A DNA stretch of 64,000 bases, taken from positions 18,527 to 82,526 of IMG/VR virus record IMGVR_UViG_3300025429_000011. One strand, written 5' to 3'. Position 1 is the first letter of the stretch; every line of letters begins with the position of its first letter. Below are positions 1-64,000 of the stretch, one piece after another. The position numbers were made by a program, and so were the translations under genes. The notes under the pieces are model-generated. The model was not told the origin of the DNA. It saw only the letters and a list, made by a program, of their open reading frames with translations, and did not search any database. Source of the stretch: a virus. Lineage: Duplodnaviria > Heunggongvirae > Uroviricota > Caudoviricetes.

Positions 1-1073
1 TTACTTCTGATCCAATAAGTGCACAACCTCCTAATAGCAACACATCTATTTTACTTGATAGCAATAACAATAAGCTAATTCAATTTAGAAATTCTGCTGA
101 CTCTGGTCAATATAGCGGATTGGTGTTCAGTGATAGTAAGCAAGGTGGCTACGTTGTTTACAACTCACCTGGCGGATCTTCTGGTGCAAATAGCGATTGG
201 ATGTCTTTAGGTTCTTACAATGGGTTTAAATTTGGTATTGGGCATGATGATACTAGAGATGGTATTGCATTTAAAGGTCAAATAGCAACTACTATTGACA
301 CTCATGGTATTGAAATAAGAAGCCAAAATGGTGGTCCAAATCTAAGAATGAGAGATTCTTCTGCTGGTGTACTAGCATTTTATGATCCGGCGGATACAAC
401 AAGTTCCGGTACATACAACTATAATATCACTATGGCAGACGGAGAGATGGATTTCAATTTCTCCAGTACAAATTCACCATATGATACCGGTGATACACAG
501 ATGATATTATATGATACTGGAGACTTAACTGTTTATAATTCTTTAGGTGTCGGTACCGATGCAACTGGTAATGATGGTGATATTGCTGCAAACACAATTA
601 TACTAACAGGTACAGCAACAATTGCAAAAGGATTAAATGTAACTGGTAATACAGGTATAAATGGATCTGCATTTGTTAATTTTGATATTACTGCTGGCGG
701 GACTATAGCTGCTGGTAATCAAATAAGAGCCGCGCAAGATATTATTGCATTTACTAGTTCTGATAGAACATTAAAGACTAATATTGTAAATATTCCAGAT
801 GCCTTAAACAAAGTAAGTCAAATTAACGGTGTAGAATTTGACTGGACTGATGAGCATATTGTAAAATATGGTGGTATTGATAACTATTTTAACCGTAAGC
901 ATGACGTTGGTGTAATAGCTCAAGAAGTAGAAGCAGTACTTCCAGAAGTTGTAGCAACAAGAAGCGATGGCACTAAAGCAGTTAAATATGATAGAATTGT
1001 TGCACTTTTAATTGAAGCAGTAAAAGAGCTTAAAGCAGAAGTAGATAGATTAAAAAATGTCAGCACAAAATAA
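1..1073 (+). CDS. Tail fibre protein, 5'-truncated at the window edge. C-terminal ~120 aa is a peptidase-S74 / intramolecular chaperone domain (..IVNIPDALNKVSQINGVEFDWTDE..GVIAQEVEAVLPEVV..YDRIVALLIEAVKELKAEVDRLK).
   Basis: The reading frame is open from position 3 to 1073 with no upstream stop. The S74 chaperone-domain motif pattern is typical of fibre and endosialidase C-termini. It sits in the fibre module. Confidence 0.6.
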   Translation, partial: TSDPISAQPPNSNTSILLDSNNNKLIQFRNSADSGQYSGLVFSDSKQGGYVVYNSPGGSSGANSDWMSLGSYNGFKFGIGHDDTRDGIAFKGQIATTIDTHGIEIRSQNGGPNLRMRDSSAGVLAFYDPADTTSSGTYNYNITMADGEMDFNFSSTNSPYDTGDTQMILYDTGDLTVYNSLGVGTDATGNDGDIAANTIILTGTATIAKGLNVTGNTGINGSAFVNFDITAGGTIAAGNQIRAAQDIIAFTSSDRTLKTNIVNIPDALNKVSQINGVEFDWTDEHIVKYGGIDNYFNRKHDVGVIAQEVEAVLPEVVATRSDGTKAVKYDRIVALLIEAVKELKAEVDRLKNVSTK

Positions 1074-1389
1074 CCTTACTATAGATAAAGGCACTGACTT
1101 TATCTACAATATACATTTAATAGATTCTTCTGGGGTACCTGTTGACATTTCTGATTTTACAGGAAACTCTCAAATGAGAACATCCTATTCGTCCAATGTG
1201 CATGTAACATTGGACGTTGCAATATCAACAGCTAATAATGGGCTTATAACTCTATCAATGAATTCTGAAACTTCTAGCACACTTACTGCGTCTAGATATC
1301 TCTATGATTTAACACTAACAAGTAGTAACAATGTAGTTTCCAGATTAATGGAAGGCTTTGTTACTATTAATCCTAGTGTAACGCGTTAA
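1057..1389 (+). CDS. Hypothetical small Ser/Thr-rich protein downstream of the fibre, possibly a structural or fibre accessory protein.
   Basis: 110-aa ORF overlapping the previous stop. Codon usage is consistent with its neighbours. Confidence 0.4.
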   Translation: MSAQNNLTIDKGTDFIYNIHLIDSSGVPVDISDFTGNSQMRTSYSSNVHVTLDVAISTANNGLITLSMNSETSSTLTASRYLYDLTLTSSNNVVSRLMEGFVTINPSVTR

Positions 1390-4169
1390 ACGCGGTAAAT
1401 ATAAGATCCTGTATGATCACACATTATTGATGTATCAGCATAGATTTTAAACCTTTTTTCTTTACACATTCTAGCAAAGTATAGATCTTCTGAGAATGTG
1501 TGAGCATGATCTAATGCTGACTTATACACAAACTGCGGATAACCAATCTCAGTAAGCACATGCTGTTTAATAAGAGCGCAACCAAAACCAACAGCCCCAA
1601 CTTCTACTAAACCTTTGTCTTTTATTTTCTCATAAGGTATATGAGTATAGCCACCAAGCTCATTTGATTCAAAAATCTCTAGGGTATGCTGACCTTGTAT
1701 TCGTTGAATATAAAGACCAGATACTACATCAACATCATGGCTTAATAGTTTAACTAAAGTATCTGGTGCAAATGAAATATCAGAATCAACTGCAAACAAA
1801 TAATCATACCCTTTAACAACCCAGTCAGCAATCAAGTTACGTACTTGATCTACCTGATATCCGTAAAAGAATTGAAAGTAAGTTTCATATCCAGCTGGTA
1901 CAATCAAATCATAAATGGCTTTAAACGTAGACGCTTCTATATTTCTAGCTGTTGGAATTGCGATTAAAATCTTTTTTTTTATCATATTGTTTAACTTTTC
2001 TGTTGTATTATAAGCAATGATATCTTTTGTAGGAACCATTTCAACATTCAACGGACGAGGCGTCGAATTTACTTCTACTTTATTGATCTGTATTTTTTTA
2101 TCACCAGCTATCTTACTAGCATTCTTATTCTGAATCTCACCATTTACTTTATAATCATTCAATGGATTCTTATCATTATAAAGCATAACAATATCAGAAA
2201 CTACTGCAATCTTATTAGGATCAGCTTGTTCTAATATATTATAAAATGTTGCATTATCACCACCTGCCTTAAACCATTCACCGTTTTCATCTTTAAATAC
2301 AGAATCATCTTCAATGTTATGAACTAGTTCAGATCTAAAAACTCTGAGATGCGGATAAGGCATTCCCCAATTAAACTTATACTGACGATATGCCTTCTGA
2401 TCCTTTACCCATTGCGGATATGGTTGTGACTGTAGCGGGATGTTATCAACCTCCGACCAGCAACTGCCATAAGCATATTCTGTCTTATTATCTGCAAACA
2501 AGTTATTATACATGTTAAAGATATTTGGATCGTTAACTAGAGCATCATCCCCATCAAGGAGTACTACAATACTATCCTTAGGTACATCACGTTTAATATT
2601 TACTATTTGATTGTATACTGCACCACGGTTTACTGGATTATCTACAACAGTAAAATGTTTAATTAAATTAGGATATCTACCTTTAATATATTGTACTACC
2701 AAATCTAAACTACTATCATTACTACAATCATTTATAAGATGCATATGCCAGTTATTATAGTTTTGTGATGCAACTGAATCAATACATCTAATTAAATAAT
2801 CAAATGCATTATAGAAAGGCGTGATTACATGGATTCGTTTTTCTTCCGGTAATTTATATGTATTCCATTCTTCTGGATTACTAAAACGTCTTCCAAATAC
2901 TTTATGAACACGATCATTAATGAAAGATACTTTACGATACTCTTCTACAGGTAGATACAATCCAAGCTTCTTAAAGAGGTGTTGTTTCCATTGTAGTGCA
3001 ACCGTATCCCATCCTGCAATCTCTTTTACAATATTACATGCAAACATTTTTTGTTGATGTAAGTAAGTATTATGATAAGCATCAAAAGCCATACGAGCAA
3101 ATCTATCTGCTTGTTGAGCTACATCAATATTAGGAAAAAGACCATTAGGCTCGATTGCATAATCAATATGGTAACAAGCAGACTCAACTGCTGTCTCTTC
3201 TAATGCACCAAACCTATTAGTTAAAAGAGGTGTATTATAGTATAGAGATTCTAAAGCTGAAATACCGAATGTTTCAGGGAACCCTGCAGGAAAAATAAAA
3301 AATGACGCTTTCTGAAATAATTCTGCTACTTGCTTTTGAGGAATAATACCAGTAAAAGAAACATCCAATTCTTTATACTTTTTATCCTGAGCCAGTTCTT
3401 CTAGCTCTTTTTGTTGTTGATCTGGTTCTGAAGTAGAACTGAATCTATAGTAACCACCAGCAACAACCAATTTAGCATCTGGAATATTACGCTTTACTAA
3501 AGGCCATACATTTGCAAGTAAAGGTTTAAGACCCTTAGAGACTGCTGCAACATAAACAAATAAATTACGATCTTTCTGAAAAATATCTGTATTTTCAAAA
3601 TACTTTACTATGCCGTTTCTTGTCTGGAATACTTTATTTTTTAATACCTCAAAATTGCGGCGATTACCACCATGCCAGCAATTAGTCACATATGCTGTAT
3701 GAAAATCTGATAAAGTAAACATCTCATTAATATGGTTATTTAACAATAACGTCTCTACATGAGGGTCACCCCATATAAAGGTATCATGCATCCATAAAAC
3801 TTTATGTTTACTTACACGTCTAACTTTATCGAAAATTTGATAAGGATATTTTGTAGAATTTTCAATTTGAGACTGAAGAGGAATCGGCACAAAAGGTGTA
3901 ATACAACGTAACGATACCATAACATCATAATAATCATTACATTTTGCTAAAGTACTAATATGTCTATATTCGACTCTATCATAAACACCAGGTTTACAGT
4001 CGATATCATTGCAATCATTATAAATAGTAACTTGAAAGCCAATTTGTGCCAGCTCTCTAGCCATAAGAGCACATGCTGACTCAGAACCACCTAACGCTCG
4101 TTTTTTAATGGTATCTCCGTCATAAACCAAGCCAATAGAATCAATTATTACAATAGACGGATTGCTCAT
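1386..4169 (-). CDS. Three-domain glycosyltransferase: N-terminal GT4/GT-B domain, central GT2 (GT-A) domain and a C-terminal second GT-A-like domain.
   Basis: The GT4 domain has an LGGSE motif, and ..FPAGFPETFGISALESLYYNTPLL shows the E-x7-E motif. The GT2 domain has ITPFYNAFDYLIRCIDSVASQNY and LLDGDDALV. The third domain has ILIAIPT...YLFAVDSDISF. A 927-aa ORF. Confidence 0.75.
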   Translation of the reverse strand: MSNPSIVIIDSIGLVYDGDTIKKRALGGSESACALMARELAQIGFQVTIYNDCNDIDCKPGVYDRVEYRHISTLAKCNDYYDVMVSLRCITPFVPIPLQSQIENSTKYPYQIFDKVRRVSKHKVLWMHDTFIWGDPHVETLLLNNHINEMFTLSDFHTAYVTNCWHGGNRRNFEVLKNKVFQTRNGIVKYFENTDIFQKDRNLFVYVAAVSKGLKPLLANVWPLVKRNIPDAKLVVAGGYYRFSSTSEPDQQQKELEELAQDKKYKELDVSFTGIIPQKQVAELFQKASFFIFPAGFPETFGISALESLYYNTPLLTNRFGALEETAVESACYHIDYAIEPNGLFPNIDVAQQADRFARMAFDAYHNTYLHQQKMFACNIVKEIAGWDTVALQWKQHLFKKLGLYLPVEEYRKVSFINDRVHKVFGRRFSNPEEWNTYKLPEEKRIHVITPFYNAFDYLIRCIDSVASQNYNNWHMHLINDCSNDSSLDLVVQYIKGRYPNLIKHFTVVDNPVNRGAVYNQIVNIKRDVPKDSIVVLLDGDDALVNDPNIFNMYNNLFADNKTEYAYGSCWSEVDNIPLQSQPYPQWVKDQKAYRQYKFNWGMPYPHLRVFRSELVHNIEDDSVFKDENGEWFKAGGDNATFYNILEQADPNKIAVVSDIVMLYNDKNPLNDYKVNGEIQNKNASKIAGDKKIQINKVEVNSTPRPLNVEMVPTKDIIAYNTTEKLNNMIKKKILIAIPTARNIEASTFKAIYDLIVPAGYETYFQFFYGYQVDQVRNLIADWVVKGYDYLFAVDSDISFAPDTLVKLLSHDVDVVSGLYIQRIQGQHTLEIFESNELGGYTHIPYEKIKDKGLVEVGAVGFGCALIKQHVLTEIGYPQFVYKSALDHAHTFSEDLYFARMCKEKRFKIYADTSIMCDHTGSYIYRV

Positions 4170-4180
4170 ATTTTAACCTC

Positions 4181-4188
4181 AATAAATA
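4181..4188 (+). promoter_or_regulatory. T4-type late promoter variant AATAAATA upstream of the giant fibre gene.
   Basis: Matches NATAAATA about 45 nt upstream of the ATG at 4235. This is the gp55-dependent late promoter consensus of T4-like phages. Confidence 0.4.
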
Positions 4189-4234
4189 CATTGTATACTA
4201 CTAATATATATTATCTTAATTAATTAGGCAACAT

Positions 4235-7200
4235 ATGTCATCAGATATTTTAAATCAGCATCTAATCGGTAATGGAAGTAACACTCAATTCACCTTATTA
4301 GAAGCTGTTGCCAATACTAGCTCTATTCTAGTAACTATCAACGGTCTAGTATCAGATCCTGACAGAGATTATACGGTTTCAGATAATTTATTATTATTTA
4401 ATACCGCTCCATATAGTACTTCAGATATTGAAATTAGATATTTACCTGTAGTTCCCGTAGGATATACTGGGTCTGCAGGTGAACCTGCTGGTTACACTGG
4501 TTCTGCAGGACCAGTAGGAGCTCCTTCAGATATTCAGACTATAGTAGCTACTGGTTCATCTTATTACACTTTAACATCTACTCCTAATTCTTCTAAAAAT
4601 ATATTAGTATCTGTAAATGGACTCTTACAGGTTCCAGAAGCTGATTATACTGTTTCTGGTTCTACTATTAATTTTAATACTATACCAGTAGAATTATCTG
4701 ACATTGAAATAATTTATTTTGGTAATGTTGTAGGTTATAGAGGTTCTGCAGGGTTTCAAGGTTCTGTCGGATTTACAGGTTCTATTGGTTACAGTGGTAA
4801 TGATGGATACACTGGTTCGATTGGTTACACAGGTTCTATAGGTGGTGCAGGTCCAGCTGGTTACACAGGTTCTGGTGGTGTAGCAGCCCCATCTGGTTTT
4901 CAAACATTTTTAACAGATAATAGAACTTCTTATCCTATTGATAGGGTAGTAGCATCATCTAAAGATATCTTAGTTTCCGTTAACGGGTTAATACAAGTAC
5001 CTGACGCAGACTATATTGTTGTTGGTTCTAATATTAACTTTATAACAAAACCAAGTAATAATTCTGATGTAGAAATTTTATACTTTGATGTTGCAGGGTT
5101 TATTGGTTCTACTGGTTATCTTGGTTCAACTGGGTTTAAAGGTTCTTCCGGTGACAACGGCTTACCAGGTTTCGTAGGATCCCAAGGTTATACAGGCTCT
5201 TCTGGTTTTGTCGGTTCTATGGGGTATGTTGGTTCTGGTGGTGTTGCCGCACCTTCAGAAATACAAACTATAGTTGCTGATGGTTCTAGTACATATACTT
5301 TAACAAGATATGTTGTTGATCCTAAACATATTTTTGTTATCGTTAACGGTCTTATTCAGATTGCAGATAGAGATTATACTGCAGCTGCAACTACCCTTAC
5401 TTTCTATAATCCTCCTAATAATACTTCTGAAATTGAAATAATTTATTTTGAAGAAGCATTAGGATATCGAGGTTCTGTAGGTTATGCAGGTTCTGCAGGT
5501 ACACCTGGAGGATCTACTGGTTATACTGGTTCTAGAGGAACTGACGGTTCCTTTGGATATACGGGTTCTACTGGTTATGTTGGTTCTGCTGGTGTTGGAG
5601 CTCCTTCTTCATATCAAATTTTATATGCAAATGGCTCTAATACAGTATTTACGTTAACATCTTCTGTTGATGCAGCTAAAAATATCCTTGTTTCTGTTAA
5701 CGGTCTATTACAAATACCAGATACCGATTATACTGTATCCGGAACAACTATTTTATTTACTAATCCACCTAGTGATACTTCTCATATTGAAGTTTTATAT
5801 TTTGATGTTTCTGGATATAGAGGTTCCACTGGTTATATGGGATCTAAAGGTGATCCTGGCGGTGATACTGGTTATACTGGCTCTATAGGTCCAAAAGGTG
5901 ATATTGGTCCATTAGGTTATACTGGTTCTGTTGGATTTGGTTACACAGGTTCTGCAGGCCCTGTAGGTGCACCAACAAATTATCAAACTATTGTTACAAC
6001 ATTTAATCAATCAACTTATAGTTTAAATCAAGATGTTGCACAAGCAGTAAGTATAATCGTTACTATAAACGGTCTTGTTCAAGTACCAGATCAAGACTAT
6101 ACCCTTCCTACTTCTAATACAATTACATTTACCAATACTCCAAATCCTAATTCTGATGTTGAAATTTTATATTTTTCTGCATCAGGATTTACTGGATCAA
6201 GAGGTGCAGTAGGCTATCTAGGTTCAGTAGGTTATCAAGGTACTGTTGGTTTTAGCGGGTCGGCTGGTATTACTGGTTATATGGGATCTGCAGGGTCTGG
6301 GTTTACTGGCTCTATAGGTTATTCAGGATCTACAGGGTTTGCAGGATCTAGAGGAAGTTTAGGTTATACCGGCTCTATTGGTATTGGATACACAGGTTCA
6401 GTTGGTTCTGGTTATACTGGTTCTACTGGTGCTGGGTATACCGGCTCTATCGGTTCATTAGGTTATACTGGTTCACAAGGATTTCAAGGTCTTACTGGTT
6501 ATAGAGGTTCTACTGGTAGTACTGGTTTTGTAGGTTCTATTGGTTTAACAGGATCTATAGGTTATACAGGCTCTACTGGTGCCGGATTTGTTGGTTCTAG
6601 AGGTTTTGTTGGTTCTATTGGTTCACTAGGTTACACCGGATCTATTGGATTTACAGGTTCTATTGGTTATTCTGGTTCTAGAGGTGATATTGGTTTCTCT
6701 GGTTCAATAGGCTCGTTAGGTTATACAGGTTCTATTGGTATTGGATATACCGGTTCTACAGGAGCCCCTGGTGGTATTACGTATAACTATAGATTCATTA
6801 ATACACCTGTTGTTACTCCTGCATTTACTCAACAAGGTTATGCAGTTTTTAGTGCAACATCAAATGCTATTTACGTTACATCTGCTGACCTAGCAGGAGC
6901 AAATACTGCATACTTTATAGAGTATGCATTAAAATCAGTTAATAATAGTATAAAAGGGTTTGTAACTTTATCAAGAGCTTCGACACCTTATGATGTTACA
7001 ATATATTCAACTAACACTGCTATCTATTTCCCTTATCCTGCAGTACCTGCATTTCATAAAATATATCTTTCTTATCTGTCTGGTAATACTACACCTTACT
7101 TAGACAATGAAATAATTAACATTTCATTTACGTTAACTGGAAGTCAAGGACCTAAAGGTGATAAGGGCGATATTGGTTATACTGGTTCTGCAGGTCCAGC

Positions 7201-10200
7201 TGGTCCTTCTGGTGCATTTGCTGGTATGGGTTATACCGGTTCTATTGGTTCATTGGGTTATTCTGGATCTATTGGATATACTGGTTCTATAGGTATACAA
7301 GGTTCAATTGGCCCACAAGGCTACACAGGCTCTGTTGCTAACCCATCAGCTCCTGTAAGACAGAACTTTAACGGTGACGGTGTAACTAACACATACAGTA
7401 TTGATATCGGTCAAAACGTTAACGGTTATACACCTTATCAATTAGACGTTTATATTAACGGTGTAAAACTCTTTAACGGTATAGATGTCGATGTATCATC
7501 TGGTAATACCATACACTTTATTACCCCACCGAGAAAAGATGATAATATCGAAGTTGTAGGGTCATATATTTTCTCTACAAACCCAGATAGTGCAGCATTA
7601 TTTGGACCTAGAGGTTATACTGGGTCTGCTGGTCCACCTAACGGATATCAAGGATCTTTAGGTGAAACTGGCTATGTAGGTTCTAGAGGTTATACAGGTT
7701 CAACACCTAATCCTTCTGCACCTGTAAGACAAAATTTTAACGGTGATGGTACAACCAATACTTACTATATTGATATTGGTCAGAATGTAAATGGTTATAC
7801 ACCTTATCAGCTAGATGTTTATGTCAACGGTGTTAAGCTTTTCAATGGTATTGATGTTGATGTATCTTCTGGTAACTCTATTCATTTTATTACACCACCT
7901 AGAATAAACGATAACATTGAAATAGTTGGATCTTATATCTTTTCAACTAATCCAGACAGTGCTGCATTGTTTGGTCCAAGAGGGTATACTGGATCTCAAG
8001 GTCCACCAAACGGGTATCAAGGTTCTATTGGTGACATTGGTTATACTGGTTCTAGAGGCGATACTGGGTTTTCTGGTTCTGCTGGTACTATTGGTTACTC
8101 TGGTTCTGGTGTAAGTTTTAGAAGTTACTATAATAATACTACAAATTACTATATTAATGATTTAGTAGAAGAAGATGGTGCCACTTACATTGCTATTGCA
8201 CCTAGTATAGGAGAAGATCCTAAAACTAGCAACACATACTGGCAATTATTTGCTAGCAAAGGATATCAAGGTTCTAGAGGTTATACAGGTTCTACTCCTA
8301 ACCCATCGTCTCCTGTAAGACAAAACTTTAACGGTGATGGTGTTTCTAGAACTTATTATATTGATATTGGGCAAAATGTCAATGGTTATACTCCTTACGA
8401 GTTAGATGTATTCGTAAACGGTATTAAATTGTTTAACGGTCTTGATGTTGATGTATCATCTGGTAATGCTATTCACTTTGTAATACCGCCGAGAATAAAC
8501 GATAATATCGAAGTAGTAGGGTCATATATTTTCTCTACTAATCCTGATCAAAATGCATTATTTGGGCCAAGAGGTTATACTGGTTCAGCAGGATTAAACG
8601 GGGCTGGTAATTCATTTACTAAAATTGTTGTTAGCGGTCAACCAGATTTAGTAGCATTAGAAGCAGATACTCTTCAAATAGTTGCTGGTGATAATATAGT
8701 TATATCAACTAACAATATTAATTCACCTAAAACTTTAACAATTTCTACATCACTGCCATCTGGTGCATCTGGTTATACAGGTTCGCAAGGTATAACGGGT
8801 TATATAGGTTCTATAGGAATTACCGGTTATACAGGATCAAGAGGATCTGATGGTGTTATAGGTTATAGTGGAAGTATAGGTTTCACAGGTTCTAAAGGGT
8901 CTGATGGCACTATAGGTTATACAGGATCGCAAGGTAATATAGGAAATACTGGAGATACTGGCTATACCGGATCAAGTGGAATAGACGGTGCAGTAGGTTA
9001 TAATGGAAGTATAGGGTTCACAGGTTCTAAAGGGTCTGATGGTACTATAGGTTATACTGGATCTACAGGACCTGTAGCCGGATATGATACTCAAATTATA
9101 TTTAATGATGGTAGTTATGCTAATGGTTCTTATGGATTAACTTATAATAAATCTACTCAAACATTAAACATAGGAAATAATCTTTATGTAGGTGGTAACA
9201 TTTATATCACCGGCAACACTACAACTTTTGCTGCTAATAATTTAGAAATAGTAGATAATATGATCTACTTAAATTCTAATAGTGAATATTCAAATCCCGA
9301 TATTGGTTTTGCTGCAAATTATAATGACGGTGAATATCATCATACCGGTTTCTTTAGAGATCATGCAACAGGTATTTGGAAGGTATTTGAAAATTATAAA
9401 CCAGAACCGCAAGCATCACAATTTATTGATCAATCTAATAATACCTTTAGAATAGCAGATTTTCAAGCAAATACTATTTTTGCTAATTCAATATATGCAA
9501 ATGGTTCTTACGGTTCTTTTGGTCAAGTACTTATTTCTAATGGTTCAGGAATATTCTGGTCAACTTCTGCATTAGGGTTTAATGGTTCAACAGGGTATCA
9601 AGGTTCTTTAGGTGATACTGGCTACAAAGGTTCAATTGGTTACCAGGGTTCAGTTGGTAATCAAGGTATTTTTGGTTACCAGGGTTCTTCTGGCTACCAA
9701 GGATCAGTTGGTTATCAAGGAACTGTAGGTTTTCAAGGTTCAGCTGGCGCTACCGCCGATGCTGGTTATCAAGGAAGTGCAGGTTATCAGGGATCAGTAG
9801 GATTTCAAGGATCTTATGGATATCAAGGTACTGTAGGATTCCAAGGTTCTATAGGAGCTGTTGGATATCAAGGATCAGCAAGTGTTGGCTATAACGGTTC
9901 TACTGGATTTAATGGTTCTATAGGTAATAGAGGTCCTATAGGTTATACTGGATCAAAAGGTCAAGGATTTAATTGGAGAGGAGCTTGGGACGGAACACAT
10001 AATGATTTTGGTGATTATCAAGTATACCTTCCTTATGATGTAGTACAATATGATCTAAACACATATGTTTGTATAGTATTATGTTATGGTGATTCTGGTA
10101 CTCCTGCTGCAAGAACAGATTTATGGCAGATATTTGCAGAAGGTGTAGTAGGTTATGTTGGATCTAAAGGTCAAGATGGTGTACTGGGTTATAATGGTTC

Positions 10201-10858
10201 TATAGGTTATACAGGCTCAAAAGGTGATAATGGCGTTATTGGATATAACGGTTCTATAGGATATACAGGTTCTACTGGATTTGTTGGATCTTCTGGAGCA
10301 TCAGTTTATCAAGGCTATACTGGATCTACTGGTTATCAGGGTTCTAAAGGTGAAAGTTCTTATATTACCTCTGATACTGCACCTTCTAGTCCTTTAGTTG
10401 GAGATAGATGGTATAATACTACAGCTGGTATTGAACTAGTATGGACTTATGATGGTAATTCTTATCAGTGGGTAGAATTAGCTGCAAGCGGTTTCTTAGG
10501 TATGACCGGATATTCTGGTTCAATAGGAACTATAGGGTATACAGGTTCAGCTGCACAATCATTAATAAATTCAACTCAAAGTTCAATTTATGTTTTACAA
10601 TCTTCGGATGATGGTAAATTAATTAATACATCTTATAGCGTTACTATACCTTCAAATGTATTTACAGCAGGTCAGACAATTACAATATATAACAGTAGCC
10701 AAACTAACGGTATTACAGTTACTCAAGGAAGCGGCACAACCGTATATTTGGTTAATACTACTTCTGTTGGAGACAGAACAGTAGGAGTAAATGGTATTGC
10801 AGTTATAATATGCGTGGATAATAATACTTTTGTTATTTCTGGTGGTGGTGTATCTTAA
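4235..10858 (+). CDS. Giant (2207 aa) collagen-like tail-fibre or whisker-like structural protein. It has many G-X-Y runs (GYTGSIGYTGS..) interspersed with repeated beta-rich modules.
   Basis: Continuous ORF with collagen triplet periodicity. Six copies of an ILVSVNGLLQVPxxDYTVSG..EIIYF module sit in the N-terminal third. Three near-identical ~95-aa modules (NPSAPVRQNFNGDG..) follow in the middle. Confidence 0.85.
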   Translation: MSSDILNQHLIGNGSNTQFTLLEAVANTSSILVTINGLVSDPDRDYTVSDNLLLFNTAPYSTSDIEIRYLPVVPVGYTGSAGEPAGYTGSAGPVGAPSDIQTIVATGSSYYTLTSTPNSSKNILVSVNGLLQVPEADYTVSGSTINFNTIPVELSDIEIIYFGNVVGYRGSAGFQGSVGFTGSIGYSGNDGYTGSIGYTGSIGGAGPAGYTGSGGVAAPSGFQTFLTDNRTSYPIDRVVASSKDILVSVNGLIQVPDADYIVVGSNINFITKPSNNSDVEILYFDVAGFIGSTGYLGSTGFKGSSGDNGLPGFVGSQGYTGSSGFVGSMGYVGSGGVAAPSEIQTIVADGSSTYTLTRYVVDPKHIFVIVNGLIQIADRDYTAAATTLTFYNPPNNTSEIEIIYFEEALGYRGSVGYAGSAGTPGGSTGYTGSRGTDGSFGYTGSTGYVGSAGVGAPSSYQILYANGSNTVFTLTSSVDAAKNILVSVNGLLQIPDTDYTVSGTTILFTNPPSDTSHIEVLYFDVSGYRGSTGYMGSKGDPGGDTGYTGSIGPKGDIGPLGYTGSVGFGYTGSAGPVGAPTNYQTIVTTFNQSTYSLNQDVAQAVSIIVTINGLVQVPDQDYTLPTSNTITFTNTPNPNSDVEILYFSASGFTGSRGAVGYLGSVGYQGTVGFSGSAGITGYMGSAGSGFTGSIGYSGSTGFAGSRGSLGYTGSIGIGYTGSVGSGYTGSTGAGYTGSIGSLGYTGSQGFQGLTGYRGSTGSTGFVGSIGLTGSIGYTGSTGAGFVGSRGFVGSIGSLGYTGSIGFTGSIGYSGSRGDIGFSGSIGSLGYTGSIGIGYTGSTGAPGGITYNYRFINTPVVTPAFTQQGYAVFSATSNAIYVTSADLAGANTAYFIEYALKSVNNSIKGFVTLSRASTPYDVTIYSTNTAIYFPYPAVPAFHKIYLSYLSGNTTPYLDNEIINISFTLTGSQGPKGDKGDIGYTGSAGPAGPSGAFAGMGYTGSIGSLGYSGSIGYTGSIGIQGSIGPQGYTGSVANPSAPVRQNFNGDGVTNTYSIDIGQNVNGYTPYQLDVYINGVKLFNGIDVDVSSGNTIHFITPPRKDDNIEVVGSYIFSTNPDSAALFGPRGYTGSAGPPNGYQGSLGETGYVGSRGYTGSTPNPSAPVRQNFNGDGTTNTYYIDIGQNVNGYTPYQLDVYVNGVKLFNGIDVDVSSGNSIHFITPPRINDNIEIVGSYIFSTNPDSAALFGPRGYTGSQGPPNGYQGSIGDIGYTGSRGDTGFSGSAGTIGYSGSGVSFRSYYNNTTNYYINDLVEEDGATYIAIAPSIGEDPKTSNTYWQLFASKGYQGSRGYTGSTPNPSSPVRQNFNGDGVSRTYYIDIGQNVNGYTPYELDVFVNGIKLFNGLDVDVSSGNAIHFVIPPRINDNIEVVGSYIFSTNPDQNALFGPRGYTGSAGLNGAGNSFTKIVVSGQPDLVALEADTLQIVAGDNIVISTNNINSPKTLTISTSLPSGASGYTGSQGITGYIGSIGITGYTGSRGSDGVIGYSGSIGFTGSKGSDGTIGYTGSQGNIGNTGDTGYTGSSGIDGAVGYNGSIGFTGSKGSDGTIGYTGSTGPVAGYDTQIIFNDGSYANGSYGLTYNKSTQTLNIGNNLYVGGNIYITGNTTTFAANNLEIVDNMIYLNSNSEYSNPDIGFAANYNDGEYHHTGFFRDHATGIWKVFENYKPEPQASQFIDQSNNTFRIADFQANTIFANSIYANGSYGSFGQVLISNGSGIFWSTSALGFNGSTGYQGSLGDTGYKGSIGYQGSVGNQGIFGYQGSSGYQGSVGYQGTVGFQGSAGATADAGYQGSAGYQGSVGFQGSYGYQGTVGFQGSIGAVGYQGSASVGYNGSTGFNGSIGNRGPIGYTGSKGQGFNWRGAWDGTHNDFGDYQVYLPYDVVQYDLNTYVCIVLCYGDSGTPAARTDLWQIFAEGVVGYVGSKGQDGVLGYNGSIGYTGSKGDNGVIGYNGSIGYTGSTGFVGSSGASVYQGYTGSTGYQGSKGESSYITSDTAPSSPLVGDRWYNTTAGIELVWTYDGNSYQWVELAASGFLGMTGYSGSIGTIGYTGSAAQSLINSTQSSIYVLQSSDDGKLINTSYSVTIPSNVFTAGQTITIYNSSQTNGITVTQGSGTTVYLVNTTSVGDRTVGVNGIAVIICVDNNTFVISGGGVS
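4300..6200 (+). repeat. Six diverged copies of a ~40-aa module (I[LI]V[ST][IV]NGL[LIV]Q[VI]PDxDYT..[ST][DE][IV]E[IV][IL]YF), alternating with collagen G-X-Y stretches, period ~350 nt.
   Basis: Read directly in the protein translation at residues ~30, 120, 250, 365, 480 and 590. Confidence 0.7.
7327..8575 (+). repeat. Three tandem near-identical ~95-aa domain repeats (NPSAPVRQNFNGDGVTNTYSIDIGQNVNGYTPYQLDVYINGVKLFNGIDVDVSSGN.IHFITPPR..NIEVVGSYIFSTNPDSAALFGPRGYTGS).
   Basis: Copies begin at about nt 7331, 7715 and 8282. They are ~85-90% aa identical, with many synonymous nucleotide differences. Confidence 0.8.
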
Positions 10859-11622
10859 TGAGTATTTTTAATGCTATAACTTCTATACCCTATCAAGCTG
10901 CATATTTGCCAGCTGGAGTTTCATACGGAAGCGCGCTTCTTAACAATCTATATGTTGGTAATTCAGATAGAAGTTTAGGATCAGGGTATCTTTATACTTC
11001 CCGTACAGGTGGATTTATTACTTCCGGCTCACTAAATGATTTTACTATAGAAGCATGGATATATCCTAAGTGGTTTAGTTATTCTGGTGGATATTATAAT
11101 ATGGTTATTATGAGTACCCACACTGGAAGTGGAAATCCAGGATGGGAATTTAAATTACAAGGTCCTTCTGCATCTAGATGGACTTCTTTAACTTTACGTA
11201 ATCAAAGAATTTCAACAGATTATCAATTTCCTATAAATTTAGGAGGAAGTGATCTTAACAAATGGTATCATGTTGCCATAGTATATACTTCATCTAATCA
11301 TAGTTTAATTGGTTATTTAAATGGGAATGTATTATCATCTATATCTCCAGCTTATTTTTCAGATAATAATATTCTTCATGTTGGATTTAATTATACATAC
11401 TTCCCTTATTGGTTTAAGGGAAACCTTACTAATTTAAGAATATCTAAAACTGCAAGATATACTAATTATTTTACACCATCTGTAGCACACAATATAGCAG
11501 ATAGTAATGATACATTTATAATGAATATGCCAACAAGTAATTTTTTACAAGAAGATACCGGACTAACTATTTTATATTCAGGTGATCCTAGTGTAGTTTC
11601 ACAAGATAATAATCACCCTTAA
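10858..11622 (+). CDS. LamG / concanavalin-A-like lectin domain protein (structural accessory).
   Basis: DFTIEAWIYPKW...WYHVAIVYTSSNHSLIGYLNGNV matches the pentraxin/LamG_3 pattern (FT[IV]xAW..., W.HVA.VY, ..LY.NG). Confidence 0.5.
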   Translation: MSIFNAITSIPYQAAYLPAGVSYGSALLNNLYVGNSDRSLGSGYLYTSRTGGFITSGSLNDFTIEAWIYPKWFSYSGGYYNMVIMSTHTGSGNPGWEFKLQGPSASRWTSLTLRNQRISTDYQFPINLGGSDLNKWYHVAIVYTSSNHSLIGYLNGNVLSSISPAYFSDNNILHVGFNYTYFPYWFKGNLTNLRISKTARYTNYFTPSVAHNIADSNDTFIMNMPTSNFLQEDTGLTILYSGDPSVVSQDNNHP

Positions 11623-11628
11623 TAAATA
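11621..11628 (+). promoter_or_regulatory. Late promoter variant AATAAATA (within cttaataaatattata) upstream of the 11656 fibre gene.
   Basis: The same extended motif cttaataaatattata recurs upstream of gp13 at 22991-23007. Confidence 0.35.
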
Positions 11629-11655
11629 TTATATAACATTAACCTATGAATAAAA

Positions 11656-13683
11656 ATGACAATTATTGATTTTCCTAATAGCCCAGCAGATGGTGATATC
11701 TATACATTTGGAAATAAATCCTGGCAATGGAATGCGTCAGGAAACTATTGGTTTGCAATATCAAAAACAATAGGCTATTCAGGCTCGATAGGGTATACCG
11801 GATCTTCTGGTGCATCTGTATACATGGGATATACCGGGTCACAAGGATATTATGGTTCTACCGGGTTTCAAGGCTCTTTAGGCTATGATGGTTCTATTGG
11901 ATATACAGGATCTATAGGTTATACAGGTTCAACTGGATTTCAAGGATCAGCTGGGTTTGTAGGATCTCAAGGAACAAGTGGTGTTATAGGATATATTGGC
12001 TCTTCTGGTTTTACTGGTTCTACCGGGTTTAATGGTTCAGTAGGGTTTATAGGTTCTATAGGTTATTCTGGATCCATAGGTTACAACGGTTCTTTTGGTT
12101 TTACTGGTTCTACCGGGTTTAATGGGTCGGTAGGATTTACTGGATCACTAGGTTATACAGGATCTTTAGGTTACAGCGGTTCTATTGGGTATACTGGTTC
12201 TACAGGGTTTAATGGGTCGATAGGTTTTACAGGATCATTAGGTTTTACAGGATCATTAGGTTATAACGGTTCTACTGGATTTCAAGGGTCGTCAGGATTT
12301 AATGGATCTATAGGTTTTAACGGATCTATTGGATATACAGGTTCAATAGGGTATATAGGATCAGCTGGTTTTCAAGGGTCAACTGGTTTTCAAGGATCAG
12401 TAGGATTTATAGGGTCATTAGGATTTACTGGATCCCAAGGTGTTAACGGTGTAATAGGCTATAATGGATCGGTAGGATTTACAGGGTCAATTGGATATAC
12501 AGGGTCTGCTTCTACTACACCGGGATATAATGGTTCTTTTGGGTATACTGGTTCGCAAGGTGCAAACAGTTTATACACACAATCTAATACTGCTCCTCTA
12601 TATCCTAATCCAGGTGATAGATGGTTTAATACTGATATTGGAATTGAGTTAGTATACACAACAGATGCTAACGGTTCACAGTGGGTAGAAATTGCATCTA
12701 GCGGATTTTTAGGTCAAACTGGTTATAATGGGTCTCAAGGTGTTATCGGGTATACTGGATCACAAGGCATTCAAGGCATTATAGGTTATTCTGGTTCAGT
12801 AGGATTTAACGGATCTATTGGATTTACAGGTTCAACAGGATTTACGGGCTCTACTGGTTTTAACGGATCGATTGGATTTGTAGGATCTATAGGTTTTACA
12901 GGTTCTATTGGTACAGGGTATGTAGGTTCTAAAGGGTTTAATGGTTCAATAGGTGCAACAGGTTATGTTGGATCTACAGGATCAACACCTACTATAACTT
13001 ATACTTCACCTACTATGAACGTGTTTACATCTGGTTCTGGAACATATACAACACCAGGAAGTGTTGTGTGGATACGCGTACGAATGATAGGCGGTGGCGG
13101 TGGCGGTGGTGGTGGTGGCACTAATAATTCAACCACATATAATTCAGTATATGCAGGAGCAAACGGAACTGCAACAACGTTTGGTGGTACTTTACTAGTA
13201 TGTAATCCTGGTCAAGGTGGTTTTGGTGCATATGATCTGCAATATGGTTTTGGAGGTACTGCTTCTATTGGTGATACTTCAAAAGCATTTGGTATTGCAT
13301 TAAACGGTGCATCTGGAGAACCAGGTTGGTCATCATCTCCTTCTACTTATGTTTCTGGTGGTTCTGGTGGTGCATCACCTTTTGGAGGTGCAGGGGCAAG
13401 AGGTTCTGGTGGTACAACCCCGGATGCAGTTTCAATTGCTGCGTCACCAAATACAGGAAGCGGCGGCGGAGGTGGTGGCAGCACTAACGCTACTAACGCA
13501 AGAGGCGGCGGCGGTGGAGGCGCTGGAGGTTACATAGATGTTATAATAAGAATTCCAGATGCAACGTATTCATATGTAGTAGGTACTGGCGGAAGAGGTG
13601 GAGCTAACGGTACATCACAGTCTGGTTCAGGTAACACAGGTGCTTCTGGTATTATTATGATTGAAGAGCATTATGGTAGCTAA
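11656..13683 (+). CDS. Collagen-like fibre protein with a conserved N-terminal module and a C-terminal glycine-rich domain (GGGGGGGGGG tracts).
   Basis: The N-terminus is DFPNSPADGDIYTFGNKSWQWNASGNYW. G-X-Y repeats are (GYTGS/GFNGS)n. The C-terminus is FTSGSGTYTTPGSVVWIRVRMIGGGGGGGGGG...GASGIIMIEEHYGS. Confidence 0.8.
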   Translation: MTIIDFPNSPADGDIYTFGNKSWQWNASGNYWFAISKTIGYSGSIGYTGSSGASVYMGYTGSQGYYGSTGFQGSLGYDGSIGYTGSIGYTGSTGFQGSAGFVGSQGTSGVIGYIGSSGFTGSTGFNGSVGFIGSIGYSGSIGYNGSFGFTGSTGFNGSVGFTGSLGYTGSLGYSGSIGYTGSTGFNGSIGFTGSLGFTGSLGYNGSTGFQGSSGFNGSIGFNGSIGYTGSIGYIGSAGFQGSTGFQGSVGFIGSLGFTGSQGVNGVIGYNGSVGFTGSIGYTGSASTTPGYNGSFGYTGSQGANSLYTQSNTAPLYPNPGDRWFNTDIGIELVYTTDANGSQWVEIASSGFLGQTGYNGSQGVIGYTGSQGIQGIIGYSGSVGFNGSIGFTGSTGFTGSTGFNGSIGFVGSIGFTGSIGTGYVGSKGFNGSIGATGYVGSTGSTPTITYTSPTMNVFTSGSGTYTTPGSVVWIRVRMIGGGGGGGGGGTNNSTTYNSVYAGANGTATTFGGTLLVCNPGQGGFGAYDLQYGFGGTASIGDTSKAFGIALNGASGEPGWSSSPSTYVSGGSGGASPFGGAGARGSGGTTPDAVSIAASPNTGSGGGGGGSTNATNARGGGGGGAGGYIDVIIRIPDATYSYVVGTGGRGGANGTSQSGSGNTGASGIIMIEEHYGS

Positions 13684-13703
13684 TAAAAAGGTTTTTATTT
13701 TTA

Positions 13704-14318
13704 ATGAGTATTAATTTTCCTGCTAACCCAACACCTAATCAAGTATACACACTAGGTAGTAAAACTTGGACTTGGAATGCAGTATATGGTTACTGGCAGG
13801 CAACATCTACAACCATTGGGTATACCGGTTCACAAGGTAACCAAGGTTACTTAGGTTATACTGGTTCAACTGGGTTTCAAGGATCAGTTGGATACCAAGG
13901 ATCAACTGGGTATCAAGGATCTGTAGGTTTTCAAGGATCTGCTGGGTTTCAAGGATCTGCTGGGTTTCAAGGATCTGCTGGGTTTCAAGGGTCAGCAGGA
14001 TTTAATGGATCTTTCGGTTATACAGGATCTCTTGGTTATGCTGGATCTATAGGTCTTGCAAATGCTGTAGTTAGTGATACTGCTCCAGGTACTCCTGCTA
14101 CTGGCCAATTATGGCTAGACTCTTCTACTGGTCTGCTAAATATATGGTATTCTCCTTCTAATGTGTGGCTTTCGGTAACATCAGTAGGCATTCAAGGACA
14201 GACCGGTTATGCTGGTTCTGTGGGAAATCCTGGACCTGCAGGAGGAGCTACTGGTTATCAAGGGTCAGCTGGCTCTCTAAGTGCAGCTATAGGTATATCA
14301 ATTATTTTTGGAATTTAA
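13704..14318 (+). CDS. Short collagen-like fibre protein (paralogous N-terminal module NFPANPTPNQVYTLGSKTWTWNAVYGYW).
   Basis: 204-aa ORF with G-X-Y runs (GFQGSAGFQGSAGFQGS). Confidence 0.7.
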   Translation: MSINFPANPTPNQVYTLGSKTWTWNAVYGYWQATSTTIGYTGSQGNQGYLGYTGSTGFQGSVGYQGSTGYQGSVGFQGSAGFQGSAGFQGSAGFQGSAGFNGSFGYTGSLGYAGSIGLANAVVSDTAPGTPATGQLWLDSSTGLLNIWYSPSNVWLSVTSVGIQGQTGYAGSVGNPGPAGGATGYQGSAGSLSAAIGISIIFGI

Positions 14319-14329
14319 GAGAATAGCAA

Positions 14330-14683
14330 ATGGCAAACCCAAATATTTTAGCTTTATCTTCTGTAACTGGTAAATCTAATACTGCTCAGATAACTACTGG
14401 TGGTGTTACTATACTATCAGGATCAGCCGGTACTGTTCTTAAAGTAAATACATTAATGATCGGTAATATGGACGGTGTTACTGCATATGGTGTTACTATG
14501 AACTACAATAACGGTATCACTAGTGTTACAGTAGCTAACAATATATCTGTTCCTGCACAATCTACTCTTACTATCATAGATAAAACTGCCACATTTTATA
14601 TGGAAGAAAATCATACTATAGTTTTATATGCATCGCAAAATAATAAATTAAATAGTATTATTAGTTATGAGATAATGTCCTAA
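14330..14683 (+). CDS. Hypothetical structural-module protein.
   Basis: 117-aa ORF tightly packed between fibre genes. ATGA overlap with the next gene. Confidence 0.45.
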   Translation: MANPNILALSSVTGKSNTAQITTGGVTILSGSAGTVLKVNTLMIGNMDGVTAYGVTMNYNNGITSVTVANNISVPAQSTLTIIDKTATFYMEENHTIVLYASQNNKLNSIISYEIMS

Positions 14684-15864
14684 TGATTATTAACGGCGGT
14701 GTAAAAGGTATTTACAATATTCCTTCTACGGCCAGCGCGTCTGGAGTATGGTCAAGATTTGATCAAAATATAAACAAATCTTTAGGAAGATGGCCTATTG
14801 CAGCAGGAAATACAGCATCTCCTGTTATTGCATCTACAATTAGTGTATCCCCTTATGTTAAAGTAATTAATTTTTTTCCAGGCTCTGGTTTTGGTACAAC
14901 GTTTTCTAATCCTGGAACATTACCTAGCGGACCGGGTAACGATATACAATTTTCTCCTGATAATAGCAGTATTGTATGGGTAGAGTTGAGCGGTGGTATA
15001 GTAAAAGTATTAAGTTGGGGTAGCACTGGTTTTGGTTCAACATTGTCTAATATAACTGTAGGCAGTACATATTATGCAAAAAGTGCTCAAATTAGTCCTT
15101 CAGGTAACTTTATTGCCATTAGATTTGTAACAAATCTTAGTGTAGGATATGTTAGTATATACAATTTTAATGCAACTACAGGAATAGGGTCTTTTCGATC
15201 ATCAGCAACTGTTGGAACAGATAATATTACCTCAAATGGATATGATTTTGTTAAATGGTCACCGTTAGAAGATTCTATTATTACAACTACCTATAATAGT
15301 CCGTCAAGTACTTTATATGGGTTTACTTTCAACTCTATTACAGGTGTAATAGGAACTGCTGTAGAATTAGAATTTGCAGCTAACTATGACTATTATAGAG
15401 GTTCTATTCATCCTTCAGGTAAAGCTTTAGCTATAGGTGGTTCTTTTTTAAGCTTACATCTTTTTTCTTATTCATCTTCTACAGCGTCTGCTGTTTCTGC
15501 AGGCTCTGTTGGTACAGGTGGATCTGCTGCAGTAGATGCAAGTTATTCTAAAGACGGGACATTCTTATTAGCTTCAACGCCAAGTAATATATATATTCAT
15601 TCTACTAATTCAGTTAACGGTGCTTATATATCTACTATAACCTCCTCTGCCACTGGATATACAACAGGTAGAAGTACAATATCATATAGTTCTTCTGACA
15701 TCTTATATGATTTATCAAACACTACATCATATGGAATAAGAGGTTACCCAGTAACTAGAACAGGCTCTGTACCTACAGGTATAGGTACATCTTATTCCGC
15801 TTCTTTTACTTCAGGATCTTCTGTAACTACATATTCAATAGTAACAAACAATTATAATTATTAA
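14683..15864 (+). CDS. Hypothetical Ser/Thr/Gly-rich structural protein.
   Basis: 393-aa ORF in the fibre module. Composition suggests a beta-rich structural protein. Confidence 0.5.
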   Translation: MIINGGVKGIYNIPSTASASGVWSRFDQNINKSLGRWPIAAGNTASPVIASTISVSPYVKVINFFPGSGFGTTFSNPGTLPSGPGNDIQFSPDNSSIVWVELSGGIVKVLSWGSTGFGSTLSNITVGSTYYAKSAQISPSGNFIAIRFVTNLSVGYVSIYNFNATTGIGSFRSSATVGTDNITSNGYDFVKWSPLEDSIITTTYNSPSSTLYGFTFNSITGVIGTAVELEFAANYDYYRGSIHPSGKALAIGGSFLSLHLFSYSSSTASAVSAGSVGTGGSAAVDASYSKDGTFLLASTPSNIYIHSTNSVNGAYISTITSSATGYTTGRSTISYSSSDILYDLSNTTSYGIRGYPVTRTGSVPTGIGTSYSASFTSGSSVTTYSIVTNNYNY

Positions 15865-15877
15865 AAGGAGTTTTATT

Positions 15878-16240
15878 ATGGATTTTTTTACTATTACAGA
15901 TGCGGATAAAAAACTAACAATTGCAAGAAATATTGTTATGAGAGAACAAGAAATACATGCATACGAATTAAATGTAATAAATTATCAAGTAATTTTAGAT
16001 TCTCTTCCAAAAGATGAATGGCCAGCAGTTATTAGTGCATATAAAGAAACACCTATTCAAAACGTTCCTTCAGATTATCATGATCTAGTAAATGACTATC
16101 AATTTAGAGAGCGTGTTAGACATCTTATAGCAACAGAAAAGCATGAAATGAATAAATCAGTGAAAGTATATCAAGCTTTGTTAACACAGATACCAGCAGA
16201 AGAATTGCCAGATCTATTAAAAGCAGCACAACAAGTTTAA
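15878..16240 (+). CDS. Hypothetical small protein.
   Basis: 120-aa ORF with an upstream AGGAG-like RBS (aaaaggagtttt). Confidence 0.45.
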   Translation: MDFFTITDADKKLTIARNIVMREQEIHAYELNVINYQVILDSLPKDEWPAVISAYKETPIQNVPSDYHDLVNDYQFRERVRHLIATEKHEMNKSVKVYQALLTQIPAEELPDLLKAAQQV

Positions 16241-16246
16241 TAAAAA

Positions 16247-18391
16247 ATGTCACTAAGTTTTCCTAGTAGCCCTAGTATCGGTAATTTATATTTTTCTGGT
16301 GGTAACACCTGGAAATGGACTGGTACCACATGGGTTATAGTAGGTAGTTCTGGCTTTCAAGGATCTATAGGGTTTCAAGGTTCTTCTGGTGCTATCGTAG
16401 CACCAGGCAGCACATCACAAGTATTATATAATGATGGTGTTTATGCTAATGCATCAGCTGGGTTAACATTTAGTAAAACTAGTAACAATTTATTTGTTGG
16501 TAATACTTTAATTGCAAATTCTATATCTGCTAACGGATATATTGGTTCAGCAGGCCAACTTTTATATTCTAATTCTTCCGGTGGAATATATTGGGCAAAT
16601 GCTGCAGGCGGGTTTGCAAATGGTCAATCTATTGCAGTAAACGTTTTGACAGTTAATAGTTCATTAACTGCAAACGGTATAACAATTCACAATGCTAATT
16701 TAGTCGCAAATAGTATTACTATTCATAATGCTAACGTAATATTTTCTACAACATTACCTTTAACATCACCTGCTGGTATTATAGCAAACGGCTCTATTGG
16801 TACAGCATTTCAAACTCTATTATCTAACGGCACGGGGTTATATTGGGATAGTAATACCTATGTCTCTAACTCTTATTTTTCTACTAGTGGTGTAGGAGTA
16901 TCTAATTCTTATGCATCAGCTACATATGTTACCAATAATACAATTAATTCCGCCAACATAATTTTAGGTGTTGCAAATGTTACTTTTAATAGTAATGTAG
17001 TACATAATGCTAACATAACAATTAATGCTGTTTCTGCATATACGACATTTGCATCAAAAAATTATGTGTTTAATGCAAATACTATGGCTATTTTAACAAA
17101 TAATTTTAGCACATATGCAACAACATTAAGTTCATCACAATATGTTAATATCGGTACTGGAACAACCTCAGTTTATGCTGGTAATGGTTATGGCTTTACT
17201 TCAGAATTTTTTGTTAAATTTAATACTCTTTCAACAACTTCAACATTGACACCTATGTGGTTTGATAATACAGGTGGTGGAGGTCGTCCAAATCAATATG
17301 CATTATTTGCTAATACTACTACGTTATCAGCTTCTCAAATTGGATACGGTACAATATTTACATTAACAGGATTAACAATTGCAACTGGTGTGTGGTATCA
17401 TATGGCCTGGATAGGCTTTAATAATAACATGTATTTTGCAATTAATGGTACTGTTTATGATTTAAATACAGTTCCATCTAATGGAAATTTTGCAACCGGG
17501 TATCCGTACAATTGGGGTGGTATATATAATCTTTCAAATGCTACCTATTCAAACATAAGAGTTGTTGCAAACAATAATATTTACTCCATACATGGGTTTA
17601 TTCCTCCAAACGCACCATTAAATGCACCCCCAGGCACATCCTTGTTAAATTTTCAATCTAGTACTTTTGCTGATTCTATTACAGGTACTTTATTATCTAC
17701 TACTGGAACACCCACTTTATCAACAACGACTATAAACTTATATCCCACAGCTAATAACAATTTAGTAAGTGGTACTATTAATAATGGAAATGCTATATTT
17801 CAATCTGTAACAACAAACTATATTCAAACACCTACATTGTATGTGTATGGAGCTAATGGTGCTGCTTCTACTTTATATGTTTCTAATGGTGTTTTATTAA
17901 TAGGAAATACATCTGTTAACTCAGTTCATAATAGTAAATCATTATCCATTTATGATTCAATTGCAGTAAGCAATCTTACTATTAATTCTACTTCTATTGC
18001 TATATCAAATAGTACAATAACTAATGCTAAAATTTCTCCAGTTCAGACACTTACTGTTGCCTTGTCTGATGAATCAACTCAAATAACACAAGGTATTAAA
18101 ATTGTAACAAGAGCTCCTTATGCCATGACATTAGTACCTCCCTATGCAAGAATATCTTTATCAATAACAGGTACAACAACAACATCCGTAGATATTACAT
18201 CTGGCGGATCTTCTATATTTTCGGCAACCCCATCATTAGCATCTGGTGTAATTTCTAATACAGGACCTGCATCTATGTCAGCAACAGGATTAGCCACTAT
18301 TGCAGATGATACACAATTACAATTTAGTGTGTCTGCTAACGGCGCTGGTGCTAGCGGGTTAAAAGCAACACTATATTATGTAAAGATCTAA
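16247..18391 (+). CDS. Fibre-like structural protein with the paralogous N-terminal module (SFPSSPSIGNLYFSGGNTWKWTGTTW) and a short G-X-Y stretch.
   Basis: 714-aa ORF, Asn/Ser/Thr-rich and beta-rich. Confidence 0.7.
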   Translation: MSLSFPSSPSIGNLYFSGGNTWKWTGTTWVIVGSSGFQGSIGFQGSSGAIVAPGSTSQVLYNDGVYANASAGLTFSKTSNNLFVGNTLIANSISANGYIGSAGQLLYSNSSGGIYWANAAGGFANGQSIAVNVLTVNSSLTANGITIHNANLVANSITIHNANVIFSTTLPLTSPAGIIANGSIGTAFQTLLSNGTGLYWDSNTYVSNSYFSTSGVGVSNSYASATYVTNNTINSANIILGVANVTFNSNVVHNANITINAVSAYTTFASKNYVFNANTMAILTNNFSTYATTLSSSQYVNIGTGTTSVYAGNGYGFTSEFFVKFNTLSTTSTLTPMWFDNTGGGGRPNQYALFANTTTLSASQIGYGTIFTLTGLTIATGVWYHMAWIGFNNNMYFAINGTVYDLNTVPSNGNFATGYPYNWGGIYNLSNATYSNIRVVANNNIYSIHGFIPPNAPLNAPPGTSLLNFQSSTFADSITGTLLSTTGTPTLSTTTINLYPTANNNLVSGTINNGNAIFQSVTTNYIQTPTLYVYGANGAASTLYVSNGVLLIGNTSVNSVHNSKSLSIYDSIAVSNLTINSTSIAISNSTITNAKISPVQTLTVALSDESTQITQGIKIVTRAPYAMTLVPPYARISLSITGTTTTSVDITSGGSSIFSATPSLASGVISNTGPASMSATGLATIADDTQLQFSVSANGAGASGLKATLYYVKI

Positions 18392-18392
18392 T

Positions 18393-19331
18393 ATGAGTAC
18401 CTATCTTTTAAATGAATATATAGGTGCTGGTTATAGTGATGGTCTAATAATTCCACCTGCAGCACCGTCACAAATTATTTTTACTACAGTAGGTGCATAT
18501 TCATGGGCAGTACCACTAGGAGTAACTAGAATATGTGTTGTTGCAGTTGGGGGAGGTGGTGGAGGTGCAAATATAGCCAACGCTGGAGGAGGTGGCGGAG
18601 GTGGTTTAGTATATCTGAACAATTACACAGTAAAAGCTGGTGATATTGTTTCAGGAATCGTAGGAGATGGTGGTACAGCAAATACAGTAGGTGTTTCTAC
18701 TACAGTACTTGTTAATGGATCTAATATAATTACTGCTCAGGGTGGAAGTGGAGGATCTGGTACTGTTGGTGGATCGGGAGGAAGTGGTACTGGTATCTCA
18801 GGTATAGTTGCAAATTCAGGAGGAGCAGGAGGTAATTTTACTGGTTCTGGATCACCTTACGGTGCAGGTGGAGGTGGTGCTGCAGGTTATTCAGGTGCTG
18901 GAGGACGTGGTGGATTTTCATCAGGAAACTCTGGAGGTATAGCAGCTATTGCAGGTGCAGGAGGTGGTGGCGGTGGCGGGGGAGCTGCTTACAGTACAAA
19001 TAATACCGGTAGTGGTAGTGGTGCTGGAGGTGGTGGTGTTGGACTATTAGGTTCTGGTACAAATGGAACAGCTGGTACTCAAGGTTTTAGAAATACTCCT
19101 GTAAATCCTACTGGAGGCGGTGGTGGTTCAGGAGGAGCAGCTGGTACAAATGGCGGAGTTGTTAGTGCATCTGCTCCAGTTGGAGGAGCATACGGTGGTG
19201 GAGGCGGTGGTACACAGGGTGCTAACGGAAACCCTGCAGTTAACGGTAAAGGCGGGCAAGGTGCTGTAAGAATAATTTACGGTTATTCAACAGACACAAG
19301 AACATTTCCTTCTAATGCCGGGGATTTATAA
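18393..19331 (+). CDS. Glycine-rich domain protein, paralogous to the C-terminus of the 11656 fibre.
   Basis: AYSWAVPLGVTRICVVAVGGGGGGANIANAGGGGGGG ... GAVRIIYGYS matches the pattern of ..TYTTPGSVVWIRVRMIGGGGGGGGGG...GIIMIEEHYGS. Confidence 0.6.
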   Translation: MSTYLLNEYIGAGYSDGLIIPPAAPSQIIFTTVGAYSWAVPLGVTRICVVAVGGGGGGANIANAGGGGGGGLVYLNNYTVKAGDIVSGIVGDGGTANTVGVSTTVLVNGSNIITAQGGSGGSGTVGGSGGSGTGISGIVANSGGAGGNFTGSGSPYGAGGGGAAGYSGAGGRGGFSSGNSGGIAAIAGAGGGGGGGGAAYSTNNTGSGSGAGGGGVGLLGSGTNGTAGTQGFRNTPVNPTGGGGGSGGAAGTNGGVVSASAPVGGAYGGGGGGTQGANGNPAVNGKGGQGAVRIIYGYSTDTRTFPSNAGDL

Positions 19332-19354
19332 TAAATTATCTTACCTTTGAATCT

Positions 19355-19362
19355 TATAAATA
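19355..19362 (+). promoter_or_regulatory. Canonical T4-type late promoter TATAAATA upstream of the 19398 fibre gene.
   Basis: Exact TATAAATA about 35 nt upstream of the ATG. Confidence 0.5.
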
Positions 19363-19397
19363 CTTAAAAATACATTTACTTTTAGGAAAAATCTAAA

Positions 19398-20630
19398 ATG
19401 ACCACGAAGATTTTCGTTTCCCAGATTGATAAAACTAATCCTGACGGGTATACAGGTTCTACCGGTGCCTTCTTAATCCTTGGTTCAACTGGACCTTATT
19501 GGGCTAGTGGTGACGCTGCTGCACCTGTAGGATTTTTAGGTTCTATAGGTTTTCAAGGATCTTCTGGATTTCAAGGATCTTTTGGATATACAGGGTATCA
19601 AGGATCACTAGGTTTTGTTGGTTATACTGGCTCAATTGGGTTTCAAGGTTCATCTGGATTTTTAGGATCATCAGGATTTCAAGGTTCTTTAGGTGATACT
19701 GGATATAAAGGATCTTTTGGTGATGTTGGTTTTAGAGGATCACAAGGTGTAATAGGTGATCAAGGTCCAGTAGGCTATCAAGGATCTACTTCTTTTGCTG
19801 GTTCAGTAGGATTTCAAGGTTCTGTCGGCCCTCCTGGACCAATTAATATTGGATTTCAAGGGTCATTAGGTGACACAGGTTACCAAGGATCAGCTGGTTT
19901 CCTAGGTTCTTCTGGATTTCAAGGTTCAGTAGGATTTTTAGGATCTTCAGGATTCTTAGGTTCAGCAGGATTTGCAGGTAGTGTAGGTTACGGTCTAACA
20001 GGCTATACTGGGTCAGTAGGTGCATCAGGAGGGCTAGGGCCTTTTGGTTATCAAGGATCTACTGGTTTTACTGGATCTGTACCCAATGTGAGTTTAACTG
20101 GTCTTGTTGATTTTCCTGCTTCATATACTTCTCCAAACGCATTTTTAAGAGTAAATGCTGCTGCTTCTGGTATTGTATTTGATACAAATACTTACATTAC
20201 TAATTCAATGTCTACTGGCATCAGTATGAATTATAATACATTGTTTAATCCAGTTCTTCTTGGATATGGTGAAGTAGTAAATCCAATTGGTAATGCAACA
20301 GTAACCGGTTTTGGTTTTACACCAACCGCTAATGGAAATATTGTTACTGTAACATTAACTGATTCTGTTGTTGGTGTTACAATAGGTACTACTGGAATGG
20401 TGTCTGGTAGATTATATACCGCAACAATGTTTATTAAACAAGACGGTACAGGTAACAGAACAATAGATTGGTCTGCTTTAAATATAAAATGGCCAACTGG
20501 TGAAAGTACGCCTCCTACAGGACCTGTTCTTTCTATACAACCAAATTATACAGATGTTATAACATTATATACTTTAAATGCAGGAACTACATGGTATGGT
20601 ATTTTAGCTATTAAAGGTTTTAACGGTTAA
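19398..20630 (+). CDS. Collagen-like fibre protein.
   Basis: Long G-X-Y region (GFQGSSGFQGSFGYTGYQGS..) followed by a non-collagenous C-terminal domain. Confidence 0.8.
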   Translation: MTTKIFVSQIDKTNPDGYTGSTGAFLILGSTGPYWASGDAAAPVGFLGSIGFQGSSGFQGSFGYTGYQGSLGFVGYTGSIGFQGSSGFLGSSGFQGSLGDTGYKGSFGDVGFRGSQGVIGDQGPVGYQGSTSFAGSVGFQGSVGPPGPINIGFQGSLGDTGYQGSAGFLGSSGFQGSVGFLGSSGFLGSAGFAGSVGYGLTGYTGSVGASGGLGPFGYQGSTGFTGSVPNVSLTGLVDFPASYTSPNAFLRVNAAASGIVFDTNTYITNSMSTGISMNYNTLFNPVLLGYGEVVNPIGNATVTGFGFTPTANGNIVTVTLTDSVVGVTIGTTGMVSGRLYTATMFIKQDGTGNRTIDWSALNIKWPTGESTPPTGPVLSIQPNYTDVITLYTLNAGTTWYGILAIKGFNG

Positions 20631-20632
20631 AA

Positions 20633-22168
20633 ATGCCTGTATCAAGTACGCACTTTTCATTCTCAAGAACTTATATTCAAAAAGAAAATGTTATAACAGT
20701 TTCGTTGCCAGATTATGCTGTACTTTTTTACTATGATAAAATAAAAAATTGGAATTCTACATATTCAGGCAATCTTAACATAGATTACTATATAAGTCTT
20801 TCTACAAAAACTAATAATTTTAATTCTAAAACGCCTATAGATTGGCCATTAGTATATTGTGTTAATGATTACTCTGTTGATTCTGCAGTAGGTATATACT
20901 CCTCGGCTAATTTAGATGTTAGCAGTTTTACTAACAGCTCAACATTTTTAGACATAGGTGGTGCTCATAATCCTACTGTAGCAGGATTTCAAACTCAACC
21001 AACATTAGGGTTTGCATTTAATTCCGGCGATACTGCTTCTACATTAGTTACTGATGTGTATTATAATTATACTACGCCTCATAATGGTCATTATCATGAA
21101 GTGTCTGGACTTAATATAGCAAACGCATTATTAAATATTAAAAATTTATCTGCAAATGGTACATTATTACCTCAAAATATTGCTAATTTAGAAACGATAG
21201 GTATTCCACAAACTACTGTTAATATGTTATTAAAAGATCCAACTATAAAAAATGGAACTAAAATAATAACATTCTTACCTAAAAATGTAATTGTTTTTGG
21301 TAACAATTTACCTTCAGATTCTTATACACGAACAGATCCACTTTATTCAGGCTCACAGTCTGTGAATAGTAATCCAGTAAGAGGAAGTGATATATTAAGT
21401 AATACGTTTTATCTTTCTTGCTTTAATGATGCATCTGGATCTTATTTTAATTCTACTACTAATTTTAGTGTAACTTCTAATAACTCACCATTTCACGATC
21501 ATACTCCTTCTAGTGCTGGTGGTGTAAATACACCACAACGTAAATCTAATAAATCAGGTCAAACTGCTTCACTTTTTGGAGCAAGTGGAAGACACAATCA
21601 TTCAGTAACTTATAATGTTAATGCATATCTAAAAGGTAAAAAGTTAAAAGCCTATTTTACTAAAAATGATCAAACTACTATTGCTAACGGAGTTATTATA
21701 GGTTACTGTCCAAGTGCTGCATTAGGTTATACTGGTAAATCTTACTCTACTACTTTACCGCCGCATTGGCATGTATGTGATGGAAATAATGGAACACCAG
21801 ATCTTAGAGGTTTCTACATTGGAGCAAATTTCAATGACTCAGACAATAATGTTAACATTACAATATTAGAAAATAAAATGAAAATAAACAATATTACGGT
21901 AGCTGCAAACGGTGCACATTCACATGGTGTTGTAGGAGCTGTAAATGCAGTTGGGCCTGCAGGTACTGCTAAAAATATTGGAAGTCATTTATTAGAACCG
22001 GCAACTAACCACTCTCACTCTATTATAGCATCGGCAACATATCCAACATTTCCTACTGCTGCTACACCGCAAAAAACTAATATTAATGGAATAACATTTA
22101 CTAATTTTAACTATAAGCCTGCTACATTTACAATGGCTTTCATAATGTATAACGAAAATATACCATAA
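20633..22168 (+). CDS. Putative fibre-tip / receptor-binding protein with repeated His-x-His motifs.
   Basis: HNGHYHEV, RHNHSV, AHSHGV and NHSHSI. The H-x-H motifs resemble the metal-coordinating His pairs of T4 gp37/gp12 fibre tips. It follows the fibre genes. Confidence 0.4.
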   Translation: MPVSSTHFSFSRTYIQKENVITVSLPDYAVLFYYDKIKNWNSTYSGNLNIDYYISLSTKTNNFNSKTPIDWPLVYCVNDYSVDSAVGIYSSANLDVSSFTNSSTFLDIGGAHNPTVAGFQTQPTLGFAFNSGDTASTLVTDVYYNYTTPHNGHYHEVSGLNIANALLNIKNLSANGTLLPQNIANLETIGIPQTTVNMLLKDPTIKNGTKIITFLPKNVIVFGNNLPSDSYTRTDPLYSGSQSVNSNPVRGSDILSNTFYLSCFNDASGSYFNSTTNFSVTSNNSPFHDHTPSSAGGVNTPQRKSNKSGQTASLFGASGRHNHSVTYNVNAYLKGKKLKAYFTKNDQTTIANGVIIGYCPSAALGYTGKSYSTTLPPHWHVCDGNNGTPDLRGFYIGANFNDSDNNVNITILENKMKINNITVAANGAHSHGVVGAVNAVGPAGTAKNIGSHLLEPATNHSHSIIASATYPTFPTAATPQKTNINGITFTNFNYKPATFTMAFIMYNENIP

Positions 22169-22178
22169 GGAGTTTAAG

Positions 22179-22793
22179 ATGATTACTGAAGAAATTATTA
22201 AATCTTGCTTTCCGCATGCAAAAGCTTCAATAGTAAAAGCGCTTGTAGAAAATGCAGAAGAATTATCAACCCATTATGAAATTAATAATGAATTAAGATG
22301 GGCACATTTTCTTGCTCAAACCGGTCATGAATCTGGCGGGTTTACTGTTACAGAAGAAAATTTAAATTATAAAGCTGAAGGTCTAGAAAAAATATTTCCA
22401 AAGTACTTTAAAGATGTAGATGCAGAAGATTATGCTCATCAACCAGTTAAAATTGCAAATCGAGTTTATGCTAATAGAATGGGAAACGGAGATGAAGAAT
22501 CAGGTGATGGCTACAAATTTAGAGGTCATGGTCTTATTCAATTAACTGGTAGAGATAATTACACCCATATGGCAAATGATTTAGATGTAAATCTAGAAGA
22601 TTTAATTACACATTTAGCAACAGTTGATGGTGCTGTAGAGTCGGCTGCTTGGTTTTGGCATAAAAATGGCATTAATAAATTAGCTGATGCAGACGATGTT
22701 ACTGCTGTTACAAAAAAAGTAAATGGAGGAACTATCGGATTAGCTGAAAGACAAGAAAATACAGATAAATTAAAAGATATTTTAGGTGCGTAA
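22179..22793 (+). CDS. Glycoside hydrolase family 19 (chitinase-like) lysozyme / endolysin.
   Basis: AHFLAQTGHESGGF...YKFRGHGLIQLTGRDNY is the GH19 phage-lysin signature. Confidence 0.8.
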   Translation: MITEEIIKSCFPHAKASIVKALVENAEELSTHYEINNELRWAHFLAQTGHESGGFTVTEENLNYKAEGLEKIFPKYFKDVDAEDYAHQPVKIANRVYANRMGNGDEESGDGYKFRGHGLIQLTGRDNYTHMANDLDVNLEDLITHLATVDGAVESAAWFWHKNGINKLADADDVTAVTKKVNGGTIGLAERQENTDKLKDILGA

Positions 22794-22996
22794 TGATTGC
22801 CAGTACCAATATGATTGTTCAAAGAATAGGAGATTCTATAATCTCTCAAGCTAGAATACTAGGTTATAGCACTCACCTAATTATAAACAAACAAAATAAT
22901 GTAATTACGCCTATTTCTATTCTAAGACAGACTAGTAGCGGGCTTTTAAATGCATTACCTTCTTTACCAACTAATCCTCCTACATATATTTCTTAA
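22793..22996 (+). CDS. Hypothetical small protein.
   Basis: 67-aa ORF with ATGA overlap with the lysozyme stop. Confidence 0.3.
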   Translation: MIASTNMIVQRIGDSIISQARILGYSTHLIINKQNNVITPISILRQTSSGLLNALPSLPTNPPTYIS

Positions 22997-23002
22997 TAAA
23001 TA
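22995..23002 (+). promoter_or_regulatory. Late promoter variant AATAAATA upstream of gp13.
   Basis: cttaataaatattata motif 20 nt upstream of the gp13 ATG. Confidence 0.35.
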
Positions 23003-23020
23003 TTATAAAAGGGTATAATA

Positions 23021-23767
23021 ATGTCATTTACTAAAATTACAAACAGAGCAGATTTTGCGTCTTATTGTTTAAGACGTTTAGGAGCACCTGTTATTGACAT
23101 TAATGTTGATCCAGATCAGGTAAATGATCGTATAGATGATGCACTTAAATTTTGGTATGATTATCATTTTGAAGGTGCAGAAAAAACATTCTACAAATAT
23201 GTAATTTCTCAAACTGATATTGATAACAAATATATCCCAGTACCGGAAAATATTATAGGTGTTGTAAATATATTTGATCTTGGAGATTATATTTCTACTA
23301 ATAATATTTTTAATATTCGTTATCAAATTGCTTTAAATGATTTGTATACTTTGACATATCAATCAATGGTTCCATATTATATGGCATTCCAGCAACTTCA
23401 ATTGCTAGAACAAATACTAGTTGGAAAACAACCAATCAGATATAATAGACATTTAGGTAAATTATATATTGATACAGATTGGACAAAGTTAACTGTTGGA
23501 AGTTATATAGTAGCAGAAGCATACATGGTAGTTGATCCGGACGTTTATACATCTGCATGGGATGATAGATGGTTGCAAAAATATGCAACTGCGCTTATTA
23601 AACAGCAATGGGGTGCTAATTTAATTAAATTTACAGGCATGCAACTTCCAGGCGGTGTGCAATTTAACGGTGAAAAAATATATAATGATGCTTCAGCTGA
23701 AATTGAAAAGATGGAACAAGAAGTAATTATTGGTTACAGTTTACCAGTTACTGATATGATTGGATAA
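23021..23767 (+). CDS. 13: Neck protein gp13.
   Basis: CLRRLGAPVIDINVDPDQVNDRIDDALKFWYDYHFEG, DRWLQKYATALIK and MQLPGGVQFNG align with T4 gp13 (ILRRLGAPIINVELTPDQI..YHFDG; NRWVKDYATALAK; MMLPGGVTIDG). Confidence 0.8.
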   Translation: MSFTKITNRADFASYCLRRLGAPVIDINVDPDQVNDRIDDALKFWYDYHFEGAEKTFYKYVISQTDIDNKYIPVPENIIGVVNIFDLGDYISTNNIFNIRYQIALNDLYTLTYQSMVPYYMAFQQLQLLEQILVGKQPIRYNRHLGKLYIDTDWTKLTVGSYIVAEAYMVVDPDVYTSAWDDRWLQKYATALIKQQWGANLIKFTGMQLPGGVQFNGEKIYNDASAEIEKMEQEVIIGYSLPVTDMIG

Positions 23768-23770
23768 TAA

Positions 23771-24493
23771 ATGCCATCCAATTTTTATATTAATAATTTT
23801 AATTCTAAAAATGAACAAAACCTTATTCAAGATTTAGTTGTTGAATCAATTAAATTTTACGGTATTGATCTTTATTACCTTCCTCGAGAAATTATTAATT
23901 TAAGTACTGAATTTAGAGAACAGCAAACATCAAGATACAATCAAGCTGTAACAACAGTAATGTATATTAAATCAATTGATGGCTTTGATGGTGATGGTGA
24001 ATTTCTATCTTCATTTGGTGTAGAAGTAAGAGAAGAAATTACATTTTCTGTAGCTAATTTTACTTTTGATAAAGAAGTTGGCCAGTTAACTAGAAGAGAT
24101 CGTCCTTTAGAATCTGATCTTATTTGGTTTCCATTAAATAAAGCATTATTTCAAATTAAATATGTAAATGTAAGACCTGTATTTTATCAATTTGGTGCAC
24201 TACAGTTTTATGATGTTACTTGTGAATTATTTGAATATAGCAATGAAATATTTAATACTGGTGTTCCTGCTATTGATGCAGTATATAATGCTTTTGCTAC
24301 AACTACTGAGCCTTATCATTTACAATCAGAAGACAATACTGTATTAATGACTGAAGAAGGTTTTGATTTAATTGAAGAAGAATATGGTATTGAAAATGAA
24401 ACAAATCAACAAAATTCTACATTTGATCAAATAGCTGTAAATTTCTTAGATTTTACACAACAAGATCCATTTAGTGAAACAAAGAGAATCTAA
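23771..24493 (+). CDS. 14: Neck protein gp14 (by synteny).
   Basis: 240-aa ORF between gp13 and gp15, as in T4-like genomes. Confidence 0.55.
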   Translation: MPSNFYINNFNSKNEQNLIQDLVVESIKFYGIDLYYLPREIINLSTEFREQQTSRYNQAVTTVMYIKSIDGFDGDGEFLSSFGVEVREEITFSVANFTFDKEVGQLTRRDRPLESDLIWFPLNKALFQIKYVNVRPVFYQFGALQFYDVTCELFEYSNEIFNTGVPAIDAVYNAFATTTEPYHLQSEDNTVLMTEEGFDLIEEEYGIENETNQQNSTFDQIAVNFLDFTQQDPFSETKRI

Positions 24494-25383
24494 TGATTGG
24501 CGGCACTCCATTTTATAATTCTTTGTTTAAAAAGTACGTTGCCATATTTGGCACGCTTTTTAACAATCTTTATATTGATAGAACTGATGATGCAGGCAAC
24601 TTAATTCAAGAGATAAAGGTACCTATTGCATACGGTCCGCGCGAAAAATTCTTAGCACGTCTTCAAGATAATCCTACTGGTTCTGCTCAAGTTTCTATTA
24701 CTCTACCTAGAATGGCATTTGAAATTGAAAGAATTCAATATGCTCCTAATAGAAAATTGCAGACTTTAAATAAAATCGCTTCAAAGAAAAACATTAATGG
24801 TCATAACGTATATAAGAAAGTATACTCTTCTGTTCCATATGATATAGGATTTAAATTACAAATCCTTACTAAAACTATGGAAGACGGGCTTAAAATTATT
24901 GAACAAATTCTTCCTTATTTTACTCCTGAATGGACCGTACAGGCTCATCTTTTAGGTGAAGATTTTGATATGGTAACAGATATCCCTACTATATTAGATT
25001 CTGTATCAATTGATGATCAATATGAAGATAATTTTTTACAAAGAAGAGTATTAACATTTATTTTAAACTTTACTATGAAAGCTTATTTTTATGGGCCAAT
25101 TACTGAAAGCAAAATTATTAAACTTACAGATACTAGAATATATGCTGATTTAACTGCAAATAGTGGATTTATAGAAACAACTATTCGCCCAGGATTAACA
25201 GCAAACGGTATGCCTACATCTAATCTAGCTTTATCTGTAGATATTTCTCAAATAGATGAAAATACGCATTACGGGTTTATTATTAATACTACACAAACAT
25301 ATGCCGGTAATGCTAATACCACTTATAATGTAACTTCAAATACATATTTTAACGTTAATACAGGCGAGTTTGTAGGTGGCTAA
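24493..25383 (+). CDS. 15: Tail sheath stabiliser / tail terminator gp15.
   Basis: FYNSLFKKYVAIFGTLFNNLYIDR and IIEQILPYFTPEWT match T4 gp15 (FYNSSFRRYATLMGDLFSNIQIKR; IVEQILPYFQPHFN). Confidence 0.8.
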   Translation: MIGGTPFYNSLFKKYVAIFGTLFNNLYIDRTDDAGNLIQEIKVPIAYGPREKFLARLQDNPTGSAQVSITLPRMAFEIERIQYAPNRKLQTLNKIASKKNINGHNVYKKVYSSVPYDIGFKLQILTKTMEDGLKIIEQILPYFTPEWTVQAHLLGEDFDMVTDIPTILDSVSIDDQYEDNFLQRRVLTFILNFTMKAYFYGPITESKIIKLTDTRIYADLTANSGFIETTIRPGLTANGMPTSNLALSVDISQIDENTHYGFIINTTQTYAGNANTTYNVTSNTYFNVNTGEFVGG

Positions 25384-25765
25384 AGATATTATTTCACAAT
25401 CCTTAGGATTAGAACCTTTAAACGATGAGATTATAAATCAAGTAGTTGTACCACCTTCTACTATTAAAAATGATTATGATTATGCCAGAGATAATCTTTA
25501 TAATATAATAGAAAAAGGTAATACTGCATTAGAAGATATTATGGATATTGCTAAACAGTCTGAGTCAGCGCGCGCATTTGAAGTAGTAACTAATCTTATT
25601 AAAACTATGGTTGATGCTAATAAAGATCTTTTAGAACTTGCTAAAAAGAAAAAAGAATTAGATAAAACTGAGCAACCAGAACAAACTAATGTAACAAATA
25701 ATAATCTGTTTGTTGGTTCATCTGCAGAACTACTTAAAATGATTAAAGATAAAGCTAATGGCTGA
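25376..25765 (+). CDS. 16: Terminase small subunit gp16.
   Basis: NDYDYARDNLYNIIEKGNTALEDIMDIAKQSESARAFEVVTNLIKTM resembles T4 gp16 ([47 protein letters not shown]). It lies immediately upstream of gp17. Confidence 0.7.
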   Translation: MAKDIISQSLGLEPLNDEIINQVVVPPSTIKNDYDYARDNLYNIIEKGNTALEDIMDIAKQSESARAFEVVTNLIKTMVDANKDLLELAKKKKELDKTEQPEQTNVTNNNLFVGSSAELLKMIKDKANG

Positions 25766-27347
25766 TATTTACCTAGGTAATAAAAATCTTAAAAATAAAG
25801 ATGTAAAAATATCTTTTACTCCAGAACAAATGGCAGAATTCTGGAAATGTGCTAATGATGTTGATTATTTTTGTGAAACATATGTAAAAATTGTATCTGT
25901 AGATAAAGGTTTGGTTCCATTTAAACCATTTCAATATCAAAAGAATATGTTTAAAACTTTTAATGATAATAGATATACAATTTGTAAAATGCCTCGTCAG
26001 GTCGGTAAGACAACTGGTGTTGTAGGTTATTTACTACATAAGATTCTTTTTAATGAAAATTATAACATAGCAGTTCTTGCTAATAAACAAGTACAGGCTA
26101 GAGAAATTCTTTCACGAATTCAACTTGCATATGAATGGTTACCTAAATGGCTTCAACAAGGAGTAGTTGAGTGGAATAAAGGTAACATTGAACTTGAAAA
26201 TGGTTCTAAGATACTTGCATCTGCTACATCATCATCTGCTGTTCGTGGTCAATCTTATAACTTAGTTTATCTTGACGAGTTTGCTTTCGTGCCTCGTAAT
26301 GTTCAAGATGCATTCTTTGCCTCAGTATTTCCTACAATATCTTCTGGTAATACATCTAAGCTTCTTATAACATCTACACCTAATGGAATGAATTTATTCT
26401 ATAAACTGTGGGTTGATTCAGAAAATGGTAACAATGATTATGCACGAGTAGATGTTCATTGGTCTGATGTTCCTGGAAGAGACCAAGCCTGGGCTGATCA
26501 AATGATCCGTAGTACATCTATAGATCAATTTAGACAAGAATTTGAATGTGAATTTTTAGGATCTGCTAACACTCTTATTCATCCTTCTGCAATGGCTAAA
26601 TTAACATTTATAAATCCAATTTCTGTAAATCAAGGTGTAAAATTATTTAAACAACCAGAAAAAGATCACGTATATGTTATGATAGTAGATGTGGCAGAAG
26701 GACTAGGTCTTGATAGTTCCGCTTTTGTAGTTGTAGATATCACTATTAATCCATACGAGGTAGTTGCAACATATCAAGATGCTAGTATTTCTCAGTTAAT
26801 GTTTCCTAATGTACTTTATAATGTAGGAAGATATTTCAATGAAGCTGCTATTTTAGTTGAAACTAATATTGGATCACAGGTTGTTAATATTTTACAACAA
26901 GATTTAGAATATGAAAATGTCGTAATGACTAAAACTAACGGTAGAAAAGGTACTGTTATTGGTAGCGACGGTTTATCTAAATTAGGTGTAAAAACTACTA
27001 AATCAGTTAAAAGAATAGGTTGCGCAAATCTTAAGTCTATTATAGAAAATCAAAAAATAATATTAAATGATTATGATGTAATAAATGAACTTTCAACTTA
27101 TGTAATGGATGGTTCTTCTTATAATGCAGAAGACGGGTATCACGATGATTTAGTTATGTGTATGGTGCTTTTTGCATGGTTGATAAATCAGCCATATTTT
27201 AAAGATATTTCTAATTCTGATATTAGATTACTATTGCTAGAAGGCCAAGAAGAAAACTTTACTCCTTTTGGATTTATTGATGATGGTCAAGAAGATCTAA
27301 ATAGAGTATTAAACGATTCAGAATTTGCAAATTTTCTTCTAAATTGA
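25758..27347 (+). CDS. 17: Terminase large subunit gp17 (ATPase + nuclease).
   Basis: Walker A is KMPRQVGKTT and Walker B is LVYLDEFAFV. Size 529 aa; the T4 gp17 C-terminal nuclease region is conserved. Confidence 0.9.
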   Translation: MADIYLGNKNLKNKDVKISFTPEQMAEFWKCANDVDYFCETYVKIVSVDKGLVPFKPFQYQKNMFKTFNDNRYTICKMPRQVGKTTGVVGYLLHKILFNENYNIAVLANKQVQAREILSRIQLAYEWLPKWLQQGVVEWNKGNIELENGSKILASATSSSAVRGQSYNLVYLDEFAFVPRNVQDAFFASVFPTISSGNTSKLLITSTPNGMNLFYKLWVDSENGNNDYARVDVHWSDVPGRDQAWADQMIRSTSIDQFRQEFECEFLGSANTLIHPSAMAKLTFINPISVNQGVKLFKQPEKDHVYVMIVDVAEGLGLDSSAFVVVDITINPYEVVATYQDASISQLMFPNVLYNVGRYFNEAAILVETNIGSQVVNILQQDLEYENVVMTKTNGRKGTVIGSDGLSKLGVKTTKSVKRIGCANLKSIIENQKIILNDYDVINELSTYVMDGSSYNAEDGYHDDLVMCMVLFAWLINQPYFKDISNSDIRLLLLEGQEENFTPFGFIDDGQEDLNRVLNDSEFANFLLN

Positions 27348-27352
27348 TTTTT

Positions 27353-27360
27353 TATAAATA
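27353..27360 (+). promoter_or_regulatory. Canonical late promoter TATAAATA upstream of gp18.
   Basis: Exact TATAAATA 47 nt upstream of the gp18 ATG. An AGGAG RBS follows. Confidence 0.5.
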
Positions 27361-27406
27361 AGTAATAAAAGATCTTAAAGTTTATATTATATTAAAGGAG
27401 AAAACC

Positions 27407-29509
27407 ATGCCATTTCAAGTAAGTCCTGGTGTAAACGTATCAGAAATTGACTTGACAACAATCGTACCTGCAGTATCTACTACAACTGGTGCGTTTGCTG
27501 GAACATTCAGATGGGGTCCTGTAGATCAGGCATTCCTAGTATCTTCTGAAGATGAACTAGTTCAATATTTCGGTAAGCCTACAGCCAACAATTACGAAAC
27601 ATTTTTTACTGCAGCTAACTTCCTAGCTTACGGTAATCAATTATATATTTCTAGAGCAGCTAATACTGGAACATATAATGCTTATGCATATACTGGCGGT
27701 ACTGCTGCAAACGTAACAGTAAGAAATTCTGATGATTTTAATATTCAAAGTGGATCTTTCTCTTCTAATCAGCCATTTATTGCTAAGTATCCAGGTGCCC
27801 TAGGTAATTCTCTAAGAATTTCTATTTGCCCTACTGCAAATGCCTATAGCAGCATGCTAACAGCTGCAAATATGGCTAATAATTCACCAAATGGTAATGC
27901 AGCTACTTATGCTGCTAATACTACTGCACAATTCATGCTAGATATTGGTTCTAGTGTAGCTAACATAGTAGTTAATTGTGCTAATACATCTGGTTTCGGT
28001 GCATTATTTGCTAATGATTCTGCATTTAACATATATTCAAACATCAACTTAAATGATTACATTAAAGTAGGAGATGCAACTACAGGTGTACAATATATGC
28101 AAGTTGCATATTCTACAATACCAGTCGTTGATCCTTCTAACGTACAACAATATTGGTTTAATATTGGTTTTACTGATGTATTAAAAGTAAAATCTGGTAT
28201 TAATATGTCTTATCTTGGTGGAAACACTGCAGTTACTAGATTCTGGGAATTTTATAATGCAGTTGATGGTGCACCTGGTGTTTCTAATTACGTAAATCAA
28301 CGCACTTCTAATAATGCAATTAGAGATCAACTTCATATTGTTGTTGTTGATAATCAAGGTGTTATTACCGGTGTGCCTAATCAAATTTTAGAAGTATGGC
28401 CTAACCTTTCTCGTGCAACTGATGCAAAAGGTGAACAAGGTGGTTCAATTTATTACCGTCGCGTATTAGATCAATCATCTAGATATGTTTGGGCAGCTAC
28501 AGATTATGTTGGTTCAGGTGTTACTAATAATCAGCTACAACCTCCTAACTTTAGCGCACCACACTATATAAACTTTGTAAAAGGTACAGATGGTCCAACA
28601 GAAAGTGATATTTCAATATCTGCAGTAGCAACAGCATATGATGTATTTGCTTCAGCAGAAAGTATTGATATTTCATTAGTATTAACTGGTAAAGCTTCAA
28701 TATCAGCAGGGTCTGGAGAAGTTCTTCCAAATTACCTAATTGATAATATTGCTGAATCAAGAAGAGATTGCGTAGTTTTCGTATCTCCTCCTTATGAATC
28801 TGTAGTAGGTGTACCCGGTTTTGAAGGATCTAATTTAGTTGCATTCCGTAATTTATTAAGATCCTCTTCATACTCTGTACTTGATTCTGGTTACAAATAT
28901 CAATATGACAAGTATAACGATACTTACCGTTGGGTTCCACTAAATGGTGATATTGCCGGTCTATGTGTAAGAACTGATAATACACGTGATCCATGGTACT
29001 CACCAGCTGGGTTTAACAGAGGTCAGGTAAAAAATGTTGTTAAATTAGCATTTAATCCAAATCAAGCTAACCGCGACCTTCTTTATAAGAATGGTGTTAA
29101 TCCAGTTGTTACATTCCCAGGTCAAGGAACTGTATTGTATGGGGATAAGACAATGTTAGCACAACCTTCTGCATTTGATCGTATTAACGTACGTAGATTG
29201 TTCATTGTGCTTGAAAAAGCAATTTCTACTGCTGCTAAGTTTGCTCTATTTGAATTCAATGATGATTTTACTAGAGCAGCATTCCGCAACCTCGTTGAAC
29301 CATATCTAAGAGATGTTCAAGGTCGTCGTGGTATCTATGACTTTAAGGTAGTTTGTGACGCAACAAACAATACGCCAGAAGTTATTGACGGAAATAGATT
29401 TGTAGGAGATATTTACATTAAACCAGCACGCTCAATTAACTTCATTCAGCTTAACTTCGTTGCAGTACGCACCGGTGTTCAGTTCGATGAAATTGTTGGT
29501 AAGTTCTAA
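27407..29509 (+). CDS. 18: Tail sheath protein gp18.
   Basis: N-terminal SPGVNVSEIDLTT..TTGAFAGTFRWGP matches T4 gp18 (SPGIELKETTVQ..GTAALAGKFQWGP). 700 aa. Confidence 0.9.
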   Translation: MPFQVSPGVNVSEIDLTTIVPAVSTTTGAFAGTFRWGPVDQAFLVSSEDELVQYFGKPTANNYETFFTAANFLAYGNQLYISRAANTGTYNAYAYTGGTAANVTVRNSDDFNIQSGSFSSNQPFIAKYPGALGNSLRISICPTANAYSSMLTAANMANNSPNGNAATYAANTTAQFMLDIGSSVANIVVNCANTSGFGALFANDSAFNIYSNINLNDYIKVGDATTGVQYMQVAYSTIPVVDPSNVQQYWFNIGFTDVLKVKSGINMSYLGGNTAVTRFWEFYNAVDGAPGVSNYVNQRTSNNAIRDQLHIVVVDNQGVITGVPNQILEVWPNLSRATDAKGEQGGSIYYRRVLDQSSRYVWAATDYVGSGVTNNQLQPPNFSAPHYINFVKGTDGPTESDISISAVATAYDVFASAESIDISLVLTGKASISAGSGEVLPNYLIDNIAESRRDCVVFVSPPYESVVGVPGFEGSNLVAFRNLLRSSSYSVLDSGYKYQYDKYNDTYRWVPLNGDIAGLCVRTDNTRDPWYSPAGFNRGQVKNVVKLAFNPNQANRDLLYKNGVNPVVTFPGQGTVLYGDKTMLAQPSAFDRINVRRLFIVLEKAISTAAKFALFEFNDDFTRAAFRNLVEPYLRDVQGRRGIYDFKVVCDATNNTPEVIDGNRFVGDIYIKPARSINFIQLNFVAVRTGVQFDEIVGKF

Positions 29510-29523
29510 GGGAGGAATGACAA

Positions 29524-30075
29524 ATGGCATTTAATATCAACGACATTCGTGCCCAACTTACACTTGGTGGTGCGAGACCTAGTTTATTCCAGGTTATTAT
29601 TAGTAACCCAGTTAATCCAATTGCAGATCTAAAGTTGCCTTTCCTATGTAAGGCAGCTCAACTTCCTGCTTCATCTTTAGGCACTATTGAAGTACCATAC
29701 TTTGGTAGAAAGCTTAAGATTGCTGGAGATCGTAAATTTGATCCATGGACTGTTACTATCATCAATGATGAAGATTTCTTAGTAAGAAATGCTATGGAAA
29801 CTTGGAATAACTCAATTCAACTTTATCAACAAAATATTACTGCTCTCGGAACTTCTGCACCAGCTGTGTATAAGTCTCAAGCAACTGTAACTCAGTTTGG
29901 TAAAGACGGTACAATTCTAAGAACATATCAATTCAATGGTATCTTCCCTGATCAAATCTCAGCTATTGATTTGGCATGGAATACTACTGATGAAATTGAA
30001 GATTTCCAAGTATCATTCCAGTATGACACATTCGAAGTATTGAATAGTATTACTGGTAATGCTGGTGGCGCTTAA
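29524..30075 (+). CDS. 19: Tail tube protein gp19.
   Basis: RPSLFQV..CKAAQLPAS..GRKLKIAGDRKFDPWTVTIINDE matches T4 gp19 (RPNLFQVEIS..CKATALPAG..NRKINVAGDRTFDDWTVTVMNDE). Confidence 0.9.
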   Translation: MAFNINDIRAQLTLGGARPSLFQVIISNPVNPIADLKLPFLCKAAQLPASSLGTIEVPYFGRKLKIAGDRKFDPWTVTIINDEDFLVRNAMETWNNSIQLYQQNITALGTSAPAVYKSQATVTQFGKDGTILRTYQFNGIFPDQISAIDLAWNTTDEIEDFQVSFQYDTFEVLNSITGNAGGA

Positions 30076-30085
30076 GAAATAATTT

Positions 30086-30120
30086 AAAAGAGACCCTATA
30101 AATACAATAGGGTCTCTTTA
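30086..30120 (+). terminator. Stem-loop (9-bp perfect stem agagaccct/agggtctct) after gp19. Its loop contains the late promoter TATAAATA (30097-30104) for gp20, and the stem is followed by a T-rich tract.
   Basis: aagagaccctataaatacaatagggtctctttactttctt was read directly. Confidence 0.5.
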
Positions 30121-30143
30121 CTTTCTTAAGGAAAATTATTATT

Positions 30144-31736
30144 ATGGTACAATTATTTGGATTTGAAATCAACCGCAAGGTTAAAGAACCAATAGAATCA
30201 TTTGCACCTCCTGTAAATGATGATGGCGCAGTAATTGTTGCAGCCGGTGGTGCATATGGCACCTATATTGATTTAGATGGTACTGCACGTACTGAATCAG
30301 AACTAGTTTCCAAATATCGCGAAATTGCATTAGAAGCAGATATCGAAAGAGCTGTTGACGATATTGTCAATGAAGCCATTGATACTGATGCAGAGAAAAT
30401 TGTAGAAATTAATCTTGATAAAATTAAATATAGTGAAAATGTAAAAGAAAAAATTAGAGAAGAATTTGAAATTATAATTGAACTTCTTAATTTTCATAAT
30501 GAAGCATATGATCTCTTTAAAAGATGGTATATTGATGGCAGAATGTATTTCCATGCTATCATAGACGAAAAAAACCCTAGAGAAGGTATTAAAGAGCTTC
30601 GTTATATTGATCCTAGAAAAATTCGTAAGATAAGAGAAATTAAAAAGAAAACTAAAGGTGATACTACGGTTGCTTATGCTAATCGCGAGTATTATGTATA
30701 TAATGAGCGTAATTTTTTACCTGCTGGTGGTAATGCAGGTCTTCCAATGGATGCAGGCGCTGTTAATGGCGTAAAAATTGCTGCAGACTCTATTATTCAT
30801 GTTACATCTGGTTTAATGGATAAAAACAACGCATTTGTTTATTCATACCTTCAAAAAGCTATTCGCCCTCTTAATCAATTACGTACATTAGAAGATGCAA
30901 CCGTTATTTACCGCATCTCACGTGCTCCAGAGCGTCGTATTTTTTATATTGATGTTGGCAATCTTCCTAAGATTAAAGCTGAACAATATATGAGAGACAT
31001 GATGACTAAACATAAGAATCGTTTAGTCTATGATGCTACTACCGGTGAAGTTCGTGATGATCGTAAATATATGACGATGCTAGAAGATTATTGGTTGCCA
31101 AGAAGAGAAGGTAATCGTGGTACAGAAATTACTACTCTTCCAGCAGGTCAAAATTTAGGTGAGATGGCAGACGTTACATACTTTCAACAGAAGTTATATC
31201 AATCTCTTAACGTTCCTGTATCGCGTCTTCAATCATCTTCTGAAGTATTCAGTTTAGGAAAAGCTACTGAAATTTCTAGAGATGAAGTAAAGTTTGTTAA
31301 GTTTGTAGGACGTCTGAGAAAAAGATTCTCTCATCTTTTAATGAAATCATTAGAAAAGCAATTAATTCTTAAAGGAATAGTATCTGAAAATGATTGGAAT
31401 GAATTATCTAATCAAATTAATTTTGATTTTGCAATAGATAGTCATTTTGAAGAATTTAAAGATACAGAAATATTACAAAGTAGATTAGCTAATCTAACAG
31501 AAATACAGCCTTTTATTGGTAAGTATTTTTCTGAAGAATGGGTAAGAAAAAATATACTTCATCAAACAGATAAAGACATAGAAGATATGATGGCTCAAAT
31601 AGAAGCAGAGGTATCTAATCAGCCCGAGCCAGACGTAGAAACACAACCAGCTGAACAGCCTGCTAATGCTAATAACAACATTAAAATACATGTAACAAGT
31701 TCAGCAGTACCAACTGTAGATGGTGCTGGTAGATAA
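30144..31736 (+). CDS. 20: Portal vertex protein gp20.
   Basis: 530 aa (T4 gp20 is 524 aa). Lies between gp19 and the prohead genes. Conserved portal core regions. Confidence 0.85.
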   Translation: MVQLFGFEINRKVKEPIESFAPPVNDDGAVIVAAGGAYGTYIDLDGTARTESELVSKYREIALEADIERAVDDIVNEAIDTDAEKIVEINLDKIKYSENVKEKIREEFEIIIELLNFHNEAYDLFKRWYIDGRMYFHAIIDEKNPREGIKELRYIDPRKIRKIREIKKKTKGDTTVAYANREYYVYNERNFLPAGGNAGLPMDAGAVNGVKIAADSIIHVTSGLMDKNNAFVYSYLQKAIRPLNQLRTLEDATVIYRISRAPERRIFYIDVGNLPKIKAEQYMRDMMTKHKNRLVYDATTGEVRDDRKYMTMLEDYWLPRREGNRGTEITTLPAGQNLGEMADVTYFQQKLYQSLNVPVSRLQSSSEVFSLGKATEISRDEVKFVKFVGRLRKRFSHLLMKSLEKQLILKGIVSENDWNELSNQINFDFAIDSHFEEFKDTEILQSRLANLTEIQPFIGKYFSEEWVRKNILHQTDKDIEDMMAQIEAEVSNQPEPDVETQPAEQPANANNNIKIHVTSSAVPTVDGAGR

Positions 31737-31747
31737 TTTAATAATTT

Positions 31748-31755
31748 TATAAATA
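31748..31755 (+). promoter_or_regulatory. Canonical late promoter TATAAATA upstream of the small acidic protein gene.
   Basis: Exact TATAAATA about 25 nt upstream of the ATG at 31780. GGAGG RBS at 31770-31774. Confidence 0.45.
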
Positions 31756-31779
31756 TATTATAGATTTTTGGAGGTAATT

Positions 31780-32049
31780 ATGGCGGATATAGAAGATCTT
31801 TTAGTTCATGCTTGGAATAAAGATGCGGTAAATCTTAAGCCTGCATTAGATGATATTATGACAGCAAAAGTAGCAGAAAGAATGGATGATACATTCATGG
31901 ATGTTGCTGCTTCAATTTATGGTAGTACTGATGGTGATCCTAATAATGAACCTCTAGACGGCGATTCAGATTTAGATACACAAGATAACACAGATAACGA
32001 AGGAACCCCAGAAGATGCCGATGAATTTGAAGCAAATAATCAAGAGTAA
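31780..32049 (+). CDS. Small very acidic protein (gp67-like prohead core protein candidate).
   Basis: MADIEDLL...DGDSDLDTQDNTDNEGTPEDADEFE is highly acidic. Position matches T4 gp67 between gp20 and gp21. A strong RBS precedes the ATG at 31780. Confidence 0.5.
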   Translation: MADIEDLLVHAWNKDAVNLKPALDDIMTAKVAERMDDTFMDVAASIYGSTDGDPNNEPLDGDSDLDTQDNTDNEGTPEDADEFEANNQE

Positions 32050-33931
32050 GTTGTTTGAAGTAGAACAACCACAATCTCAGGGTGAGAAAAATTTCAAAGC
32101 CCTTCACAAGGCAGTTGACCATAAGAACTTGGTTCCTGGGGTTACTGATCAAGACCATGTTTTTAACGGTTCAACAAAACCATATGACAACAAATATCTT
32201 AACTCATATAAGCCAGGCGAAGATCGTACTGCTTATGATAAGACATTAAAGTTAGACGATAAAGAAACAAATAATGGTTATGAAACTGCTAATGTAAAAG
32301 AAGCAATGGGTTCTATGATCGATAAAACACATAAAGATAGTCAACATAAAGCATCTTTTGGTTCATCAAACATTTCAGATATGATGAGAAAAGAAAAACA
32401 AAGAAAAGCTGCTGCAGAAGGCAAAAGAAATTCTTCTTTATCATCTAGAGCATCTTCAAATAGACAAGTACATTCTGAAGAAGTAGAAACTACAGATGAA
32501 AATTATTTTAGATCAAATAATCAAACATCATTTCATAAAAGAGAAAAGATGTATAAATTAGCTTCTAACAAGCCATTTCATAGTGATATGCAAACACATA
32601 TTATACATGTTCATGCTTCTAAAGATGGCGGACCTGTAGAAGTTCATAAAGAAAAAATTCAAGCAAAAGATAAACATAAAGCAATGACTGATGCTCAATT
32701 TAAATATTCACCTAAAAAAGGCTATAAAATTAGTGATACAAAATATAAAGGTGTAATGAAAGAAGAAATTGAGCTTCTTGACGAAGCCGCTTGGACTGAA
32801 AAGAATTTGCCTGCTGGTAATTATAATCAAGGCGGTCATACTGAAAAAGGCGACCTTCATCATATTGAAGTACATCCAGAAGTACTTAAGAAGCATGGCA
32901 TTTCACATCAAGTATCACATGCCGGTGAATATGGACAGACTCATCATTTTGAGCATCCATCACATGGTAAGGTAGCAGTGTATCAATCAGATTTAAATAA
33001 AAAGACAGGCAACCCAATTATGTCAGTTAGAACTTATGGCCCACAAGGTGCTAAGCCAGTCGCTCATAAATTTGCTAAAAAATTATCTGGAAATATGATG
33101 CATTCTTATAGTGAATCAGTAAATGAAGATTATGATGATACACCAGAAGAAGTATCAATGGTAAGAACTGAACTTAGAGCAATTATTAATGATGCACAAA
33201 GTCTTTTAGATAATATGCCATCAAACATGCACATTGAACCATGGGTACAATCTAAAATTGCAGTAGCAAAGTCTATGGTTTGTGGTGTACATGACTATAT
33301 GTTATATTCTGATGATGCAGGTGTGCCTTCTGATCAAAGAGTTGCTCCTATGCCTTCTATGTCTAATCCTTTTATGTCTAGTGAAGAAACTACTCCTTCA
33401 CAAAAGAAAAAAATGATGAAAGATGTGCCAGTAGCTGGAACTATGAGTCCTTCAGAAGGTGCTTCAGTTATTACTAAAGAAGAAACAGATGTAGTAGATG
33501 AAAAACTTTCAGATGAGAAATTAAAGAAGTTTGCTAAACTAGCTCCTCCTTATGATAAAATTACACATGCTGATAAAATTGTAGCAGTAAAGAAAAAAGA
33601 AGCTGGACAAAAAATTCTTCCAGAAGCTTCTATGCTAGGTAAAGAATGTTCTGAATGTAATGATGGTCATTATAAAGAAGAAAAAGGTAAAATGGTTTGC
33701 GATGAATGCGGTCATATGGCTAAAAATGAAATGAAAGAAGCTTCTGTTATTAAGAGTCATGCTATGAATATGGCTAAACAGGCTCTTCATAAATTAAAGC
33801 CAAAAATGAAGTACACTATGCATACTAAAATGAAAACACCAAAAGAACATATTAAGATGGATGAAAGTATTCTTTCTGATGAAGAAAAAGCTCGTCTTGA
33901 TTCTATCATGAATACAGAAATGGGAGAATAA
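32015..33931 (+). CDS. Lys/His-rich 638-aa protein with a C-terminal CxxC..CxxC zinc ribbon. Candidate internal head / prohead core protein.
   Basis: His-rich tracts (HIIHVHASKDGGPVEVHKEK; HHIEVHPEVLKKHGISHQVSHAGEYGQTHHFEHPSHGK) and CSECNDGHYKEEKGKMVCDECGH. It lies between the portal and the prohead protease. Confidence 0.5.
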   Translation: MPMNLKQIIKSKLFEVEQPQSQGEKNFKALHKAVDHKNLVPGVTDQDHVFNGSTKPYDNKYLNSYKPGEDRTAYDKTLKLDDKETNNGYETANVKEAMGSMIDKTHKDSQHKASFGSSNISDMMRKEKQRKAAAEGKRNSSLSSRASSNRQVHSEEVETTDENYFRSNNQTSFHKREKMYKLASNKPFHSDMQTHIIHVHASKDGGPVEVHKEKIQAKDKHKAMTDAQFKYSPKKGYKISDTKYKGVMKEEIELLDEAAWTEKNLPAGNYNQGGHTEKGDLHHIEVHPEVLKKHGISHQVSHAGEYGQTHHFEHPSHGKVAVYQSDLNKKTGNPIMSVRTYGPQGAKPVAHKFAKKLSGNMMHSYSESVNEDYDDTPEEVSMVRTELRAIINDAQSLLDNMPSNMHIEPWVQSKIAVAKSMVCGVHDYMLYSDDAGVPSDQRVAPMPSMSNPFMSSEETTPSQKKKMMKDVPVAGTMSPSEGASVITKEETDVVDEKLSDEKLKKFAKLAPPYDKITHADKIVAVKKKEAGQKILPEASMLGKECSECNDGHYKEEKGKMVCDECGHMAKNEMKEASVIKSHAMNMAKQALHKLKPKMKYTMHTKMKTPKEHIKMDESILSDEEKARLDSIMNTEMGE

Positions 33932-33932
33932 G

Positions 33933-34979
33933 ATGGAACACAAATATCTTAATACCATTAAAGCAATTAAAGCTAAACGTAAAGAAATGCAAAAAGAAGA
34001 AGTAGAGACTAATGAAGGTATTGTAAAAGGTACTGCTTCATTAGTTAAGCATGCTGTTGGTGTACCGGTTAAAACAGCCGGTAGAGTTGCAATGGGCGCA
34101 GTAAATGCAGTTCATTCAGTAGCTAGTGGCGTTAAAAATACAGTAAAAGATGTAAAAGATGCATCTAAAAAAGTAAAAGCTGCATATTCTGAAGAAGTAG
34201 ATCTTACTGAAGTATTAAAAGCATCTGATCCTGTTGGTAAGTGGATTGACGATTTTGTTCAATCTGATAATCCTAAGTTTAAAGATAAAACTAAAGAAGA
34301 ACGTCGTAAGATGGCTTTAGGGGCTTACTATGCAGCTCAAAAAGAATCTTACGAAAATTCAACCGAAGAATTAGCAGAAGGTCGTGGACGTCCTCCTAAA
34401 GAAGGTTCTAAAGCATGGCATGCTGCACAAACTAAATCTTCTGCAGGAGAAAGCTCCGATCAAGAAGCAGATAAGAACATTGTTAACCAAATGAGAAAGA
34501 AACCTGTAGGTGACACTCATCATCTAATATTTGGTAATGGTGAAAAGAAAAACGTGCATGTAAAGCATGTCAATAAAGCACTTTCTATGTTAGCTAATAC
34601 TCCAAAACCTGCTGATAGAGAAAAACTTCAATCAAGTCTAAGTCATTCTCATAAGAGATTTATGGATACTGTTACATCTGGTAAAGCAGTAGAAGATTCA
34701 GCTCGCCCTAAAGTATCACTTGGCAAGATGAAAGCTGAAGCTGTAGAAATGTCAGATACAGGTCCAGAAAAAGCTTATATTGAGAATGGTAAATTGGTAG
34801 TAAGAAAAAAAGCAAGAAAAGATATAAAAATTGAAAATCTTGACCTAGAAATTGAAAATTCACTAAATAATTTATACTTAAATTTATCAGAAAACAATCA
34901 AGAATTGTTTTTAGATCTAATTTCTTCTGAAGATGGATTATTAGATTTAATTAATTTTGCTAAGGATCAAGGATTTTAA
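33933..34979 (+). CDS. Lys-rich hypothetical protein (possible internal head or scaffold-associated protein).
   Basis: 348-aa ORF with ATGA overlap with the upstream gene. Confidence 0.5.
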   Translation: MEHKYLNTIKAIKAKRKEMQKEEVETNEGIVKGTASLVKHAVGVPVKTAGRVAMGAVNAVHSVASGVKNTVKDVKDASKKVKAAYSEEVDLTEVLKASDPVGKWIDDFVQSDNPKFKDKTKEERRKMALGAYYAAQKESYENSTEELAEGRGRPPKEGSKAWHAAQTKSSAGESSDQEADKNIVNQMRKKPVGDTHHLIFGNGEKKNVHVKHVNKALSMLANTPKPADREKLQSSLSHSHKRFMDTVTSGKAVEDSARPKVSLGKMKAEAVEMSDTGPEKAYIENGKLVVRKKARKDIKIENLDLEIENSLNNLYLNLSENNQELFLDLISSEDGLLDLINFAKDQGF

Positions 34980-34980
34980 T

Positions 34981-35241
34981 ATGAGTACTGTAATAAAGCC
35001 ATTGGCAAATACTATCAATATTGATTCAACAGCCAATAATATGAATGGAGCAACTTTGTTGAAAGTTGTTAATTCATCTACAACTACATATGCAACTTTA
35101 GTATTTAAATATGCTAATGGTACTCAATACGCAGATTTGCCAATGGCACCTCTAGAAAGTGTGATTGTACAAAAGGCAAATACTGATTTAGTTATTGGAA
35201 ACAGTATGTATGCCTGCGCAATTGCTTGGCCAAAAGGATAA
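34981..35241 (+). CDS. Hypothetical small protein.
   Basis: ATG at 34981 immediately after the upstream stop. 86 aa. Confidence 0.4.
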   Translation: MSTVIKPLANTINIDSTANNMNGATLLKVVNSSTTTYATLVFKYANGTQYADLPMAPLESVIVQKANTDLVIGNSMYACAIAWPKG

Positions 35242-35246
35242 TACAA

Positions 35247-35924
35247 ATGAAACTTATTACTGAAGTAAATGAAGAATTAAAATACATTGCTGAAGATAGC
35301 GCTGAAGGTAAAAAGAACCTTTATATTGAAGGTATATTCCTTCAAGGAGGTCTTGTAAACCGTAATGGCAGAATGTATGATCCTGAAATTCTTGAAAAAG
35401 AAGTCAATCGCTATCATAAAGAAAATATTGATGCAGGGCGTGCTTATGGTGAACTAGGTCATCCATCAGGTCCATCTATCAATTTAGAGCGCGTTTGTAT
35501 GATGATTAAGTCTCTTAGAAGAGAAGGTAATAACTTCATTGGTAAAGCTAAGATTATGGATACACCATATGGACAGATTGTAAAAAACCTTATGTCAGAA
35601 GGTGCCAGACTAGGTGTTTCTTCTCGTGGTATGGGCTCTTTAAAAGAAGTAAATGGTGTAAATGTAGTTCAAGATGATTTTTATCTTGCTACAGCTGCAG
35701 ACATTGTTGCTGATCCTTCCGCTCCAGACGCTTACGTTAATGGTGTTATGGAAGGCGTTGAGTGGGTTTGGAACAATGGTGTATTAAAGGCTGCTGCTCC
35801 TCAAAAAGCAGAAGAGCTTGTACAGGTTGCAGAAGTTCATAAAGAAGTAATTAAGAAAGCATCTAAATCTGAATTAGCTGAAGCTAAGATTAGAGTTTTC
35901 CAACATTTTCTTTCAAAATTATAA
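35247..35924 (+). CDS. 21: Prohead core protease gp21.
   Basis: NLYIEGIFLQGGLVNRNGRMYDPEILEKEV..YGELGHP..GVSSRGMGSL matches T4 gp21 (GLYIEGIFMQAEVVNRNKRLYPKRILEKAV..LGELNHP..GVSSRGLGSL). Confidence 0.9.
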   Translation: MKLITEVNEELKYIAEDSAEGKKNLYIEGIFLQGGLVNRNGRMYDPEILEKEVNRYHKENIDAGRAYGELGHPSGPSINLERVCMMIKSLRREGNNFIGKAKIMDTPYGQIVKNLMSEGARLGVSSRGMGSLKEVNGVNVVQDDFYLATAADIVADPSAPDAYVNGVMEGVEWVWNNGVLKAAAPQKAEELVQVAEVHKEVIKKASKSELAEAKIRVFQHFLSKL

Positions 35925-35960
35925 TTTGCATAAATAGTTCATATAACACAGGAGATTCTA

Positions 35961-37043
35961 ATGGATAATGTAAATAATCAAGTAGATGTAAATGAAGCAG
36001 ATGCTGCTTCAAATATGTCCACAATTCAAGCAAAGCCAACTGAAGTGTCACGTTCAGAGCTTATGGCAAAGATGGTAGACTATGCTGCAAAAGCAAGCAA
36101 AGAAGATCTTGCTGCCTTTATTGCTAGCATTGGCGGTGAGCCAGCTGAAAACGATCATGTACCTACTAATGATGAAATTGCTAACAACAATAAAGGTGCA
36201 GAAAACGGTGCTGGTGATAATTCTGCTAAGAATATGGCATCAATTAAATCATCTGGTAAGCATGCAGATCCAATGCCATCAATCAAAGAAGATCTAGAAA
36301 TGATTTTCGGAGATTCAGATGACCTTTCTGAAGATTTTAGAGTTAAAGTTTCTACACTATTTGAAGCAGCAGTTTCAACTAGAGTAAACTTAGAAGTTGC
36401 TAAGATTGAAGAAAATTATGAGACACTTCAAAACAATCTATCAGAGCAATATGAACAAGCTCTTGAAGAGTCTGTAACCGAAATTAAGAATGAAATGGTA
36501 GAAAATATTGATAACTACCTAAATTATGCTGTTGCTGAATGGATGACAGAAAACAAACTAGCTATTACTAATAATATTCGCACTGAGATGGCAGAATCAT
36601 TTATTGCTAGTTTGAAGAATGTATTTGAAGATCATTATGTAAATATTCCTGAAGATAAGGTTGATGTTGTAGAAGCATTAACTTCTGAACTAGAAGAAAT
36701 TAAAGCTCGTTTGAATGAAACAACTGAAAAGAATATTGAATTATCAAAGGTTGTTAATGAAAAGAACGTAGCAGAAATTGCTAGTTCAATGGCAGAAGGA
36801 ATGACAGATACTCAGAAAGACAAGTTCTTTAAGCTTACTGAGGCTGTTAGCTATAATGATGCTGATGAATTTCGCAAAAAGATTGCTATCATTAAAGAAA
36901 CATATTTCCCAAAGGCTCAGGAAGTAAGAGTTGCTCAGGATCAGCTTCTTAGCGAAACTGTTGAAGAGCCTGTAAAGGAGCCTTCACTTGATCCTAATAT
37001 GCAAAGCTATGTTTCTTCAATCTCAAGAACTCTTAAAAGATAA
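35961..37043 (+). CDS. 22: Prohead scaffolding protein gp22.
   Basis: Acidic, coiled-coil-rich 360-aa protein between gp21 and gp23. Confidence 0.7.
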   Translation: MDNVNNQVDVNEADAASNMSTIQAKPTEVSRSELMAKMVDYAAKASKEDLAAFIASIGGEPAENDHVPTNDEIANNNKGAENGAGDNSAKNMASIKSSGKHADPMPSIKEDLEMIFGDSDDLSEDFRVKVSTLFEAAVSTRVNLEVAKIEENYETLQNNLSEQYEQALEESVTEIKNEMVENIDNYLNYAVAEWMTENKLAITNNIRTEMAESFIASLKNVFEDHYVNIPEDKVDVVEALTSELEEIKARLNETTEKNIELSKVVNEKNVAEIASSMAEGMTDTQKDKFFKLTEAVSYNDADEFRKKIAIIKETYFPKAQEVRVAQDQLLSETVEEPVKEPSLDPNMQSYVSSISRTLKR

Positions 37044-37047
37044 AATT

Positions 37048-37055
37048 TAATAAAT
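37048..37055 (+). promoter_or_regulatory. Late promoter variant AATAAATA upstream of gp23.
   Basis: About 33 nt upstream of the ATG. AGGAG RBS at 37074-37078. Confidence 0.4.
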
Positions 37056-37087
37056 AAGTTAATAAACACTCTAAAGGAGAAAGACAA

Positions 37088-38470
37088 ATGAACGGTTTAA
37101 ATGAAGAATTAGTTGCAAAGTGGAAGCCAGTGCTTGAGCACTCAGATCTTCCAAGAATTGCTGACGCCCACAAGCGTTCAGTAATTGCTACACTTCTAGA
37201 AAATACTGAAAAGGAAATGCGTTCTGAAGCAATGGCACGTGGTTCTTATAACGGTATTACATCTCTTAACGAAACTGGTATCAATGCTGTTGGTACTGGC
37301 GGTTATGGTTCAGCTGGCGGCTCAGGCGTTGCTGGTTACGATCCAATCCTTATCTCATTGATTCGTCGTGCAATGCCTAATCTTATTGCTTATGACGTTT
37401 GCGGTGTTCAACCAATGACTGGTCCAACTGGACTTATCTTTGCTATGCGTTCACAATATGCAAACTCAACTGCAAAAGGTTCAGAAACATTCTATGACGA
37501 AGTTAACACTGGTATGTCATCTGGCTTCAATGGCACTGGCGTATTTGGTCAAGGTACTGGTTCAGGCATTGGTGCTAACAACGTTGGTTCAACACCTGAC
37601 AACACTGGCGGTGTTGGTTCATACAACTATCAAGCTGGTGCTCCTACATCAACAGCAGAAGCTTTTGGTACAGGTACTACATTCCCAGAAATGGCCTTCT
37701 CAATTGATAAGGTTTCTGTAACTGCAGTATCACGTGCTCTAAAGGCAGAATACACTATTGAATTGGCACAAGATCTAAAGGCTATCCATGGATTGGATGC
37801 TGAGACTGAATTGTCAAACATTCTTCAGTCTGAAATTCTTGCTGAAATCAATCGTGAAGTTATTCGTGCTATTAACATTACTGCACGTCAAGGTGCTACA
37901 GACGGTACTACACAAGCTGGTATCTTCGATCTTGATACTGATTCAAACGGCCGCTGGTCAGTTGAAAAGTTCAAGGGTCTTATGTTCCAACTTGAAAGAG
38001 AAGCTAACAAGATCTCAAAAGACACACGTCGTGGTAAGGGTAACCTAGTTATCTGCTCTTCAGATGTTGCATCTGCTCTTCAGATGGCTGGCGTACTTGA
38101 CTATACACCTGCTCTTGCTTCTAACAACCTACAAGTTGATGATACTGGCAATACATTCGCTGGTGTTCTAAACGGACGCTTCAGAGTATATGTTGATCCA
38201 TATACAACTGGTAACTATATGACTGTTGGCTATAAGGGTGCTAATGCATTCGATGCAGGTATCTTCTATTGCCCATACGTTCCACTACAAATGGTTCGTG
38301 CAGTTGGTCAAGCAGACTTCCAACCAAAGATTGGATTTAAGACTCGTTATGGAATGGTAGCAAATCCATTTGCTCGTTCACAACAAGGTTCACCAAATCT
38401 TTCAGACGGTACACTATCTGCTTCTACTAACAGCTACTATCGTAGAACAATCATCCAAAACATCTTCTAA
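37088..38470 (+). CDS. 23: Major capsid protein gp23.
   Basis: AYDVCGVQPMTGPTGLIFAMR matches the T4 gp23 motif (VQPM.SPTGQVFALR). 460 aa. Confidence 0.9.
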   Translation: MNGLNEELVAKWKPVLEHSDLPRIADAHKRSVIATLLENTEKEMRSEAMARGSYNGITSLNETGINAVGTGGYGSAGGSGVAGYDPILISLIRRAMPNLIAYDVCGVQPMTGPTGLIFAMRSQYANSTAKGSETFYDEVNTGMSSGFNGTGVFGQGTGSGIGANNVGSTPDNTGGVGSYNYQAGAPTSTAEAFGTGTTFPEMAFSIDKVSVTAVSRALKAEYTIELAQDLKAIHGLDAETELSNILQSEILAEINREVIRAINITARQGATDGTTQAGIFDLDTDSNGRWSVEKFKGLMFQLEREANKISKDTRRGKGNLVICSSDVASALQMAGVLDYTPALASNNLQVDDTGNTFAGVLNGRFRVYVDPYTTGNYMTVGYKGANAFDAGIFYCPYVPLQMVRAVGQADFQPKIGFKTRYGMVANPFARSQQGSPNLSDGTLSASTNSYYRRTIIQNIF

Positions 38471-38496
38471 TAGAAGAACCGGGTTAACCGGTCGAA

Positions 38497-38529
38497 CTAA
38501 AAAAGGCCCCGAAAGGGGCCTTTTTCTTT
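38497..38529. terminator. Bidirectional rho-independent terminator with a 7-bp GC stem and a GAAA tetraloop (aaaaaaggccccgaaaggggcctttttcttt).
   Basis: An A-run and a T-run flank the GC-rich hairpin. It lies between the convergent gp23 (+) and the minus-strand block. Confidence 0.8.
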
Positions 38530-38536
38530 ATTTAAA

Positions 38537-38788
38537 TTATTTTTTATAAAGCCAAGTATTAAATATATCTGCCATTTGACATACTTGTTCACTTGTCATA
38601 ATAACGCCGTTCACCTCATTGCCTGGTGATGCTACAAGTTCATTAATATGCTTACACCATTCAATAGACTTATCTAAAGCCCATTGACGATTCCAAATAC
38701 GATCTGCTTTCTCGCGACGAGCAATACTTTCTGGTGTTTCTTTTGGAACTTCAAATTCTTCATTCATTCTGTTACTACCTTTCTCCAT
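38537..38788 (-). CDS. Hypothetical protein.
   Basis: 83-aa ORF, last gene of the minus-strand block. Confidence 0.4.
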   Translation of the reverse strand: MEKGSNRMNEEFEVPKETPESIARREKADRIWNRQWALDKSIEWCKHINELVASPGNEVNGVIMTSEQVCQMADIFNTWLYKK

Positions 38789-39075
38789 TGACCATCTTTA
38801 CGTTTTAACCAAAGATCGCCATCATCACCTACTGCCATTGTTACTGCTTTATTAGGATCTGGTTGATGCATTCTCACTAATGATATTTTATATTGATCAG
38901 GATTATCAAATTGTGTCTTCTTCATTTCTGTAGTATCAACTTTAGATGCACCATTAAGAGTTATACTAAAAGCAGTATCTAAAGGTACACCATCTGCTGT
39001 TGCTGCTCTTGCTCCTTCAGCAACCAAAGCAAGAGGAGCTACAGGTAGGAATGCAAAGAAACTACGACGATTCAT
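38764..39075 (-). CDS. Small exported protein with a twin-arginine (Tat) signal peptide.
   Basis: MNRRSFFAFLPVAPLALVAEGARAATA carries the RRxFF Tat motif, a hydrophobic core and an AxA cleavage site. Confidence 0.55.
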   Translation of the reverse strand: MNRRSFFAFLPVAPLALVAEGARAATADGVPLDTAFSITLNGASKVDTTEMKKTQFDNPDQYKISLVRMHQPDPNKAVTMAVGDDGDLWLKRKDGQWRKVVTE

Positions 39076-40268
39076 TGTTTCACCTCCGGTAATGGTGCCT
39101 TAGGAGCTAATCCAATCAATGCATCAATCATTTGTGGAGTGACTACAATAGGCAATCCATGCTTATCCAAACCTGAACCAAGACCTTCTTGTACCTTAAG
39201 ACCAGCAACTGCCTGAAGAATAGGAAGTGCAGAAGCAAGCTTAGTAGCAATATAACGATCGTTAACAGCTTTCTGAACTGATTGATCAAACTCAAACGTA
39301 TCTGCCCATCCAATAAAGTCTAGAGTAATACCAACAGAAGCAAAGTATTCTTTTACGCTCTTTTGAATACTTTCCATCATAGGTACCATATCTTCATTAG
39401 CCTGATCAAATGTACGTTTGCCGATTTCAGCACAAACAAGTGTCTGAACCTTCTTACGGCCTACATCATCCATAACATTAGCCAATGAACGCCCATAATA
39501 AACAGATGTAAAGATTACTTGTGGATCATTACGATTACCTTGTTGTGGAACTACACCAAAGCGGTAAAGAAACTTAGCCGCATCAACTTCTGATACAGAT
39601 GCGCCAATAGAAACACCTGCTGTAATATTCAAACCTTCCTTTGATTGACAAGGAAATGATTGATCTGAAGAAGCAGTTCCACGATTAGCAGACTTTACCC
39701 ATTCACGAGAGTAGGGGGTACGATCAACAATAATCAAACGACCTGTAGGTACATAAAAGTCCCAATTCAAAAAGCCGCCTGAATTACTCAACTTAGCATG
39801 AGGAACAATAAAACGCTTTGCAGCAATCTTATTATCACTCAAATATGATTCAGAATCAAACTTGGCTTGAGTATCTTTGTTTGCACCAACATCTGGAATC
39901 CAGAATGCTGATTCATTAGGAAGAATTGTATATGCTTCTGTCTTGTCAACAGTATCAGCATATGCAAATGCCTGTTGAGGATGTGCAATTATCACAAGCA
40001 ATAACAGCGCAGTAGATGCAGCCAGAAATTCTTGAATTTTATTCTTCCAAATAGCAAACAGAGTAACAAAAAGCACTAGCGTTGAAATAAAATACACCGT
40101 GTTATTGATTGCAAAAACAAAACTCGTTGTAAGGTAAGTTGTTGTACTGTTATCAAATTGACTGCCTGCAACAGATCCTGTAATCAAAGTAGCCAAAGGA
40201 TTAACTATACTAATTATTGTCATATAGACAAAAAAAGTAATAGCAGTTTTAATAATATTGCCGATCAT
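39072..40268 (-). CDS. Membrane protein with N-terminal transmembrane helices and a large C-terminal domain (possibly SPFH/band-7-like).
   Basis: IIKTAITFFVYMTIISIV.., ..FISTLVLFVTLFAIW and ..LLLLVIIA are hydrophobic helices. The C-terminal region has an alternating beta/alpha pattern. Family assignment is tentative. Confidence 0.5.
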   Translation of the reverse strand: MIGNIIKTAITFFVYMTIISIVNPLATLITGSVAGSQFDNSTTTYLTTSFVFAINNTVYFISTLVLFVTLFAIWKNKIQEFLAASTALLLLVIIAHPQQAFAYADTVDKTEAYTILPNESAFWIPDVGANKDTQAKFDSESYLSDNKIAAKRFIVPHAKLSNSGGFLNWDFYVPTGRLIIVDRTPYSREWVKSANRGTASSDQSFPCQSKEGLNITAGVSIGASVSEVDAAKFLYRFGVVPQQGNRNDPQVIFTSVYYGRSLANVMDDVGRKKVQTLVCAEIGKRTFDQANEDMVPMMESIQKSVKEYFASVGITLDFIGWADTFEFDQSVQKAVNDRYIATKLASALPILQAVAGLKVQEGLGSGLDKHGLPIVVTPQMIDALIGLAPKAPLPEVKQ

Positions 40269-40291
40269 TATAAATGCTCCATTATAAAGCG

Positions 40292-41077
40292 TTACAGTTT
40301 AATTAAATCTTCTAGTTGATATTTCTGTGACATATAGCTAGAAACATTGTCTAAGACTGTTCTTTCTAAATCACCTTCACGTCTAGGATATTCATTAACA
40401 GTAAAGTCTACATTATTAACTTTTTTAAAAGCTCTAATAATAGCTCTTACTGTATAACCAATACCAGTACCTAAATTTTCCAAACCATTAGCAGGTTTGT
40501 CTATTGCTTTAATTAAAGCTTCACATATTTCGTTTACATGAACATAATCTCTAATACAAGTACCATCAGGTGTATTATAATCTGTACCGTAAAGATTAAA
40601 TTCACCGGTATTTGCAGCTTTAATTAAATTATAAAGAAGACCGTCCGGGTTAGTAGGAGGAAAACCATCAGTTCCTATTACGTTATAAAATCTAAAAATA
40701 GTATAATTAAGATCTTTTTTATTGCAAACTTCTTTTACCACATCTTCACATGCACGCTTTGAAAATGCATATGGATTATTAGGGCTAGATGCAGTCCCTG
40801 AAGAAGCAAAAATAAAATTATTATAAACAATCTTATTAAGTATATTAATTGTTCCACCAAGATTGTTATTATAATACTTAGAAGGTTCTTTAACCGATTC
40901 GTTAACCCTTACTAGTGCAGCAAGATGAATTACTGTATCTACAGAATAAAAAGTGAGTTTATCATTAATATCACCTTCATACTCTATTACTTCATACAAG
41001 TCATTATAATGTGAAAGCATCTTTACTAAATGCTGACCAATATAACCCTTACTGCCTGTAATAATAATTTTTTTCAT
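40292..41077 (-). CDS. NAD-dependent nucleotide-sugar epimerase/dehydratase (SDR family).
   Basis: Rossmann motif IIITGSKGYIGQHL and catalytic YxxxK (YAFSKRACE). Confidence 0.8.
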   Translation of the reverse strand: MKKIIITGSKGYIGQHLVKMLSHYNDLYEVIEYEGDINDKLTFYSVDTVIHLAALVRVNESVKEPSKYYNNNLGGTINILNKIVYNNFIFASSGTASSPNNPYAFSKRACEDVVKEVCNKKDLNYTIFRFYNVIGTDGFPPTNPDGLLYNLIKAANTGEFNLYGTDYNTPDGTCIRDYVHVNEICEALIKAIDKPANGLENLGTGIGYTVRAIIRAFKKVNNVDFTVNEYPRREGDLERTVLDNVSSYMSQKYQLEDLIKL

Positions 41078-41081
41078 TTAG

Positions 41082-41276
41082 TTAACGGATAACTTTCAAG
41101 TGATCAAAAACATAACCTGATGCTTTCAAGAATGTTTCAAATTGGCTTAACACAACATGAAGATTAGCTTCTGTAGCATCAAATGATATTTCTACTGTCT
41201 GGTCAGGATGATCATCCATTCCGCTGTTGACCATATCCATACGGAATGTGTATGTTACACTAAAATCGTCATTCAT
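41082..41276 (-). CDS. Hypothetical small protein.
   Basis: 64-aa ORF in the operon-like minus-strand array. Confidence 0.35.
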   Translation of the reverse strand: MNDDFSVTYTFRMDMVNSGMDDHPDQTVEISFDATEANLHVVLSQFETFLKASGYVFDHLKVIR

Positions 41277-41686
41277 AATATAAACTCCAAATGATCTTCT
41301 ACTACCTTAAAACGCACTGTTTGAGGATTGCCATTAATCTTAGTATAGTCTCTACCCCCATCAATAGCAACTTTATCGGCCGCACGATAATCATGACGGT
41401 ACCGACTATATACGACTTTCTCACCTAAAACAATACCGGTATACTCTACTTCTGTAGCTGAGATGCCATTAGCAATCATTAGATCACCATCCATATCAAA
41501 ATACAAACCAAAATAGTTAGAACCTTCTGGATGAGCTTTTTCTGTGTAGAAAATAGCACATGGAAAGTTGCCCCAGTCTCCACTCTTAAGTCTCAAACAC
41601 GAATCAAAGATATAAGTAGCATTATATTTCTCTTCTATTTTTGCTATAGAATCTGGTCTAAGAAATGATGAAGTGTCTATCCACAT
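41273..41686 (-). CDS. Hypothetical protein.
   Basis: 137-aa ORF with overlapping stop/start with its neighbours. Confidence 0.45.
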   Translation of the reverse strand: MWIDTSSFLRPDSIAKIEEKYNATYIFDSCLRLKSGDWGNFPCAIFYTEKAHPEGSNYFGLYFDMDGDLMIANGISATEVEYTGIVLGEKVVYSRYRHDYRAADKVAIDGGRDYTKINGNPQTVRFKVVEDHLEFIL

Positions 41687-41992
41687 TTATTTTTTCCTAT
41701 AGTACATTGTATAAATTTTTTCTAACCCAACTTTGTTCGGATGCTTATGAATCCATTGTCCTGTATATGGGCTAAACTCTTTTTGGAAGTACAAATCCAT
41801 TATATCGTTTTCTGTAGAAATGGCAATATTTATTTTAGATGCAAGTTCATCAAACTCAGCATCAGTCATAATAGAATCTGAATGTACTTCATAAGCATAA
41901 GCTGCTACTGATAATTTAATTCTATTTCGTCTTTCTATTTCAACCGGTGACCCCCAATTAGACTTAACTTCCATAAAGTCTTCTATACTCAA
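41687..41992 (-). CDS. Hypothetical protein.
   Basis: 101-aa ORF. Confidence 0.4.
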   Translation of the reverse strand: MSIEDFMEVKSNWGSPVEIERRNRIKLSVAAYAYEVHSDSIMTDAEFDELASKINIAISTENDIMDLYFQKEFSPYTGQWIHKHPNKVGLEKIYTMYYRKK

Positions 41993-42348
41993 GACATACC
42001 TACTATATGCTTACAGTTACGACGGAACATAAAAGCCTGACAAGTACAAGACTTATAATTCTCTCCTACAGTTACAATATAAGTATCACCTTTAGAACCT
42101 GTAACTGAAAAAGTGCGCTCTTTTACTGCTTCTGTTTTAAAAGAAGTAGCAGCACCATCCATTTCTATAATATCTTCTTTAGGTATGATACGAAACTTAA
42201 ACTTAGTATTTTCGCTTGTAGTAAGAGCAATAGCATCATACTCTACCCATTTAGGAGTAGCAACAAGCTCTCCTTCATAGGTATAGTAATTTTGTCCCAT
42301 TGTACGGTGAGAGTTTTTAACTGTAACTTTCATTGCTTTGACACACAA
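41989..42348 (-). CDS. SWIM-type zinc-finger protein.
   Basis: C-terminal KSCTCQAFMFRRNCKHIVGM matches the CxCxnCxH SWIM motif. Confidence 0.5.
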   Translation of the reverse strand: MCVKAMKVTVKNSHRTMGQNYYTYEGELVATPKWVEYDAIALTTSENTKFKFRIIPKEDIIEMDGAATSFKTEAVKERTFSVTGSKGDTYIVTVGENYKSCTCQAFMFRRNCKHIVGMS

Positions 42349-42515
42349 GTAATATAAGGATGTAAGGAAGCAAACTCTTTTGCGATCATTTTAGATGATA
42401 CTTCACAATGAGCTTTATCTTTTACTGGTGTCTCAATAGTTACTTTAGATTTCTCTACACCAGTAAAAGATAAAGATACAATCATAACTAGAACATAAGA
42501 CATATTAACGATCAA
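42330..42515 (-). CDS. Hypothetical small membrane-associated protein.
   Basis: 61-aa ORF with a hydrophobic N-terminus (MIVNMSYVLVMIVSLSF). Confidence 0.3.
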   Translation of the reverse strand: MIVNMSYVLVMIVSLSFTGVEKSKVTIETPVKDKAHCEVSSKMIAKEFASLHPYITCVSKQ

Positions 42516-42690
42516 TTGCTAAATCATGATAGTAGTCAGCTGCATCTCCAAGATACTCTTGAAGGCGGTTATCAATTTCTTCTGAATTACTACAAACTAT
42601 ATCATAGGCTTCAGACCAATCCATTAATGGATTTTTATCCATAAGTTCCTCGACCATCTTGTCAAGAATTTGAACCCATAGTTCTTTCAT
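42505..42690 (-). CDS. Hypothetical small acidic protein.
   Basis: 61-aa ORF. Confidence 0.3.
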   Translation of the reverse strand: MKELWVQILDKMVEELMDKNPLMDWSEAYDIVCSNSEEIDNRLQEYLGDAADYYHDLAIDR

Positions 42691-42693
42691 ATA

Positions 42694-43023
42694 TTACATG
42701 CTCCAGTAAGTTTCTTTCGAAGGATCACAAGCAAGAGGAGTAGAAGCAAGAATCGTAACATCCTTGCCGGTCATAAGGCTCTTAACAACCTTAGTACGAG
42801 TTTCTTCCGTATGCTGAGCCTTTGCTTTCTTAAGATGCAGCTTAGCATTACCAATCTTCAAACCCAACTTATGGCAGAGTTCAGAAAGAATAACTTCGTC
42901 GGTATCACCCTTACGAAGCGAACCCATGATAAAATTACGAACTTCATTCCGTTTATGACGCATTTGAGTATCTCCATTTCTCATCTTATAATTAATCATA
43001 GCGGTTTTAGGAAAATAATGCAA
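42694..43023 (-). CDS. Hypothetical protein.
   Basis: 109-aa ORF. Confidence 0.4.
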   Translation of the reverse strand: MHYFPKTAMINYKMRNGDTQMRHKRNEVRNFIMGSLRKGDTDEVILSELCHKLGLKIGNAKLHLKKAKAQHTEETRTKVVKSLMTGKDVTILASTPLACDPSKETYWSM

Positions 43024-43033
43024 CTGTTATTTT

Positions 43034-43405
43034 TTACCCTACCTTAACATAGCAAACTTCTTCGATATCAATAAAATCTTCCTTCACTTCATATTCATAG
43101 TTATCAGTACCGTCACCTAAAAACATTTTTTCACTATATCTCAATTCTTCCATAAACTTTTTATCAATTTTTTCTCCTACAAACTCAACAGATACGTAAC
43201 CAGAATCTTCAAACCGATACCAACCTTTTTTAGTAACTACTTCATTAATAGTATCAACATCACCACCAAAGAATTCTTCTGCCGACATACTACCTAATTC
43301 GAATTTATCCATAAATTCTTTTGCTAATTTGTTCATTTTCATCTCTCCATTTATCATATTATTATAATCGTATAAATCTGATATAAAATCTACTGTTTTT
43401 TTCAT
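43034..43405 (-). CDS. Hypothetical acidic protein, first gene of the minus-strand block.
   Basis: 123-aa ORF. Upstream of it lies the divergent control region. Confidence 0.45.
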   Translation of the reverse strand: MKKTVDFISDLYDYNNMINGEMKMNKLAKEFMDKFELGSMSAEEFFGGDVDTINEVVTKKGWYRFEDSGYVSVEFVGEKIDKKFMEELRYSEKMFLGDGTDNYEYEVKEDFIDIEEVCYVKVG

Positions 43406-43413
43406 AAAAACGC

Positions 43414-43500
43414 CATTGAAATCATTGAGTTTTTTTAGATCTAGCTAACTTATTGAAATCATTATACTTTTTATATCAAAAAAACTCAATGATTTCAATG
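43414..43500. promoter_or_regulatory. Perfect 23-bp inverted repeat (cattgaaatcattgagttttttt ... aaaaaaactcaatgatttcaatg) separated by ~41 bp, in the 166-bp divergent intergenic region. A third partial copy (tattgaaatcatta) sits in the spacer.
   Basis: Read directly. Arms at 43414-43436 and 43478-43500. It lies between the divergently transcribed blocks. Confidence 0.7.
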
Positions 43501-43571
43501 TCGTTTTTTTATAGATTTTATTATAAAAACATGCTATATTTAATTATAAGATAAAATAAAGGAGATAAAAA

Positions 43572-43772
43572 ATGACAAAACGTATTTTCGCCACTTTTGA
43601 CTTCGAGCACGAAACAGTTCTCGGCGACCTTTTAGACCTTTTATTCTGCTATCAAGGTAAAATTGAATCTTTTTTTCCTCGTGAAGATGTATGGGTTTTG
43701 ACTCTATCTTTTTCAGCAGAAAAAGAATTAAAAAGCTTTATAGAAGATTTAGGTCGTGATCCGATTTACTAG
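43572..43772 (+). CDS. Hypothetical small protein.
   Basis: 66-aa ORF with RBS aaaggagat 6 nt upstream. Confidence 0.45.
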   Translation: MTKRIFATFDFEHETVLGDLLDLLFCYQGKIESFFPREDVWVLTLSFSAEKELKSFIEDLGRDPIY

Positions 43773-43827
43773 TTGCTATTATTTTCAAAATACCGTATAT
43801 TAGTATTATGAGAAATGGAGAAGTGAA

Positions 43828-44043
43828 ATGAATGTCAATGAAGCAATATCATTAGCTAATCAGCTTGAACTTTTAATTACTAATTCTCTCACATACAATA
43901 TGTCTCGAGAACAGCTCATACAAGGGATAGGATTTGTATCTAAGGAGCTACGTGAGTATGCGGATAAGCTAGATTCTGATATGTATAACGAATTAGGTCA
44001 TGCATACGAGAAGTATGATGATGCAATGGTTGTTGGAGGTTAA
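43828..44043 (+). CDS. Hypothetical small protein.
   Basis: 71-aa ORF with RBS aatggagaag upstream. Confidence 0.45.
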   Translation: MNVNEAISLANQLELLITNSLTYNMSREQLIQGIGFVSKELREYADKLDSDMYNELGHAYEKYDDAMVVGG

Positions 44044-44044
44044 T

Positions 44045-44449
44045 ATGATCCCTGTTACTTTTCCTGCTGGTCGTTATCTCATTGGTGATCTTTGCTACCG
44101 TGATGAATATATGTGGGATGCTATGCTTAATACACCTATGGGTAAAAAAGGCAAAGTAGAGAATTCCTATGAAGGTACTGTTCATGATTTTTGTATTTTA
44201 AGGACTAAGTGGGGTGATGGTGGTTATGATGATCAATATGGTAACGAATATTTTGTAGATTCTGGTACAATTGGAATTATGAGCTGGAATCAAGATAAAA
44301 AAGATAGCGGTACTGGTCGCACTTTTAATTTTGCCGGTCCGTTTCAAGTATATGAAGAAAACGGTAAGTTGGTTTTTGGTAGTATCATCATTAATACTGA
44401 TCCAGTATATGAAGAAAAAGAAGAATATGAACTAGAGGAGACATTCTAA
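44045..44449 (+). CDS. Hypothetical protein (start taken at the ATG at 44045 rather than the overlapping 44000).
   Basis: MIPVTFPAGRYLIGDLCY... The ATG abuts the upstream stop and is preceded by GGAGG. Confidence 0.45.
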   Translation: MIPVTFPAGRYLIGDLCYRDEYMWDAMLNTPMGKKGKVENSYEGTVHDFCILRTKWGDGGYDDQYGNEYFVDSGTIGIMSWNQDKKDSGTGRTFNFAGPFQVYEENGKLVFGSIIINTDPVYEEKEEYELEETF

Positions 44450-44450
44450 T

Positions 44451-44630
44451 ATGGATAAGCTATTAATTTTTTTAGGTGCTTTGGTTATCATTATCATCGG
44501 ACCGTTTCTTTCAATCTGGGCATTGGATACTCTTTTCCCAGTGCTTAATATCCCCTATACACTTGAAACATGGTTTGCTGCTGCAATTTTGTCAGCTGGG
44601 GTATATACTAGACCTAATAAGAAAGGTTGA
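44451..44630 (+). CDS. Small (59 aa) two-helix membrane protein, not in the supplied ORF track.
   Basis: MDKLLIFLGALVIIIIGPFLSIWALDTLFPVLNIPYTLETWFAAAILSAGVYTRPNKKG. It exactly fills the gap between flanking genes. RBS gaggag. Confidence 0.4.
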   Translation: MDKLLIFLGALVIIIIGPFLSIWALDTLFPVLNIPYTLETWFAAAILSAGVYTRPNKKG

Positions 44631-44632
44631 TT

Positions 44633-44812
44633 ATGTTTAACTTACAGGCTTGCTATTCTATCAATGATATACTATTCTCAGTATCATTGTTTACAATGAT
44701 TTTAACAGTCATTGTTACATTTACGTATTTGATGGTTACGTTGATTAAAGATGCAGTGTTTGAAGTACAAGACATGAAATCTAAGAAAGATAGAGCCATA
44801 AATACTCAATGA
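44633..44812 (+). CDS. Small hydrophobic protein.
   Basis: MFNLQACYSINDILFSVSLFTMILTVIVTFTYLMVTLIK.. contains one transmembrane helix. Confidence 0.35.
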   Translation: MFNLQACYSINDILFSVSLFTMILTVIVTFTYLMVTLIKDAVFEVQDMKSKKDRAINTQ

Positions 44813-44822
44813 GGAGTAGTAT

Positions 44823-45353
44823 ATGGCAATTATTACAGATCAACCACAAAATATTAATTTTCTTTCACCGTTAGGGTTCAGGTTTAAATTAGCCAGAACT
44901 CCTAATGTGAATTTTTTTGTTACTGATGTTAAACTGCCTTCTATAAGTTTAGGATTTGTAGAAGTTCCTTCACCGTTTAAAATTATTGAAATAGCTGGTA
45001 ATAAATTAGATTACGGTGATTTTGAATTAACATTTAGATTAGATGAAGATTTAGAATCTTATTTTGAGATTTATAACTGGTTAACTGCTATCGGATTTCC
45101 AGAAGACTTTAAGCAATTTGCTAAATTAAAAAACTCTTCTAATGCATATGGCTCGCTTCAGACTCAATATTCAGACGGAACATTAACTATATTAACAAAT
45201 GAAATGGTTCCTAATTATGAAGTTAATTTTGTCAATATGTATCCTACAACAATTAGCGATATAAATTTTACAGTTACTGATACAGATGTAAATTATATTA
45301 CGGCAACCGTTACATTTAAATACCAGATTTATCGCATTAATAAAGCCCAATAA
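44823..45353 (+). CDS. 3: Tail-tube-family protein, gp3-like tail completion / tube terminator candidate.
   Basis: The pattern KIIEIAGNKLDYGDFELTFRLDEDLESYFEIYNWL parallels gp19 (KINVAGDRTFDDWTVTVMNDEAHDARQKFVDW). 176 aa, the same length as T4 gp3. It lies next to uvsY, as in marine T4-like phages. Confidence 0.45.
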   Translation: MAIITDQPQNINFLSPLGFRFKLARTPNVNFFVTDVKLPSISLGFVEVPSPFKIIEIAGNKLDYGDFELTFRLDEDLESYFEIYNWLTAIGFPEDFKQFAKLKNSSNAYGSLQTQYSDGTLTILTNEMVPNYEVNFVNMYPTTISDINFTVTDTDVNYITATVTFKYQIYRINKAQ

Positions 45354-45362
45354 AGGTTTGTT

Positions 45363-55200: not shown

Positions 55201-55721
55201 TGTATTATTCAACAAAGACATATGGTACTGATAGAGGTTTAAGTTGTTGCTTCCGTCAATGGAAAGCAGATCATAGTCACTGTTCTACTCTTCATGGCTA
55301 CTCGATCGGTATTAAATTAATTTTTAAATCAGAAACCCTTGATGAAAAAAACTGGGTTATGGACTTTGGTGGACTAAAAGCTTTTAAGGCTTGGGCTGAT
55401 CATATGTTTGATCATACAATGCTTATTGCACAAGATGATCCACATTTAGATACTTTTATCGAATTGAATAATATTGGTGGTGGTTTTAACGATAGCGGTG
55501 TTGTTGATCTGCGTATAGTTGATGCAGTTGGATGTGAGGCATTTGCTGAAATGACTTATCACGTTATGAATAATATCTTGAAATCATTTCAGGAAGGTGA
55601 TATAGTAGAGATTGATGATCAAGAATATACTGCACGGTATCCTGTCAACAAAGGTGTAAAGCTAGTTTCGGTAGAAGTATTTGAACATGCAGGTAATTCT
55701 GCAGTATACGAAGGTGAATAA
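55200..55721 (+). CDS. queD: 6-carboxy-5,6,7,8-tetrahydropterin synthase QueD (PTPS T-fold).
   Basis: ..CSTLHGYS..NWVMDFGGLKAFKAWADHMFDHTMLIAQDDP..VFEHAGNSAVYEGE aligns with E. coli QueD (..[51 protein letters not shown]). Confidence 0.8.
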   Translation: MYYSTKTYGTDRGLSCCFRQWKADHSHCSTLHGYSIGIKLIFKSETLDEKNWVMDFGGLKAFKAWADHMFDHTMLIAQDDPHLDTFIELNNIGGGFNDSGVVDLRIVDAVGCEAFAEMTYHVMNNILKSFQEGDIVEIDDQEYTARYPVNKGVKLVSVEVFEHAGNSAVYEGE

Positions 55722-56422
55722 TGATTAAAGGTTATAGAGATTATTTTACACCAGTAGTAGTAGAAGAAGAGCAGCCGATTAAAAAACTTTCAGCTATTAT
55801 TTTTTCTTGCTCATTAAAATCAGATCCAAATAAATCTATGTCTCATTATCTTAGTGAGATAGTTAAAGATAAGTTTGATGCAGAAAATATTGAAACAGAA
55901 ATTGTTTATATTAAAGATCTAAAAGATTTTAAATTTGGTGTAGAAAGAGAAGTTGAAGGTGAAAAAGATGACTTTACAGACTACATTGATAAAGTAATTA
56001 ATTCTGATATAGTTATTGTTGCCACTCCTATATGGTGGGGCGTCCATTCTAGTCTTGCACAAGCAGTCTTAGAAAGATTAACTTGGTTTGATGATGAAGC
56101 ATTAAGAACAAATCATAGTTTACTTTACGGTAAACTTTTTGGTACTATTGTTTCAGGTGCAGAAGATGGATGGCAACACATTCAAGGTAATATGTTTAAT
56201 TTTGCTTCTGAGCTAGGGTTTATAGTTCCTCCAAAAGCTTTTATTTCATCTAAGATGCAGAGTAAAAAAGAAATAGATAAAGACAAAGAGACACAAGACC
56301 AAGTTAATAGTTTTACTACTATTATGGTTGATCTTTGTAAAGTAATTTCATATAATGATTTAAATCAGTCGTTTCAATCAAATGGATTTTTGCAAGTAGG
56401 TACACTTGCTGGTAAAAAATAA
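55721..56422 (+). CDS. Flavodoxin-like fold protein (NAD(P)H-dependent FMN reductase family-like).
   Basis: SDIVIVATPIWWGVHSSLAQAVLERLTW resembles the FMN_red / flavodoxin_2 core (DA.I..SP.Y.G....LK...D). Confidence 0.4.
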   Translation: MIKGYRDYFTPVVVEEEQPIKKLSAIIFSCSLKSDPNKSMSHYLSEIVKDKFDAENIETEIVYIKDLKDFKFGVEREVEGEKDDFTDYIDKVINSDIVIVATPIWWGVHSSLAQAVLERLTWFDDEALRTNHSLLYGKLFGTIVSGAEDGWQHIQGNMFNFASELGFIVPPKAFISSKMQSKKEIDKDKETQDQVNSFTTIMVDLCKVISYNDLNQSFQSNGFLQVGTLAGKK

Positions 56423-56433
56423 TTGCAAGATAT

Positions 56434-57165
56434 ATGAAAGAGTTAGATATGAATGAATTAAACACACTACCAGTATCAGTAAGAATTAAGGAGCAATTAA
56501 AGAATGCCAATATTCGTTATTTTGCCAATGATAACGTTAGTCAATTTTTGGACGATGAATCTCGTGCTCTACTCATCGACGAGGTAGCAGATAAATTTGA
56601 AGGTGTTTTACGCTCTTTGTTAATCGACGTCGATAATGATCCTAATTCCAAAGGCACTGCTCACCGTCTTGCTAAGATGTACATTAATGAAATTATGTCT
56701 GGGAGATATTATAATGAACCTACTGTCACTTCATTCCCTAATGACGGGTCGCATGGAACGAAGCCTTATCATGGTATGCTTGTTGTCCGTGCTGAACTTA
56801 AGTCTATGTGTTCTCACCACCATCAACCTGTTACGGGAACCGCTTACATTGGAGTCATCCCTTCTACTAATGTTATCGGTCTCAGTAAGTATATTAGGAT
56901 TGCACAACATTGTGCAAGACGTGGCACTCTTCAAGAAGAACTTTGCGGGGACATCGCCGCAGCAATAAGTAAAGCAACACAGTCTAAAGACGTTGGTGTT
57001 TATATTGAAGCAACCCACGGCTGCTGTGAAAACAGAGGTATTATGGCTTCTAATAGTCTCACACAAACGTCAGTATTACTTGGTGATTTCTTAGATGATG
57101 CTTCAGTAAAGAATGAATTCTATAGTAATATTAAGTTACAGACAAGTCGTTATAGCTGTAACTAA
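56434..57165 (+). CDS. folE: GTP cyclohydrolase I FolE.
   Basis: KSMCSHHHQPVTGTAYIGVIPSTNVIGLSKYIRIAQHCARRGTLQEEL matches FolE (MCEHHLVPF.GKAHVAYIP...VVGLSK..R.V..FA.R.Q.QE.L). Confidence 0.9.
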   Translation: MKELDMNELNTLPVSVRIKEQLKNANIRYFANDNVSQFLDDESRALLIDEVADKFEGVLRSLLIDVDNDPNSKGTAHRLAKMYINEIMSGRYYNEPTVTSFPNDGSHGTKPYHGMLVVRAELKSMCSHHHQPVTGTAYIGVIPSTNVIGLSKYIRIAQHCARRGTLQEELCGDIAAAISKATQSKDVGVYIEATHGCCENRGIMASNSLTQTSVLLGDFLDDASVKNEFYSNIKLQTSRYSCN

Positions 57166-57177
57166 TTGAAATACATG

Positions 57178-57214
57178 AGGTTCTTTTCAGTTGATTTTTT
57201 ACTGAAAAGAACCT
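57178..57214 (+). terminator. Perfect 14-bp stem hairpin (aggttcttttcagt / actgaaaagaacct) with a 9-nt T-rich loop, after folE.
   Basis: Read directly. An A/T-rich tract follows. Confidence 0.5.
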
Positions 57215-57250
57215 ATTATTATAATTATAGGAAGAAATGGAGAATCACCT

Positions 57251-57463
57251 ATGATTAATCTTGATCAATACGTTAAAGCAGTTTGGGATGCAAAGACTGA
57301 CGCAGATAAACGTACTGCAATGGAGGCATTAGTAGATGCTTCTCATGCCAAAAAAGAAACTAAAATTCTTACCAAGCTTAAAATTAAAACTCTGTATGGC
57401 AAAAAGCTAGACTCTTTTGCTACCAACTATGCTTTTTCTGGTGAAGGTATGAAGGTAAGTTAA
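57251..57463 (+). CDS. Hypothetical small protein.
   Basis: 70-aa ORF with a GGAGAA RBS. Confidence 0.4.
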   Translation: MINLDQYVKAVWDAKTDADKRTAMEALVDASHAKKETKILTKLKIKTLYGKKLDSFATNYAFSGEGMKVS

Positions 57464-57464
57464 G

Positions 57465-57818
57465 ATGAATTACTCATATTTTAAGAAAAACTATCTAATA
57501 GATAATTTATTAGATTATGATGGATATCCTAAACATACGCGATTTATTAAAAAGCTCTTTTATAGGTTTGCAGATGAGTTATTTAATGATTTTGGGTTTA
57601 ATATGCGTAAATGTTCTATATGCGGAATTGAAGATAAGTGGAATGGCAGACCTTTTATGATGGAACTTGACCATATTAACCGTATTACTAATGATTCAAG
57701 AATTGAAAATCTCAGAATTATATGTCCTATTTGTCATTCACAAACAGATGGTTACAAAAATAGGAAGATAACTATCGAAGAATATCATAGAAAGATGGTA
57801 TGTGATGGTATGGTATGA
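57465..57818 (+). CDS. HNH endonuclease.
   Basis: CSICG...ELDHINRITNDSRIENLRIICPICHSQT has the HNH core with flanking CxxC zinc-binding pairs. Confidence 0.7.
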   Translation: MNYSYFKKNYLIDNLLDYDGYPKHTRFIKKLFYRFADELFNDFGFNMRKCSICGIEDKWNGRPFMMELDHINRITNDSRIENLRIICPICHSQTDGYKNRKITIEEYHRKMVCDGMV

Positions 57819-58233
57819 AAACTCAGAAGGCCGGCATGGTAAAAATGGTGCTAAAGGTGATGCTGGTGAAAAATTTGTATCTGAGTATTTTGAAAAAAGA
57901 GGATTTGAATGGAAACATTTAAAAGATCCACACAGTCAGTATAATAGAGGTATAGATTTTATTGTTAATGGGTACCCTATAGATGTAAAAACAAATGGTA
58001 AGGAAAACACTCTTACTGTTGAATTGAAGAAAGAAGGCAAACAAGGTTGGCTTTATAAATCAGAAGCTGTATTTATTTTTGGTGTTGATTTAAAGCAAAA
58101 AGAAATATATGTTTATAGATTAGTAAAAATGCGTGAATATGTTAAAGAAAATATTAATAAAGCTTACTATAGAGGTGATGATTTGTTAATTAAAGTTCCT
58201 AAAACTTTAGAATTTATAAAAAGGTTACAATGA
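57802..58233 (+). CDS. Hypothetical protein with a PD-(D/E)xK nuclease-like motif.
   Basis: GIDFIVNGYPIDVKT matches the D...(D/E)xK pattern. Overlaps the HNH gene. Confidence 0.35.
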   Translation: MMVWYENSEGRHGKNGAKGDAGEKFVSEYFEKRGFEWKHLKDPHSQYNRGIDFIVNGYPIDVKTNGKENTLTVELKKEGKQGWLYKSEAVFIFGVDLKQKEIYVYRLVKMREYVKENINKAYYRGDDLLIKVPKTLEFIKRLQ

Positions 58234-59021
58234 AAATAGCACATGAAGCTCCTATAAGTATATTTCCTACAGTTCAGCTTATGACCGATTATGATTATGC
58301 GCTGGTACATTTATTTGAATCTAATTTAATGTATTACCGCATGTTCAAGGATGCAGTGGTAAGCGGACGTGAAGTAATTCTTGATAATTCTATTTTTGAA
58401 TTAGGTACATCATTTGATGGTGATACTTATTTTAATTGGATTGAAAAGTTACAACCTACATGGTACATTATACCAGATGTACTAGAAGATAAACAGGGCA
58501 CTTTGGATAAAATGGATAATTGGTTATCTAAGTATAAAGTCTCTTCAAATATTAAATCTATTGGTGTTATTCAAGGTAAGACTTTTGATGAGCTTGCTGA
58601 ATGTTATTTAAAGATTGCTCCACGGGTAGATAAAATTGCAATCTCTTTTGATTACTCATACTATATAGAATCAACAAAAGATATTAATCCTACTAGCAAA
58701 TACGCTGCATGGATGTTTGGTCGTCAAGCATTGTTAGAGGATTTACTTGCTGATGGTATTATAGATACTAACAAGCCCCATCATTTATTAGGTTGCGCTT
58801 TACCACAAGAATTCTCTGCCTATAAAGACTATAAGTGGATTGACTCTGTTGATACTTCTAATCCTGTAGTACACGGGTTAAATGGTATACATTATACTTC
58901 TAATGGCTTAGATAGTAAAATTTCTACTAAGCTTATTGAGTATATGAACGAACAAGTAACCGATATACAACTTGGTATGGTTAAATATAATATTGAAAAA
59001 TTTAGAGAGTTTTGTAATTGA
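58230..59021 (+). CDS. dpdA: DpdA-like 7-deazaguanine DNA transglycosylase (TGT-fold TIM barrel).
   Basis: IGVIQGKTFDE matches TGT FGIVQGG. HLLGCALPQEF..WIDSVDTSNPV matches TGT YLMGVGTPEDL..GIDMFDCVMPTRNA (catalytic Asp region). It is embedded in the preQ0/preQ1 biosynthesis cluster. Confidence 0.7.
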   Translation: MKIAHEAPISIFPTVQLMTDYDYALVHLFESNLMYYRMFKDAVVSGREVILDNSIFELGTSFDGDTYFNWIEKLQPTWYIIPDVLEDKQGTLDKMDNWLSKYKVSSNIKSIGVIQGKTFDELAECYLKIAPRVDKIAISFDYSYYIESTKDINPTSKYAAWMFGRQALLEDLLADGIIDTNKPHHLLGCALPQEFSAYKDYKWIDSVDTSNPVVHGLNGIHYTSNGLDSKISTKLIEYMNEQVTDIQLGMVKYNIEKFREFCN

Positions 59022-59554
59022 GACCGTGGATAGCTCTTTTTAGTCAAACTGGAAGTGAACTCAAAAGTATTTGTGATCACTTTAACGTATGGCCTACAAA
59101 CATATATACTAACAATTATAATGAAGATCAATGGGCTCATAATATACCTGTTGATAAAGTAACCATTATGAGCCATGATGCTATTCATAATGGATTGCGC
59201 TTTACTAAGCAAAATTGCTTTGTAACCTTGCATGGATATCTTCGTATTATACCTGCTGACGTTTGTAAAATGCATGACATTTACAACGGTCATCCTGCAC
59301 CTATACATCTTTATCCAGAACTTAAAGGTAAAGACCCTCAAGAGCGTATTTGGGAAGGTAATGCCAGGTATCATACATTAGGTTCAGTTATTCACAGAGT
59401 AACAGAAGGTGTTGATGAAGGCGAAATAGTTTATAGTGTTATTGAAGATAATACTTGCATTAGTAAGGAAGAGCTTTATAATACACTTAAGGATTGCTCA
59501 TATAATTCGTGGATTGAATTTTTAGAAAGTAAGATAGATGTCAGCAAAAGATAA
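59018..59554 (+). CDS. Formyltransferase (PurN/Fmt N-terminal-domain family). Candidate DpdN-type preQ1 formyltransferase.
   Basis: IYNGHPAPIHLYPELKG matches PurN LLNIHPSLLPKYPG. YHTLGSVIHRVTEGVDEGEIV matches EHGTSVHFVTDELDGGPVI. The N/H/D catalytic triad is conserved. Confidence 0.65.
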   Translation: MRPWIALFSQTGSELKSICDHFNVWPTNIYTNNYNEDQWAHNIPVDKVTIMSHDAIHNGLRFTKQNCFVTLHGYLRIIPADVCKMHDIYNGHPAPIHLYPELKGKDPQERIWEGNARYHTLGSVIHRVTEGVDEGEIVYSVIEDNTCISKEELYNTLKDCSYNSWIEFLESKIDVSKR

Positions 59555-59792
59555 TAAAGATGCAATTAGACCTAATCATTATAAAGGTAAAGGTAAATAC
59601 GAATGCATCGATGTAATTGAAGATCTCTGCAATACTTCTACTAATGATCGATTTACTGACTACAATAGGTTTCAAGCTTTTAAATATGTCTGGCGTGCAG
59701 GTAATAAAGATCCTGTAATTCAGGATCTTAAGAAAGCTATTACGTTTTTAGAATTTGCAATTGCATATGAGGAAAAGAAAAATGTCAAGTAA
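59538..59792 (+). CDS. Hypothetical small protein.
   Basis: 84-aa ORF. Confidence 0.35.
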   Translation: MSAKDNKDAIRPNHYKGKGKYECIDVIEDLCNTSTNDRFTDYNRFQAFKYVWRAGNKDPVIQDLKKAITFLEFAIAYEEKKNVK

Positions 59793-60723
59793 GATTGAAG
59801 ATATTGCATCCGTACACTTAGGAAAGGCTGGAGATGGATCAGTTGTTAAGCCTTATATTACTCCCGATTTTATTGATCGTAGCCTTCTTGTGGGTATTCC
59901 TCGCATGCTTAATCGCACTGCTTACAATATTGATGAATCTGATCTACCTTTCGTTGGTTTTGATACTTGGAACTGTTATGAGTTTTCTACCCTTACTGAT
60001 AATGGGTTTCCTGTTTGTGGTGTTATTAGGATTAGTTATCCGTCTGATTCGCCTAATATTGTAGAGTCAAAGTCACTTAAACTCTATATGAACTCATTTA
60101 ACATGACTCACTGTGGTAAGACCGTTGAGGATGTTATTGCAAAAGCAGAAGAAGTTATTATTCAAGATCTTGCACCTGCATTAGGTATTGAGTATGATGA
60201 TCTCTCAGTATCATTTGTTAATGAGTTTTCAGATACAGTAACACCAATCAAGAATTATTTTGCTCTTCTTGAAACTACAGTAGATGTAGAAAATATTTCG
60301 TTTGACCATTTTAACGAAGATCCAGATATCTTACAAATTGTAGATTATACTGGTATGAATCAAAATGGTATGCAAGTACGTTCTGCAGTTCTTCGTTCTA
60401 ACTGCCGTGTTACTAATCAGCCAGACTGGGGTGATGTATATATTTCATTCAGAGGTGAAAAAGGTGTAACACCTGAATCACTACTACAGTATATTGTTTC
60501 TATGCGTAAAGAAAATCACTTTCATGAAGAGATTTGTGAGTGCATTTATAAGCGACTTCATGATATGCTACAACCAGAAGATCTTTTTGTAGCATGTCTG
60601 TATACACGTCGTGGTGGTATTGATATTAATCCAGCACGCGCTTCTAGCTATGAGCTATTAATGACTTATGCAGATAATCTAAGCAAGACTCATAAATTGA
60701 ACAATAAGACATTGAGGCAGTAA
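59782..60723 (+). CDS. queF: NADPH-dependent 7-cyano-7-deazaguanine reductase QueF (bimodular, E. coli type).
   Basis: MSS..LGK...Y...Y....L.G.PR.LNR..........LPF.G.D.W..YE.S.L...G.P..... VESKSLKLYMNSFN, SNCRVTNQPDWG, ENHFHEEICE and YTRRGGIDINP align across E. coli QueF. Confidence 0.9.
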   Translation: MSSKIEDIASVHLGKAGDGSVVKPYITPDFIDRSLLVGIPRMLNRTAYNIDESDLPFVGFDTWNCYEFSTLTDNGFPVCGVIRISYPSDSPNIVESKSLKLYMNSFNMTHCGKTVEDVIAKAEEVIIQDLAPALGIEYDDLSVSFVNEFSDTVTPIKNYFALLETTVDVENISFDHFNEDPDILQIVDYTGMNQNGMQVRSAVLRSNCRVTNQPDWGDVYISFRGEKGVTPESLLQYIVSMRKENHFHEEICECIYKRLHDMLQPEDLFVACLYTRRGGIDINPARASSYELLMTYADNLSKTHKLNNKTLRQ

Positions 60724-61469
60724 TGAACTTACAAGAAGCATTAGCAGCATTACCTGATACAGATGATAATGTAGTATCCGTTCTTTCTGGTGGAATGGAT
60801 TCTACTATCATGACTTACATCCTTGTTGCAAAGTATGGCAAGGAAAGAGTTTTTGCTTTATCATATAACTATGGTCAAAAGCAAAAGAAAGAACTTGAGA
60901 TGGCTGCCAAGACATGTGAATATCTTGGCATTGCTCATAAAGTATTGGATCTTGGAATTCTTGGTGATATTGTAAAGGATGTCAGTGCAAATATCGGCGG
61001 CACTGACGTGGCTATGCCAACCATCAAAGATGTTCTTGGAGATCCACAACCTAAAACTTATGTACCATTCCGCAATATGATCTTAAATGCATTAGCATTT
61101 TCATTTGCTGAATCTAATAAAGCTTCTCATGTATTTACCGGTTTACAAGTACATGACGAGTATGGCTACTGGGATACTTCTCAGAAATTTGTTGATAATA
61201 TGAATGCAGTTGCTGGTCTTAATCGCACCCACAAGGTTAAGCTTGAAGCGCCTTTTAGTCAATTAGCAAAGTGGGAAGAGATCAAGATTGCAGAGGAGCT
61301 TGGTAATGTTAAACTTGAATACACTCTTACTTGTTATGATCCTGATGATGATGGAAGGTCATGTGGTGTTTGCCCCAGCTGTTCGGAGCGTATACAGAAT
61401 TTTATTAGAGCTAATGTTCGTGATCCTATTGCTTACGTACACGGTATCGATTGGGATAGATTTATATAA
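60723..61469 (+). CDS. queC: 7-cyano-7-deazaguanine synthase QueC.
   Basis: PP-loop VLSGGMDST, ..YNYGQKQKKELE..AHKVLDL, and a C-terminal Zn cluster CYDPDDDGRSCGVCPSCSER. Confidence 0.9.
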   Translation: MNLQEALAALPDTDDNVVSVLSGGMDSTIMTYILVAKYGKERVFALSYNYGQKQKKELEMAAKTCEYLGIAHKVLDLGILGDIVKDVSANIGGTDVAMPTIKDVLGDPQPKTYVPFRNMILNALAFSFAESNKASHVFTGLQVHDEYGYWDTSQKFVDNMNAVAGLNRTHKVKLEAPFSQLAKWEEIKIAEELGNVKLEYTLTCYDPDDDGRSCGVCPSCSERIQNFIRANVRDPIAYVHGIDWDRFI

Positions 61470-62098
61470 TGTGCAGTATCATTGGTTCTTTCAGTAAAGA
61501 TAAAATTGCTGACCTCGTAAAGCTAAACCTTTATAGAGGTCAGCATTCATATTCTTATTCTTACTATAACCTTGAAGATAATACAATCCAAGTAAACAGA
61601 GGCTTAGGTGAGATACCTCTTGATGCTATTAACATACCCGATAGGTGCTATTGTATTGCTCATATGCAGGCGCCTACAACAGAAAATAAAGATATAAATT
61701 CTGTTCACCCTGCTTATAGTGGTAATGCTTTACTATGGCATAACGGTATAGTAAAGGCAAAATGGATTAACGAACGTAAGCAACAATATGAAGGTGACCG
61801 TTATAATACTTGGGATACTTATTTGATTTTAAAGCAGTATGCTGAGGAAGGTCACCTAAATAATATTGATGGTACTTTTTCCTGTGTGTACTACAGTCCT
61901 ATGGAAGGATTGCAGTTGTTTCGCAATCTCATTTCACCATTGTTCATAGATGATGATCATAATATCTCATCTACAAAATTTGAAAATTCTCAACCATTAC
62001 CTGCAAATATTATCTGGAGTTTTAATCCAGGTGAAGGTATTATAAGAGATGGTATTTTTAATACAGTTGAAAACCCTTATTATGGATTAGATTTATGA
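61469..62098 (+). CDS. Class-II (Ntn) glutamine amidotransferase domain protein, translationally coupled to queC (TAATG).
   Basis: N-terminal MCSIIG (Cys2 nucleophile after Met removal). 209 aa, the size of a stand-alone GATase-II domain. Confidence 0.55.
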   Translation: MCSIIGSFSKDKIADLVKLNLYRGQHSYSYSYYNLEDNTIQVNRGLGEIPLDAINIPDRCYCIAHMQAPTTENKDINSVHPAYSGNALLWHNGIVKAKWINERKQQYEGDRYNTWDTYLILKQYAEEGHLNNIDGTFSCVYYSPMEGLQLFRNLISPLFIDDDHNISSTKFENSQPLPANIIWSFNPGEGIIRDGIFNTVENPYYGLDL

Positions 62099-62610
62099 GT
62101 ATGTTACATATTGCTTCAAAGAAAACCAAATCAAGTTTAACCAATATGTTGGATGAAGATATCCAACCTAATGCCGTTGATCTTCGTCTTGATAAAATTT
62201 TTATTATTCATCCTGCTCTCTTTACTCTTGGTACTGATGATACTGGTAAAGAAATCAAAAAGCATAGAGGATCAGTAGAGATATATCCTGATAGTGAAGG
62301 TTACTTTTATTTGCATCCAGGTAATGCATACGAAGTTATTATGGAAAATGTTATTGAGGTAGGTGATGGTGAAGCAGGTTGGGTTATTACCAGAAGTACT
62401 CTTAATCGTAATGGTTTGTATATTACTTCCGGTTTATATGACTCTGGCTATCATGGAGTTATGGCTGGTGCTCTACATGTAAAAAATGGTCCAGCAAAAA
62501 TTAAAAAAGGTAGCCGTATTGGCCAGTTTTTACTTTTTAAGTCTGAGTCACTAAAGAAGTATGATGGTGATTATGGTCTCGGTAAAGAGCATGATAAAAA
62601 ATATACTTGA
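62095..62610 (+). CDS. dCTP deaminase / dUTPase superfamily protein (Dcd-like).
   Basis: NAVDLRLD matches Dcd ATVDVRLG. EGYFYLHPGNAYEV matches Dcd EGEAFYLHPGELAL. GLYDSGYHGVM resembles dUTPase motif III G.IDxDYRG. Confidence 0.65.
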   Translation: MSMLHIASKKTKSSLTNMLDEDIQPNAVDLRLDKIFIIHPALFTLGTDDTGKEIKKHRGSVEIYPDSEGYFYLHPGNAYEVIMENVIEVGDGEAGWVITRSTLNRNGLYITSGLYDSGYHGVMAGALHVKNGPAKIKKGSRIGQFLLFKSESLKKYDGDYGLGKEHDKKYT

Positions 62611-62782
62611 ATATATTAAATGGTCTAACTTATTAATAAAATTTAGATTAAACCCATTTCGGTGGCATATATCCTATAGTTGGTATACTCATAGTGATAT
62701 GGATCCTGGAATGTTAATAAATGCGCATTTAGAATTTGGTCCATTAGAAATTGCATTATGGATTGATGATGGTAGTTGGTAA
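62591..62782 (+). CDS. Possible small protein (64 aa from the ATG at 62591).
   Basis: MIKNILEYIKWSNLLIKFRLNPFRWHISYSWYTHSDMDPGMLINAHLEFGPLEIALWIDDGSW fills the 190-bp gap before the next gene. Confidence 0.3.
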   Translation: MIKNILEYIKWSNLLIKFRLNPFRWHISYSWYTHSDMDPGMLINAHLEFGPLEIALWIDDGSW

Positions 62783-62802
62783 AAAACAAGGAAAAATAAA
62801 AA

Positions 62803-63876
62803 ATGGAAATTAAAATTGATTTAGAATTATTGCGCTCTAAGAAAATTTTCTTAGCTACACCAATGTATGGTGGTAATTGTAACGGCATGTATACCCGTTC
62901 ATTGTGTGACTTGACCGCTATGTGTGTTAAGTATGGTATTGAACTTCGTTCTTACTTTCTTTTCAACGAGTCCTTGATTACACGTGCTCGTAACTATTGT
63001 GTTGACGAGTTTATGCGTTCAGGTGCAGATCACCTTCTATTCATTGACTCTGACATTGGATTTAATCCACAAGACGTTATTGCTATGATGGCATTGCAAG
63101 CAGCAGAACCAGAGAAGTATAATGTTATTGGTGGTCCATATCCTAAGAAGTGTATTACATGGGAAAAGATTCTTGCTGCTGTTAATAAAGGTGTAGCAGA
63201 TCAAAATCCTAATCAGTTAGAAGATTTCGTCGGTGATTTTGTTTTTAATCCAGTTATTACAGGTGAGCAGACTTCTATTCGTCTTGATGAGCCAGCTGAA
63301 GTTCTTGAGATCGGTACAGGCTTTATGATGGTAACACGTGATACTTTCTTGACATTTGAAAAAGAGTATCCACAGTATTCCTATAAACCAGATCATGTTC
63401 GCACCGAAGCCTTTGATGGTTCACGTGAAATTATGATGTACTTCCAGGCTGAAAAAGATGGTTTAGATTATGGCAAGTTCTATGCTGACGGTATGCAGAA
63501 AATTGCCGCTATGCGTCTCAACGATCCTGATCTAGTACAAGCAGAAATTGAAAAGTTAATGGCAACTGCTATTGAAATGGATTCAAGAACTTCTAAGCGT
63601 TATCTCTCAGAGGATTATTGGTTCTGTCAATTAGTTCGCCGTATTGGATTGAAAGTCTGGTTGTGCCCTTGGATGCACTTACAGCATGCTGGTACATATG
63701 TGTTTGCTGGTAAGCTACCTGCATTAGCTTCAATTGGTGCATCTGCAACTGCTGATGCTGCTCTTCTTAATAAATTTAAGAACGGCGGTGTAGCTAAACC
63801 AGCAATCGCACCTTCAAAGTCTACACCGGTCATTGCTAATGATCCTGCTCTTCTTAGCAAGTTTAAGAAGATTTAA
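62803..63876 (+). CDS. GT-A-fold glycosyltransferase-like protein, paralogous to the C-terminal domain of the 1386-4169 glycosyltransferase.
   Basis: KIFLATPMYGG...HLLFIDSDIGFNPQD matches KILIAIPTARN...YLFAVDSDISFAPDT. The C-terminus has a tandem repeat, AALLNKFKNG / PALLSKFKKI. Confidence 0.45.
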   Translation: MEIKIDLELLRSKKIFLATPMYGGNCNGMYTRSLCDLTAMCVKYGIELRSYFLFNESLITRARNYCVDEFMRSGADHLLFIDSDIGFNPQDVIAMMALQAAEPEKYNVIGGPYPKKCITWEKILAAVNKGVADQNPNQLEDFVGDFVFNPVITGEQTSIRLDEPAEVLEIGTGFMMVTRDTFLTFEKEYPQYSYKPDHVRTEAFDGSREIMMYFQAEKDGLDYGKFYADGMQKIAAMRLNDPDLVQAEIEKLMATAIEMDSRTSKRYLSEDYWFCQLVRRIGLKVWLCPWMHLQHAGTYVFAGKLPALASIGASATADAALLNKFKNGGVAKPAIAPSKSTPVIANDPALLSKFKKI

Positions 63877-63893
63877 CAGAAAGTTAATATATT

Positions 63894-64000
63894 ATGAAAT
63901 TAAGTGAACATACAGTTAACATTCTTAAGAATTTCTCTAATATTAATCCAATGTTGTTAGTGAACCCTGGTAGTTCACTAACAACTATGAATATTAATAG
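63894..64000 (+). CDS. 45: Sliding clamp gp45, N-terminal 35 codons (3'-truncated at the window edge).
   Basis: MKLSEHTVNILKNFSNINPMLLV matches T4 gp45 MKLSKDTTALLKNFATINSGIML. Confidence 0.8.
   Translation, partial: MKLSEHTVNILKNFSNINPMLLVNPGSSLTTMNIN

Follow-up and report, generated by a model that had tools for sequence, protein, structure and literature searches.

In the stretch of phage DNA analysed here (64,000 nucleotides, hereafter the window), a gene for QueC is followed directly by a gene for a small, stand-alone protein with the predicted fold of a class II (Ntn) GATase. We infer, with moderate confidence, that this protein and QueC together form a preQ0 synthase of two subunits that draws on glutamine, with the former as the glutaminase. 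The catalytic residues of the GATase are conserved across its family, and the gene is strictly linked, in both directions, to one clade of QueC. QueC belongs to the PP-loop ATP pyrophosphatases, and its nitrogen donor is ammonia (PMC13082051). A full-text search of the literature found no mention of a stand-alone GATase beside a phage QueC. Of the relatives of QueC, AsnB, GMP synthase and NAD synthetase each work with a glutaminase; for canonical QueC we know of no such partner, and to our knowledge the sole glutaminase attached to QueC is that of Gat-QueC, which is assigned to archaeosine synthesis. If our reading is correct, the pair would represent the first case of preQ0 synthesis that depends on glutamine, and an unrecognised, widely conserved gene would be added to the 7-deazaguanine DNA-modification clusters of phages.

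The gene pair and its cluster

QueC and the GATase are two open reading frames in different frames of the same strand, with QueC first (Table 1). The QueC stop codon, TAA, occupies positions 61467-61469 and the GATase ATG positions 61469-61471, and there is no in-frame start for the GATase upstream of 61469; the split, order-reversed pair with a TAATG junction described in the earlier note is confirmed. The junction likely supports coupling by termination and reinitiation. Overlaps of the TAATG or ATGA type are ordinary within this window, where they or other overlaps also join QueF to QueC, the GATase to the Dcd-like gene (ATGA at the GATase stop, 62095-62098) and DpdA to DpdN, and the feature that stands above chance is the conservation of the QueC-GATase arrangement.

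Table 1. Positions in the window of the QueC-GATase pair and of the neighbouring 7-deazaguanine genes
Feature	Positions	Strand	Basis or remark
QueE (radical SAM CDG synthase)	54056-54946	+	Pfam Radical_SAM, Fer4_12; start codon uncertain
QueD (CPH4 synthase)	55200-55721	+	Pfam PTPS, E 4e-16
FolE (GTP cyclohydrolase I), first pathway step	56434-57165	+	Pfam PF01227, E 4e-39
DpdA3-type DNA guanine transglycosylase	58230-59021	+	Identity to immuto_2-6A DpdA
DpdN-like formyltransferase (predicted preQ1 formylase)	59018-59554	+	Pfam Formyl_trans_N; phmmer
Small DUF3310 protein	59538-59792	+	Pfam PF11753, E 2e-12; recurs in related loci
Bimodular QueF (NADPH-dependent preQ0 reductase)	59782-60723	+	Pfam QueF_N, QueF; TIGR03138, E 3e-67
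TAATG stop/start overlap, QueF/QueC	60721-60725	+	Sequence
QueC (preQ0 synthase), 248 aa, GATase-associated clade	60723-61469	+	Pfam PF06508, E 3e-53; TIGR00364
TAATG stop/start overlap, QueC/GATase, 1 nt shared	61467-61471	+	Sequence
GATase, stand-alone, class II (Ntn) fold, 209 aa (MCSIIGSF...)	61469-62098	+	Predicted glutaminase subunit
dCTP deaminase/dUTPase-like (Dcd-like) protein	62095-62610	+	Pfam DCD
phrog_1574 protein, weak glycosyltransferase similarity	62803-63876	+	PHROG, E 2e-61

The formyl-preQ1 gene set, that is, homologues of DpdA3, QueF and DpdN in one cluster, is complete in the window. Along its entire length the transglycosylase shares 57% identity with DpdA3 of Flavobacterium phage immuto_2-6A, and it is 37% identical to the homologue in Campylobacter phage CP220, while QueF and the DpdN-like protein match their immuto_2-6A counterparts at E 1e-79 and, by phmmer, E 3e-35. 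The immuto_2-6A formyltransferase has been named DpdN, and the DNA of that phage carries formyl-dPreQ1 (PMC10516641). Because so close a relative of the immuto_2-6A DpdA3 is accompanied by a DpdN homologue and QueF, the base modification of the window phage is, by analogy, likely to be of the formyl-preQ1 type, which is the probable answer to the question, raised in the earlier note, of which base DpdA inserts. Further upstream is QueE, the enzyme that provides the carboxylate substrate of QueC; its homologues occupy the same position in related loci. The start of QueF was placed at a TTG (59755) by the mechanical listing of open reading frames and at the ATG of position 59782 by gene callers on identical contigs. 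On the other side of the pair, the Dcd-like gene lies downstream in 44 of 72 loci and the phrog_1574 gene in 64; these frequent neighbours are at most candidate members of the pathway. Megablast of window positions 58000-63000 against phages gave 0 matches.

Fold and conserved residues of the two proteins

By profile comparison and structural modelling, the protein encoded at 61469-62098 is a class II GATase in its fold. The Pfam model GATase_6 matches it at E 5e-5 with a score of 23.8, under the gathering score of 27, and is matched at E <= 0.01 by 10 of 31 members of the family; one relative (P0191, 32.9) exceeds the Pfam threshold (GATase_6 / GATase_7). The profile of the whole family matches the glutaminase domain of GlmS (E 2e-4), a match for which the profile was needed, as phmmer with the single protein against PDB sequences gave chance matches only. 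The AlphaFold model (pLDDT 92.2) has the predicted four-layer alpha-beta-beta-alpha arrangement of Ntn proteins, and with it Foldseek retrieved GFAT, GlmS, PurF and EgtC at E of about 1e-8. Pfam, the GlmS match, AlphaFold and Foldseek thus agree with the earlier description of the gene product as a stand-alone Ntn-type GATase of 209 residues. The family corresponds to PHROG 12378, which is labelled 'unknown function', and no NCBIfam family covers it.

Overall identity among the 266 family members falls to about 30%. A cysteine directly follows the initiator methionine in the window protein (MCSIIG), and Cys2 is found in 261 of the 266 (98%); R23-G24 is conserved at 99%, H91-N92-G93 at close to 100% and W115-D116 at 100%, Thr70 (Thr76 of GlmS) is invariant, and a C-terminal ENPYY tail is nearly so. 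In the profile alignment Cys2, R23, N92-G93 and D116 fall on Cys1, Arg26, Asn98-Gly99 and Asp123 of GlmS, with the predicted roles of nucleophile after removal of the methionine (Cys2), oxyanion hole (N92-G93) and binder of the alpha-amino group (D116). The arginine that binds the alpha-carboxylate of glutamine (Arg73 in GlmS and PurF, Arg49 in AsnB) aligns at the level of sequence with Gln67, and glutamine is present at this position in 265 of 266 members. With Gln67 in place of the arginine, free glutamine perhaps is not the substrate, or is bound differently.

The window QueC scores 172.3 against TIGR00364, above the cut-off of 150.3, and also matches the Asn_synthase and NAD_synthase models. 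Aligned to QueC structures in the PDB (2pg3, 3bl5), it keeps LSGGMDS, YVPFRN and the Cys4 zinc motif (C204-x9-C214-x2-C217-x2-C220), of which the first spacer is one residue longer than the canonical x8; SGGxDS, VPxRN and the Cys4 site are common to it and the ammonia-dependent QueC of bacteria. The substrate-pocket motifs of canonical QueC are YxQxHxxE and YPDC (PMC13082051). In the GATase-associated clade these are replaced by YGQKQ(KKE) and YWDT, which are invariant or nearly so in 73 members, while the tyrosines proved indispensable for E. coli QueC are retained. The signature is identical in loci with and without QueF. The histidine of YxQxH and the cysteine of YPDC are missing from Gat-QueC as well, and their loss in both of the glutaminase-associated QueC lineages offers a natural comparison for the function of these two pocket residues. 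The TIGR00364 score was considered as a means of telling the window protein apart from the corresponding domain of Gat-QueC and was rejected, the two values (172 and 150) being too close.

Distribution and genomic linkage

All 79 related loci with enough upstream DNA have QueC upstream of the GATase and in the same orientation. The two genes overlap by 1 nt as T(A/G)ATG in 41 of these loci and by 8-14 nt in 13, and are separated by at most 53 nt in 10, so that they overlap or lie within 53 nt of each other in 64 of the 79. Other genes stand between them in the remaining 15 (in L090 the pair is about 5 kb apart), and translational coupling is therefore not obligatory. When loci were chosen by QueC rather than by GATase, the GATase was present in 73 of 74, so that the genomic link is seen from both sides. 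GATase-bearing records in a phage collection numbered 51, and they were also those with the 51 best QueC matches (51-68% identity, the next QueC being at 38%), and the GATase was never seen without QueC of this clade in either the phage collection or the species genomes.

The earlier note had implied that the pair is rare. This was mistaken; it is present, unannotated, in those 51 sequenced phage records, which include KVP40, nt-1, VH7D, pf16 and phi-Grn1 and in which the gene is annotated as hypothetical. The family comprises 293 representative sequences at E <= 1e-30. A scan of 185,579 species genomes gave 5 loci, all on short MAG contigs bearing the same phage cluster, and, as far as the strict search patterns reach, the family appears to be restricted to phages. 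Among the best 150 of 1369 representatives there were no fusions of the GATase with QueC; three longer proteins were extended differently at the C-terminus, in one case by a DUF3310 domain.

Presence of the GATase is independent of the tailoring steps downstream of preQ0. Among 50 informative loci, the genes beside it were QueF with DpdN in 23 and QueF only in 14, and 13 were without QueF. Conversely, immuto_2-6A has DpdA3, DpdN and QueF and no GATase, with no QueC within the stretch examined.

Proposed function and its alternatives

In the proposed preQ0 synthase, removal of the initiator methionine would expose Cys2 as the N-terminal nucleophile that hydrolyses glutamine, and the ammonia would pass to QueC in physical contact with the GATase. 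QueC would then amidate ATP-activated 7-carboxy-7-deazaguanine and dehydrate the resulting amide to the nitrile, preQ0. In the window phage preQ0 would be reduced to preQ1 by QueF, inserted into DNA by DpdA3 and formylated by DpdN, and the stop/start overlap would coordinate synthesis of the two subunits. An Ntn glutaminase requires a free N-terminal cysteine, and for this reason a GATase encoded after QueC has to be a polypeptide of its own. That the GATase feeds ammonia to QueC was suggested in the earlier note, and the two-way link to one QueC clade, the conserved catalytic residues and the independence from tailoring genes all fit this suggestion; the transfer itself we infer. Since the pair is present in hundreds of phages, these would likely draw the nitrogen of their modified DNA guanine from glutamine, and this may explain how nitrogen for the nitrile is supplied in phages in which much of the guanine, or all of it, is replaced. 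Against the proposal stand Gln67, the lack of fusions with QueC among the best 150 representatives, the 15 loci with intervening genes and a QueC-GATase distance-matrix correlation that does not exceed that of other gene pairs, and most phage QueC and bacterial QueC work without a glutaminase partner. Several carriers of the GATase (nt-1, VH7D, phi-Grn1 and KVP40) have already been studied experimentally, and their systems have been cloned in the field.

Known enzymes provide partial parallels. In AsnB and its relatives a class II GATase forms the N-terminal part of a PP-loop synthetase; AsnB is a single chain with an internal ammonia tunnel, whereas the parts are separate in the window, and QueC, unlike AsnB, converts the amide further into a nitrile by dehydration. 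Two-subunit glutamine-dependent amidotransferases such as archaeal GMP synthase likewise have a stand-alone glutaminase encoded beside a PP-loop ATP pyrophosphatase, an arrangement described for PF06508 cluster 6 (PMC13082051), but their glutaminase is a class I (triad) GATase, PF00117, and not of the Ntn class. EgtC of the ergothioneine pathway shares the class II fold at about 12% identity, and acts in another pathway on a gamma-glutamyl conjugate.

Alternatively, the GATase may be an Ntn amidohydrolase that partners QueC but has as its substrate some amide or nitrile different from free glutamine, and it would then edit, recycle or divert the pathway. This we consider unlikely, since Asp116, the predicted alpha-amino binder, and Thr70 are invariant and point to an alpha-amino-acid substrate, the cluster already encodes an enzyme for each step between GTP and formyl-preQ1, so that a further amidohydrolase step is unneeded, and no specific alternative substrate is indicated. 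Substrates of this kind could be, for example, a gamma-glutamyl conjugate, as for EgtC, or an ADG/preQ0 intermediate. The near-invariant glutamine, the remodelled QueC pocket (YGQKQ, YWDT) and the ENPYY tail could also suggest a distinct two-component enzyme, in which a subunit with a cysteine nucleophile acts on a 7-deazaguanine intermediate or uses another amide donor, and whose product or control step lies outside the eight known 7-deazaguanine DNA modifications, at least in phages without QueF; we regard this as quite unlikely.

The earlier note also offered the alternative that the GATase converts preQ0 to the G+ amidine. The pair would then be a split archaeosine synthase, taking CDG or preQ0 to G+ and giving DNA with dG+. 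The model for such an enzyme is Gat-QueC of Crenarchaeota and of phage 9g and other Queuovirinae, in which, too, a PP-loop enzyme of the QueC family is joined to a class II Ntn GATase and serves a 7-deazaguanine pathway. As the note rightly stated, Gat is N-terminal there (in 9g within a single protein of 471 aa), whereas the window has two polypeptides in the reverse order. The comparison suggested in the note gave a whole-length but remote relationship. By hhalign the family aligns with the entire Gat domain (probability 82%, E 1e-5, 179 columns, about 22% identity); against the single 9g sequence hhalign gave a probability of 11%, and BLASTP against the 9g protein matched only the N-terminal MCSI(F/I)G (E 0.01). 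The motifs in common are PTT(E) and HNG; RAEPTTE (NxRAEPTTE), DQQPY and IDSAAI of Gat-QueC are absent from the GATase, IVHNGTIAND is reduced to HNG, and the arginine of RAEPTTE is again a glutamine. Structurally the GATase is no closer to Gat than to other viral class II GATases, its neighbours among viral proteins being generic members of that class with Gat-QueC of Vid5 ranked 15th.

Biochemical context also makes the archaeosine route very unlikely. In its favour are the whole-length relationship to Gat and the shared PTT(E) motif. The absence of QueF from 13 of the 50 informative loci leaves room for G+ there, and nt-1, which has the pair, contains a small amount of dG+ (PMC6884629, Table 2). 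However, dPreQ0 dominates in nt-1, and DpdA2 with ArcS2 gave dG+ in E. coli without the GATase (PMC10516641, Table 3). QueF, which requires the nitrile, is coupled directly upstream in the window and present in 37 of the 50 loci, and the QueC signature is the same whether or not QueF is there. Phage phi-Grn1 carries QueF-QueC-GATase, and its DNA contains, per 10^6 nt, 816 dPreQ1, 35 mdPreQ1 and 0 dG+ (PMC10516641, Table 1). The window pair co-occurs with QueF and DpdN, and related phages have DNA of the dPreQ1 type and not dG+ (PMC10516641), whereas the Gat-QueC pathway has no QueF and yields G+/dG+.

It is highly improbable that the GATase serves another enzyme (the Dcd-like or phrog_1574 protein) or general nitrogen metabolism and is a mere syntenic neighbour of QueC. 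The frequency of those two genes downstream would favour this, as would the distance-matrix (mirror-tree) correlations, in which QueC-GATase (r 0.60) is no higher than other gene pairs of the cluster and the GATase correlates best with QueF (0.82). As a test of co-evolution the QueC-GATase value says little. Yet the downstream genes differ in KVP40-like phages, pf16 and Vibrio phage 2.275.O, where QueC is always upstream, the GATase does not occur without its QueC clade, and ammonia is of no use to a deaminase. Equally hard to credit is a GATase without catalytic activity that serves QueC as a structural or regulatory subunit, which would accord with the loss of the canonical arginine and the score below the Pfam gathering threshold but not with the near-invariance of Cys2, Asn92-Gly93 and Asp116 across so diverged a family.

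The QueC-GATase junction and its cluster

The genes between 54 and 64 kb of the window all lie on the + strand and form a 7-deazaguanine DNA-modification cluster (table below). The first ORF of the pair is QueC by its matches to PF06508 (E 3e-53) and TIGR00364 (172.3 against a cut-off of 150.3). ORF coordinates and sequence bear out the reading of the earlier note that QueC comes first and that a class II (Ntn) glutamine-amidotransferase-fold protein of 209 aa, here called GATase, starts on its stop codon through TAATG: the junction is ...ATATAATGTGC..., in which TAA (61467-61469) and ATG (61469-71) have one base in common. Such overlaps are usual across the cluster (QueF/QueC, TAATG, 60721-60725; GATase/Dcd, ATGA, 62095-62098; DpdA/DpdN), so the overlap by itself is unremarkable, but its conservation is remarkable.

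Genes of the modification cluster, with window coordinates
Feature	Coordinates	Strand	Basis
QueE	54056-54946	+	
QueD	55200-55721	+	
NADPH-dependent FMN-reductase-like protein	55721-56422	+	PF03358 E 1e-15
FolE	56434-57165	+	
HNH endonuclease	57465-57818	+	
Transglycosylase (DpdA, DpdA3 group)	58230-59021	+	
Formyltransferase (DpdN homologue)	59018-59554	+	
DUF3310 protein	59538-59792	+	
Bimodular QueF	59782-60723	+	
QueC ORF, 248 aa	60723-61469	+	ORF scan
GATase ORF, 209 aa, MCSIIGSF...	61469-62098	+	ORF scan
dCTP-deaminase/dUTPase-like protein	62095-62610	+	
phrog_1574 protein (weak glycosyltransferase similarity)	62803-63876	+	

The fold of the 209-aa protein and its relation to Gat-QueC

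Single-sequence searches with the GATase against PDB sequences (phmmer) and phage 9g Gat-QueC (BLAST, hhalign) were uninformative, and it took a family profile to detect homology to known structures. No NCBIfam model matched, Pfam GATase_6 scored below threshold (23.8 bits against 27), and PHROG 12378, which was matched at E 2e-37, is labelled 'unknown function'. A large protein database holds 334 relatives, all stand-alone, approximately 205-220 aa long and metagenomic, and a profile of 31 of these matched the E. coli GlmS glutaminase domain (E 2e-4). The AlphaFold model made with the family alignment (pLDDT 92.2, pTM 0.89) retrieved GFAT/GlmS, PurF and EgtC in Foldseek at E of about 1e-8.

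In an alignment of 266 family members, Cys2, Arg23-Gly24, Pro69-Thr70, His91-Asn92-Gly93 and Trp115-Asp116 (by profile alignment, GlmS Cys1, Arg26, Thr76, Asn98-Gly99 and Asp123, respectively) are 98-100% conserved, as are His65, His80-Pro81, Arg152-Asn153 and Ser167-Ser168. The one clear departure from GlmS and PurF is Gln67, found in 265 of the 266 sequences, which aligns with Arg73, the residue that binds the glutamine alpha-carboxylate in both enzymes. This Arg-to-Gln change, together with the similarity to EgtC, would suit a protein acting on an amide other than free glutamine, a reading that we consider improbable; that the protein is a dead subunit is unlikely given the near-invariance of its catalytic residues across the 266 members. 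The last nine residues (201-209) contain an ENPYY motif that is >90% conserved and modelled at a low mean pLDDT of 54, and a conserved tail of this kind, if disordered in isolation, could be a partner-docking peptide.

The fusion of GATase to QueC that had been ascribed to known phages is present in phage 9g, in which Gat-QueC, the archaeosine (G+) type, is a single protein of 471 aa. Pairwise BLAST of the window GATase with this protein aligned only the first residues. A profile of 13 Gat-QueC sequences matched the GATase family profile over 179 columns that span the Gat domain in full (probability 82%, E 1e-5, 22% identity); A/E-PTT(E) and HNG are common to both, whereas the RAEPTTE, DQQPY and IDSAAI motifs of Gat-QueC are missing from the GATase family. 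Because the profile match is remote, the common motifs are few and the Pantoea phage Vid5 Gat-QueC comes 15th by structure among viral class II GATases, the two are homologous at the superfamily level, and a specific sister relationship could not be shown. Identity between the window QueC and its counterpart domain in 9g is 26%, and the TIGR00364 score (172 against 150) did not separate the window QueC from the QueC domain of Gat-QueC.

Linkage of the GATase to QueC

A tblastn search of 50,697 phage records with the GATase gave 51 matches at 30-40% identity, 49 of them Vibrio phages (KVP40, nt-1, VH7D, ValKK3 and phi-pp2 among them) and two Pseudomonas phage pf16 records. The gene, annotated as 'hypothetical protein' or 'nucleophile aminohydrolase', adjoins QueC in the 40 records listed and in five loci that were inspected. 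QueC as query matched 233 records; the top 51 of these (51-68% identity) again comprise 49 Vibrio and 2 pf16 records and contain every phage listed with GATase; the next best QueC is 38% identical.

Eighty IMG/VR loci chosen by GATase and three isolates were then compared. In all 79 loci that extend far enough upstream, QueC precedes the GATase on the same strand; the two genes share a 1-nt T(A/G)ATG overlap in 41, overlap by 8-14 nt in 13, lie <=53 nt apart in 10, and are separated by inserts of 300-1200 nt in the other 15. The conserved stop/start overlap would couple translation of the GATase to that of QueC. Inserted ORFs that were checked encode a YhhQ/Vut_1 queuosine-precursor transporter, a 2OG-Fe(II) oxygenase, an ACP with a class II aldolase, and a protein with a weak NT5C-like match, and one looked GIY-YIG-like, which Pfam did not bear out (examples of inserts are L033 9404-10000, L044 9411-10001, L063 3703-4386, L070 3808-4775 and L031 9384-10001). 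Reciprocally, when 80 loci were chosen by QueC, GATase was found in 73 of the 74 that extend far enough downstream. Such strict pairing makes it unlikely that the GATase serves an enzyme other than QueC. A scan of 185,579 species genomes with strict search patterns found only five loci, all on short MAG contigs carrying the same phage cluster.

Tailoring genes and downstream neighbours vary. Among 50 loci with >3.5 kb upstream, 23 have QueF, DpdN and DpdA3, 14 have QueF but lack DpdN, and QueF is missing from 13; the GATase of two QueF-less loci, L005 and L006, is 90% identical to that of the window. Downstream, a Dcd-like gene is found in 44/72 loci and a phrog_1574 gene in 64/72, and the Vibrio and Pseudomonas isolates have other genes there and neither of these two. 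The sole constant partner of the GATase is QueC. Mirror-tree analysis (r 0.60 for QueC-GATase vs 0.82 for GATase-QueF) was uninformative on co-evolution, and no natural GATase-QueC fusion was found among the best 150 of 1369 family representatives.

In one of the five loci from species genomes, L090 (Flavobacterium sp. MAG contig NZ_JAQTPQ010000119.1), the genes run GATase-QueF ... QueE-FolE-QueC. It is the only locus found in which the GATase is not downstream of QueC, and co-occurrence of the two thus outlasts loss of adjacency.

Role of the pair and the predicted DNA base

The PP-loop relatives of QueC that share its fold, AsnB, GMP synthase and NAD synthetase, draw ammonia from a glutaminase, and the window QueC also matches models of these relatives. 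In an Ntn glutaminase the Cys must be the free N-terminus, so that fusion is possible only in front of the partner and a QueC that comes first requires a separate chain. QueC itself is a PP-loop ATP pyrophosphatase that converts 7-carboxy-7-deazaguanine and ammonia to the amide and then the nitrile (PMC13082051). The simplest reading, and in our judgement a reasonably probable one, makes the 209-aa protein the glutaminase subunit of a preQ0 synthase that depends on glutamine. Fold, conserved residues and linkage all fit the channelling of ammonia to QueC that had been proposed; contact between the chains, transfer of ammonia and use of glutamine would be parts of this model.

The partner QueC has a signature of its own. 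Against canonical motifs taken from PMC13082051 and alignments of PDB QueC, 73 GATase-associated sequences keep SGGxDS, YVPFRN and the Cys4 zinc site and have, invariant or nearly so, YGQKQxxE for YxQxHxxE and YWDT for YPDC; the Tyr residues essential by mutagenesis in E. coli are retained. In Gat-QueC, too, the His is absent and YPDN stands in place of YPDC, so that both glutaminase-associated lineages are without these two residues, which lie close to the substrate pocket. Their common loss may be an adaptation to ammonia supplied by a glutaminase; more speculatively, it would agree with a role of this His and Cys in handling free ammonia in canonical QueC.

Conversion of preQ0 to G+, the other role raised in the earlier note, conflicts with the evidence: QueF is coupled to the pair in the window and present in most loci, phi-Grn1 has QueF-QueC-GATase and carries dPreQ1 and mdPreQ1 with no dG+ (PMC10516641, Table 1), and in nt-1 dPreQ0 dominates (PMC6884629) and dG+ was obtained with ArcS2 alone (PMC10516641, Table 3), the phage DNA data being no proof of what the phage pair makes since Vibrio hosts make their own preQ0.

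Pairing of a glutaminase with a PP-loop synthetase, and of QueC with a GATase, is of a known kind; the function of the 209-aa protein as a preQ0 synthase subunit is a prediction. In the full-text literature searched, which covered 7-deazaguanine pathways of phages and the QueC family and took in the nt-1/VH7D work, no separate GATase next to phage QueC is mentioned. With this protein a well-studied pathway gains a conserved component that can be tested.

The window DpdA (DNA guanine transglycosylase) is of DpdA3 type, 57% identical over its full length to that of Flavobacterium phage immuto_2-6A and 37% identical to the Campylobacter phage CP220 homologue, and matches to immuto genes reach E 3e-35 for the formyltransferase and 1e-79 for QueF. 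DpdA3, DpdN and QueF all occur in the immuto cluster; QueC is absent from the 18.8 kb of it examined, and no immuto record is among the GATase matches. Formyl-dPreQ1 is reported to be the only form of guanine in the DNA of immuto_2-6A, whose formyltransferase was named DpdN (PMC10516641). Because these three proteins are homologous, fdPreQ1 is the likely end product in the window phage and preQ1 the likely base handled by DpdA, which by homology answers the question of which base is inserted. The window also has terminase, tail sheath, portal and major head protein genes and therefore comes from a large myovirus. Fifteen contigs from several metagenomes, of which the longest measure 0.2-1 Mb, encode an identical GATase. 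Guanine replacement by formyl-dPreQ1 is predicted by homology in this uncultured phage, possibly as complete as in immuto_2-6A.

The FMN-reductase/flavodoxin-like protein between QueD and FolE could supply electrons to the radical-SAM QueE; a scan of 83 related loci detected no homologue, and the protein is thus an apparent addition specific to this phage. The HNH ORF between FolE and DpdA, absent from related loci scanned, is probably a mobile homing-endonuclease insertion. The DUF3310 protein recurs in related clusters (e.g. L011, L019, L039), often as two copies flanking QueF, directly before QueC, and in one metagenomic family member of 349 aa (P0278) the GATase is fused to a DUF3310 domain.
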